This document shows positions 1 through 64,000 of a stretch of DNA of 64,000 bases, piece after piece; positions within the stretch are counted from its first letter, which is position 1, and every line of letters begins with the position of its first letter. The notes beneath the pieces were generated by a model. It ran no database searches, was not told where the DNA came from, and saw only the letters and a program-made list of their open reading frames with translations. The position numbers were made by a program, and so were the translations under genes. Origin of the DNA: Isurus oxyrinchus (taxonomy: Eukaryota); the NCBI GenBank assembly GCA_026770705.1, contig JANJGN010000007.1, positions 153,574,001 to 153,638,000 of the forward strand. The letters run 5' to 3'.

Positions 1-395
1 TCTCCTTAGAGCAAAGGTGGTTATGAACTTAAGGGAAGATTTGATAGAGATATTAAAAATCATGGAGAATTTGATAGAAAAAATGAGGAAAAACTGTTTC
101 CAGTGGCAGAAGGGTCAGTAACCAAAGGAGACAAATTTAAGATGATTGGCCAAAGAACAAGAGGTGGCATGAAGGGGAAAATATTTACAAGGCAAGTTAT
201 GATCTGAAATACACTGCTTGAAAAACAGTGGAAGCAGATTCAATAATAACTTAAAGGGAAGTGAGTTCATATTTGGAGGAAAAAAATCTGCAAGGCTTTG
301 GGGAAAGTACAGGGGGATGGAATTAATGAGATAGCAAAGATTGGCACAGGCATGATGGGCTGAATGGGTTTTTTCTGAATTGTGAAGCATTCTCA
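1..395 (+). mobile_element. CR1 LINE 3' fragment
   Basis: Decayed end of ORF2 (DLIEILKIM...EKLFPVAEGSVTKGDKFKMIG) and CR1-type 3' tail (gatgggctgaatgg). Confidence 0.8.
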
Positions 396-589
396 TAAAT
401 TTGAAATCAACTGTTTTCCTTAGAAAATTAATCTTTCAGAACATCAAAACAAAAACTGCACATTTTTATTCCATAAATTCATTCTTGGAAAGGCGTGTGA
501 TATGCTGGGCAACTTGAAAATTATGGCATTCCCATATGCTCACTATCTTTGTCGGAGGCAGAGGTCTGGCAAAAAGAAAACTTGGAATT

Positions 590-1050
590 TGGTGGTGCAT
601 TTTCTGGGTAGCACACACAACAGATAGAGTGGAGGGAGTGGATGATTAAGCCAGTGGATGGGGTGTCAATCAAACAGACTGCTTTGTTCTGAATGCTATT
701 GAGCTTCTTGAATACAGCTGTAACTCATTAGGCAACTGAACAATATTATATCACATTTATGGTTTGTGTTTTTTTGGTGGTGAAGAGACTTTGGGGAGAG
801 AGGAGATAAGTCAGCAGTGAAAGAATACCCAGCCTCTGATCTGCTTTAGTAGTCACAGCATTTATGTGGCTGGTCCAGTTGAGTTTTTGGGCAGTGCTGA
901 CCCTCAAAAGTGTTGGTGAAAGATTCAAGGATGGTAATGCCATTGAATGTCAAGAGGAAGTGATTGAACACACTCTTGTTGGAGATGGTAATTGTCTGCC
1001 TGGTGTTTGTGAGATGCAAGTATCTTATCAGCCCAAGCCTGATTTCCAAC
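590..1050 (-). mobile_element. CR1-clade LINE fragment (second family, here called B)
   Basis: ORF 746-943 QKLNWTSHINAVTTKADQRLGIL, homologous to 52150-52400. Confidence 0.75.
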
Positions 1051-1799
1051 AGCATATCAGAACAAGCTTAATTTTTTTAAAAAATAAGCTACTTGCACAA
1101 GTCTATGTTTCTATGTCAGATATTTCATCTCTCAGCTTTGAGATATGTGTTTGTTTAGTGCCAAGTATCAATATTGTTCAGCAAGTATTAGAAAGTGCAA
1201 AGCACATTAGAATGACAGAATTATTTAACACTGATACCACATTATCCAACTCCAGTCAATCGCTAGCGACTTTGGCATCCATTTGGATCATTTTGATCAA
1301 CTGTGAATAACTTCTTTCTTGTACTAGCCTAGTTTAAAGGAAGAGAGATAGATCTTCAATTCATTTTTTGCCATAACCCGTATGAGCTAAAATTTATCTA
1401 GGGGCCCCCACATTTAAGTTTCCCATCGTATACAACTGATCATTGTTATGAAAGGCATTGCAGAGAAATGGAGGAATTCAGAACTCTTGTTGTTTTGGAA
1501 TTTTTATCAAGTCCTGATGAAGAATCAGTCTATCACTGTATTCACTCTGCTAATTGATCCACTGCTTTATTAACACTGAACACTAAAAAGTAGTATCTAG
1601 TCTGAACCATATGATCTGTCAGCATGTTATATTTTGCTAAATTTATAGGTTAGGAGTTATATTGTTTTCAGTGTGTATGCCTAATGTGAAACATCACACT
1701 TATTGGGTGCACTATTTCCTAGATAATGTGCACATAAGGTAAAAAGTCAGTGTGCGGTAAGCATGTTTTTGCTGATAGAAGTTGATATTTGTGTTCAGC

Positions 1800-2690
1800 A
1801 CATGTGCATACATGAACAGGAGTTTAAGGCATTCCACCTTCAAACCTGTTCTGTCATTCAATTAGATCATGACAGATCTGTACCTCACCTGCATTTGCCC
1901 ATCCATTCTCCATATCCCTGGTTACCTCTGCCTAACAAAAGTTTTATCAAACTCAGTCTTGAAAATTTCAATGGACTCAGGCATCCACAGCCTTTTGGGA
2001 GAATTTCAGATTTCCATCCCCGAGTGAAAAAGTGCTTCCTCATTTTAATGGCTTAGCTCTAATTTTAAAACTACACCTCTCTTATTCTGAATTCTCCCAG
2101 CAGAGAAAACAGCTGCTTTGTAACTACCCTAGCAAATTCCTTTATCTTAAGTATCTTGATTAGATCAACTCTCAATCTTCTCCACTTAAAAGTACAAGTT
2201 TGTGCAATCTCATAATTTAACTCTTCAAGCCCCGACATTATTCTGATGAACATGTGCTATGCCCTTCAATACTTTTATCTTTCCTGAAGGTCAGTGCCTA
2301 ATCTGAACAAACACTCCAAATGGGATCAGACCTATGCTCTATGCAACTGAAGCATCATCATTCCCTCACTTTTACATTCCAACCCCTTGAGATAAAGGTC
2401 AACATTCCATTAGCAGTTCTAATTACTTTTGATATCTGTGCACTAGCTTTTAATGACTTGTATGCATGAACACAAATCTTTTTGCTCCTCCAGAGTTCCT
2501 AGTCTGACAATTAAGAAAGTATTTCCAATTCGTGTCTCATCCAAATGGATAACCTGACACTTCCCCACTCGAACTCCATATACTATAGTTTTTCCCACTG
2601 CAACTTCTACTCCTATGCACACTCTTATTTGATCTCACAGCTTCGTGTCATCTGTAAACTTGAACATATAACTCTCGTGTATAGTATGGT
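1800..2690 (-). mobile_element. CR1 LINE 3' fragment
   Basis: ORF 2071-2253 (RRLRVDLIKILKI...LFSLLGEFRIR) and antisense CR1 tail. Confidence 0.75.
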
Positions 2691-2945
2691 AGGCAGCACA
2701 AATCATAGCAATTTGGAATTCCCTTCATTTTCTCCATTAATTTCAATACTCTTACATCACAATATCTAAACGCCTCAGACTGTGTCTTTGGCTTGCTCGC
2801 AGCCCCACTTGGTCTGGTTAATTTTTTTTCTGCATTTTCTTTTTAAGTGGTCTAACTTAAATTCTAAAATGATGGCCTCTTGTTCTGAACCAAAGGTTTT
2901 AGTTTACTTACAGTAATTCTTTTCAAAAGCAGGGAAAACAATTAC

Positions 2946-3135
2946 CTTTACTGTTGGAAAACCCTGTTGCGTCCGATCTTTCACAGAGCCACGGCTACCT
3001 TCCGTCAAGTACCGTGCCCTGTGCTGTGTCTCAGGTTGAACCAGTACCTTGAGTTCTTTGCCCTCACTTTTACCAGGATAGTGACCAGTTAGTGCTGGGC
3101 CCTTTTTTAAAGTAGTTTTCGGTGATTCCGTTGTT
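2946..3135 (-). CDS. NFAT5: NFAT5 coding exon, start of Rel-homology DNA-binding domain, 190 nt, phase 2-0
   Basis: [63 protein letters not shown]; [17 protein letters not shown] is the NFAT5-type DNA-recognition loop; acceptor tttctcAG (3136-37), donor GTAATT (2944-45). Confidence 0.97.
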
Positions 3136-6100
3136 CTGAGAAATGTTAAAAATATTTATCAATGAAATTACTTTAGTGATATATAATGCATCTTTTGATT
3201 TCAGTTGCCATAATTCATTATCATAGCACTGTCTTTTAAACTGTTTTTTTCTCATCTTTCATTAAATTATCTTTTATTTTCCTAAAATACCTCACCTGAT
3301 TTCTGACATTATGCCCCTCCAGGAAAGAAAGTATAAAATGTTCAATTACTCTTAATTTTCAATTCTGTTGTTTAAATGCTGAGTGATTTATCTACCAAAA
3401 GTAGTGATGCAGCACAATAGAGAACAGATTGAAGTAATTTTAAACATCACTTCAGTGAGCTATGATTCCGTCTATGCTGCAGGAAGGCAGACAGTGGAGC
3501 AGGTCTCATGCCTGATCATCTAAGAGGTTAGGTCTTAGAATGAGAAAAGACCTGGGAGCATTTCATTTCCTCCTGCCTTTTAGCGTAGAAATTTAACCAC
3601 CCTTTAACATGGATCCAACCAATTATTTTGCATGTGCAAGTTGCAAAAATAAATCAATTTTATAAAATGGAATTGAATTTGAAGGTTATTTTTGTCCCTG
3701 CCTTGTCTCCCCCTTGCACGAACCAATCAACCTGCTCCTTGAACTCTCTCAATCCCCCTCTGATCCATCCACTAGGAAATTCATAAAGATGGATCAGGAT
3801 GTTTCATCCTCCAATTTACCTTATTATCCAGCCCCTCATCTTGACTCAATACCCGTTCTTGATAACACAGCCAAGATTGGGAAATTGCCATCTGGGCAGT
3901 AGCTTGCATTTCATCATTCTGTAGTGAGCACTTGTTTTATAGCTTATTCCAATTACACAACCAAACACTACCTGGTTTCATACCATTCTGTGAACCTCTT
4001 TATGCTGTGTGTCTAGACCGGTTTGGTAACTTCACAGCAAAAATTGTTACAATATATTGTAAATATCTATTTATACAAAGTAGAAAAAATGGCCATCTTG
4101 AATCATGCAAATCAGTTAGCTCCATTAATAATTTAGGCTGCCCATTTTAATATATACACAATAGAAATTAACTCAACCTCAGCTCCATTTACAAAACACA
4201 TTTACTAAGTCGAAGAATCAGTTGGCAATTTTAGATCATTATTTTGAATTTGCATTTATATTTGCAACAACATATATGGCTTTAGTATGAATCGTGCTGG
4301 CAGTATAAATGGGGTAATAGCCAAATTTAGGATGACTAAAATTACTAGCTAGTACACACAGTCAAGTCAGTAAATCAGCCCAATGTCATGCTGCTTGTAA
4401 CACAAAATTGAAAAGACTGTAAAGTGTTAAATATGAAATACTAGGTAATAACACATTATGGGGTGCAGCAATGTAATAATACGGATATCAACAAAGTTCA
4501 AACAGTTATATAACATTGTCTGAAACCCAAGACCTTGAAACATATTTCAACCAGTGTTAATCTCTATAACATACTAATGTAGTTGTTTAACAAGACTTTA
4601 ACAAGAGCACAAAAATGGTGGTAGCAGACTAGTCAACCATAAGAGATCACTCGCATTTCTCTGTGATTCATGTCAGGAGAGGTGTGTAAGGGCCGCTTGT
4701 TTTCCACACCGACCTTTCGTGAAAGCTCCACCCATTGGGTTTATTTCACTGAATGTTACAGGGAAATTGCACACAGGACCAAAGAGTTTGGAATTTATTA
4801 TAAGACTTTAATACAAATTGAAATGACTTTGCAAACTTTGCTCAGTTAATTTCCTCACACCCTCACCCCCATGTAATAACAATTGGACAGCTGAAACCCA
4901 CTTGCTGACCTCAAGATAAAGCAATAAGTGATTTGCACTTCATGATTATTGAGCTGGTAATATTATTAGGAATTAATTTACTTGGCGATAGAGGGAAATA
5001 TCTTACTTCCATATACTTATGAAGTCACAGAGCTGCAGTATAAGCACACAACAAAAATACCTTTAAAAATATTGAGATCCTTCAAAAATGAAAATAGAAA
5101 TAAAAATTCTGAACTAATTTTATGCATGCTAATAGCAAAACATGGCATTTTTTCTTTACAATTACCAATTAAATTTCTCTTATTATCTCCCAGGCATCTA
5201 TTTAATTCTAAGCTTCAAATTGCTATTAAGAAGTTAGCATAAAGTTTAAATTGCGGATCGCATTAGAAAATGCACTTTTGAATTACCTACTGCTGCTGAG
5301 CAAATCCTTATCAGTTCCATGTATGCCAATAAATTCAAAGCAACAGCCGCCACATACAATGAAGTTAAAATTACATGGCAAGTGCCAAACATCCATACTT
5401 TTCTAATTGTAGTTGTTCACTTAAACCTCTTTTTGGCCCACCTGTCAATGTCCAATCACCAAAGAGGATCTGAATCATCATTTAGCCTGAACAATCTATG
5501 TTCACAATAACTTATTTTTCTGACCTGATTACTCCTTGGTATTGCCATAGCCACCCCTTTAAAACTGGATTCAAAGTTATTCAAGAAGCTTTGCCAAATC
5601 CATTTAAGAATCACAACTTGCATTTAAATAAAAAGATTTTGAAAAAACTGGATTGTGTGAATGCAAATGGTAAAGATTCCAACAATACTTTCTCATTTAA
5701 AAGGCCTTTATGGTAGACCAAAGACTAAAGCATTATTACTATTTTCTCCAGCTTTTCTAAAGAGCAAAATGTTTCGATTAACATTTTGTGATGACTTTTC
5801 GAAAATCTTGCTGTAATGGAATTCCCATCATCATAAATGTAACTGAAGTACCCTTAAACTTTTCACAAATGATTTGTTAGCTTTGCACATGGCATTTTTC
5901 AGACTTGTATACATTTTCAGTTTACGAGATTACTCTTTGGATTTCAATTTAATTGGTCAGTGCAAATTCAAACAATGCACGAGCTATATATTACAAAAAT
6001 GAAGCTTTTCACTTTAGTCAAAATATAAACCCAGCACAGAAATCCTTTCTAATGGTATTCACATTAGCAGTCTTAAAAGTCTGCATTTCTTTAATTTAAA

Positions 6101-6195
6101 CTTATCAGTTATTTTCTAATTCCTTAATAGTTTAATTTTATTATTGCATATACATAAAAGAAAATATAACTGATCAACACGACCATATAAAATTA

Positions 6196-6247
6196 AGAGA
6201 CAGGAATATAAAGAGACAGGAATATAAATAGAGACAGGAATATAAAT
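6196..6247 (+). repeat. Short tandem repeat, 3 x AGAGACAGGAATATAA(AT)
   Basis: Three direct copies of 16-18 bp. Confidence 0.85.
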
Positions 6248-6549
6248 AGGTATGTGACGTTAAGTAAATTATTACCAGAATAATTGAATTGTTAGGAAGT
6301 AGCTGGTCTTACTCCAGGTGCCTATCCATATCAACAACACAGAAGATTACAAGGTAGAAAGACACAAAATAGCAAGAAGGTGGATAACTAGCAAATAACA
6401 AGCTAATCGAGTCTGAGGATGCAAAAGGAGGTTTTTTAGAAGTGCAGCATCAACGCTGAAGAGGAAATTAGTGAGTTCTGTAGCCATCAGTTTGTATTAC
6501 AGATGCATATTCATTATTTGGAGGGACAGTTACAAAGTTCAACATCCAA

Positions 6550-7500
6550 ACTGAGGGGCTTATAAATTGTATGACCAAGTGAACCTGCTAGAGGGGGATC
6601 TAGGCAGGATTGGATGGTGAACCAATCACTGGTGGACATTATTTAATGTCAAGGAGTTGTAGCTTGTGAAGCACATCAGGAAAAATTGTGAATATAAAAT
6701 AAATGGAAAGAGACTAAGGGGAATGACAAAAGGAGTAAATGTGATGAGGAAAATCTTTTTCACCCATAGGTCGGTTGGAGTTTAGAACAAACTTCCCGAA
6801 AGGGTGGTGACGGTAGGTTCGATCAAGGTATTCAAAAGGGAATTGGATTGCTATCTGTAAAGAAAGAATGTACAAGGTTATGGGGATAAGGCAGGGGAGA
6901 GGGACTAGGTGGAATGTTCTTTCAGAGAATCAATGCAGACTTGATGGGCTGAATGGCCTCCTTCTGCACTGTAAAGGAATCTGGAGTTTCGGTGAAAATA
7001 TGCAGTACTACTGCAAAAGGCAATGGGGTCTTAGGATTTGAAGTTCAGGAGATAAAGCACAAGGCACAGTAAAACTAGATTACACCAAGTATTGATCTCT
7101 CCCAACCTTGAATTAAGGTCAAACTTAATTTGAGTACCTGCACTTGAGAACGCTATGGATACTTGGATACTTAAATTGGCAAAAATATGTGGCTTAGATG
7201 TGATATTATTTAAATATTTAAGATTTGAAATGAAGAACATTAGCCTTGGGACAAGGATCTCCATGGCACAAATCATCTTATGAGATGGAAGGCTGCCATG
7301 GGAACAAGGGTCATTCAAGCTTAGATCAGAAGAGGTGACAAGCAGACTTTATTCATAGAGCTCTTGGTGGATGTGTGTCTAAGACGCAGTGGAAATGGAA
7401 AATATTCTAAATTTTAATGATGGAATAAAAGCTTTGTCAAAAAAGAAAAGCGAGGTCTGTGAGCTTTGCTACCAGCTCAATGAATGAAAATTGTCCTTCC
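6550..7500 (+). mobile_element. Old CR1 fragment with a nested younger CR1 3' end (~6720-6975)
   Basis: RT-like remnants interrupted by a CR1 tail ending gatgggctgaatggcctccttctgcactgtaa. Confidence 0.6.
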
Positions 7501-9198
7501 CAGTCCTAACAAGTCCTAATAGCTTTCAGCACAATTGGACATTGTTGTGGGGAGGCTAAGTAGGTTAATCAAGTGCAACGAATAAAACATCACAAATAAA
7601 CAATGTCTCCTGAAGTTCACTTGATCGCCTTAGGAAGTTGGAGAGCAATTTAGTGACTTTGGGAGTTTTTCCTGAAATGTCATTTTTTTTTCTTTTGTTT
7701 GCCTTTCCCCAGGGTCTATCATTACTAATGATTGGGGTTGATGATTATTTAAGATTGCACTAATCGTATCAGAATTAGGTGTGATGGTGTTTTTCACCCC
7801 CTTCACATATAGCAACGTTTTATATGTCAACATAATGCCATGAATCTAGGGAATTTAAGTCTGGTATACATCATCCCGGACAATTTATCTAGATCTCCCA
7901 AGCTACATTAATGCCTTTCAATACAGATTATTTGACAAATACAGAGTGCAATTTTTTAAAAATCCAGATGTGGGACATAAAGTTCAAGTACCATTAGAGT
8001 GAAGGCACTTCCTCTATAATACAGCAAATTTATTTTTGAAATGTAACTAAAATTCAGTACAATCCATCACCTGGAATTCTAGATAAACAAATTGTATCAG
8101 ACTGTTTACCCCCAATGAATAGCATCACTAATCTTATGAATGATATAAAAATATACATTGACTATTAGTCAATTGTTAAATCAATTACTTAGGCTATCTA
8201 TAAAGCTAAATTTACCACCTCCATGATGGGTGGTTTTTAACGTACACTCAAAGTCAACACTAGAAAATCTTTAGATCTTACTCTGTGGCTAAACACACTG
8301 AACCACACAAGACAGGTGGATCAACAATTCAATCCCTAGTTTTTACTGAGATAGGAGATCTTAGTTAGGCAGCAGTAAGAGTGTCACTGTTGGCCTTACT
8401 GCCCTTGAGGTAGAGAAAGGAAATAAGTAGGTAAATGAATTGTGAAAAATGAGTCAGGGTTTCACCTCCTCAACATTATACAGTGATCTCTGCTGCAAAG
8501 TGCATGGAAGGCACAGGGCAAGGAAGAATTGAACTCAGCTATGATCTCCTTCCGACCATCACACGATCAAAAAGCCTGTTAATACTGACTATCTCGGATC
8601 ATCTCACTTTAAGAATCCTGGCTTAAATGAAGTACCACAGAGCAGCTAGCTGTCATGGAAACGTACCCAAAGTATGGTCTCCTAAGCTACATTAATGTAC
8701 ATGGTACCATCTTTTGTTTTTGGGGGAGGGGGTGGGGGGGAATTCCTCATCTAAGCTTGTGTATTATTTATGAAGATAACATTTGCATCAACAGAAGCTG
8801 TGTGCCTCTAGCTAACAGGAGGCACAATAATGTGGAGGAAAATTCCATATAATTAATATAATTGTATACGAGGTATAAGGGGAACATTTGTTTAAGGAAA
8901 TCTGTTTTAAAAACTTGCAAACATTTGTTACACTAGGGAGCTTCCATAATGCAGGTGAGAAATCCTCAATTTTATTCTTCTAAATGTCAGATAATTTTAG
9001 TCTCTATCTTTAAGAGGGCATGTTGCTGCCCATGAGTGCAGATGATATAATAGATGAGATAGAAAAGAAAGAAGTCTGATCCAGATTATCCCTTTAATTT
9101 TTGAAAGGAAAAAGTGTAAATTTCAGTTATATTCTGTGTGGGTTTATTTGAATACTACCTAAAAAGCTCAGGTAAAATTTTAAAAAAGCTATACCAAC

Positions 9199-9742
9199 CC
9201 ATTGCTCCCCTTTGAGCTGTTTTTGCCTTCTGAGGTGAGTTGAGAAAGTACATAATGGGGTCCTTTTGCACTGTCTGCATCAAAGACATCCATATTCGAC
9301 TCTTCATCATCCACACGCACAAAGCCTGGTCGTTGTTTAGGTGAACGTTTCCGTGACTTCCGTGGCACTGTTGTGTTGTCATTGTATGAACTGGAACTCA
9401 TGATGCTGAAGTTGGAGCCTGATTCATCCATCCAAATATTGCTGCTCTGTTCCGAGTCACCTGCATCATCCTGACAAGACATCCTGCTGTCATCGAGCAA
9501 GTCTTCGGGTGGTGGAGAGATGTTGAGTACTGTCCTCCTTTTGGGTGTGGACTGCAGCTGTGGGGCATTACTTAACTGATTTTCATAGCTCAGTAATTCA
9601 CTTACCCCATGGCCACTTACCCCCTGTTCTGGAGTGCAGCTATCTACTTGCATAGATGTGTTGTCAGTTATTGAGGTAGAATGCATGCTAGGATTGGAAG
9701 ATGGGGTGAAGGTGCTGCTTTGACCACCGCTGGAGGAGACAT
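9199..9742 (-). CDS. NFAT5: NFAT5 coding exon (export-domain region and NLS), 544 nt, phase 1-2
   Basis: [28 protein letters not shown]...[24 protein letters not shown]...[24 protein letters not shown] matches the NFAT5 N-terminal region; acceptor ccacAG (9743-44), donor GTTGGT (9197-98); frame joins both neighbouring exons. Confidence 0.96.
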
Positions 9743-10034
9743 CTGTGGTATGTACAATCCAAATGTAAATATACACATTTCAACGTGAGTTAGCTAGCAT
9801 TGTCCAAATGTGCTCTGTTTAATTGTTCACAAAGCTTTAACTCAACAATTTATACAAGTTCCAAAACGTGAATAGTTATCAGTTAACACTGGAAGGTTAT
9901 TTTTTTTAAAACTGGGAGAGAGGGTATAGTACTCTCTATGATACCAATCATATTCAGGGCAAAAACGATAAACGCTGATACATTATAATTCAGTTGGGGT
10001 TGCTTATAGTCAAATAACAAAATAATCTTCTGAC

Positions 10035-10071
10035 CTACGGAGTAAAGAATTGCTGCTTGACAGGCAAATTC
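10035..10071 (-). other. NFAT5: Candidate 37-nt NFAT5 cassette exon (possible counterpart of the human alternative stop-containing exon)
   Basis: gttttttcattagttccAG|GAATTTGCCTGTCAAGCAGCAATTCTTTACTCCGTAG|GTCAGA; 5' part resembles the recalled start of the human alternative exon (GATTTGCCTCTGAAGCAG) in the same intron. Confidence 0.5.
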
Positions 10072-10221
10072 CTGGAACTAATGAAAAAACAATTAAGCTA
10101 AACTTAAAATTATAACTATTGTCCATTCTTAAAAGTAATTACAAGAAATATACATAAATATTAATCTAATGAATGTGTATATGAAAAGCAAAATGGGACC
10201 AGTGTTGCATACACTTCTCAC

Positions 10222-10238
10222 CTTCAAGACATAGTCCT
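10222..10238 (-). other. NFAT5: Candidate 17-nt NFAT5 microexon
   Basis: T9-CCCCAG|AGGACTATGTCTTGAAG|GTGAGA: near-consensus acceptor and donor only 17 nt apart. Confidence 0.4.
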
Positions 10239-12099
10239 CTGGGGAAAAAAAAATTCCTTTGATACGCTCAATACTCTTGATCTATAACAGTATTTGGCAC
10301 AGCAGGTCAGGAAAAAGCTAATTGAACAAGTGATTTGAACAAGAAGTAGAAAAGGGAAGGCGATATTTCATCTGAATTTGAAGTAGACTCCAAAGTAGGT
10401 GCAATGTAGGTGGGATCCTCAGATTCGTTGCATAATAGGTAATGGACAGTTTTTATGTTAACAGCATAATATCTAAAGGACATTAGATGCATGAAACAGA
10501 CACCAAATTTGTTCTTACCCTATTCCAAACTCCTCAAATGCTATACTTTTAACAGACCCTGAAAACAAATTAAAACCTGACAAAGTCTTAGTTTCCTTAA
10601 AATTTTAATAATGACTTCAATTACATATTTTCATATATAATCTTAAAAGTTCCCTCTCAATACATAGTATTTTCAAACTTCTGCATTTGTTTAACAAATT
10701 TTTTATTTGCAGCCACTTTATTAGGTAAGACTGTTAAATGCTTTGTTGTAAGTAGAGCTCATTTTCTAAACTTTCTTTTTGCTAGTTTTTATCCCTCTCT
10801 TCCTCTCTGGTCCTTCTCGAAGTACTAACACCATTGACAACTACTAAACAAGGACCTCCTCTTAGCAAACAGGCTAGCAAACTCTCACCAATAAACGCAA
10901 GAAGTTGCATTCCACTATTACAGCAAGGTATAGCCTTCACATGTTTGAAGAGCATATGGGATGTACCAAACCAACAAGTGATTTTCAACATCTAACTGGA
11001 ACTGGCAAAAGACTAAGCAGTTTGTGGCCTGTTCTTGGAAAGCCACTCGATACTCCCAGGAGGAGACATCGGCTCAGCACAGAAGGGTAAATAAGAGACA
11101 CCGAAAAAGAAGCCACTCGGTCATGCCAGCAACTCTAAATCAAAAGGATCAGTAGAAGGCAGGACCCCATCGTTCCAACTGAACAAACTACATCACCCCT
11201 AAAATCCACTTTCTCCCAGCACCAGCCCAAGTAACGTAATCAAAATATAAAGCAATCAAAATGTACAATAGTTTTGGAAGTTTAAAAAGGCAAAGTTCAC
11301 AATTTAAAACAATGGAATACCCCACTTATTCCATTTGTAAAGAATATTCTTGCAATCTATTTAATTACCACGTGAGTGGTATTGGAACACCAATGAAATG
11401 TTCAACTGATTGTTACAGCAAAAACATGCAGTAAGCTCTAAACTAAAAAATAAATGTTTTCAGTATTACAAAATGCCAATGGAAAGTTGGTACCACAATG
11501 ATGAGAAAAATAAATGATCTTCTGCTGGTACCTCACTTAAATGGTCATTCCTCACCTCTAAGCCTATACAGTGAATGTTGGCAGACTATTATACTGATGG
11601 GGTGGTGGTGAGAATTCGTAGGTTTGCTCCCATCCTCAATTTAAGTCTACACACTTAATTTTCAACAGAAATTTTAAATTTCTGATATTTATGGCTCAGT
11701 TCCACAAAAGACACTGGACTTAGCAGCTGATTAATAATTGTTTTTACGTATGTACTATCCAAAATAAACAGCTCTCAATGAATTTAAAACAATAATCTAC
11801 TTAAGGTGGACAGATAAACCACTGGAGTTACGCTTGTACTTTAGGATATTTTATGAACCCAAATTGTATTGTTGTTTCATATTTCACAAAGGTATCCACT
11901 GCCTTTTTTCAAAACCGCTAAATTAACTGGATTCCACTGCATTATTTTTTGAAATAAAGAATTCGATATAAGTTCAAGTTAAAAAGCTTGGGAATACTTT
12001 TCCCTCATTTATTAGAAGCACAGGCACCACTTTGCCACAATTTCTTTAAAAATCTGCCAAACTCGAGCATATTCCTAAAATTATTAAACTTCATTTAGT

Positions 12100-13080
12100 T
12101 AACTGCACTATGTATTTTCTCCACATTCCACGTCATCCTTTGGCATTTCTCCCATTTTCAGCGTGATCTCATCATTAAAAACATTAAACTTTGTCTCCCA
12201 TCCCCTTTCAACATTTGAAAGGAACCAACCCACCATGACACTGAAGACTCTCCCCCAATACCCTTTGTCTTTCCCACAGCACCTTCCCATGGAAGGACAG
12301 AAGATGCCCCTTTACCTCCTCCACTCCCACTGACCAGGGCTCCAAACACTCCTTCCAGGCGAAACAGCAACTTACTTTTATTTCTTTCAACTTAGTATAC
12401 TATATTCACTGCTCATGATGTGGCCTTCTTGAAATTGGGAAATCAAACACCAATTGGGTGACAGCTTTGCAGAATACCTGCAGTCAGCCAGCTTGTTCCC
12501 AAGCTTCCAGTTGCCTGTCATTTTATTTCTCTGTCCCACTCAGTCCTTGGTCTCCTACACTTACCCGATGAACCTCAACGTAAACTTGAGGAACAGCATC
12601 TCATTTTTTGGTTAGCTGCTTTTACAGCCTTCTGGACTGAACACCGAGTTCAACAATTTCAGATCACAACCTCTGTCACTACTTTCTCAGACAGCAGCTG
12701 GTGTTGATTCTGCCATTCTCACTTACAATTCCTCTAAAACTATCTTTTGTTCCATTACTTGTCCTATTACCATCTTCTTTTGTGTGCACCATCATACCTT
12801 TAGCCATTTAATCTCTCCTGTGTTCCACCCTATCAGACCCTCCCTTTTGTTCTTCCCCCACCTTTCTTTGCCTCTACTTGCTTAAAATTTATAACTTTTA
12901 ACAACTCTGCTTAAAATTTGTGACTTTTAACAATTCTTAACTTTTTCCAAGCTGATAAAAGGTGATTGACCAGAACCATTAAATCTTTTCTTTCTCCACA
13001 GATATGCCTAATCTGTTGAATATTCCTAATATTTTCTGTTTTAATTTCAGGTTTCCAGCATGCACAGTGTTTTATTTTTG
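12100..13080 (+). mobile_element. Penelope-like element 3' fragment (GIY-YIG region and tail)
   Basis: Remnant of SFQxKQ...SFNLVYxIxCxxCGL...GDSFAE; tail ctttctccacagat...tttccagcat shared with 26430-26560 and 44350-44450. Confidence 0.8.
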
Positions 13081-15634
13081 TATTTTCTAATGCTGATAAT
13101 GAAGCAGAAAATAAAATGGTAATATGGCAATACTGTATATGAGAAACAAATTCAGGATACAGCAATATACTGAGGAAAAGAACTTGAGCATACAAGCAGC
13201 AGCACTTGGCAAGAACTCTGATTCATTGCAGAAGCTTGACACCACCCTTAGGGAAATTAAGTAATTTTATTACAGTTTTAACATGATTAATTTTGAGATG
13301 AAACAAAGCATTTTTGGTTTATACAAATTCAACAGTGAGCAATGAAAATATAATTCAAAGTCAGTTTTCCCTTTCCCAAAGTTAAATTAACCCATGATTT
13401 GGATTAAATAATGTTGATATCAAAATGGAACTTCAACACTAAAATATTGAATTATATAATTATTTGAATGAAAAAAAACTTTTGAATTAAGAGGTGACCT
13501 CACTGCAATTATTCTATACCAATGTGCGTATTTCTTCCAATTTTCTCCCCATCTCTCATGGATTGTTCACTCTTATCAAGGTATGGTTCACCTAGTCCCA
13601 GTAGCCTACTTGACAATGGAGGGCACCATAGCAAAGCGTGATCCAGTCCTTTCCCAACATCAATACATGTGCATTTTACTCAGTCAATCTTTTTGCAATC
13701 GTAAGGACTGTAAACCGTGGCTGATGTTCTATCCAAACCAAAAGGCACTGTTGCAGCTCATTATAGTTCATCAAACATGCAAACAAGGAATCAAAGCTGA
13801 TACCATCTGGTCTTTATGGACATACCAGAGTGCATTTATCCACTAAGATGTTGAAGACCTCTGAGCAATTATAGTTAAACTTATGATAAAAAATGGTCAT
13901 TGACTCAAAAAAATTCAAACATCTTTCAATCACTTCAGCAGCATTCCTCATCACCACCACGGGCTACCCTAATTTTCTGAGCTCCCATACTTGGTGTAAC
14001 ATAATCCACCAGTCCTCCTGAACACCTTTGACTGTAGGTACACCCTTCCCCGATACTTAATGGTTGAACCTACACAACTAAACCCCAGCTCCCCATACCT
14101 GTTCCACCCTCCTATCACTCTCCCTCAAAATGATCTGCTGCTCTCAACTTTGGGCTTCCTAATACCCGACCTCAGACTTTGCTGGTCACCTCCTCCTTCC
14201 CTCTGAGCCACACATATACCTATGCTCTGCCACTCACTCTTTCCCTTTAAATATTAGACGTTGATTCCTTTAAAAAAAACTTAGGAATTAATTACAATTT
14301 ATGCTGCTAAGAAGTCCATAATTTTTAAATACATGCACAGCTTGTTAAATATAAATATTAAATGTAATTTTGCAACGACAGATCCGTAGAAAAAAAATCA
14401 TAAAAGTATAGTTACACTGAGTAAAAATTCAATCGCAAAACAAACATGGAAGAAAAACAAACTGATATCGGGACAAACAAAATAAAAGTGATTAGAGGTG
14501 AATAGATTACTTTTAATACTTAAGCTTATGGATAACACCAACTAGTACTGAGATAACCTTGGAAACTAAGGTTAACAGAAAAATTGAGTACCAGTTCTGA
14601 CTAAAGATTTTCAAGGAAGGAAATTTTAAAAAGTGGCTGCAAATCAATATTATGGGGTATATTCCTCTCCATTCACTATTTTTTAGTAGAAAGTTAGCTT
14701 TGCGTCTACTTTTTTACTAAAAATAGCAAAGAGAAAATAAATTTGAACGTAAAGGCTATTGTTCTTCCTCATTTTATGCCTAAAATGGGAATATATTAAA
14801 TTTCAGGATCCTAACAAAATGAACACTTGTTCTCAAACCTTTGCAAAATCAATCATAGAATACAGAAAGAAGTTATCAGAGAAACACAAAGACCATTTAT
14901 GTGAAGAATGAAAGCGAAACCAATTTATTTTCTGGATAAGGAATGTTAGGTTAAGCATCACTGACATAGAACTGACTTTTATTTATGACGCAGATACAAC
15001 TACAACAATGGCACAACCACACTTTCATGTATAGTAATTAGAAAAAAAAACTAATCAAAGGCTGGTCAGTGCAATGGATTAACACACATCACTTACATTT
15101 CTAGGTTATGGATTTTAAATTGATACAAATCATAGTGGATAATATAATAGTCTCCTCTCTCTGCTGTTGTAACAGTACTACAAAAATTAATTTGCAGAGT
15201 CGCAACCAATTCATAACCACACTCCAAATACCACTGTCTTTGGTGGGCATACAAACAAAACTGGTGATCAGAGTTACTTGGCAGTTACATAGACATCTAC
15301 AATTTAGGGTCTAAATTTTGATTCAGCTGTTCTGCAGAGTTCTTGACTCTCATGTACACTGCAGATAATTTTTCCTCTTGTTCTTATGAAATCAACAAAA
15401 ACAAACAATTCAGTCTGAATTCTAAGCATTCTTGAATAGGATGTGCACCCCTCAAAGGGTGCAGTTTCCTTTCCACTTCCCAGATGACATTAAATATACA
15501 GCCATTTATTAACTCACTTCTCTTCTTCCCTCTCCCCAAATTATACCATCGAGCTAGTGGGTAAGTCCGTCTGGACTCGTCAATGCAATGTTGTACGAAT
15601 AACATGAAAGAATTCTATTTGATTTGCTTCTTAC

Positions 15635-15715
15635 CAAGTTATCAGTTTCCAGTGAATTCTTCTTCATAAGGAATGTGTTTACTACTGTACTTATGTTACT
15701 ATGTGGAAAACCTTT
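15635..15715 (-). other. NFAT5: Candidate 81-nt poison cassette exon of NFAT5
   Basis: tttccatttcccctttAG|AAAGGTTTTCCACATAG...GAAGAAGAA...AACTTG|GTAAGA; strong splice sites, purine-rich ESE-like motif, early in-frame TAG. Confidence 0.4.
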
Positions 15716-18451
15716 CTAAAGGGGAAATGGAAATGTCTGTTTTCACAGAAGAGGTCCTCCATACACACATATACACATCTTCTTTTCTTAACATCAAAAA
15801 CATAAACTGAATATATGTCATATGAAGTTCTTCTAACAGTTAAATCCTAAGATGCATGCAGTTTGTTCATGAATATGAAAACCCCAAAACCCAACTGCTA
15901 ACTTTGAAGATCTCTCTTTCCTCAAATAACAGGGATTAAGATATAATGGAAATACCAAGTGCATATTTTTTCCCTAAAATTTCCATGGCTCATTTGCAGC
16001 ATCTAGTGGTAGAAAACTAAATGAAGTGCCACAATAGTGCTGTACAAACTTGCTCTTCGGATTAAAATATGAAAATATTGACAGGTCCTTTGCCATGATG
16101 AAAACAATTCTCAAATTAAATTTTAACAAAAAATGGGTTTAGAATTTTTGTTTCTTCAAATGATATTAACTATCAATGTTTTCAAAAATTGCTTCTATGA
16201 ACTGGAAGTTATCAAATTATTTTTATGTATTTCAATTTTAAAAACAATGTTTACTTATCAATAGGAAATACCACTCCTGCCCTCAGTCGCCATCAGCTCA
16301 AAGTACAGAATTGCAGAATTTGTTCTTGAACACGTTTTATCAAATAAACAAGATTTAGGACATCTGTTGGTCTCAGACTTGCAGCATGTATTATGGGCGT
16401 TACCAATCTTGGGTTATGTTTCCAGCTTCCGTTGTTCAATAGATCCACAACTTTGTTTCCATTTGAAAGTTGGAAAACAGTCGACAAAGCAAATTAGGAA
16501 CTTTTAAAAGCTCAATTCATGTCAAGCTTCAATCACATGGAAGTAGTTACAAGCGCTGTGCTTTGTGGAATGAAATTTTGCCGAGTTTCGATTCAAGTGA
16601 TTTTGCTCTCAAACCAAGTTAAACAGTTTGCGCCAATATGAAGCCAAAACCACTTCTGTGACGGCTGTTCGCCAAGAATTTGTGGGGAAATTAAAGCTTA
16701 GAAAACATCAGAAATGCTTCATTAAATCAAGGTGTCCCAACAGCAGCACCGAATCAACTGACAAATTACAGGCTGCCTTTTAGCCCACTCCCAAGAGTGG
16801 TCCCTTTTCCCCTTCAAGTCATCCCAGACCTTGCAACTTGCCCCAAGTCTGCCTAAACACCCAACTCCACTCTACTTCCAAGATAACAGTCCACTCCTAG
16901 GTCCTGTTTGACTATCCCTTCTTGAAATCTGTCTCCTGGGATTCCCTCCTACCTTTGCATGCCAGCCTGAGCCATCTGCTTCTTTCTGGTGTCACCTTCC
17001 TAAGGTTTTTCCACTAATTTGAAAATGTTGCAGCAGGATGCTGAAAGACATTGATACTGTTTGTCTGTTGTTACAAAATGCCCTGGAATGATTCAAATTA
17101 GAAGACAGCAGACCAGGATGGATACTTGTTCTCGCTAACCTGTTTTTTCCTGCTTTGCAGGAAAAAAAAGTTTTTAAAACAGATCAATCTCCTGCAGATG
17201 GTAAAAGTAGGCAGAACTGGAAGATGCCTCCTTGGAAAGTGGAATCATTCTCTCAATTTTCTCCAAGTGCATCCACGGTTAGGTCTTATGAAATTAAATT
17301 TAGGATTACAATGATGCAGAAGAGATCATCTGTGGTTTCCATTGGAGAAATGCAACAAATTCTGCAGGCACCTTAGGATCAGAACTATGAATCTGCCTTC
17401 AAGTCTCCAAGGGCAATGATGGGAAAAGAAGAAATATATTGAAGGATGTAATGAAAGAGCGAAAAGGGTGTGGAAGACAAAGAGAGTGAGAAAGGCAAGG
17501 GGGGAATTTTGAGAGGCATGCAGTAGAAGACTTACAGAAAGGAAGACAAGGAAAGATAAAGACAAACACATACTGTAACAAGGTTTCATAAAGATACAGA
17601 CAGAAAAACTGGAAGACAAAGCAGAATAAAAAAAAGGATGATTTAGCAAAGGTAAGAGGAGTGGAAAGGAGCAAAGTATAATGTTGAGAGAAAAAGAGAT
17701 GAAACCATAAAATAAATAAAAATTGCTGCTTATTTGCCAAAAAAATCATATTCCCTTACAAATGGATAGTTCATTCAGCAATATATTGCTTAATCTTAGC
17801 TTTGAATTTTAGTTTATTAAAAGCATCTATATTTGAGGGGAAAATAAATTAGGTTAGTTGACAGAATAGCTTCAAAATTCAGACTAAGACAGATATACAA
17901 ATTGAAAATATGGATTAGAATTCAGTACCAGAAATACAAAAACATGGTACTTTTTTTAAAAATTGTGAATTATTTAGTTTCACTCTGTTATTTAAAGATG
18001 GCGTCATAGCAAGATGGAGTAAAAAAAAGACAAAAACAATCGATATGTAATGCAAAGATATTTCCCAAGAGTATGTCAATGATATCTATAAATTGTATCT
18101 TATGTCATTTACCTCCATCAAATGGTTTATGGATATTTCTGATGTAACATTAATTGGTATTTCAAATTAAGTTTAAAAAACAGCTATACCACATAAACAA
18201 GATTCGCAAGTTTGAAAAATACGGATTATATAATTGCACAGTTAAGTACTCATTAAAAAAATGCATGTTTTAGGGACCACGGTAACTTAAAGCTGTACCT
18301 GGCCATACTTCTAGCACACTGTATCCACACTCCTCTTTTCCCACACAGATAATGTTGCTGATTAGAACATTCACTGATTACATTGTGTGATTCACTGAGA
18401 ATTAGAGCAGTTCAATTGTGCCTTTGAACTACTGCCAGTACACACAGTTGT

Positions 18452-18598
18452 TGGCTTGGCCTAAATAGCCAAGTGGTTATGGTACTGGGCTTGTAACCTC
18501 AAGATCAAGAGTTCAAATCTCACAACGGCAAACTATGAAACAATGTAACTTCATCTGAATAGGAACAGATGGAAACGTGTTTGTACTTGAAAGAGTTG
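18452..18598 (+). mobile_element. Short tRNA-derived SINE-like insertion with 11-bp TSD
   Basis: A box TAGCCAAGTGG, B box GAGTTCAAATC, TGT anticodon loop, poor acceptor stem; flanked by cacacagttgt (18441-51, 18599-609). Confidence 0.75.
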
Positions 18599-18665
18599 CA
18601 CACAGTTGTCAGCAATCATATCTGAATTAAAAAAGGAAAGAGGGAAACTAAATGGAACTGCATAC

Positions 18666-18788
18666 CAGGAGCAACTGCAGCTGAAGGAGGAGATGTTGCC
18701 TCACCACCACTTTTCTGACTCATTGATGCAATACTTGTCTCACTTGTTGGAAGCTGCAGCTCTTTTGGCAGGAGGTCATACACAGATT
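18666..18788 (-). CDS. NFAT5: NFAT5 coding exon (equivalent of the human ESVYDLL... exon), 123 nt, phase 1-1
   Basis: Translates [41 protein letters not shown], close to recalled human [42 protein letters not shown]; acceptor ttttctttatAG (18789-90), donor GTATGC (18664-65). Confidence 0.95.
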
Positions 18789-18921
18789 CTATAAAGAAAA
18801 AAAAACTATTAATTGAAAATGTTAACCTAATGTTTTTCCAATCTTCACTACTAAATGTAATAACTACAGTAGCAGGGATGCACATGATACCCATGTAATG
18901 AGAAACCCGAAACACAATGGT

Positions 18922-19118
18922 AAAGGCAAAATATTGTGGCTGCTGGAAATCTGAAACAAAAACAAAAACTGCTGGAAAAAACTCAGGTCTGACAGCATCT
19001 GTGGAGAGAAAGAGAGTTAACATTTCAAGTCCATATGACTCTTCTTCAGACTCTGATTCTTCTCTGATTCTTCAGACGCTGTCAGACCTGCTGAGTTTTT
19101 CAACATTTTTTGTTTTTG
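18922..19118 (-). mobile_element. Non-autonomous Penelope-tail insertion with inverted partial copy, 13-bp TSD
   Basis: gaaacacaatggt at 18909-21 and 19119-31; inverted arms aaaaactcag..gtctgacagc / gctgtcagacctgctgagttttt. Confidence 0.85.
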
Positions 19119-20104
19119 GAAACACAATGGTTATGGACTTATAAAGTTTTATGTCAAACTATCTTTCATTAGCACACAAAGTATAGCTTGGCTACCTGTG
19201 TTGTACTACAATTGTTTTAAGTTTCAAGATTTTGCATGGGTTATCTTTTTAGCTGTAATATGAGAAATACATTTTAAGCTGAATTCAGTACATGCATAAT
19301 GTTTTCATTGGTTGCTTAATTCATGTTCACACATTAATTCATTCACTTGTCACATAACATTCTTACCATTGAATAATACTAAGCCTTTTTCAGTCTTAAA
19401 ATTTATAGTTCAGCATACTTCAACAGAATTATTCTAATTTTATTCACAATATAGCATAGAATGTGCAAAAAAAGAATGACAGGGAGCAAATAATGAGTGA
19501 TGTCAAAGCAAGATGGGCAGAAACATAAAAGGTGCACAAAAATTACTGCTTCAACATGCAACTTTCTTCACTATAATATCGAGCCCTCATTTTGATGTAA
19601 AATGTCCAGATAAAAAAATAATGGAGTGGGAAATGGGTTTTGGAGATTTTCTAATTAGAAGTGATGTTTTGAAAAGTAGTTATATCTGGTTAACTTTGTG
19701 CTCAACACACTGAGGGATATTGTTGACAGAAAATACAAGAACATTTTAATATTATTGGTACCCAGTGTCAAAATCAAATGTCAACCTTTTCATTAGTTTT
19801 CGTTCACATACCATGAATCAACCTCCCATAGGATACTTCTGAAAGAGGCAGATTAGGAGCTTCAGCAGAGATTAATACCGCCCTGCCAACTGCATGCATT
19901 ATTTATAAGCCAGCTCAAAGGGGATATTCATTGTGTTATGAACTTACTATGCGCGTTTCACATCATGGCACAAGAGGTCCATGTTTCACATGTTCTGCTT
20001 ACAGACCATTCATAATGGCTTTTAAAGTGTACTGGAAAAATTATCCCATAACAAGTAATAGCAACGTATATAATTTATCAGGCAGCTAGTCATTGTTTGA
20101 TCAA

Positions 20105-20555
20105 GTGTTAGCCTTGAGTCAGTGGCAGCACTCTCATTTCAGAGTCAGAAATTCATGGGTTCAGGTCCAGCTTCAGAGGCTGCAGCACAAAATACAAGAT
20201 GACACATAAGTACAATACAAAGTGAGTGCTGCACCGTCAGAAATGCCATCTTTCAGATTGAAGTTTCTACCCCATCTACCCTCTCAGGTGGACAAAAGCA
20301 ATCCCATCACACTATTTTGAAGAATAACAGGGGAGCTTGGCTAGTATCTTGGCCAATATTTATCCCTTGAGGAACTTCAATAAAAACTAGATTATTTGAT
20401 CATTTATCTCTTTAATATTTGTGTGAACTTGCTGTGCACAAATTAGTTGTTGAGCTTCCTTCCCTATATTACAACAGTTCGAAAGTACTGAATGTCAACT
20501 GCTTTAGGAAATCCTACAGTTGTGAAAGGGACTATATAATTGCAAGTTCTTTCAT
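20105..20555 (+). mobile_element. Deu-domain SINE (SacSINE1/AmnSINE1-like)
   Basis: tRNA-like head, Deu core (gtgctgcaccgtcagaaatgccatctttcag...ctctcaggtggac...ggccaatatttatccc) and L2-like tail. Confidence 0.8.
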
Positions 20556-20691
20556 TTCCTTTTCTACTTATTTAACCCAGTGTTCTGCCTCCAAATGAGA
20601 CAGAAACTTTGCTAATCACATCAGTACCATTAGGACAGTTCTTATCTGCCAATAATTTAGAATGACAAATCTGTGAGCATAAGTCAGAAAA

Positions 20692-21489
20692 TGGCAGGAA
20701 ATCATGATTCCTTGGCCTACATAGCTACCAGGATTCAGTGTTCCAGCTTCCCCTTCCAATGAGGGGGGGCCAAATCTTCTAGGCTCCAGATCATCAGAGA
20801 CCATACGTACGACTGAAGATGCATGCCAGGACCCTGTGGAAATCCTGACACACAGAACTTAGCGAGAAGTGCCTAGAAAATTTAAACTTCTGATGGGTAA
20901 TTCCACTGCTCTCTGGGACCCTTTGCGAATGTCTCCAACTCAGAGTTGGAGACTTTGGACAGTTCCACAGTACTTAATGTATAGTTACTCAGAAAACATT
21001 GGACAAATTAAAACATAGTCGAACACCTGGGTAACTCCACAACTGATCCCCCCCCCACCAATCATCCCTCACCGACACTGTAACCCAATCCCCCCGTTGA
21101 CCCAACCCAACTACCAACCCCCTCTAACTACCTCCCGAACCAATCTGACCATCCCCCAACTGGTCGCGCCTACTGCCCCAGAGTGACTACCGACTCACCC
21201 ACCTACCCAACTCCCATTCACTTATTCACCCACTCACTCATCCATTCAGATTCAAAGAATGGACCTTCAAACTTACCATACAGCAGCTACTGCTGTAAAA
21301 AGGGCACCTGCCCTGTCTTCCCCAACTCTACTCCTCCCCGAGGAACACTGTTTTGCACATTTCTTTAACAGCCAGGATCTGAAGATCCCAGAAAACATAC
21401 ACAGCAGTGTTTAAAGGGGAGGGGGATGGGGATCTTCAAGCACAGTAGCAATCAGCTTATCATTGTTGCTGCCTGGAAGATTCGTGCCA
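20692..21489. mobile_element. Probable MITE with short imperfect TIRs
   Basis: Ends aatggcaggaaatc / gattcgtgccatt; C-rich interior like the other MITEs in the window. Confidence 0.4.
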
Positions 21490-21959
21490 TTATTTGGTAA
21501 GATAAATACTCTCAGCCTTGTAGAAAAATATATGAGTTTTATTCACTCTAAAGGAACTACAGCATTAATAGAATCTATGCACTTGTGCTGCAAAGCTTTG
21601 AATAGCCTAATTTACTATATCATTCCCTGTTTTCTCTGAGTGGACAGCAAAAGGAAAAAGGGATACCAATAACTTGTAGCATCAGAGACTAAGAGAGAAA
21701 GGAACTGAGTTGGGCAGGACAATGAATTAACAACACGTGTGCAGGGTATGCTAGGATGCTGTAGGATCTACTCAAGTTGGGGAGGGTTGAAAGAAAAAGT
21801 AAACCCTCATGAAGCATGGGAGCACTGAGGCTCTCTATGGTGACCAGAGTGCTTCACCACAGAGGAACGTATGCTCCAATTCAAACAGCAGTACAACAGC
21901 TGATGTCAACTTTGCAGAAACTTCAGCTGCCCCTGTGCCCTGTATAATCCTTTTGACAT

Positions 21960-22655
21960 GAGGCAAGTATAGTCTGCTACTACATTTTGAAGATAATGAA
22001 CCTGGGTGTTTCTGTACATAAGTCATTAAAGGTGGCAGGACAAGTTGTGTGTGGTTAATAAAGCATACAATATCCTATACTTTTTTAATAAGGTCATAGA
22101 GCACTTAAGCAAAGAGTTATGTTGAGCTGGTGTAAGTTCTCAGTTGGCCTTAGCTTGAATATTGTGTCCAGTTCCAAGAACCACACTTTAGGAAAGGCAA
22201 TGGAGTGCATGCAGAAAAAATCCACAAGAATGGTTCCAGGGATGAGGAACTTCAGTTACGTGGATAGAGCAGAGAAAATGAGACTGTTTTCCTGGGAGTA
22301 GAGAAGGTTGAAAGGAGGTTTGATAAAGGTATTCGAAATCCTGTACAGAGTAGATAGGGAAAAAACTATGCCAACTTGTGAAAGGAGGGTGTAAATTTAG
22401 GGTAATTGGCAAAAGAAGCAATGGTGACATGAGGAAAAACATTTTCACGCATCGAGTGGTTAGGATCTGGAATGCAGTGCTCAGTGTTGTAGAGGCAGGT
22501 TCAATTGAGGCATTCAAACGGGAATTAGATTGTTATCTGAAAAAGGAAGAATGTGCAGGGTTACAGGGAGGGGGCAGGGGAATGCTAGAAGGTGAACTGC
22601 TCATTCGGAGAGTCAGTGCAGACATGGTGGGCCTCCTTTTGTGTGATTCTGTGAC
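21960..22655 (+). mobile_element. CR1 LINE 3' fragment
   Basis: ORFs 22119-22301 and 22378-22704 (MRKNIFTHRVVRIWNA...SIEAFKRELDCYLK). Confidence 0.85.
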
Positions 22656-22884
22656 AGTCTTGGGTCAGGCTGACGTCACAAACTATGCTAGCGAGAAGCT
22701 TTAATTCAAAGGAATTGATGCTATTAAGGCAAAGATCCATGAATTTGATACAAACTGCACACAAGTTGACAGGGAATTAGGATGATACTAGTCCCCTCTT
22801 GACTTAACTGCAAACCAGAACAAAGAGAAAAGAAGAAATGCCACAATGAAATGCTCCCTCCAAGGGTAGGTTACTGGAGGTTTA

Positions 22885-22953
22885 AAAACAAAAAAACTGC
22901 GGATGCTGGAAATCCAAAACAAAAACAGAATTACCTGGAAAAACTCAGCAGGT
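22885..22953 (-). mobile_element. Strongly 5'-truncated young Penelope tail with 11-bp TSD
   Basis: Near-identical to 41646-41720; ctggaggttta at 22874-84 and 22954-64. Confidence 0.85.
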
Positions 22954-23599
22954 CTGGAGGTTTAGGTTTGTATGATGGCTAATGTATTTACAAGCAACAT
23001 GGCAATTCAGGTACCACATCTATTATTTGCTCACAAAAGAAACACTCAACAAATATATATTTTGTCTTGTTCCAGTATTAGGTATACATCAGACATCACA
23101 CATCACACTTCACTTTGATGCAAAACAGCCCTTAGAGAAAAAAGCGAGTGACTGAGAAAAAGCCTTGAATTCGCATGCACCTCAGCAACTTACATATAGC
23201 TACAATTACCTGGATATGTCTGGCCTGTAGCCTTAAAAGCACATGTAGGCTAGCAACTAATCACCACAACCATGCTCTAGACACAAGACTACTTAAATGC
23301 AATGACACAGGAGATCCACTTGCCATTCTATAAATTTACAAAGCCATTGCTACCTGCAATCACTACTTAACTCTTCCTAGCTACTATTGACTGAAATTTT
23401 CAAAGAGCAGAAAAATTACACCCAATCTATAAGATTTTTGTTTAAATATATCTGTAAGGCCCTTTTTTCCCTAGGTCAGTGTACTTATCTATACACTGAT
23501 GTCAATTTTCTAGAATAAACTGGTATGAGCCTTTGGTGAAGAAAAACTGATAGTCTTCAGAATACTATTAGTGCCTTATACTACTATAAGAAAGCAGCA

Positions 23600-23745
23600 T
23601 GAGCAGCAAGTGAAAAGATTCATGAGAATGGTTCCAGGGATAAGGAACTTCAGTTACCAAGATTGACTGGAGAAGTTGGAACAGATTTCTTGGGAGAAGG
23701 GAAGGTTGAGAGGAAGTTTAACAGGTATTCAAAATTATGAGGAAT
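23600..23745 (+). mobile_element. Short CR1 ORF2 fragment
   Basis: gagaatggttccagggataaggaacttcagtta..., homologous to 22225-22345. Confidence 0.7.
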
Positions 23746-24085
23746 CTGCTTAGTGAATTATCTAAGCCAAGTTGGAAAATGCTAAGAAAGCAACAGCAAC
23801 CATTGTTACTCATGATTCATATACCTAATTCTTCTTAGAAACTACTTACTGAAGATTGCAAAAGAGAACAGAGAAATAAAATACTCTCAATTCCACATGT
23901 TTTCCCCCTGATTTATAGGTAGGGTTTCTCCATCAGTTCAATTTACTTATTTATACCTGATTCCTGGTTCACTTCAGTTAAAACTCATTCAGGATGCTTA
24001 GTATGTAATACATTTCTCATCTCCCCTCCTGTTTTCAGACCAAGGTTCAGTTCTGAAAGCAGGGATCACCAGCTATTGAAACAAT

Positions 24086-24751
24086 GGGCTGGATTTTATG
24101 GAACCCCCTGCCATAGTATGTGACGGTAGGAGGCTCGTAAAATTACAGTGTGTGGCCTTCCCATCAGCTTCCTGACCCCAAGCTGTCTCCCATTTTACAG
24201 CAGCCTGCTTACCCTTGGGCCCACCAAGGATATTAAGTGACCACTTAATGGCCACTCAAGTGACTCATTCTACTGCTATTCTACACACACAGCAGGGGGA
24301 AGCCCAGGCCAGGAGGGTAGCCCAGCAACTTTTCTGCATGGGTTGCTGTCCAGCAAGTTGGGGGGTGGGGAATCCCTTTGGGGGACCACTGTCCTGATTA
24401 GCTGTGCATTTCCAAATTTTTAACCTCACTCCACCTTTAACCCTCCCCCCTCACCAGGGTCTACCAGCCAGGCCCAGCCAATACCCTAGGCTTACCTTGA
24501 AGTCTGGCTCCATCACTTCCTCTCGTTCAGGTACTGCCTGAAGTCCCAGCTGCGGCCACTGCTCGAACCTGGCACAGCTGGAACTACAAAGCTGCTGGAC
24601 AATCGGATTGACTGTCAGCTCTCTGATAGGGGTGGAAGTCTTGACTTTAGGTAATTAACCCTGCAGGACAGCCACCATTTTGGTGGACAGCCATGCCAAG
24701 ACATTTTAGTCAGGTGCTGCAGGGAATACGGCACCCTGTAAAATCCAGTCC
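24086..24751. mobile_element. PIF/Harbinger-like MITE
   Basis: TIRs gggctggattttat / gtaaaatccagtcc, with aat on both flanks (3-bp TSD). Confidence 0.55.
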
Positions 24752-25094
24752 AATGCGTGACGGTGCTTTTTCTGGTTTAGCTTCTAAACTGTGCAAGCAA
24801 CTCTCCATAGTATGTGTGTTCTTTAGATTAATGGTGAATTTGCACCATAAAATGATATTCTCTGGTACAGCAGTGCAAGGCACTAATAGTAAACTGAAGA
24901 TCTTCAGTTTTTCTTCACCAAAGGCTCTTGCCAATTTGTTCTAGAAAATTGACATCAGTGTATAGGTAAGTACACTGATCTAGAAAAAATAGGCCTTACA
25001 GATATATTCGAACAAAAGTCTTACATATTGGGTGTATTTTTTCTGCTCTTTGAAAATTTCAATCAATAGTTGCTAGGAAGAGTTAAGTACTCCA

Positions 25095-26560
25095 AGTCCT
25101 CCAAATAAAAGGGCTGGCTATGGGTACCGGCAGGGGCTCCAGTTATGCCCGTCTTTTTCTGGGGAATGTGGAGAATTCCTTGTTCCAGTGCTTCTCGGTC
25201 CCCCTCCCACAACTCTTTTTCCAGTACCTCGATGCTGTATTGGTGCTGCTTTGTGCTCTCATCTGAACCTGGAAAAATGCATCAATTTTGTTTCCAACTT
25301 CCAGCCCTCTCTCATCTTCACATGGTCCATCTCCAACACATCCCTTCCCTTGACTTCTTTGTCTCCATTTCTGGTGATAGACTGTCGACCAAAATTCACT
25401 ACAAGCCCACCAACTCCCACAGCTACCCCAACTACTTTTCCATACACCCAGCTTCCTGTAAGGATTCCATCCCATTCTCCCAGTTTCTCAGTCTCCGTCA
25501 CATCTGTTTCAATAATGCTATCTTACACAATGGCACTTCTGACGTCTTCCTTTTTCCTGAGTCCTGGTTCCCCCCACAATGTGGTTGTCCGGGCCCTCAA
25601 CCATGTCTCACCCATTTTCTGCACTTCTGCCCTCACCCTTCTCCTCCTTTCCAGAAGGATAGGGTTCCTCCTGTCCTCACTTTCAACTTCTGTATTCAAA
25701 GGATCATCCTCCGCCATTTCCGTCACTCTAGCATGATGTCACTACCAAACACTTCTTCCCATCACCTCCCTTTTCAGCATTCCAAAGGGACCTTTCCCTC
25801 TGTGACACCCTGGTCTACTCCTCTATCATCTCCAACATCTCATCCTCTTCCCATACAATCACAGAAGGTGTAACACCTGCCTCTTTACTTCTTCTCTCCT
25901 CACCGTAGAAGGTCCCAAACACTCCTTCCAGGTAAAGCAGCAATTCACTTGTACTTATTTCAATTTAGTCCACTGCCTTCACTGCTCACAACGCAGTCTC
26001 CTCTACATTGTGGAGACTAAACGCAGACTGTCACTTGCCATTTCAATTCATCATCTTGCTCTCATGCTCATATTTGTCCTCGGCCTGTTACACTGTTCGA
26101 GAGAAGCCCAACGCAAATCGGAGGAACAACATCACCTTCCGATTAGGCACTTCATAGCTTTCTGAACTTAACATTGAGTTCAACAACTTCAGACCATGAA
26201 CTTTGTCCTCATTTTCATTTTATCCCCCCCAGCCTAACCCTCAAAGGACAGTCTGTAACTTGTTCTCATGTTTTTGCTTTCAGAAAGTGCTGACCCTTGT
26301 TCTGCTATTAACACATTCTGCTATCTGACTTTTATGCCACTATTAGCACCTGCCTTTGGTTTTAATACGATCATTACCACTCCTTATATCTTGTGTCCAT
26401 GACATCTTTTGTCATTCAAATCTCGAGAAAAAATGGCTCTGAAGAGTCACATGGGCTTGAAACATTCACTCTGTTTCTCTCCCCCCAGATGCTGCCAGAC
26501 CTGAGATTTTCCTGCATTTCCTATTTTTATTTTAGATTTCCAGCATCCAGTTTTTTCTTT
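25095..26560 (+). mobile_element. Penelope-like element, 5'-truncated (RT C-terminus, GIY-YIG, tail)
   Basis: LQIKGLAMGT..., INFVSNFQPSLIFTWSIS, ISGDRLSTKIHYKPTNSHSY, SIPFSQFLSLRHIC; tail with ctgaaga...gaaac and ccagatgctgccagacc. Confidence 0.9.
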
Positions 26561-26589
26561 CGATTTCTACTAATGTTGTTTCCACAGCT

Positions 26590-26905
26590 CAGTCTATTTT
26601 CTAACACTAGAGTGCAGCATTACAGGAGTGCTGCATTGTCAGAGGTGTAGAGTTTCAGATCTCACATTAAACCAAGGACCCATCTAGCTATTTGTATGGA
26701 CATAAAATATCCTGAGGCACCACTGAAAGAACACGTAGTCCCACTATCGTAGTCAAAAACTCTATTTTCAACACCAGCACCAAAAATCAGATTAACTAGT
26801 CACGTATCTCGTTTTTGTTTGTAGGTACTTGCTGTGCACAAATTGACTGCCAGATTTATCTATATGACAGGAACTAAAAATAATTGGCTGTGAAGCACTT
26901 TGTGC
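26590..26905 (+). mobile_element. Deu-domain SINE fragment
   Basis: ggagtgctgcattgtcagaggtg...cttgctgtgcacaaattgactgcc...ggctgtgaagcacttt. Confidence 0.7.
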
Positions 26906-28509
26906 CAATACAGAACCACAATCAAACAGAAATAATATCAATGTTTGACACTTGTGCTGAATAATGTCTTTAGGCTTTGGAGATTTCTCTCCAGCAAGAA
27001 GCTTTAAGTGTGAAAAAAATTATTGGTTCTGTTGTGAAGATTAGTATGCTTGATAGGAAGTGTGTACACACTTATTTTTTATTTATTAAGGTTCCACATA
27101 AAGCAATACTGCAGTTTTTTTGGGGGGCTCCAGATCAAGCAGTTAATGAAAAGATTGCTTTGACAACTATGGGCTTAAAAGTGTATTGAAAAATGGAAGT
27201 TCTTTCAAAGGCAACTACTTAAACTGAATTCCCCTGGATTTCCAAGTCTGCATTCCAGCACCAACTCACAGGCACAACTCCAACTCTTCAGCTATGCTGA
27301 GCAAAACACCACTGCTCCAAGGGTTACCTTTTCATCAACAGCATGCAACATGGAGTCACCAACTTTCCACTGCCGTTTCAGCTCTCCAGGGCTTTTCCCA
27401 AGCGCTCACTACTTGGAGCCTGTCAACCATAGTACTTTCACTACTTTGCTCCTCTCCCCAGTGGTCTCCTCTCAATGGCTCCTTCCTCAGTCCCCTCTCT
27501 CCCCCTCTGTGGGACCTCTCCCTATCCCCTCTCCCAGGACTTCTGTGTTATGACACCACACCTTGGATCTTGTGATCGGGTTTTCAATCCTTTTACCCCC
27601 CCCAACGCAGGTGCCCTCGGCACTTGTCCCCAACCTGAAGATTTCAACATTGAACTGCATCTACACAGCCCATTCCAGATTTGCACATGCGCCAGCAACT
27701 CTTGTAATTCCTGACCTCCGCTAAGAAATCAGGTTGAAGTCCTATTTCATGACCCAGCAATACTGGCTGTAGTTAACTTTCAGGTTCAGACAAAGTATAG
27801 TACGTCAAAGTAGAAGGAAATGTTGCAAAAGATTAGGAAGAAAATTTGCCTCACTGCTCAAGGTGCATTTCGGAAAGGAAAAAATATCCCTTTAGACTTT
27901 CCAAGAGACAAAGTATCTGCTTGTATGTAGCTGAGAAATAATTTATTAGTGTAAATGCCAGAATACTTTAGTAGATCAACCATCTACAGGTCATCATAGT
28001 ACACATTTTTTGATGTGGCAATACCTGTGCATCAATGCAAATTACATAGTATTATTCAGCTTCAAAATCACCCAAACCACACTAAAGCAATAGATATTAG
28101 ACCACCTCTACAAAGTAACTTCACACTGCGTGAGTTTCTTACTACCCTGCATTCATTCTGAAGCCAAGTTTAAAGTTCCCAGGCTGTCCTTTGGAGCACC
28201 TGGTAGTTTTTAATTCTAGGGGAGAAACTGGATATACTCCTACCATTCAAATATAAGCAGCATTCAAAAGAAAGTGAGTGGAGCTTTGCACAAAAAGGAA
28301 CACCAGAGCCAACCAATTTTGAGTTATTCCAGACAAGTTAGTAACAGAAAACTCTTATTTTCTCTGGTATACCAACCAGATCTTTGGCTGCATTAGCTCC
28401 TCACTGCACACACAAAATATTATATTTTAGGATTCTGTTCTTAAACTTTTGGCCTAGAATATCCAGGAATATTTTAGAGTAACTAAATCGCAAGAGTCAG
28501 CCTTTTTTT

Positions 28510-29730
28510 TTACACAGGATCACAGAGAAACAAGTAATTCGGTCCAATCAGTCCATGCTGATGTTTATGCTCCACTCGGGGCTCCTTGCATCTTTCCTCA
28601 TCTAAATCTATCATTGTAACCCTCCATTTCCTTCTTTAAATGCTTGACTAGCTTCTTGTTAAATGTATCACTCTCGTGGTAGTGAGTTCATTATTTTCAC
28701 TTTGGGTGAAGAAGTTTCTTCTGAATTCCCTATTGGGTTTTTTGGTAACCATTATATTGATAATCTCTAGTTTTGCTTTTCCCCTACAAGAGGAAATATT
28801 CCTCTGTATCCACTCTATCAAAACCTTTCAAAATTTAAAATACTTCAATTAGGTCATCCTTCTGCCACCTTCTTTTCAGAGAAAGAAAGAGATCAACCTG
28901 TCAATCCTTTCCTGATATGTATACCCACGCATTTCTGGTATCATCTTTGTAAATCTCTGCACCCTCTCCATTAACTCTATATCCTTTTAATAACATGGCA
29001 ACCAGAACTGCAATCAGTACTCAAATAAGTGTGGTCTAACCAACATTTGATACAGGTCCAGCATAACTTGCCTACTTTTCAATTCTATCCTCTTTGTAAA
29101 AAAAAAAGCTGTGATTGGTTTACTTTTTTTCAAAATGGCCTTGCTAACCTGTGGCGCAACTTTTAATGATTGGTATATTTGTACTCAGAGATCCCTTTGT
29201 TCCTCTACCCTACCTAGGCTTGTACCTTCCATGTAATAAGTGACGTCCCTATTCTTCCTGCCAAAATGAATTACATCACATTTATTTATGTTGAACTTCA
29301 TTGGCCAATTATTTGCCCATTCTGCAAATTTATATGTTCTCCTGTAATTTGTTGCACTCCTTCTCAGTGCTGACTATCCGCCCCAATTTGGTGTCAAACA
29401 CAAATTTTAAAAATGAGTTTTTGATTCCAAGGTCCAAATCGTTAATGTAAATTGCGAACAGCAATGGTCCCTGCAATGAAACTTATGGAACAGCACTTCC
29501 CACTTTCTGCCACTCTGAATAGTTACCCTTTACTCCCACTCTTTGCTTTATGTGTTGAAGCCAGTTAGCAATCCATTCTGCCACTTATCCCCAACTCCAC
29601 ATCCTGACCTTATTCATTAGTCTATTATGGAGCATTTTAAAAAATGGAGATAAATTACATCCACTGCATTACCATTGTCTACTCCCTCGATTACCTTCTC
29701 AAAAAATTCAAAAATGTTGGTCAAGCCAGA
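28510..29730 (-). mobile_element. CR1 LINE 3' fragment (~1.2 kb)
   Basis: Antisense ORF2 hallmarks (ccagaactg...cagtactc...gtgtggtctaacc; ccccaatttggtgtca; acatccactgcattacc). Confidence 0.85.
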
Positions 29731-30754
29731 GAAAATTCATAGGCAACTGATTTACACCGATACAACCCAAAACATGGTTACGTTTGCATTTCCTCAAGTT
29801 ATGTTTGCCAAAACCCTCTGCCACATTTTTCCATAGTTTTACCTCCCATGCAAAAGGCCAGCTCATACATAGATTTACATCCAAAATTTTAGCACAGGAC
29901 AGCCCAAAGTCAACATAAAATTTATATAACTGAGAATTCTGGAGTTTGTGATTTTCTTCAAGTGCTGTCAGTCTCAGAGCACCTGGCTGCATTTGTCTTT
30001 CTACACCAGTTTTTACATTCGGACATAGGCTAATGAGCTCCCACAAGATATTTGGTCACAAGACCCTATTGGCAGGACTGTCCTAGAGACCAATGTAAGT
30101 TCAATTTGCTTGGTGTTGCTGTTAAACTGAGTTTTCTTTCTATTTGTGCTCCCAAAATTGTTTACACATTGTGCCATGTTTTCGAACAAAGAATAATTGC
30201 AAATGAGTATTTCTGGTTTCAAGGGAAAGTGAAATGAAATGATTCAAGTGGAAATCAAAGTGAAATTGTCGTTTCACTATCTGCTCAAATAAATTAAACC
30301 GCAAGGCCTAAAGACATTATTTATTTTAAAATGCGAAGATGCCAGCACACAATTTAATTCACACCTTTAATTATCTTTGGGGATCCAGCTGCTTTTTAGT
30401 TTATAAACTATACATGTTTAGATATCTCGGCAATTTTAGAATGCCCCATTACATTTAATGCCTACATTTCAAAATTACCTAAGGCAGCCCAATGTAACGA
30501 TTACAACAAATTTACCAGGAAATCTTTACAATTTGTTGACTCTGTAGATAAAATATGTAACAATTGGTTATTTCTTGCTTCAGAAAATGCTTGTTCAAGC
30601 AAATAGTTACTAGCATTGAGGAGTTGTTCTGTGTTCTTGTAATTCACTACAACCATCTGATCATGGAGACATTGGCAAACCTGTGCTTAGGCATGTAGAA
30701 AACCTAGGTTGTACTATGGGTTGGTTCTGTCAACCAGAGCATTCTGGTTGTGTT

Positions 30755-31135
30755 TGTTTCTTGATTCTTTCACGGGATGCGGGCATTGAGGGCAACGCCA
30801 GCATTTGTTGCTCATCCCTAACTGCCCTTGAACTGAGTGGCTGGCTTGACCATTTCTGAGGCCAGTTAAGAGTCAACTACATTACTGTGGATCTGGAGTC
30901 ACATGTAGGCCAGGCCGGGTAAGGATGACAGCTTTCTTTCCCTAAAGTGAACCAGATAGGTTTTATAACAATTGATGATAGCTGTCATGGGCACCATTAC
31001 TGAGACTAGCTTTCAATTCCAGATTTAATGATTGAATTCAAATTCCACCAGCTGCCATGGTGGGATTTGAACCCAGGCATTAGCCTGGGTCTCTGGATTA
31101 CTAGTGCAGTGACATTACCACTATAATAGAGTCTC
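30755..31135 (-). mobile_element. tRNA-derived SINE sharing its 3' tail with CR1 family B
   Basis: Antisense B box (gggatttgaaccc) and tail gggatgcgggcatt...gccagcatttgttgctcatcccta. Confidence 0.75.
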
Positions 31136-31204
31136 CCCATAATTAAAGCAATGGAATTATCAAAAAAGAGTAAACAGCTGTGTTGTAACCACGGCAAGTA
31201 CAGG

Positions 31205-31605
31205 TACGGTAGCATTGTGGTTATTTTACTGAACTACTAATCCAGATGTCTGGCCTAATAATGTAGAGAAGGGAGTACAAATTCCACCAAAGCAGCTGCA
31301 AAGTTTTAATTCAATTAATTAAATAAATCGGGAATAAAAAAACTAGTATCAGTAAAGGTAACCATGTAATTACTGGATTATTAAAAAATACATGTGGTTC
31401 ACTAACGTCCTTTAGTGAAGGAAATCTGCCATCCTTACCTGGTCTGGTCTACATGTGACTCCAGATCCACAGCAATGAATATGGTGGACCATAGCAAACC
31501 ACTTGGATGTATACAAGAAGGAAGCTCACCATTCCAAGATGAATTAGGGATGAGCAATAAAAGCTGGCCTTAACAGTGATGCCTACATCCCATGAATACA
31601 TAAAT
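31205..31605 (+). mobile_element. Second, inverted copy of the same SINE
   Basis: ggaaatctgccatccttacctggtctggtctacatgtgactccagatccacagcaatg...ttagggatgagcaataaa. Confidence 0.75.
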
Positions 31606-31699
31606 AAAGTGAAAATTTGCAAGCAATTACAAAAAGATAATCTATATGTAAACATATTATACTTGTGTTAATTGCAAATGTCACCATAAAAACTAAATA

Positions 31700-32070
31700 A
31701 GGTATATAAAAAAATACTTTTAATACTTGGGAGCATTTTCATTTCCAAGTAAAAAGATTGTGATGTCATGCCTTCCTGCAAGACTTGAGTGCATACACAG
31801 GATTCTACTAAAAGTGCAGTAATGAGGATATGCTGCCTTCTGGATAAGGCATTACAACAGGGCCTCATTCTGGCTGTTCAAGCATACATAAAAGATTTCA
31901 CTGCACAATTCATATAAAAGCAGGGAATTCTCCATATGTAATGGTCAACCTTTCTCCCTCAACTAATTTACTGTGTGCACAGACTATTTAAAAATATAAT
32001 TGGCTGTGAAGCACTTTGGGATATCCTGCGTATGTGAAAATATACCATGTAAATTCTAAGTTGTTGTTAT
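31700..32070 (+). mobile_element. Degenerate Deu-domain SINE
   Basis: gcagggaattctcc...ggctgtgaagcactttgggatatcctg tail. Confidence 0.55.
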
Positions 32071-33864
32071 TCCATGTCATTTAAAGGCAGCAGCTGCTGG
32101 GCTTGATCCAAAGTCCTCTTCAATGCCACTAAATTTGTAGAGTGCTGTTAAACTATAGAAGGTACATCAAAAATTAATTTAGCACCTTTACATTACCTTA
32201 AAATATTAGAGGTTAAAAAAAAGGCTGTTTGAAGAATCATGGTGGATTGTAAATAGTTGTTTCACCCAAAACAATTTCACCTAAGCAAGTAAAAATTGAA
32301 TAAGATTCTACAAACTCTATCACTATCCTCCATAACAATTGTCATTGCATTTCAAAAGTCAAAAATTGTGCAATGTGCTTTAAGACAATTCAAGATTTAA
32401 GGTTTCAGATGGATGTAAACATTATCAAATAATTTCTGGAAAAGGCATGCATGCATATATGAAATGTTAGCAGTACTGGGTTCATCGTGATACTATTGAC
32501 AGATGTAGTCAAGCCATGTTCATTATACCAAGACTCACATGAATAATGTCCACTTGAGGAAGTTACCTGGGATGCCATATCCTGCACAAATCAGTGCCTT
32601 CAGGAGAGGACAGCAAATAGGAGGAGTGGTTTGTAAGCCACCAAATGCAATAATACAACTTCAATATCATGTTATTTGCTTTTTCCCAACCATAAGCAAG
32701 TAGAATTTTCCTCTATCTTAAGTGCTAAGCCAACTGACATACAACTTCATGTTTGGAGCTCAACAATACCATAAGACTTGAATTTTTTAATATAAATGCA
32801 GATGTTTAGAAAATTAAAGTTATTCACATCCTACAAACATCATTCGCATTGTCACTCCAACTCTCAGATCAGTGAAATATTTAGAGAATGCAAAGACTGG
32901 ATGGCAGTTTGCCAGAGGCTATGCAAACATAAATAAATGCCACGGTTAGTATTATCTTAGAAAGGAATTATTCTTTGCTCACATAACAGTGCTTTTTGTT
33001 TGAAAACATTCCTTCATGATGTACAAACTCAGCAGTTATCCCCTTCCCCTCTCTCTCTCGTCCTCTCGCCTTCTAAAAACACCTAAAATGGAGCTCTCTC
33101 AAAGTACACTTAGACCAATCCAGCCAAAGGTCATTCAAAGGCAAACACAGAAAACGACCTACTGCTAACTGCTTGAGGAAACATTGAAACAGGCTGATAA
33201 CATCAGAATGCATGAACAGTGTACCAGGAATACTTCAAATTATGAGCTGAGAGAGAAATTTCTTAACTATTCATAAAAAATTCATATTAAACTATCCCAA
33301 CTCAGAAGTAATTTAGATTTTAACTGGCTTGCTTCATAATGGGGTTGAGTTTAATAAACCCAGTTGCAGCTGAGTTCACTGACGTAAATGGAGGCTAAAT
33401 AATTGTTTTTCCTCTAAAAAACAAATTTTCTGTGTGCCAAGTCTAACTAAATTTTTTTACATTAATTTGTCTTTTTTTTAAAAAAAAGTTCTTAGATTAA
33501 CTGTAATAAATAGAAAGCCATCAGTGACGTACACAGTACTGGTCAAAGTATTCTGAACAAAGTTGTTACCTCTCTTGCCACTGGTTGGATTGTTTGCAAC
33601 CAGGCTGCATTTCTCATCTCACATCCCCTCCATCATGAAGACTGCTTAGTTTCATCTCTATTCCTTCCTCAACCCATTTGCCATTGAAAACCTCACTGTC
33701 AATTTTAGATTTGATTTCTTCAATGTTCTGATTAGTATTCCATCTACCAACCACCATCATCTTCAGTTCATCCAACTTGGTTTCCTGTATCATATTACAC
33801 AACAATTCACGTATATACATCACCAAGGACAAATGTGATACATGTTCTCTTCCAATCCCACAAA

Positions 33865-34190
33865 ACACATATTTAACATTCTTATCCTGGTTTGTTAAAT
33901 TTCCCTCATAGCCTTATACCTCCTTATCTCTTAGCTGATCTATTGTGCATCCTCCATCTTCTTTGGTCCACCATTGGTGTCCATGTCTTCAGCTGACAAA
34001 GCTCTGGACTTCTTTCCCTAAACCTCCCTCTCCAAGTTGCTCCTTAAAATCTATCCGTTTGACTAAGCTTTTGATCACCCATCCTAATAGAATTTCATAC
34101 GGCTTAGTGTTGCTTTGTCTGTTAGGTTCTGTTGATTAACACTCCTGTGAAGCTCTATGGGATGTTTTATAAGTTAATTGCAGTCGTTGC
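33865..34190 (+). mobile_element. L2-like LINE 3' end
   Basis: ccaccattggtgtccatgtcttcagctg...ctccttaaaatctatccgtttgactaagctttt...actcctgtgaagc. Confidence 0.6.
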
Positions 34191-35027
34191 ATTACTTATA
34201 CAATGCTGTAGGCAGTGAGGGCAGTATAGGAGATATAAATATGATAGGGATAAAGATGTAGATGTAGATGTAGAGAAAGAGGTTAACATCAGAAACATAT
34301 GATGCAACAGGGATCTGGAAGGAGGAGAAGTTCCAACCTCATGCAATGCTCCCAATATGTAGATGGTAGCTGTAAATAAAAGAAAGAGTAATGATTTTAA
34401 CAAAGTACAGTCTCAAGTAGCTTACCTTGGGAGGATAGACAGGGCATGGGGTTTGGTTTGGGGCGGGGGGGGCAAAGAGTGCGAGGAAAGTGTGTCCAGG
34501 GGGAGGTCAGTTGTATAGTTGCCCAGAGTTAGACTGGGATTTTTCTGTTTAACACTTCCTGAGTAACGATCCAGGTAAATAAGTTGGAACTGTCTGAAAT
34601 GTCTGACTCTTACTCAGAGTTGCAGACTTTTTTGAAGGGTCCTAGGAAGCAGGGGAATTGCCCGTTGGAAATTCAAACTTTTCAGGTAATTTCCAGGAGT
34701 CTTCATGTTGAGACTTCAGAGGGGGTCCCACAATGCATCTTGGCAGATGGGGGTGGGGGAGCACATCCAGTCTCTGAATACCCGCAAGTCAGAAAATCTA
34801 GGCTCAGGTGTTAATTTTTTTCTATTAGTCTGCACTCTTTATGGCTTTAGCAATGCACTGCTACTTTTAGTGATTTACCTGTATTCCTAAATCTTTTTGC
34901 TACTTTACCAATTTAATATTTTACCTACCAAAGAACAAGTGGCCTTATTTTTCCCACCATCAACCAACTCCTATGTCCCACTGTTAAAGTTAATATTCCA
35001 TTAATGTTCACTTTGCAAGTCTATTTT

Positions 35028-36071
35028 TGTTATCATGAAAATGTGTTTTATTCCAAATAACAATTTTTAATCTATCTGGAAACCTAAATTGAACTTTTAA
35101 AAACAGAGATCTCTTTAAACACGGAGACTAAAGGTAACTTGAGTGCACAACCAAGATGGCTATCCTAATTTGCATTATTGTATATTCCAATCTCTTCAAA
35201 TGGAGGCAGCATGTCTGCAAAACCCAAAGACGATGACTTCAAGGAAACGTGAAGGACCCACATTTCTTGTCCCATTAACAAGGGATTAAGGCAATCACCT
35301 GAGGTATTCAACTGTTGGAGACAAACCAGTAAGCCTAATTACTTGAAGAATGAGGCCCTGGCAAGGGGAGCTTCCCAGACATGATCTAATCAAGTTACCT
35401 TTGAAATACACTGGCAATGACCTTATTTGGATCCCCTGGGCATCATGTGACAAGCCAGCCTTTTGTATGTTTAAGTACCCGTTTCTCTGCAAAACTGAGG
35501 ACAAGCAGCTGAGACAGAGAGAGAAGACCCAAGGGAGGTCCCTCTCATCTCTATCTCCAACCCTTGTTTGCTGACTGAGACCACCCAGAGTCATCCCTGT
35601 TGCAGCTAAAGACTAAAAAAAATTTAACCCAGCACTACCATCTCCAGAAGAATAACCAAATCAGCCATCTACATCTTTAAATTGGAAGTATCAAGATCAC
35701 TGAAGTAGTCACAGGACCTCAGAAATCGGCCTGAAGTCAGCCAATTCACCAAACCACAGACTATGTATTCCTTTTATTTTTTATGGACTCTAACTTGACC
35801 AACTTACACCTCCCACTCTGTAATCTTATTGCTGTGTGTGTGCACATTTATATTATTTTACTTAAATCTGTTTAATTATAATAAAGTTAACCCCTTTGTT
35901 AAATTCAAGAAAACCTATCCAATTGGTTATTTTATGATCACAGCACATAGCCAGTTAAGTACTCACCGAATCGGCAAGGGTATCCTTTTTAATCAAAAAA
36001 AAACTGCTGCAATCAAACAAGTAAAGGGAAAAGTAGAGAACCATTCAACCCCTCTTCACTTGATCATAACA
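35028..36071 (+). mobile_element. Probable solo LTR (~1.04 kb) inserted in an antisense CR1 remnant
   Basis: TGTTAT...ATAACA termini, internal AATAAA near 35880; no clean TSD. Confidence 0.55.
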
Positions 36072-36824
36072 ATGTCCTCCTGAATTATGATCCAGTCCTC
36101 CAATTATACTCTCCAACTTGGCACCATCTGCAAAATTTGACAACATATATCCAATTTCTGAGATCAAATGAAGAGCAGAAGCTGTAAACTAATTTGTTCC
36201 AAATTCCCACTCAGATCCACCATCTCTACAACCCTATTTTGTGACATGCAGGTTTAAAATGCAATGCCTGGAGAGGTGACACAGCAATGCAGCTTTCTGG
36301 AGTACTGTACTAAGGTATAGCAATACAAGAGTTCTAGTCTTTAGATTCAAACCAAATAATGGCAAACACAGTTCAGTTATTAATCTCATGTAAGAAAGCA
36401 CCTGAAGCAAGCAATATGGCCAAAGTTCTTTTGCATGGTACAGGCCTGGAGAATTTTCTATTCTAAATTAAAATGGTTTAAATGTGAATAAGAGAATCTT
36501 TCACTTTGGTCCAAATTTGAAAAACACAGCAGCCAGGGTGACAGTGCAGGTCACTTAATACAAAACGAAAATAGAATTGCAAGGGACTGAATGAGCAGAA
36601 AGCAGGTTTGCTGCACACAAGGTACGAGGAAGAAAATGAGCAGGTGGTACAGCGGTTAGAAGGATCATGTTGGTTGAGTGGTCAGGGATTTGTTTTTCAA
36701 CACATTTGTTTGGTCTGTTCACCACAATCAGTGCCAGAAACCCAAGGTGAAGTTGGTAGGAAACTGCCACAGCAAGTTTCGATTTTTAGAATGTCATTGA
36801 TCAATGATGATCAGATGAACAATG

Positions 36825-37110
36825 GCAATTAAGCAGTTACTGCCCATCCCTTCCTGCTCTGAAGACATGGAGGATCAAACTGGAGTCACATTTAAGCCAG
36901 GCCAGGTAGATGCGGCAGCTTCCATTCCTGAACGACAATCGTAAACCACTTGTAGTTTTACAATAATTCAGCAGCTTCAGGTCTTTTTTGAACTGGTGCT
37001 GGCAACAAACTGCCAAATTTATAATTTATTCAATTGAGTTTCACACCTTGCCACAGCAGAATTTGAGTTCATTGCTCATCCAATACCAGAATCACCAGTT
37101 CTACCGAATT
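36825..37110 (-). mobile_element. Degenerate copy of the tRNA-SINE seen at 30755
   Basis: ctggagtcacatttaagccaggccaggtagatgcggcagcttcc...gaatttgagttc. Confidence 0.55.
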
Positions 37111-38609
37111 GCTAGAGACACTACAATCATACAGTGATACATATTTATGAAGATCAAGCTCCAAAATGCAGATAAAAATAAAGAATGACAACCCCTAAAA
37201 CTTCTCAGTGATTGCAAATGAATGCTGTTAGTGTTCTTGAGCAGTTGCTTGAGTAAACATAAATCACGTGATTTTCTGCATGATTATACCATTCGTGATA
37301 CATGAGGTACAGCTTAAGACATTATTTAAGTTCCACTGCCTTTTGGCAAATTCATTGGGACTGTAGAAGAATGTATGTAAATTTTGCACTATTCAAAAGG
37401 AAGCTCAGTATTTCATAACCAAGAAAAGAATTATCAACAACCTCAAACTTGAGGATGAAAAAACTCGCTGCTCAGGGGTGGGAGAGGGGCGCAGGCACGG
37501 GGAGGGAGAGGTAGTGACTGAGTGTGGGTGTGTTTGTGCATCTGGCTCAGGCGCAGTATCAAGATTCCCACTCACCCTCACCCAACTACACCCACTCAAG
37601 GGATTGGGAGTAAGCCAGACAAACAGACTCTGTCCCACTCAACCTTATAGTGAACTTGATTCATTTTTTAATTATCAATTTATTCCTTTGACATTACTTT
37701 ATCTTTGCTCAGCAAGTTGTTTCTTTTCTTCATACCTGAACTTTATTTTTAAATTCATATTTAACATTGTGCCAAACTTCATCTTTCTGAAATTTGCTCA
37801 TCAGCCCCTTGAACGAGATGAAAACGGAACTGTGGCCACCCAACTGTAAAGGTTGCACAAGCCTGCTGTAGACTAATGTATGCACCTTTTTGACAAAATG
37901 CTACCTCCTCTGAGATTCCAAGCAATATTGCATAGCTGGATGAGCACCTGATGAAGTATAACATGGATTAGTTAACAATATACTATATTGATTTTAAAAT
38001 ACTGATTTAAATGCAGCAATTCCTTGGAGGAGGAGGAGGGATGAAATATTATCCTCTCACTTCCATTCCACTAAAAAAAGTGCATTAAAATAGAGCTCCC
38101 AAAATTGCAAATGATAACAACACTGACGTATACAAGAAAAGCCTTTGCTCATTCGAAAGCCATTTTTCTACAGGTGCTGTTTTAGGTCGGATTCCAGGAG
38201 ACCAATGTCTCTAAGCCAGCTACTGGCATTTATACTGGTTAGCCAACTCCATTGTCACAGCAACAAATTGCCAGGTGTAATTACTTGTGGGTTTATATAT
38301 TGCTGCTGGGACATGGGCGATGGTAGCTTAAACACAACTGCCCATCTCACAGCTACAAGTTTCCAACAAACCAAACCACAATATTGCGGGTATAAAAGCA
38401 GTATCACTTTTCCACACACCTTGTGAAAAACACTGGCTGTTCAATAGTTTGCTCTGAACCTCTGATTGAGAGGAGCTGCTGGTACAAACCATTGCCATTT
38501 TATACAGAATGTAGTGAACCATCAGTCACAATTAACCACCGGAGTCAGAACTGTTCAAGCATAAATATGATTTATACTTAAGCATTTGTAGCCAAGTAAA
38601 TTTCACCAT

Positions 38610-39226
38610 GGGCAGGATTTTTCGAATGGCAATGTTTCCTGCCCCACCACCTGAAAAGTCAACAGCAATGTATCCTTGCCGATACCGACTGCCCCAGAAC
38701 CAATTAAACATCAACGAGCTAGAGACAGGACATCTGCCCCTCACTCAGGAGTAAACTCTGCCTTAACGAGTCTGATTGGCCTGCACCTCAACACAAGTAG
38801 CAGCAGTGGCCAGTACAACAAGTCCTCCCCAAATTCAAAATCCAGGACCAGGGAAGTAGGTGTGGTGCCATGGCAGGGTGGGGCAGTGAGGCCTGGGGAG
38901 GTGGGGAGCAAGGAGTGGGGGTCTTGATAGAAAGGTCAGGGGAGAAGCAAACTCAGGGGACAGACCTTGTGCCCAATGTGGAAAGGAGGCCATTGCAGGA
39001 GGCACACCTTCCTCCATCCCATCCCATTCCATCCAAGGCCCAAGCAGGGTGAGCTGCCAGGCATACCCCCCGCACCTGAACTCCTCTCACCAGCTTCAAA
39101 ATTGATGCCAGGCATGAAATGGCCCTCGTGGTCATGAACTGCCCACTCAAATGCTTCAATTGGGTCATGGGCGGGCCAGTTGGCCAGCCTGGAAAACCAC
39201 AGGAGGGGGACCATAAAATTCTGCCA
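38610..39226. mobile_element. PIF/Harbinger-like MITE
   Basis: TIRs gggcaggatttt / aaaattctgcca, with cat on both flanks; GC-rich interior similar to 24086-24751. Confidence 0.55.
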
Positions 39227-39234
39227 CATATCTT

Positions 39235-39495
39235 TCACGTTGCATTTATATAGTGCCTTTCTGGACTATAGTACTACAGTTGCAGTGTAGCAATTGTTAT
39301 AATATTGGAAATGAAGTAGCCAATTTGCATAGACCAAGATCCCAAAAACAGTAATGTGATTATCAAATTGTCTATTTTAGTGCTGTTACGCGAGGGATAA
39401 ATATTGACTGGGATACCAGAGAACTCCCCTGCTCTTCTTCAGAATAGTGCGATGGAACCTTTTATACCTGCCTGAAGGGCCTTCAGTTCAATGGT
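39235..39495 (-). mobile_element. Deu-domain SINE fragment
   Basis: ttgcatttatatagtgcctt...gagggataaatattg...gaactcccctgctcttcttcagaatagtg. Confidence 0.75.
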
Positions 39496-40109
39496 CCAGG
39501 TTTTGTAGTCAGAGGTGCAATGGTGCTCACTACTGAACTTAAAGAAAGCTTCCCACAAAGATGCAGAAATCTCTTGTGGTGTAGATTTCCCATTTCCTGA
39601 GATCAGTTTGAATCTGGTGCCAAACCTATGAGATCACAAAGGGCCAACAATCGTGATAGCATCAAGCAGAGTAAGCAGTCAATCATAATGAAGTATTCTC
39701 ACAGACAGCAAACCAGAACTAAGATTCTGTAACTATCCTTCATTTTCAATTACATTTTACAGAGGCTGAAATACATGATTGAGATGTACCTGGGATTAAG
39801 GCAGAAGCTGAAATCAAACAAACCTTTATTTAAAAAAAAACTAATTTTATCAAAATGGCAAAATTTGACATGATGCAACCTTCTTGAAATCTGTTCAATA
39901 TTAAACTATAATTAGGAATTAATACATGGACACTTCACAAAAATAAACAGACTAACATCTGAACTCTGATACCCGTTTGCTGACGTCAATTAGATATCAG
40001 AATCAGATATGTAAGGTTAAAAGCCACAAACTGAAGTAGGAGGAACAAGGTTGTGTTGTTGGGCTGACTTCAATTCCAAAGAATAAAACAAACTTTGAAA
40101 TGTTATTAT

Positions 40110-40650
40110 TGATTCTTACAATGAATGTCAAGATTGACTTACTAGAGCATATATTTTTGGGTCTTGCTGAAAATAAATCAGGTGCAATTTGTGTACATGC
40201 TCTTTCTGTCTGAAAAGGACAGGGCCATATGTATTAATATATGTAGCTTCCAGTACACAAGTGTGCCAACACTGCAAGCCCAACTGAATCTTAAATTGGC
40301 TGTCAGAGTAATTCTTAGCGCACTGACGGTTATTTAACAAATGTTGTCCAATCATATACTCATATCTAACGTTGGACACTGTTTTGAGTTTTGCAAGCAC
40401 CACCTGGTTAGGTACGGTCTGTACCTTGCCTATTGCGAACAGCGGAAAAGACATGCAATTTGATACGATCGCCAGCTGTACAGCCTACATAGCTAGCATC
40501 ACACTAGCACTAAAATTCTTATACTGGATTACTTATTTGAGATAGGCAGAATGTCTTTTTGGCTGCACAGCAGCATCCTGTAAGTAGCGAATACCACTCA
40601 TGTTGCTACTGCATTGTAGCAGCATGAAACAGCTAGCTTCACCTGTTGTT
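40110..40650 (-). mobile_element. Penelope-like element of a second family, GIY-YIG C-terminal fragment
   Basis: ORF 40128-40454: IGQHLLNNRQCAKNYSDSQFKI...LEATYINTYGPVLFRQKE. Confidence 0.7.
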
Positions 40651-41645
40651 CAAATTTTTGAGATACCTTACCCTTTCAGGGTAATTTGAGATAGACTGGG
40701 CACTTTTTAAAACCCAAGTCTTGCTGAAATAGGGTGCATCAAAGACATCCTGTGGGATAATGGTTACTCTGATCAGATAATTTCACACTGTTTATCGTGT
40801 AAACTCACGAACAGGCCAAAGACTGTTACTTTCAGCTCCAAATAATGAATAATTCAGACCTAACATCAATCCTTGCAGGGCATCAGCAGTCATATTCTAC
40901 TAATTAGAGTGCCTGTCTATAATTCCTACCCACTGTCTCTTGCCATTCGACCAATTTCCCAACCTAGCCAATAATTTACTTTCAATTCCATGGGCTTCAA
41001 CTTTAGCTAATAGTCTTATGATGGACTTTATCAACACCTTCAGGAAACCCGTAGAAATAACATCTCTGTTCTGTTCTAGCAGAACATCCCGCCTGAGCCC
41101 CTCTAATTAGGTTTCCCTCCTTGTACTTAACCCCCATACATCTTTCAGCACAGTTGATCATACTATTTTTCTTCACTACCTTTATGTTGTTCAGTTCTGC
41201 GGGACTAGCTTTGTTGCAAGCGGTTGTCATTGATTCCACTCTTACTTATCTAATCATAGCCAGAGTATTTCTGGTAATGGTTTCTCTCCAACCGCAGGCA
41301 ATTACCTCTTGCATCTCCAAAATATCCATTGATGGACCCTTCCTGATCTAGATCTGGTCTGTTAGCAGCAAAGACATGGTTGTCATCAAAGTGGCTGCCA
41401 CATGTATAGACTCAACCTCTCTCCAGCAGGACTGACTCACCTGATTTCAAAGTTGTCCTGGTCCAGAGTTTAATTTCATCCTTTGTCTGATCCTCGTTTT
41501 AACAAAGTCATTTTCTCTCTCTTTCAAGTGCTAAGGAACTCAAGCTCCAACAACTCATGAATATCAATGCCCCTCAAGGTCTCTCTTCCCCATCTCTTCC
41601 CTCCGACCCCATCCCTTCTTCTGATCAGACATAGTGACTTCTGAT

Positions 41646-41911
41646 AAAAACAAAAAAACTGCGGATGCTGGAAATCCAAAACAAAAAAAACAGAATTACC
41701 TGGAAAAACTCAGCAGGTCTGGCAGCATCGGCGGAGAAGAAAAGAGTTGACGTTTCAAGTCCTCATTACCCTTCGACAGAACTTGAGATCGAGTCCACTC
41801 GAACTCAAGTTCTGTCGAAGGGTCATGAGGACTCGAAACGTCAACTCTTTTCTTCTCCGCCGATGCTGCCAGACCTACTGAGTTTTTCCAGGTAATTCTG
41901 TTTTTGTTTTT
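41646..41911. mobile_element. Young fold-back (palindromic) Penelope-tail element with 11-15 bp TSD, nested in the older Penelope
   Basis: tgacttctgat at 41635-45 and 41916-26; near-perfect palindrome centred on 41795/41796. Confidence 0.9.
41808..41846 (+). ncRNA. Minimal type I hammerhead-ribozyme-like motif (mirror copy on minus strand at 41745-41783)
   Basis: AGTT-CTGTCGA-AGGGTCatgagGACTC-GAAA-C-GTC-AACT: stems I and II pair, palindromic ACGT stem III, core differs from CUGANGA at A6. Confidence 0.55.
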
Positions 41912-44479
41912 ATATTGACTTCTGATCTTTCCCTCTCTGAAACTAAAGGATCTGTACTTAGCAAAGGACTCAGCTTTATCTCCTTACACTCTACCTCAAT
42001 GAATTTCGAGCATGGCACGACATTCAGCTCTCCTTCCATTATCTTCACCTCCATGTTCACTTCTTTAGCCAGGAGTCCTCCCCCTGACCAGTGCACCCAA
42101 TCACATGCCTCCAGTATTCTCCCTCCACCTGGACCTATCCGCCTCTTAGCCACTCCTGATCTTTTCACTGGGAACAGTCACCCTGATATCAGCCATTTTA
42201 ATTTCTCTGCTCCCCTCGCTCACTCTAATCTGCATCCCTCTTACCTTGCTGCACTCTATTCTCTAAAGTCTAACCCCAACATTGTTACGAAACCTGCTGG
42301 CAAGGGTGGTGCTATTATCTGGCGCGCTGACCTCTATCTTGCAGGAGGCCAAGCATCCACTCAGACACTTCTTCCTACTAGCCCCCAAACCATGACCTCA
42401 TCATCAAACATCAAGCCCATTGTTTCCAGATCAATGACCTCATCTGCCCTAGAGATCTTCCCTCCACAGATTCTAACATTAAGAGTCCCCAAACCCCAAA
42501 CACACCACTTCTACATCCTTCCCAAAATCCACAAAAGGGGACAGACCTGGTGGACCCATCATTTCAGCCTGTTCCTGCCCCACCTGAACTCATATCTTCT
42601 TACCTTGACACCATTTTATCTGGGCTTGTCCACTCTTATCCCACTAAGTCCATTACGCTTCTGGCACCTCATGTCATTTCAATAATTTACAGTTTCCTGG
42701 CCCAAACTTCCTTCTCTTTGCTGTGTACGCCGATCTCTCTACACCTCCATCCCCCACCAGGACGGTCTGAGGATTCTCCATTTCTTCCTTGAACAGAGGC
42801 CCAACCAGTCCCCATCCATGATCACTCTCCTCTGCCCAGCTGAACATGTTCTCTCATTGATCAATTCCTCCTTAACTTGTCTCACTTCCTCCAAATAAAA
42901 AGGTGCTGCAATGGGTATCCGCATGGGTCCTGGTTATGCTGGAATTTTTGTGCGCTATGTGGAACATTCCTTGTCCCAGTTCAACACAGGCCTGCTCTCC
43001 AACTCTTTTTCCAGTACATTGATGACTGCATTGGTGCAGTTTTCTACTCTTGCCCGGAACTGGAAAACCATCAACTTTGCTTCCAATTTCCACTCTTCCC
43101 TCACCTTCACATGGTCCATCTCCAACCACTTCCCTTCCATTCCTCAATTTCTCTATCTCCAATTCTGGGGATAGATTGTCCACTCATACTTATTACAAGC
43201 CCACAGCTACCCCCAACCACACTTCCTCACACTCTGCTTCCTGTAACGACTCCATTTCATTCTCCCAGTTTCTCAGTCTCAGTCACATCTGTTCTGATTA
43301 TGCAACCTTTGACAACAGTGCTTCTGATATGTCATTTCTTTTATAAAGTGAAGATTTTCCCCAGTGGCTGACAAGGTTCTCAACCATGTCCTACCCATTT
43401 CCCACACTTTTTCTCTCACCCCTTCTCCTACTTCCAAGAACCACAATAAGGTTCTCTTTGTCCTCAATTACCATCCCACCAGCCTCCACATTCAAAGGGT
43501 CATTCTCCACCATTTACCCCACCTCCGGCATGATGCCACCACCAAACATATCCTCCCTTCCCCGGTCAGCATTCCAAAGGGATCATTCCCTCTGTGACAC
43601 CCTGGCCCACTCCCCAAAACACCTCGCAGCCACCGCCACCACCACCACCGCCCCCCCCGCCTCACTGTACCTTCTCATGCAATTGCAAAAGGTATACCAC
43701 CTACCACTTTTACCTCCTCTCTCCTCACCATCCAAGGTTCCAAACATTTCTTGCAAGTGAAGCAGTGATTTATTGTACTTCTTTCAATTTAGTATATTGC
43801 ATTCGCTGCTAACAATGCAGTCTTCACTACGCTGGAGAGACCAAATGCAGATTTGGTGACTGCTTTGCAGAACATCTCCACTCGGTCCACAGGCATGACC
43901 CAAACTGCCAATTGTTTGGTATCTTCATTCACCACCTTGCTCTCATACTTACGTTTCTGTCCTTGGCCTGATGCAGTGTTCCAGTGAAGCTTAATGCAAG
44001 CTCAAGGAACAGAACCTCATCTTTCATCTTGGCATTTTAGAGCCTTTGGGTCTCAACATTTAGTTCAACAGTTTCAGACCATGAACTCTATCCTCCATTT
44101 TAATTTTTTTTTTGCAGTTTGAATTTTGTTTTTCATGTTTTTGCTTTCAGGCAGGGCTGTTCATTATTCTGCCATTCACACTCACTCTGAACAAATGCTT
44201 GTTTCTTTTATACAACCACTCCCTTTGCCTTTTGTTCATGTCATTTTTGTCATTTAATCTCTCCCATCTTCTAACATATCTCAGACCTTCCTTTTTGTTC
44301 TTCCTCCCACTCCTCAATGGCATAAAGCACATCACATTTCTATCTTCATTCAATTTAGAAGAATCATATTTGACACAAAAGGTTAACTTTGTTTCTTTCT
44401 CCACAGAGGCTGCCAGATCTGAATACTTCCAGGACTTAGTTTTCATGTTAAAGTCATGAGGTCACCTTTTACACATTCA

Positions 44480-44831
44480 ACATCTCGATTTAAAAATTCA
44501 CATCCTTGTTTTCAAGACCCTCCATGGCCTCATTCCTCCCTACCTCTAACCTGCAACAGCCCTACAATCCACCAAGATCTGACCTCCTCCAATTTTGGTC
44601 CCTTACACATCTTCGATTTTAATCCATCCATCACTTAAAGCAGTGCCTTCAGCTGTCTGGATCTAATCTCCAGAATTCCCCCCCAATGCCTCTTTGCCTG
44701 TCCTTCTCTCTCTTCTCCTTCAGGATGCTCCTTAAAACCTATCTTTTTGACCACGTTTTGTTCACCTGTCCTGTTGTTCAGTGTTGAATTTCATTTGATA
44801 ACACTCCTGAAGCACCTTGGATGTGTTACTA
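44480..44831 (+). mobile_element. L2-like 3' end (continues at 46338-46385 after the hAT insertion)
   Basis: tttaaaattcacatccttgttttcaa...ctccttaaaacctatctttttgacca...cctgaagcaccttggatgtgttacta, resuming tgctaaagacactatataaatgcaagttgttgttg. Confidence 0.7.
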
Positions 44832-46337
44832 CAGGTTTGTCCAATCTGTGGACCTGGTTGCAGCCCGGGAAGCCATTCCATGTGGTCCACAGAGGCACTA
44901 CTGAAAGTGCAGATAAGATGAGTAGATCAAGTTGAAGGTTCTGTGAAGGGCTGCTCATCCAACCACAGGCCATTACTCAACCAGGCACAGGAGCAGAGAA
45001 AAAGGCAGAAAGAGGCACGCAGGAAGGGGCAATGGACAGAAGCCAGGGGGAAAGGAAGAAGGACATAGGCTGGGGGGCAAGGCAGGGGGGAGAGCAAGGT
45101 AGGGAGCGAGTGAGCAGGACAGAGCAACAGAGAGGGAGAGGGAAAGAGAGAGAGAGACAGACAGAGCAAGAGCTTGTGCCAGCCAGTGAGAGAGTGCGAC
45201 CAGCAAACAGAGTGACAAAAAAAGTCAGACAGACAGGTGCAGANNNNNNNNNNNNNNNNNNNNNNNNNNNNNNNNNNNNNNNNNNNNNNNNNNNNNNNNN
45301 NNNNNNNNNNNNNNNNNNNNNNNNNNNNNNNNNNNNNNNNNNNNNNNNNNNNNNNNNNNNNNNNNNNNNNNNNNNNNNNNNNNNNNNNNNNNNNNNNNNN
45401 NNNNNNNNNNNNNNNNNNNNNNNNNNNNNNNNNNNNNNNNNNNNNNNNNNNNNNNNNNNNNNNNNNNNNNNNNNNNNNNNNNNNNNNNNNNNNNNNNNNN
45501 NNNNNNNNNNNNNNNNNNNNNNNNNNNNNNNNNNNNNNNNNNNNNNNNNNNNNNNNNNNNNNNNNNNNNNNNNNNNNNNNNNNNNNNNNNNNNNNNNNNN
45601 NNNNNNNNNNNNNNNNNNNNNNNNNNNNNNNNNNNNNNNNNNNNNNNNNNNNNNNNNNNNNNNNNNNNNNNNNNNNNNNNNNNNNNNNNNNNNNNNNNNN
45701 NNNNNNNNNNNNNNNNNNNNNNNNNNNNNNNNNNNNNNNNNNNNNNNNNNNNNNNNNNNNNNNNNNNNNNNNNNNNNNNNNNNNNNNNNNNNNNNNNNNN
45801 NNNNNNNNNNNNNNNNNNNNNNNNNNNNNNNNNNNNNNNNNNNNNNNNNNNNNNNNNNNNNNNNNNNNNNNNNNNNNNNNNNNNNNNNNNNNNNNNNNNN
45901 NNNNNNNNNNNNNNNNNNNNNNNNNNNNNNNNNNNNNNNNNNNNNNNNNNNNNNNNNNNNNNNNNNNNNNNNNNNAAAGAGAGAGAAGGTGTGGGACTCT
46001 CTCCCATTCTCCGGATTCTCAGTCACCCTCATACGCACAAACCAACACATGCTCTCAGTCACTCTCACAGTGGGTGTGGGTGAATAAGTGACCAAGTGAA
46101 TAAGTCTGGGAGTGAGCTGGAAACACACACTCCAATGGTCATTCTTATTAATTACTTATTTTTAAATGTTGTCAATTTATTGTTTCGGCATTGCTTTATT
46201 TTTGCTGAGCAATTAGTTTATTTTCTTAACACAACATTCTTTGAAATTGATGCATCTTTCTGAAATCTTCTCCTCAGCCCCTTCAGTGAAAAAAAATTGG
46301 AATGTGGACCCCATGCAAAAAAGGTTGGACAAGCCTG
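44832..46337. mobile_element. hAT-type (Charlie-like) non-autonomous DNA transposon spanning the assembly gap
   Basis: TIRs caggtttgtccaa / ttggacaagcctg; perfect 8-bp TSD tgttacta (44824-31, 46338-45). Confidence 0.85.
45244..45976. other. Assembly gap (733 N)
   Basis: Run of N. Confidence 1.
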
Positions 46338-46439
46338 TGTTACTATGCTAAAGACACTATATAAATGCAAGTTGTTGTTGTTATGTTCCATGACTCAATC
46401 AATTCACCTCTTTCAATCTTTCTTCCACTGTTTCTGTGG

Positions 46440-47135
46440 TGCCAGGGTGCTGGTTTGGATGAGCTGGAACTTCCTCCAGCTAAACATTGGGAAAACCAAA
46501 GTTATCATTTTTGGAACCTGCACACACACCAACTCCACCCAGATTCCTTGGCCACCATCTTAGGCTGCACAGGTTATTTGCAACCTCAACATCATATCCA
46601 GCCTTCCGTTGTGCTTCAGACCTCATTTCCTCTTCATCACAAAGACTGTTTACTTTCTCTGATAGAGCACACCTCTACCTTTCCCTCAGCTCCTAAACCA
46701 TCTATTGTCAACTTCAGATTTAATTACACAAATTAATTACATAGGCCAGCCTACCACCCCTCACCATAAACTTATGTGCATTTAAAACTTTGCTGCTGTA
46801 TTCTATTCCACACCAAATCCCACTTGACTGTCACTCCAATTCTCACTGACCTTTAAGCTCCCTGTTCCTGAATGTCTCAAAATTTAAGTTCTCATTCTTG
46901 TGTTTAAAGCCCCACCCCACCTGTAACCCCTTCCATCCCTGCAATCACACACTTTGTTCCTTACACTCTAGCTTCTTGCTCAATCCTCTACTTTCATCCC
47001 ATGACTGGCAGCTATATCTTTTTACCTGTGTAGGTTCCACTGGCTTGAATCTACTCTCTTTAAATGAGTGGGTGGTCGAGAGCGGAACAACTTGGAGTGA
47101 ATTAAAGCCCTCCCTAAAATCAACTTCTTGTTGAA
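46440..47135 (+). mobile_element. L2-like LINE RT/3' fragment
   Basis: WMSWNFLQLNIGKTKVIIF in ORF 46297-46563. Confidence 0.7.
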
Positions 47136-47485
47136 ACAGTGTCCTCTTGCCCTAAAGTGTTCAAGAGGTCAAGGGTTACAAGTAAAATAGTTCAGTATTT
47201 TGCACAGTGCCTTCAAGGATGCATACATCCCACAAATCATTAATAAAGTTCACTGTAGAGTATGATGGCAACATCTTTGAGTTGTCAGCTGATGACAGTG
47301 ACACCTTCATCACCAATTTGTGCTGTACCAATATTATGCACTTAAGAGTCTGACAAGAATTCTCAGCCACATAACCAAAGAAACTGTCACATTTGTACTG
47401 AATAAAGCAATTTGCACACTGAGTCAGTTAGAAATATCAAACATTTATCCACCTTGATAGTAACATCCATTACAGAAATAAACTA

Positions 47486-48402
47486 TAGTAAGACCTCACT
47501 TAACGTTGCAGCTGAGTCCTGAAATTATGACTTTTCAATGATTCCTATGGGGACCAATGTTTCAATGTTAAAACTGTAGCTAGCTTCTATAGGACCATCC
47601 GCATGAGAGAAAAAAAATATTAAAACATGATACCCTCCAAGTTGAAATATTTTACGTTGCTAAATTCCAACTTGGCTCACTAAATAAATTTTAAAATCAG
47701 TTTAAAAGTACGAAAGAAAAGTATCTATTTACCTGCTCACCGCAGATCCTAGTTCCCAAACCTCCCACCCCATGGTCACTGCAGATCCTGTGCTCCCTGA
47801 CTGTCCAATTTGCGGCCTCTCCCCACTTCCATCCCCATTCAAGATCCAGATCCAGTCCAAAGTCGGAGCTCCAATGTTGTGGCAGCGTGAATCCCAATGG
47901 TGCATAAGTGCCAAACTGAGGCTGCTACAATCCATGTTTTTTTTTTCCCAATTGCTACCACTCATTGCTTCCTTCTCCTGAATCCTTGGTGTGAGCGAGG
48001 GCTTGGGTGAAGAGCAGCGAGGCAGCAGCAGCTTCGACAGTCATTTACAAGAAAAACACGGATTATAGCAACCCCAGCTTGGCACTTCTGAACCATCGGA
48101 ACTCGCACTTCTACCATAACAGAGCTCTGCATTCAGATCGGATCTGGATCTTGAATGGGAACACAGGTCCAGGAGAGGAAAGCGACAAGAGGAAGGGTCG
48201 GGGGTGGGGGTGAAGAGGCCACAACTCAGGCAGGTTGTGTGGAAAAAGAAGCCACTCCAAAATAGTGCTAATGGCGTCACATGGGAATAACATTAAAATT
48301 AATCTCAACAAGTTCAAATGCTCAACAAGATTATAGGCCTCATCAACTCAGTTAAAGGGACTTTAAATGCTAAATGGGGCGACATTAAACAAGGACCTAC
48401 TG
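47486..48402. mobile_element. Tc1/mariner (Tigger/pogo-like) MITE
   Basis: TA-flanked imperfect TIRs tagtaagacctcacttaacgtt / gacattaaacaaggacctactg; internal perfect 20-bp inverted repeat at 47834-53 / 48140-59. Confidence 0.6.
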
Positions 48403-48546
48403 TAGAAGAATCTATTTTGCTACATCATTCCAATGTCAAGTTGAATAGTCTCCAGACAAAAGTTCAAATCTTTCATATTGCAATTTTATCCTCACAGGTG
48501 CATTACAGCTAAATTTGAGTTCTGGCGAGGACCATCTACAGCAAGT

Positions 48547-48700
48547 TTGAAATAAAAACAGAAAAGGCTATGTAGAAGTTCTCAGCAGGTCAAACAGCAT
48601 CTGTGCACAGAGAAACAAAGTTAACGTTTCAGGTCAACCACCCTTCATCAGAATTGGAACAAATCAGAGTTGTAATAGGTTTCAAGCGAGTGCAGAAATT
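48547..48700 (-). mobile_element. Penelope tail with hammerhead-like core (48619-48655)
   Basis: Minus strand reads CTGATGA-agggtggttgacct-GAAACGTT-aact, followed by ctctgtgcacagatgctgtttgacctgctgag. Confidence 0.75.
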
Positions 48701-48799
48701 CCGTCCAAGAGAAGTGTAAAACTTCTTTTCTATAAACATCCCAAAGATATCAGATAAGCAAGGAACTAATGGGAGGAAAGATCTCATAACCGTCTCTAT

Positions 48800-49722
48800 C
48801 ATGAGTGGCAAAGTATTTGAGAAACTAATGGGACTAAAGGCAGACAAGTCACCAGGACCTGATGGCCTGCATCCAAGAGTTTTAAAGTGGCTGCAGAGAT
48901 AGCGGAGGCATTGGTCGAAATATTCCAGAACTCACTGGATTCTGGGAGGGTCCCAGCGGATTGGAAAACCGCTAATGTGACACCCCTATTCTAGAAGGGA
49001 GGGAGACAAAAAGCAGGAGACTATAGGCCAGTCAGCCTAACATCTGTCACTGGGAAAATGCTAGAGTTCATTATTAAGGAAGAAATAGCAGGACATTTAG
49101 AAGAGCTTAACGCAATCAAACAGTCAACATGGTTTTGTGAAAAGGAAATCATGTTTGACAAATTTGCTAAGAGTTCTTTGAGGATATAACAAGCAGAATT
49201 GATAAATGGAGAGAGACTCCAAAAAGTGCAGCACAGAGGGATCTGGGTGTTCTTGTGCATGAAACACAAAAGGTTAGCATGCAGCAAGTAATTAAGAAGG
49301 CAAATGGAATTTTGGCCTGTATTGCTAGGGGTTGGAGTTTAAAAATGGGGAAATCTTTTTAAAACTGTACAGGGTGTTGGTATAGCTGCATCTGGAGGAT
49401 TGTGTACAGTTTTGGTCACCGTATTTAAGAAAGGATATACTGGCACTGGAGGCTGTTCAAAAGGAGATTTACTAGGCTGATTCCTGGGATAAAGGGGTCG
49501 ACTTATCAAGAATGGCTAAACTTGTTAGGCCTTTATTCATTAGAGTTTAGAAGAATGGTGAGGGGTGATCTTATTGAAATGTACAAGTTTCTGGAGGGGC
49601 TTGACAGGGTAGATGTTGAGAAGATGTTTCCACTAGTGGGGGAATCTTGAACTAGGGAAAATAGTTACAGAATAAGGGGACATTCATTTAAAACTGAGAT
49701 ACGAAGGAATTTTTTTCTTCAG
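48800..49722 (+). mobile_element. CR1 ORF2 fragment with internal deletion
   Basis: LMGLKADKSPGPDGLHP...GDYRPVSLTSVTGKMLE; homologous to 59980-61320. Confidence 0.9.
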
Positions 49723-49727
49723 AGCCT

Positions 49728-49862
49728 TCTGCTCTGAAGGGTCAGACAGACTCAAAAAGTCAACTCTGTTTCTCTCTCCACAGATGCTGTCAGACCTGCT
49801 GAGTTTTTCCAGCATTTTCTGTTTTCCTTTCAGATTTCCAGCATCTGCAGTATTTTGCTTTT
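49728..49862 (+). mobile_element. Penelope tail
   Basis: aactctgtttctctctccacagatgctgtcagacctgctgagtttttccagcattttctg...atttccagcatctgcag. Confidence 0.8.
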
Positions 49863-50889
49863 AACTTTTGTACATGTATTTGAAATAATTGAAAGAGACA
49901 TTCAGTTATGTATCGGAAGAGATTTTCCCCTTCTGCCATCTTTTTCTGTCCTTCTCATTGTGCTTTTCCATCCATTTTCTCCCAATTCTGGCAGGCTATT
50001 TACTGCATCGTTATTTGCACCCCCCGCCCCCCCCCCCAACCCGCCCATTCTTGATGTTCATAATTTCTTCACATTTTTGCCCAGTTTTTATCAATTTCCT
50101 CCTATTTTTTACATGTTACCAACATGTTTCACCTTGATTTCCATCAAGCAGGTCTGCCTCAAAAAAAACTGTACAACTACAGAGTTTAGGAAAACAGCTG
50201 AGCAGTCTTTTTATTTCTGCATTAGTCAAAACATCATACACAGGATCTTTGGACTTGGCCCTTACAAAGAGACCAGGAGAAGATGAGCAAAATCTGAACA
50301 GTTTGTTTGCCCCAAATCAATAAGCTACAAAAAAAAGAACAAAAATATGAAAAATGTCTTGAAATATACACTAATATTTTGCAGTTGTCAAAGTATTCAT
50401 TACATACCACACCAGTCAAATCTTAATGCATCAAGGTCCTTCCTGCTGAGACACTAACACAATGCAAAAAACAAAATAACAACAGCATCAAGTCACATTG
50501 TTCAACTGGGCCAAAAGCCTGGGGACTTCCTTCCAAAAATGTTGTGGATGTACATACACTCCACAGGGACTGCAGCAATTCAAGGCGGTGGCTCACCATC
50601 ACCTTTTTAGGTATGGGCAACAAATGCTGGCCTTGACTGCGATGCTCACATCCTAAAAACTGCACACATTTTTGTCATAGCATTTACAGATACAGTAAGG
50701 AATTCCACATCTATAATCGACTTTAACACACTATAAATACTGAGCATAAAATAACTCATCCATTATATAAAAATATGAAGCTGTTTGAATATATTCCGGG
50801 CTGCAATTCATGACATACTTTAAACCCTTAGTTGGCAATAGAGTAAAACACTATACTTAGCTAGGTGTAGATTGTTCCCTGACACCAAG

Positions 50890-53285
50890 AAGTCTGCAGA
50901 TGATACAAAATTATGTACTGGGGAATTGGGCCCATGACTGGCAAAGGATGTTTAACTTAGAAAAGTGCAAGTTATGCATGTGAGCAGAGTGAATGCTGAA
51001 CATACACACACCTTTCAGGGAAAAATGCTAAAGTTGATGGAGAAAGAAATCTGGGCACACATCTCTAAAAGTACATGACCAACGTAGTGGAGCAAGAGCT
51101 CAAGCGAATAGGGTGTTGACATATTTAGAGGACAATTCACTAGAGGACAAAATATACCATTTTGACCTTGTACAAGACCTTGGTTAGAATACGGTGTCCA
51201 GTTTTTGTCTTCTCACATGGCGTGTGTGATATTGCAGATTTACTAAGGGTGCAAATTAAAGCAACCAGATTATTTCCCAGTTTAAAGCATCTCAGTTTTC
51301 CAGATAGGCTCAAAGGCAACATCCTAAATGCAGTGCTGATGACTTGGGCTCCAGAACTAGTTGTGCCCCTAACCAAGTTGTTCCATTACAGTTCCAACAC
51401 TGGCATCCACCCAACAATACATAAAATTATCTAGGTATGGCCTGCCCACAAAAATCAGGATGAAATAAACCTGTCCAATTACCACCCCATCAGTCTACTC
51501 AAATGAACAAAGTGATGGAAGGTGTGTCAAAAATGCTGTGAAACAGCACTTGCCCACCAACAACTGCTCACCAATACTCAGTTTGAGCTCCACCTCTGTT
51601 CCAGGCCTCGTGGCAGGCTTGATCCAAACATGGATGAAAGAACTGAATTCCAGGGATGATATGGAAGTCACTGTCAAATGCTGCCTTGAAGTCAAGGGCA
51701 GAATGCGACACCAAGGAGCCCTAACAAAATTGACTTCAATGGGAATCAGGAGAAACTCTGCACTGGTTGGAGTCATACCTAGCATAAAGCAAGATGGTTG
51801 TGGTTGTTGGAAGCCAATTGTCTCATCCCCAGTACATCACTGCAGCTTCTCAGGGCAGTGTCCTACATGCAACCATCTTAATCTGCTTCATTAATAACCT
51901 TCCCTATACATCATCAGGTCAGAAGTGGGGACATTCCCTGATGATTACAGTGTTCAGTTCCACTCAACTCCTCAGATATTGAAACCGCCGGTGTGTGAAA
52001 AACACTGCAAGAGGCTTGGACTGATAAATAGCAACTAACATTCACACCACACAAGTTCTAGGCAATGACCATCCCCAAAGAATCTAACCACTTTCACTTG
52101 ACATTCAACAGCATTACCATTGCTGAATTTTCCCAATTTTCAGTATCCTGGGAGTTACCAGTGACCAGAAACTAAACTGGACCAGCCATATAAATAGTGC
52201 GCTACAAGAGCAGCTCAGAAAGCTGGAATTCAGCAGCAAGTAACTCATCTCCTGCCTGCTGAAAGACTGCCTACCATCTACAAGGCACAAGTCAGAGTGT
52301 GATGGAATATTCTCCACTTGCCTGGATGAGTGCAGCTCCAACAATGCTCAATAAGCTTGACACCATCCAAGACAAAGCAGTGCACTTGACTGACATCCTA
52401 GCCAACACGTTAAACGTTCACTACGTGCACCTTTGGCACAATATGACAGCAGTACGCACCACCTACAAGATGCATGCTGGAGCTCGCCAAGGTTCCTTTT
52501 ATAGCAGTTTTCAAATCCATGGCCTTTATGGCCAAGAATAAGGACATCAGACACACTACTTGCTGGTTCCCCTCGAAGTCACACACTATCTAGACTTTGA
52601 ACTTTAATCGGTGTTCCTTCACTGTTACTGGTTCCCCAATAGCATTGTAGGTGTATGGGTAGGTATGGGCTGCAGCAATTTAAGATGGCAGCTCATCAGC
52701 AGCTGGGGCAATTAGGGAAGGGCAATAAATGCAGGCATTGCTCACAAAGCTCACATCCCATATCCCATGAACAAACATAACAAGGGCAGGGACTTCAGAA
52801 GCATGTATTCAGGGTGATTTGATCAAAATTTCTAAGATGATGCTGGAATTAGATTGCAATTGAATAGACAATTTGTTTCAACTAAATAGGTTCAGGAGGA
52901 CCAGAGTTCACATCTCAAGTTATGTAAAGGTATAACTAGATTAGATGTTTTGAGCCAGTTTTTTGCCCCTGCAACAGTCGACCAATGGAACAGGCAGCTA
53001 ACAGATGCATTGAATACTGATTTGCTTAATTCTTTCAAGCACAAGCCGTTTCTGGCAGGTACTGTTTAACATTAATCAGAACCAGGGTGGTCTCTTGGAC
53101 TGTTTCTGATTTCTGAAGGGGATCGAGAGGAATTTCTCAGAATTTTTCCCTAATTGACCTGGGTTTACCACCTCTTCTACACAATTATGGGACTTTCCAT
53201 GTAGGGTGGAAAGTGTACATATTGTGTTGCATGAGGCATTGCAACTGTGAGAGACAGGCTAGATGATCCAATGGGTCTTTTTTTT
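50890..53285 (+). mobile_element. Old CR1 fragment interrupted by a CR1 family-B copy (~51320-52775)
   Basis: LYKTLVR...LFPSLKHLSFPDRL runs into LMTWAPELVVPLTKLF; MEYSPLAWMSAAPTMLNKLDTIQDKA; family-B tail ends cacatcccatatcccatgaac, then the first element resumes. Confidence 0.8.
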
Positions 53286-53714
53286 TTAAATCTGTCATTG
53301 GTCTTAAGACATAACTATAATTCCAAATAGGTTTTATTTTGGAAAGTGGAAATTGTAGTGGATCAATCCTTTCAGTAATTCAGATGGTTCACAATCTATT
53401 GAAGTGTCATAATGTTGCAACACAAGTGTTTTGTATTAATTCTACTGTGGTATCAATTGGCTTCCTTATGAAGCACATAGACATGTCTTATGTGAAGTGT
53501 TATACAAGTGAAAGTTACCATCATAACAGGGAGTGAAACAGAGTACTTTACACAGCAATAAATAGAGCTCTTTCAGCTTTCCAGATCAAACAGTTCTCAA
53601 AAAGGATGACACAGATTTACAGGCTTTAGAATGAGTAGAATAATGAACCGATATATTTTATGTCTAGTCCTTACTAAGTTTGTGAACATTTTATTGTGGT
53701 TTTTAAATTTCAGG

Positions 53715-54135
53715 AAGAAAGATCTTAGATTTAAATAGCATCTTTCATAACTTCAGGATGTCATGATTAAGTACTTTTGAAGTTTAGTCACTGTTGTAAT
53801 GTAGGGAAACGTACACACCAAGTTGCACACAACAACCTCTCACAAACAGCAATGAGAGAAATTGACCAAATAACCTGTTGGTGGTGTTTGAAGGATAAAT
53901 TGAGCCAGATCATCAATAGCACTCTTCAAATAGTATCACGGGATCTTTTACATCCAATGAAGACGATAGACAGGCCTAGGTTTCACTTTTCAACCCAAAA
54001 AAAACCCAGCACCACTAATGGTAATATACTCCCTCAGTACTATACTGAATTGTCAGCCTAGATTTTTTTGCTCAAGTTCAGTGTGGGGCTTGAACCAATG
54101 GCCATCTGACTCAAGAAATGACAATGTTAAAACTG
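53715..54135 (-). mobile_element. Deu-domain SINE
   Basis: gggatcttttacatcca...ctccctcagtactatactgaattgtcagcctagatt...ggggcttgaacc. Confidence 0.8.
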
Positions 54136-54464
54136 ATACCTTTTTATGCAAAATGATTACAAAAGTACAACGTCTGCCATCCAGTAACTTGTAAACTGGT
54201 TTCCCTGGTTCATTCATTAGAACGTGAGCTCAGTACAGCATTTCACCATAACCAGCTTTCTTAGTGAGTGCAATTCACAAACTGCATTAACCAAAACAAT
54301 AAACACAGACAAGTCAAATAATTTAGCTCTATGATTCAACACTGTAAGCCAAAAATATTATCACAGTTCAGAATCACTGACACAAACCAAAGCACTAAGA
54401 GTAACTCCATATTCAAGTAAGTAAACTTGAAACAAATTGAAGAAACCTCACAGGAATAGATTTT

Positions 54465-56800
54465 TAAGTTCATTCACATAATTTGGGCATTGCTAACAAG
54501 GCCAGCATTAATTCCCCAACTGTAATTGTCCTCAAAGAGGCAGTAGTGAATTGCCTTCTTGAACCGCTGTAGTCCAAATGGTGCAGGTACACTAAAAGCA
54601 CTGTTAATGAGGGGGTTCCAGGATTTTGACACAGTGGCGAGCAAGGAACAGCAAAATAATTCCAAGTCAGGAGGTGGGTGCCTTGAAGGGGAGTATCCAA
54701 GTGGTAGTGCTCCCATCTGCCTGCTGCCTTTTTTCTTCTAAGTGGTAGAGGTCACGGGTTGAGGGGTGCTGCTGAAGAAGCCTTGGCAAGTTGCTGCTGT
54801 GCATCTTATAAAGAAAACACTGCAACCATGGTGCACTGGTGAAGGAAATGAATGCTTAAGGTAGTAGATGGGGTGTTGATCAAGCAGATTGCTTTTCCTT
54901 GGATGGTATGGAGCTTCGAGTGTTGCTGGATCTGCCTTTATCCAGGCAAGTGTGGATTATTCTATCACACTCTTGACTTGTGCCTTGTAGGTTGTGGCAA
55001 GAGTGTAGGAAATTGGAAATTGAGTCACTCACCAATACCCAGCCTCTGACCTCTCTTAAAGCCATAGTATTTATACAGCAGGTCTAGTTAAGTTTGTGGT
55101 CAATGGTGAACTCCAGGATGTTGTTGGTGGGGGGGAATTGAACAATGGTAATGACTGTCGCTGGAGATAGTCAGACTCTCCCTTGTTAGGAGATGGTCAT
55201 TGCTGGGCACTTGTGTGGCACAAATGTTCCTTGCCACATATCAGCCCAAGCCTGAATGTCATCCAGGTCTTGCTGCATATGGGCACTTACTGCTTCAGTA
55301 TCGGAGGAATGACGAATGGTGCTGACCGTTGTGGAATCATCAGCAAACCTCACCACTTCTGAGCTTATGACGGAAGCAAGGTCACTGATGAAGCAGCTAA
55401 AGGTGGTTTGGCCAAGGACACTATCCTGAGGAACTCATTCAGCAACGTCCATGGAAGATGACTGGCCACTAACAATCACAACTATTTCCTTTGTGCCATG
55501 AACAACTTAAGCCAATGGAGGGCTTTCTTGTTCTACACAGACTTCAATTTTACTAGGGTTTCTTGGTGCCACATTCTGTCAAATGCTGCCTTCATGTCCA
55601 GGGCAGTCACTTTTATCTCAGTTCTGGAATTCAGCTCTTTTGTTCATGTTTGGATCAAGGCTGTAATAATGTCAGGAGCTGAGTGGTCTTAGCAAAACTC
55701 AAACTGAGCATCAAGTGAGCAGGTTATTGATGAGTAAATAATACTTGATAGCACCGTGATCCATCCTTTCTATCACTCTGATGATTGAGAATAGATGATG
55801 AACAGGGCAGGAATTGGCCCAATTAGGTATATCAACAGGACATAGCTATGAAGCTTTCTACAGTGTCAAAGAAATGCAAGTGTTGTAGCTGTACTGGCAC
55901 AGCTTGCCAAAGGGTGTGGCTAGTTTTGGAGAACAAGTCCATTGCTTTTGCTGTATTCAGCAAGTTCAGCTGTTTCTTGATATCAAAGAATGACTCAAAT
56001 TGGTTGCCATCTACAATGGTAGGGACTTCACGAAGAGGTCGAAATGCATCATATGATAGAGGGTGGCCTCAGTGTGAACATGGGTCTTTTTCTTGATAAG
56101 GTCACTCCCACCAATACTGTCATGGACAGACATAATCTGTGAGAGGCCGATGGGCAAGGACAAAGTCAAATAGATTCTTTTCTCATGCTGGTTGCCTCAA
56201 CACTGGCCAGAAGTCCAGTCTAGAACTACATTCTTCAGGACCTGGCCAGTTTGATCAGTAGTGGTGCTACCGAACCACTCGGTGATTGACATTGAAGTCC
56301 CCACCCAGAGTACATTCCTTGCCTTTGCTACTTCCAAGCAGTGTTCAACATGAGGAGCACTCACTCATCAGCTGAAGGAAACTTCAGCTGAAGGATGGTT
56401 TCCTTGCCCTAAGTTTAACCTTATACCACAAGGCTTCATGGGATCCGGAGTCAATATTCAGGAATTTGAAACTGTATACCTTTGTGCCACTATCTCTACC
56501 AGCGCGACAAGACATACCCAGGGGTGGTGATTGGGGGTGTGGGACATAGATGTAATTCTGTGATTATGATAATCAGCCAATGTTAGATTACACCTATGTA
56601 AGGCTACTGCTTTACTAATCTGTGGAACAGCTATTTCAATTTTGGCAAAAGTTCTCCGAAGTTATTGAGATGACTTTCCAGAGTCAACTAAGCTGCATGT
56701 CTTTGATGTTTCCAAATCAGATGCCGAGGTCAATGTTGAATGCTCTGCCTGTTTTTATTCTTCTTCTAATTTTTTGTGGCTGTTTGAAATAATTGAGTAG
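54465..56800 (-). mobile_element. CR1 family-B LINE fragment (~2.3 kb, internally deleted)
   Basis: Antisense to 51320-52775 (tail, RT region, APE remnants such as ttgaagtcccc). Confidence 0.85.
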
Positions 56801-57249
56801 CCAGGGCTGAGTGCATGCAATTGTTGGGTAAGAAAGACTAAATTTTTATTTTGTACAAGCCTAATTTAGTTTGTTGTTGGCATGAAATTGAAATCTACAG
56901 TTTAAATTTTGTAATTGCCAACCTTAAGCAGGGTTTTTTCGGGGGTTCCAGTGAAATAGCAGCTCGATTAAGAACCAGCTGAAACTGGATCCTCATTATG
57001 TGACTCAGATAGGCCTTGTGTGTTAGGAGCATATATAAATAGCCAATTTAGTGCGATTTACAAGAAAGTGCCAAAGTTGAATGCTTCAGGGAGTTAAGCG
57101 GAGGAAGGGAAAAAGGTGTTTGGTTCCTTTTACCTAAATTTTTCCAGCCTCCAGGAATTGATTCTTGCTCTGCAGAAGAAACTGGTTAATTGGTGAGTAT
57201 CTGCTAAGTGATTAAGGTTTATTCTATTCCTCAGGCTCAAAATAGTATA

Positions 57250-60200
57250 TTTTGAGCGAGAGGCAAGCAGGGAGAACAAAATGCACAGATTGAGAGGCCT
57301 ACCTGCAGTGAGACCAGCAGCAGAATGACGTCATGAACCGCAATGTGATGCGAGTGCAGGAAAAGCAGCTGATTGGTTAGTAGGATTGGAGAGTATTTCT
57401 GGTGTTTAAAGTAAAAGTAAGGTCTTTTGTTCATGTTTAGGTCTCTAGTATTTTTTTCTCTTTTTCTTGAAAATAGCTTAAGTAAAGGTTGATACTGGTG
57501 TAAAAATAGTAATTACAATAAAGCGTAAAGAGCTGGGGATTCTTCAAGTGTAAGGAGCAGGGATACTAGAGTAATTAATTAATAAATTAAATGAAATACA
57601 ATAGTGATGGCGTCGGGGCAGGGGGGGGGGCGGTGACGTGTTGCTGCTGCAGCATGTAGTAGCTGCTAGACACCAAGGTGATCTAGAGCTAACACATCTA
57701 TAGCAAGCATTTGCAGCTCCAGGACTTCGCATCCAAGTTGAGGAGCTGGAATCTGAGCTGCAGACATTGCGCCACATCAGGGAGGGGGAAAGTTACCTGG
57801 ACACTTTGCTCCAGGAGGCAGTCACACCCTTCAGTTCAGGTAATTCAAATTTGGTCCATGATTAGGGACAGGAGAGTGTGACTGCAGGTGAGGCAAGGAT
57901 GGGGACCCAAGGGAGCATTTGAGTAGCCTCGGTATTTGCAAGTGTCCAATAGTTATAACGTTCTTGTGTGCACAAGAGCAAGGACTGCAGGGTGGATGAG
58001 CAAACTGACCATGGCACTGTGGTACAGGGAGCCATTCAAGTAGGGGGAGGAAATAGGAACATAGTACTGGTAGAGGACAGTATAATTAGGGGGATACTGT
58101 TCTCTGCAGCCATGAGCTGTGTTGCCTGCTTGGTGCCAGGATTAAGGATATTTCCTCAGGGCTGGCGAGAAACTTGGGAGTGGGAGGGGATTCCAGTTGT
58201 CGTCGTCCACGTTGATACCAATGACATTGGTAGGACTAGAAAGCAGGTTCTGCTGAAAGAATTTGAACAGTTAGAAGCTAAAGAGCAGAATCTCCAAGGT
58301 AATAATCTCAGGATTACTACCTGAACCACATAGGGTAAATAAACTCAAGGAGTTAAATGCATGGCTCAAAGAGTGGTGTGGGAGGAATGGGTTTCAACTC
58401 ATGGCGCACTGGCACCAGTCCTGGGTTAGAAGGGAGCTGTTCTGGTGGGATGGGTTTCAGTTGAACCATGCAGGGACCAGCATCCAGATGAATTGAATGA
58501 CTAGAGCTATAGAGAGGGCTTTAAAATAAATAAAGGAGGCGAGGGTTCTGGAGAGGGAATACGTAGGCTTACAAAGCATAAGGGTATGGCAGCATTGTAG
58601 GGCAGCAATTTAGGCAATGTTACCCAGGGTGTGACAGGAAGGGAGAGTGTACAAACATTAAAAAACAGCAGCAAATAGGGTCGAAGGGGGAAAAAAGGCA
58701 AAAAGGCAAAATTAATGGTTCTTTACTGAAATATTACTCAGAACAAAACAAATCAATTATCGGCACAAAGAGAGGTTAATGGGTATGATCTTATAGCCAT
58801 TACGGAGACATAGCTATAAGGAGATCAAAACTGGGAACTAAATATTCAGGACTTTTTGAAAGGATGGACGAAGGAAAGAATGGTGGGGTAGCTTTTTTAG
58901 TACGAGATGGACTAAGTGTGATAGCAAGAAATGATCTTGGATTGGAAGATGTAGAATCCATATGTGTTCAGGTAACCAAAAAGAGGAAGACAACACTGGT
59001 GGGAGTAGTCTATAGGCCTCTTAACACTAGCTATACTGTAGGACAGGGAATAAATCAGGAGAAAATGAGGACATGTAAAAAAAGGTAGTACATTAAATCA
59101 TGGGTGACTCTAATCTTCATGTAGATTGAGAATGTCAAATTGGCAGAGGTAGCCACGAGCAAGAATTCACAGAATGTATTTGGACAGTGTCCTAGAATAA
59201 TATGTTGTGGATCCAATCAGGGATTAGGCTATTTTGGATCTGGTAATGTGTAATGAGGCAGGTTTAATAAATGATCTCAGTAAAAGATACCTTAGGAAAC
59301 AGTGACCATAACATGGTAGAATTTAGCATTCAGTTTGAGTGAGAAACTTGGGTCGGAAACAGCTGTGCTAAACTTAAATAAGGTTAATTACAAAGGAATG
59401 AGGGAAGAGCTGGCTGGAGTGGTCTGGGAAAGGAGGTTAGCAGAAAAGACAGTTGATGAACAATGGCATACGTTTAAGAAAATAGTTCATGACTCTCAAC
59501 AAAGATATATTCCAGTGAGGGAGGGGGATTCTAGGAAGGGGATAAACCAACTATGATTAAACAAGGAAGTTAAAGATAGTATCAAATTAAAAGAAAAAAC
59601 ATACAATGTGGCAAAGGTTGGTGGTAAGCCAGAGGATTGGGAAAGTTTTTTAAAAAAATGACCAAAAAATATAAAAAGAGGGAGAAAATAAACTTTGAGG
59701 GTACACTAACAAATAATATCAAAACAGACAGTAAGAGCTTCTTTAAATATATAAATAGGAAGAGAGAGGCCAAAATGAACATAGGTCCCTTAGAGATGGA
59801 GGCTAGGGAAATAATAATGGGGAACCAGGAAATGGCAAAGAAGTTGGATAAAAACTTTGCATCAGTCTTCACGATAGAAGGCACGAATAGCATTCCAAAA
59901 ATACTAAACAATCAAGGGGCAAAAGATGGGTAGGAAATATATACAATAACTGCCACTAGAGAAAAAGTACTAGGGAAACTAATGGGGCTAAAGGCCGATA
60001 AGTCCCCTGGACTTGATGGGTTGCATCTTAGGATATTAATGGAAGTAGCTACAAAGATAGTGCATGCACTGGTAGCAATCTTCCAAAAGTCCTTAGATTC
60101 TGGAAAAGTCCCAGAAGATTGGAAAACTGCCCTTATTGAAAAAGGGAGGGAAACAAAAAAAACAGCTAACTATAGGCCAGTTAGCTTAGCATCCGTCACT

Positions 60201-61530
60201 GGGAAAAGTTAGAGTCTATTATAAAAGGAGATAATAGCAGAGTATTTAGAAATGCATAATATAATCAAGCAGAGTCAGCATGGCTTCATGAAGGGTAAAT
60301 CATACCTGACAAAATTTATTAGAATTCTTTGAGGTAACAAGCGTGATAGATAAAAGGGGAACCAGTAGATGTAATATATTTGGATTTACAAAAGGCGTTC
60401 GATAAGGTACCGCACATAAGGCTACTTAATAAGCTAAGAGCCCATGGCGTTGGGGATAGGATATTAGCATGGATAGAGGATTAGCTAACTAATAGAAGAC
60501 CGAGCTGGGATAAGGGGGGCATTTTCAGGATGGCAACCTGTAACTAGTGGAATGCCACAGGGATCTGTGCTGGGGCCACAATTATTTACAATATATATTA
60601 ATGACTTGGATGAGGGAAGTGAATGTACTATCGCCAAGTTTGTGGATGACACAAAAATAGGTGGGAAGACAAGTGGTGAAGATGACAGAGAGTCTACTGA
60701 GGGATATAGACAAGTGAGTGGGCAAAAACTTGGCAGATGGAACATAATGTGGGAAAACACAAGGTTATGTACATTGGTAGGAAGAATAGAGGAGCTGAAT
60801 ATTTTAAGTGGAGAAAGACTACAGAAAACTGCAGCACAGAGGGATTTGGGGGTCCTCATGCATAAATATCAAAAAGCTAGCATACAAAGTTCAGCAGGTG
60901 AAAGGGAAGGCAAATGGAATGTTGGCCTTTATTTCCAAAGGGAATAGAGTATAAAAATAGGGAAGTCTTGCTAAGACTATACAAGACACCAGTTAGACCA
61001 CACCTAGAATACTGTGAACAGTTTTGGTCCCCTTATCTAAGGAAAGATATACTGGCATTGGAGGCAGTCCAGAGAAAGTTCATTAGGTTGATCCCAGGTC
61101 AGAAGGATTTTCTTATGAGATGATGTTGAGTACTCACTGAAGTTTAGAAAAATGAGAGGTGACCTTATTGAAATATAAGATTCTTAGGGGACTTGACAGG
61201 GTAGATGCTGAGAAGTTGTTTCCCCTTGTGGGAGAGTTGAGGACCAGAGGGCATAATCCTAGAGTAAGAGGTCACCCAGTTAAGACAGAGATGAGGAGGA
61301 ATTTCTTCTCTCAGAAGGTAGTGAATCTGTGGAATTCTTTACCGCAGAGGCTGGGTTGTTAACTATATACAAGGCTGATACAGACAGATTTTTAATCAGC
61401 AGGCGATTCAAGGGTTACGGGGAAAAGGCAGGGAAGTGGAATTGAGGATTACCAGATCAGCCATGATTTCATCGAATGACAGTGCAGACAGGATGGGCCG
61501 AATGGCCTCCTTTTACTCCTAAATCTTATG
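57250..61530 (+). mobile_element. Near full-length decayed CR1 LINE: ORF1 (Cys-rich + SGNH esterase) and ORF2 (APE + RT)
   Basis: VLVEDSIIRG...VVVVHVDTNDIG; GGVAFLVRD...TLVGVVYRP; DKSPGLDGLH; [19 protein letters not shown]...[11 protein letters not shown]; LYKTPVRPHLEYCEQFWSPYLRKDI; 5' boundary uncertain. Confidence 0.93.
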
Positions 61531-61534
61531 GCTT

Positions 61535-61700
61535 GAGGGCATTTAAGAGTCAACCACATCATCTGGAGGCATATATAGACCAGACTGGGTAAGGGTGACA
61601 GTTTTTCTTCTCTAGAGAGTATTAGCAAACCATTTGAGGTTTTAAACTTGATAGTTTCATGATCACTATTTCCAATATGAGCTTTTCATTCTGTATTCAG
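61535..61700 (-). mobile_element. tRNA-SINE fragment (30755 family)
   Basis: ttaagagtcaaccacatc...gaccagactgggtaagggtgacag. Confidence 0.6.
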
Positions 61701-62704
61701 TTGCACAATATCATAAGTGCACTTCACATCCAAGGGATAGGAAAATTGACTTTGAGAATTAATGAGTTTAAAGACACATAAACCAAAAAAAAAGCTTTGG
61801 TTCAAAAACAAAGTAAGCAATTGTTAAATTAAAAGTTACCATCTCAAATGTTTTGATTAAACTGCAAAATTTAATTTGTTTACCACAGGATACCAACAAA
61901 TCCAATGCTCAAACTCCTTCTCTACACTAAGTTAACAGTAGCAGAAATGCATGCCCTGTTGTTGCTAAACACAGAACAAAAAAAAATAAAAAATTAACTT
62001 TCTCTTGCACAATCTCACCTCTGACCCCTACTACAAACATTAGCCAAGGACTGCACTTCATTTTGACAAGAAATATTACGAGTCAAAACTGTGCTACTTC
62101 AATCAACAGCATCAGCATAAACAATCTGCTCTCGGAGGGCTTAGCTTCAGAATTAGAACACTAATAGTATTTGTATTATTGAATATCAAACAATTAGATT
62201 TCAAGATGAGCTATTTTTTTTAAACAAGCCAAATTACTAATTACATTAAAGCCAATTACATGGTTCTGTTTACACTTATGATTTTATATCTTAACTTGTT
62301 AGCGCACTCAATTTTCTGCATTGCTGTTTCTGGTATGAATTTCATAAAGTCAAAAAGAAGTGAGATTTTATCAAATAAACTCGTCTACTTAAGTGGTGGA
62401 ATATAACATATTCCAGAATCTTCCTCTTCCACTGCTAAAACCCGGGCTGAAGTTTGTCAAGGAATCACTCCTTAAACACCTTACAGCGAGTCAATCTCTC
62501 CATAAGCTTTGACTTGTGCTGTCTCATGTTGATACATGTACCCTCAGATTCTGGGCTTCTCTCTAGTCCTTTCTTGCTCCACCTCAACAATGGGAACAGT
62601 CTATTCAGCCACAATTCTATCAAAATGCACTGTCCAGTTTCAGAAACATTCTGAAACTCTCTTCTAGGGCAATGCCTTTCAGTTATCCATGGATTCCTGG
62701 AATA

Positions 62705-63320
62705 TGACAACATAGAAGCATGTGTTGGCTTTAAGAGCAATCCAGTTAGTCCCATTACCCCATTCTTTCCCCACATTACAGGAATTTTTACTCAAGTATT
62801 TTTTACAATTCCCTTTTGAAAGCTATTATGGAATCTTAGCAGGCAGTGCAGTCCAACTCTTTTCCACTCTTCGAGCAAAAATGTTTTCATGTTGCCTCTG
62901 GTTCTTTTGCTTTAATTCTGTGCCCTCTGGTTATTGACCCTTCGACCACTGGAAACAATTTCTCTTTATTTATTCTGTCTAAACCATCATGATTTTATCG
63001 AATCTCCTTTTATCCTCCTCTGCTCAGAAGAGAAAAATTACCCTAGTTTCTCAATCTATCCAGATAAGTGTAATTGCTATTCCTGAGTCCATTCTAGTAA
63101 ATCTCCTCTGTACCCTCTCCAAAACGTTCACATCCTTCATAAAGTGTGGTGCTTAAAATTGAACACAGTACACCAGCTGAGGCCAAATTAGTGCTTTATA
63201 AAGGTTCAGTATAACTTCCTGGCTTTTGTGCTCCTATGTCTCCATTTATAAAGTCCAGGATTCCATGTGCTTTAGTACCTGCTTTGTTAACCTGTCTGCC
63301 ACCTTCAAACATTTGTGTAG
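62705..63320 (-). mobile_element. CR1 LINE 3' fragment
   Basis: gtaaatctcctctgtaccctctcc...aagtgtggtg...cagtacaccagctgaggcc. Confidence 0.75.
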
Positions 63321-63504
63321 TGTTAGGAAATAGAGATCGTTTAAGTAAGTTATATTGGTATTTGAGAGTGTTAGGAATGAGTTTAGCTTTAATGCTTGAG
63401 TTTGATTTATATTTCTGTACCTGTGTGTTAAGAAAAGGTCGAGTTTTAGTTTCACTAAAAAAGGTGTCTGCATTTCTGATGAGAGTTTATGACCGTTGGG
63501 GAAG

Positions 63505-64000
63505 TTAGAATCATAGAAATGTTACAGCACAGAAATAGGCCATTCAGCCCATCGTGTCTCTGCCAGCTGAAAGGGAAGAAAAAAAAAACTAGCTGCCCAT
63601 TTTAATCCCACCTTCCTGCACCTGGCCTGTAGCCTTGCAGGTTACAGCACTTTAGGTACAGATCTAGGTGCTTTTTAAATGAGTTGAGGGTTTCTGCCTC
63701 CACCACCAAACCAGGCAGTGAGTTCCAAACACACACCACCCTCTGGGTGAAGAAGCTTTTCCTCATGTCCCCTCTAATCCTTCTACCAATTACCTCTAGT
63801 CTGTGCCCACTGGTAATTGACCCCTCTACTAAGGGAAACAGGGTATCCCTATCGACTCTATCTAGACCCCTCATAATCTTGTACACCTCAATCAGACACC
63901 CCTCAGCTTCCTCAGTTACAAGGAAAACAAACCCAGCCTATCCAATCTATCCTCATAGCTGCAATTTTCAAGCCCTGGCAACGTTCTTGTAAATCTCCTC
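63505..64000 (-). mobile_element. Relatively young CR1 LINE 3' end (runs off the window)
   Basis: ORF 63602-63886 MYKIMRGLDRVDRDTLFPLVEGSITSGHRLEVIGRRIRGDMRKSFFTQRVV; tagaatcatagaa tail. Confidence 0.9.

Follow-up and report, generated by a model that had tools for sequence, protein, structure and literature searches.

The window, by which we mean the whole 64-kb stretch of shark DNA that was analysed, carries part of NFAT5 on its minus strand, with exon 1 of the gene lying ~22 kb beyond the window end (Table 1). The intron between the 123-nt and 544-nt coding exons is 8923 nt long and holds two candidate cassettes 150 nt apart, of which A has a nine-T tract, a CAG acceptor and an AAG/GTGAGA donor, and B a CAG acceptor and a TAG/GTCAGA donor; a second, weaker AG lies 2 nt inside A (10236) and would give a 15-nt in-frame form. 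The region that spans both cassettes (10000-10280) has a single match in this genome in a search that ignores very common words, which rules out, within that limit, a repeat or transposon origin for A and B. A tblastn search of the intron 1 part of the window (18789-64000, minus strand) gave no counterpart of the 54-nt alternative exon 2 of mammals.

Skipping both cassettes keeps the reading frame, and including both adds 54 nt that are in frame and free of stops. Either cassette alone shifts the frame and brings a stop into the 544-nt exon, 75 nt into it for A and 55 nt for B, or 469 nt and 489 nt before the next junction, respectively; that junction is supplied for both single-inclusion stops by the exon at which the Rel-homology domain begins. 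Lying more than 450 nt before a junction, the B-only stop is well beyond the 50-55 nt upstream of a later junction that the usual rule for nonsense-mediated decay (NMD) asks for. Re-examination of the sequence upheld what the preliminary description had set out for both cassettes, namely their coordinates, splice sites and frames, the stops through which inclusion of either alone would truncate the protein, and the stop-free 54-nt sum with the peptide given for it.

Table 1. Features of the NFAT5 locus in the window (window coordinates)
Feature	Position	Strand	Description
Upstream NFAT5 coding exon	18666..18788	-	123 nt, phase-1 end; 100% match to database shark NFAT5 (tblastn)
Cassette A	10222..10238	-	17-nt candidate micro-exon, putative second poison or decoy site; from sequence, frames and splice ranking
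Cassette B	10035..10071	-	37 nt; orthologue of vertebrate NFAT5 poison exon, by likeness of its ends
Intronic block conserved in organism F (distant shark)	10053..10229	-	3' end of A, A-B intron, up to nt 19 of B
Conserved intron end, weak acceptor	9743..9854	-	precedes the 544-nt exon
544-nt NFAT5 coding exon	9199..9742	-	100% identity to Carcharodon NFAT5 over 180 aa, suggesting a lamniform-like shark
Stop codon for B-only inclusion	9690-9688	-	from frame translation
First in-frame ATG of 544-nt exon	9686-9684	-	start of annotated short isoforms
Stop codon for A-only inclusion	9668..9670	-	past the first in-frame ATG
Next NFAT5 exon, Rel-homology domain start	2946..3135	-	tblastn; AG and GT boundaries scored

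In a metagenome collection, one of 267 pattern matches was confirmed, on a vertebrate contig (L001) that is teleost by sequence; the teleost comparison consists of this single locus of a single paralogue. In the corresponding intron, 547 nt above the large exon, L001 carries a 63-nt exon (L001:2155-2217) that, read after the phase-1 junction, encodes GSSL followed by a stop at the fifth codon. GSSL is also the C-terminal tail of four annotated teleost short models (Perca, Pangasianodon, Oryzias and Channa), so these gene models include the exon, and a fifth, fish-like model ends in GISL (GSSL and GISL together in 5 of 357 database proteins). Read in frame 0, the same teleost exon matches the amniote poison tail at 8/8 residues (E 1e-5). 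This tail is the truncated amniote peptide given in the preliminary description, and its existence was confirmed in database proteins, where it ends 17 of the 357 examined, including alligator and a member of the primate/UniProt 'Isoform B' cluster; the exon behind it we take to be 62 nt long.

Other truncated models were met among the same proteins. Three lemur models (P0185, P0193 and P0353) have ~15 extra residues before the poison tail, which may stem from additional sequence upstream or from faulty annotation, and short NFAT5 models from eel, sturgeon and catfish (P0170, P0175 and P0356) have in common a different truncating tail that starts VPRF, possibly because the large exon is skipped and reading continues out of frame.

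Cassette B matches the teleost exon at both ends. The teleost acceptor with the first 19 nt is identical to B at 17 of 22 positions (14 of 19 for the exon part alone), the last 18 nt with the donor at 20 of 26, and the 9-nt donor TAG/GTCAGA is the same in both, so that ends, acceptor and donor together are 77% identical. Each of the two blocks in B is the best ungapped match on both strands of the 64-kb window (the next best scoring 15 and 16), and the blocks are adjacent and in the same order as in the teleost exon. The local alignment score of B with that exon is 51, a value reached by 0/300 shuffles (maximum 44.6). Internally B is 26 nt shorter than the 63-nt teleost exon, and it lies 292 nt above the 544-nt exon, compared with 547 nt in the teleost. 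A crude splice matrix ranks B fifth of 2773 AG...GT candidates (9-80 nt) in the intron and gives its donor a weak 1.6 bits, equal to the teleost donor.

As the amniote poison tail had no direct tblastn match to shark B, the homology link runs via the teleost exon. Over this bridge, which combines both ends with the 8/8 residues, the proposal that B is an ancient homologue of the mammalian alternative (poison) exon has held up: judged by its ends, B is orthologous to the NFAT5 poison exon of other vertebrates, with an interior 26 nt shorter than in the teleost. Since these ends are found in both teleost and shark, the exon would be as old as the jawed-vertebrate ancestor, and the NFAT5 poison exon probably dates to the first jawed vertebrates. 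The sole phmmer match to a 42-residue open frame across B was an unrelated repetitive protein of 1215 aa and was discarded. RNA folding showed nothing beyond shuffled sequence (z 0.03 for B, 0.07 for A, -1.06 for the teleost exon and 0.40 for the large-exon acceptor), and inverted repeats around the cassettes were short or AT-rich and at chance level only.

For the use of these junctions we drew on eight of 24 listed runs (seven studies, six coded organisms), which were taken as RNA, with which their spliced junctions agree; the material consists of assembled contigs only, at depth 5-120, and assembly drops rare forms. The junction that skips both cassettes was present in RNA-like contigs of 8/8 runs: in 4/4 runs 18666 was joined directly to 9742 at depth 5-12, and in a further 4/4 contigs ran from the 544-nt exon into letters matching the end of the upstream exon. 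Among the matches listed, bin 10002-10335 had no cover in 4/4 runs, and the contigs of the other four held no cassette-to-exon joins; since contigs of this depth lose rare forms, the missing cassette joins are not counted as absence. Interspersed repeats at 12300-13340, 18450-18600 and 18920-19000 of the window were plentiful in the RNA-like contigs.

Among the 357 database proteins, none of the 133 with a readable 123-nt/544-nt junction has an insert there, and the +18-residue insert was found in 0/54 chondrichthyan proteins, lamniform models from Carcharodon and Cetorhinus included. The direct-junction pattern accounts for 45 of these 54, with three starting at a Met inside the large exon and six others (direct with different residues, a shorter splice, a partial model, two short models and one genomic frame). 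Truncated shark proteins of the single-inclusion kind were likewise not found, among 55 hits of 60 candidates or among the best 120 of 144 in a second search, and two short NFAT5 models from chimaera have tails unrelated to the single-inclusion products. In a Mobula model (P0150) the middle of the upstream exon is joined to the large exon, which suggests an internal donor and a shorter in-frame form.

Among four other sharks, the 544-nt exon is nearly substitution-free over its first 191 nt (9742-9552), with the remainder differing by up to ~6%: this stretch holds 0/16 substitutions in organism D (p 0.001), 0-1/16 in organism C, 1-5/27 in organism F (not significant at worst case) and 1-3/10 in organism H (not significant), a pattern suggestive of an overlapping signal for splicing or translation. 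Although the acceptor of this exon has only a poor pyrimidine tract, its conservation extends to read-through sequences of frog-, amniote- and teleost-like type (9/11 residues between the frog-like read-through peptide and 9784-9752), and the intron end that contains it (9743..9854) also aligned locally to L001. Regulated splicing would fit both the conserved flanks in a distant shark and the near absence of substitutions over these 191 nt. Within this stretch the B-only stop ends one base before the first in-frame ATG, from which short models start in Callorhinchus, Stegostoma and Chiloscyllium, and the Pro-Ser-Met codons underlying this stop/ATG arrangement are found in 49/54 chondrichthyan proteins.

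Cassette A ranks first of the 2773 candidates of 9-80 nt in the 8.9-kb intron and has a higher matrix score than every real exon of NFAT5 scored here; the 50,950 nt of sense strand scanned elsewhere contain no site as good, and the opposite strand has three in 63,850 nt. Because the matrix, which is crude and built from vertebrate splice frequencies, scores the real large-exon sites of the gene below zero, and because A was chosen for looking good, this ranking is suggestive only. Over the ~430 nt above the teleost acceptor (L001:1700-2130), no A-like micro-exon candidate scored above zero.

Conservation of A and B could be followed in part into a distant shark, organism F, which has 27 differences in 545 exon nt and an implied Thr-to-Met change otherwise seen only in carpet-shark proteins. 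One of its runs (X11) contains an unspliced 707-nt contig covering 9714-10229 of the window at depth 8, against ~90-120 for spliced contigs, and this may be a retained intron, pre-mRNA or DNA. The sequence aligns over 10229-10053 (177 nt) with 25 differences and 3 gaps, all of the gaps in the pyrimidine tract of B, and over 9854-9714 with 8 differences and 1 gap, and between the two blocks lie 214 unaligned letters, compared with 198 in the window; at the 80% setting, the neighbouring intron did not align to organism F. The first block takes in the last 8 nt of A with its donor and ends exactly at nt 19 of B, the point at which the teleost exon is 26 nt longer, an alignment end that would fit a longer B in organism F. 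At the loose end beyond A, inspected by eye, the 5' half of A differs, the nine-U tract is kept and the AG at the aligned acceptor of A is lost; the next AG, 3 nt further, would give a segment of 14 nt, which shifts the frame as 17 nt would. From these comparisons A looks like a maintained, partly conserved splice-like site in sharks. Its first rank and the 14-nt equivalent would also be expected of a functional partner of B.

How the two cassettes relate depends on the frames in which B and its relatives are read. Double inclusion reads B in frame 0, the frame that amniotes use for their exon and in which they end at the poison stop. The teleost exon in frame 0 runs into a stop at nt 34-36, within the part that has no counterpart in the shark, so the in-frame sum of A and B could have arisen only after the deletion. 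Lengths of 17+63 and 14+63 nt are not multiples of three, and with the assumed 62-nt amniote exon a 17- or 14-nt partner would likewise leave the frame unrestored; the frame complementarity of A and B thus does not hold for the teleost and amniote versions. In-frame and stop-free pairs are expected by chance at ~0.15 (1/3 for the frame, and 0.46 stop-free in 20,000 shuffles). The 54-nt sum is likely to be incidental or recent. The resemblance of EFACQA in the double-inclusion frame to the amniote GFASEA, pointed out in the preliminary description, follows from homology of the DNA and not from a conserved peptide: the exon is read in a different frame in each of the three lineages, teleosts using the one that gives GSSL and a stop, so the likeness of the peptides does not reflect coding constraint.

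With somewhat more belief than doubt, we read the remodelled B as the shark poison exon, A as a rarely used decoy or second poison, and the A+B sum as incidental. B would be skipped by default and included at a low, regulated level. Its inclusion would shift the frame into ~95 codons ending at the stop far upstream of a junction, and the resulting message would likely be degraded by NMD or re-initiate at the ATG one base past that stop; re-initiation at 9686 would parallel human NFAT5a, and is uncertain after so long a frame. A would act as its likely second, seldom used site in the conserved upstream flank of B, and its inclusion alone would lead to a stop past the internal ATG.

An unlikely alternative keeps B as a working poison exon and makes A a chance AG...GT pseudo-exon at the edge of the conserved flank, never spliced. 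The changed acceptor of A in organism F and the lack of an A-like candidate above the teleost exon agree with this, and flanks of the human poison exon are reported to be conserved anyway (10.64898/2026.06.30.735642), but A outscores all real exons of the gene scored here and all other candidates in the intron, and the organism F alignment passes through its donor, with a U-rich tract and AG persisting upstream.

A switch restricted to this lineage is an unlikely alternative, which in its explicit form would hold that, after the 26-nt deletion, this shark lineage came to use A and B together for an NFAT5 of +18 residues, with single inclusions unproductive. The best splice candidate in 8.9 kb does lie 150 nt from B, ~3 sites per 115 kb of control sequence equal it, the pair is in frame and stop-free, and the first AG after the U-rich tract at the loose end of organism F gives, by eye, a length of the same frame class. 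Against this, chance alone yields such a pair in about 15% of cases, the insert is carried by 0/54 chondrichthyan proteins, lamniform models from Carcharodon and Cetorhinus included, A keeps neither its aligned acceptor AG nor its 5' half in organism F, and there is no sign of coordinated inclusion; we think this explanation unlikely, or slightly worse than that. Quite unlikely, too, is the fuller form in which the deletion, by freeing B of its stop, made it half of a two-input gate. If true, A and B together would yield the +18-residue NFAT5, B alone, ending one base before the internal ATG, would yield a short isoform without the N-terminal export signal, and A alone, running past that ATG, would be null.

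That B is a decaying relic, an ancestral poison exon disabled by the deletion in this lineage with neither cassette in use, we consider improbable. The internal loss of 26 nt, the weak donor and the contigs that span the intron by joining its flanking exons directly are what a relic would leave; its ends, acceptor and donor have nevertheless stayed 77% identical to the teleost where nearby intron cannot be aligned even to a distant shark, and inclusion at the new length would still put the message out of frame, with a stop far enough upstream of a junction for NMD. The combinatorial switch common to jawed vertebrates that the preliminary description proposed is very improbable and is contradicted for bony vertebrates, for although B is ancient and the A+B frame is the one amniotes use, that frame is closed by a stop in both the teleost exon and the amniote peptide, the summed lengths are out of frame, no A-like candidate was found at the teleost locus and no protein examined carries the +18 insert.

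Work on human cells has already described a poison exon in NFAT5, and it is reported to be conserved across amniotes. According to two reviews, DDX5/DDX17 favour inclusion of a human premature-stop exon, cited as 'exon 5' of Germann et al. 2012, with NMD as the outcome (PMC12105643, PMC9382309). In data from mammals and chicken, LeafCutter2 counts NFAT5 among the genes with conserved poison exons (bioRxiv 10.1101/2025.04.06.646893), and a 2026 preprint finds that the human event is sensitive to NMD in HeLa and escapes it in HCT116 and PC3, and describes conserved flanks around the exon and footprints downstream of the stop (10.64898/2026.06.30.735642). We infer that the amniote tail derives from the exon described in these papers. 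Human NFAT5a is described as lacking 76 N-terminal residues and the CRM1 export signal (PMC2737149, PMC6115610), and its lipid anchoring is mentioned in a review (PMC12105643 / PMC9382309). In the literature searched, largely open access, there was no report of a fish or shark NFAT5 poison exon or of a paired cassette, and the accessible text of a salmon NFAT5 paper has no passage on such an exon.

NFAT5 is the main tonicity regulator in animals with very different osmotic strategies, and exact junctions are now defined at which salinity- or urea-dependent control of NFAT5 dosage in sharks can be sought. Were the A+B form real, it would add a rare example in which a poison exon has been co-opted as coding sequence.

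The arrangement resembles, in part, the decoy or cryptic cassette exons that Parra et al. (2018, PMC6097662) describe in intron 4 of SF3B1, which are short and conserved, lie in a long intron and are seldom observed in spliced form unless NMD is inhibited. The unspliced shark contig at ~1/10 of spliced depth, from one run, would be in keeping with this likeness and may equally be pre-mRNA or DNA. Unlike the SF3B1 decoys as described there, A is only partly conserved and is known here from its sequence: it is aligned on the donor side in one distant shark, with its acceptor shifted by 3 nt, and has no counterpart found at the teleost locus.

The closest known system is the amniote NFAT5 exon of UniProt 'Isoform B'. 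Like it, shark B lies in the intron between the ..VAA/VAP exon and the DAS/DVS exon, has ends that are homologous via the teleost exon, is set in conserved flanks and would, on inclusion, be expected to end the protein ahead of the Rel-homology domain, with an in-frame Met in the next exon. Unlike the amniote exon, B has no internal stop, its stop falling in the next exon, and the downstream Met in the shark gives MHS.. rather than the MGG.. of NFAT5a, a myristoylation site, elasmobranchs being without an MGG.. start. The shark also has the additional 17-nt exon-like site upstream, and inclusion of B and its NMD are predicted only. The teleost exon differs from B in turn, being of frame-preserving length (63 nt), poisoning by its fifth-codon stop and having no A-like site upstream. 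The frame entered on inclusion thus differs among shark, teleost and amniote, and across them the exon keeps its splice sites and changes its mode of poisoning, from a late internal stop in amniotes to an early one in the teleost and a predicted frameshift in the shark, which argues for selection on the unproductive splice rather than on the peptide.
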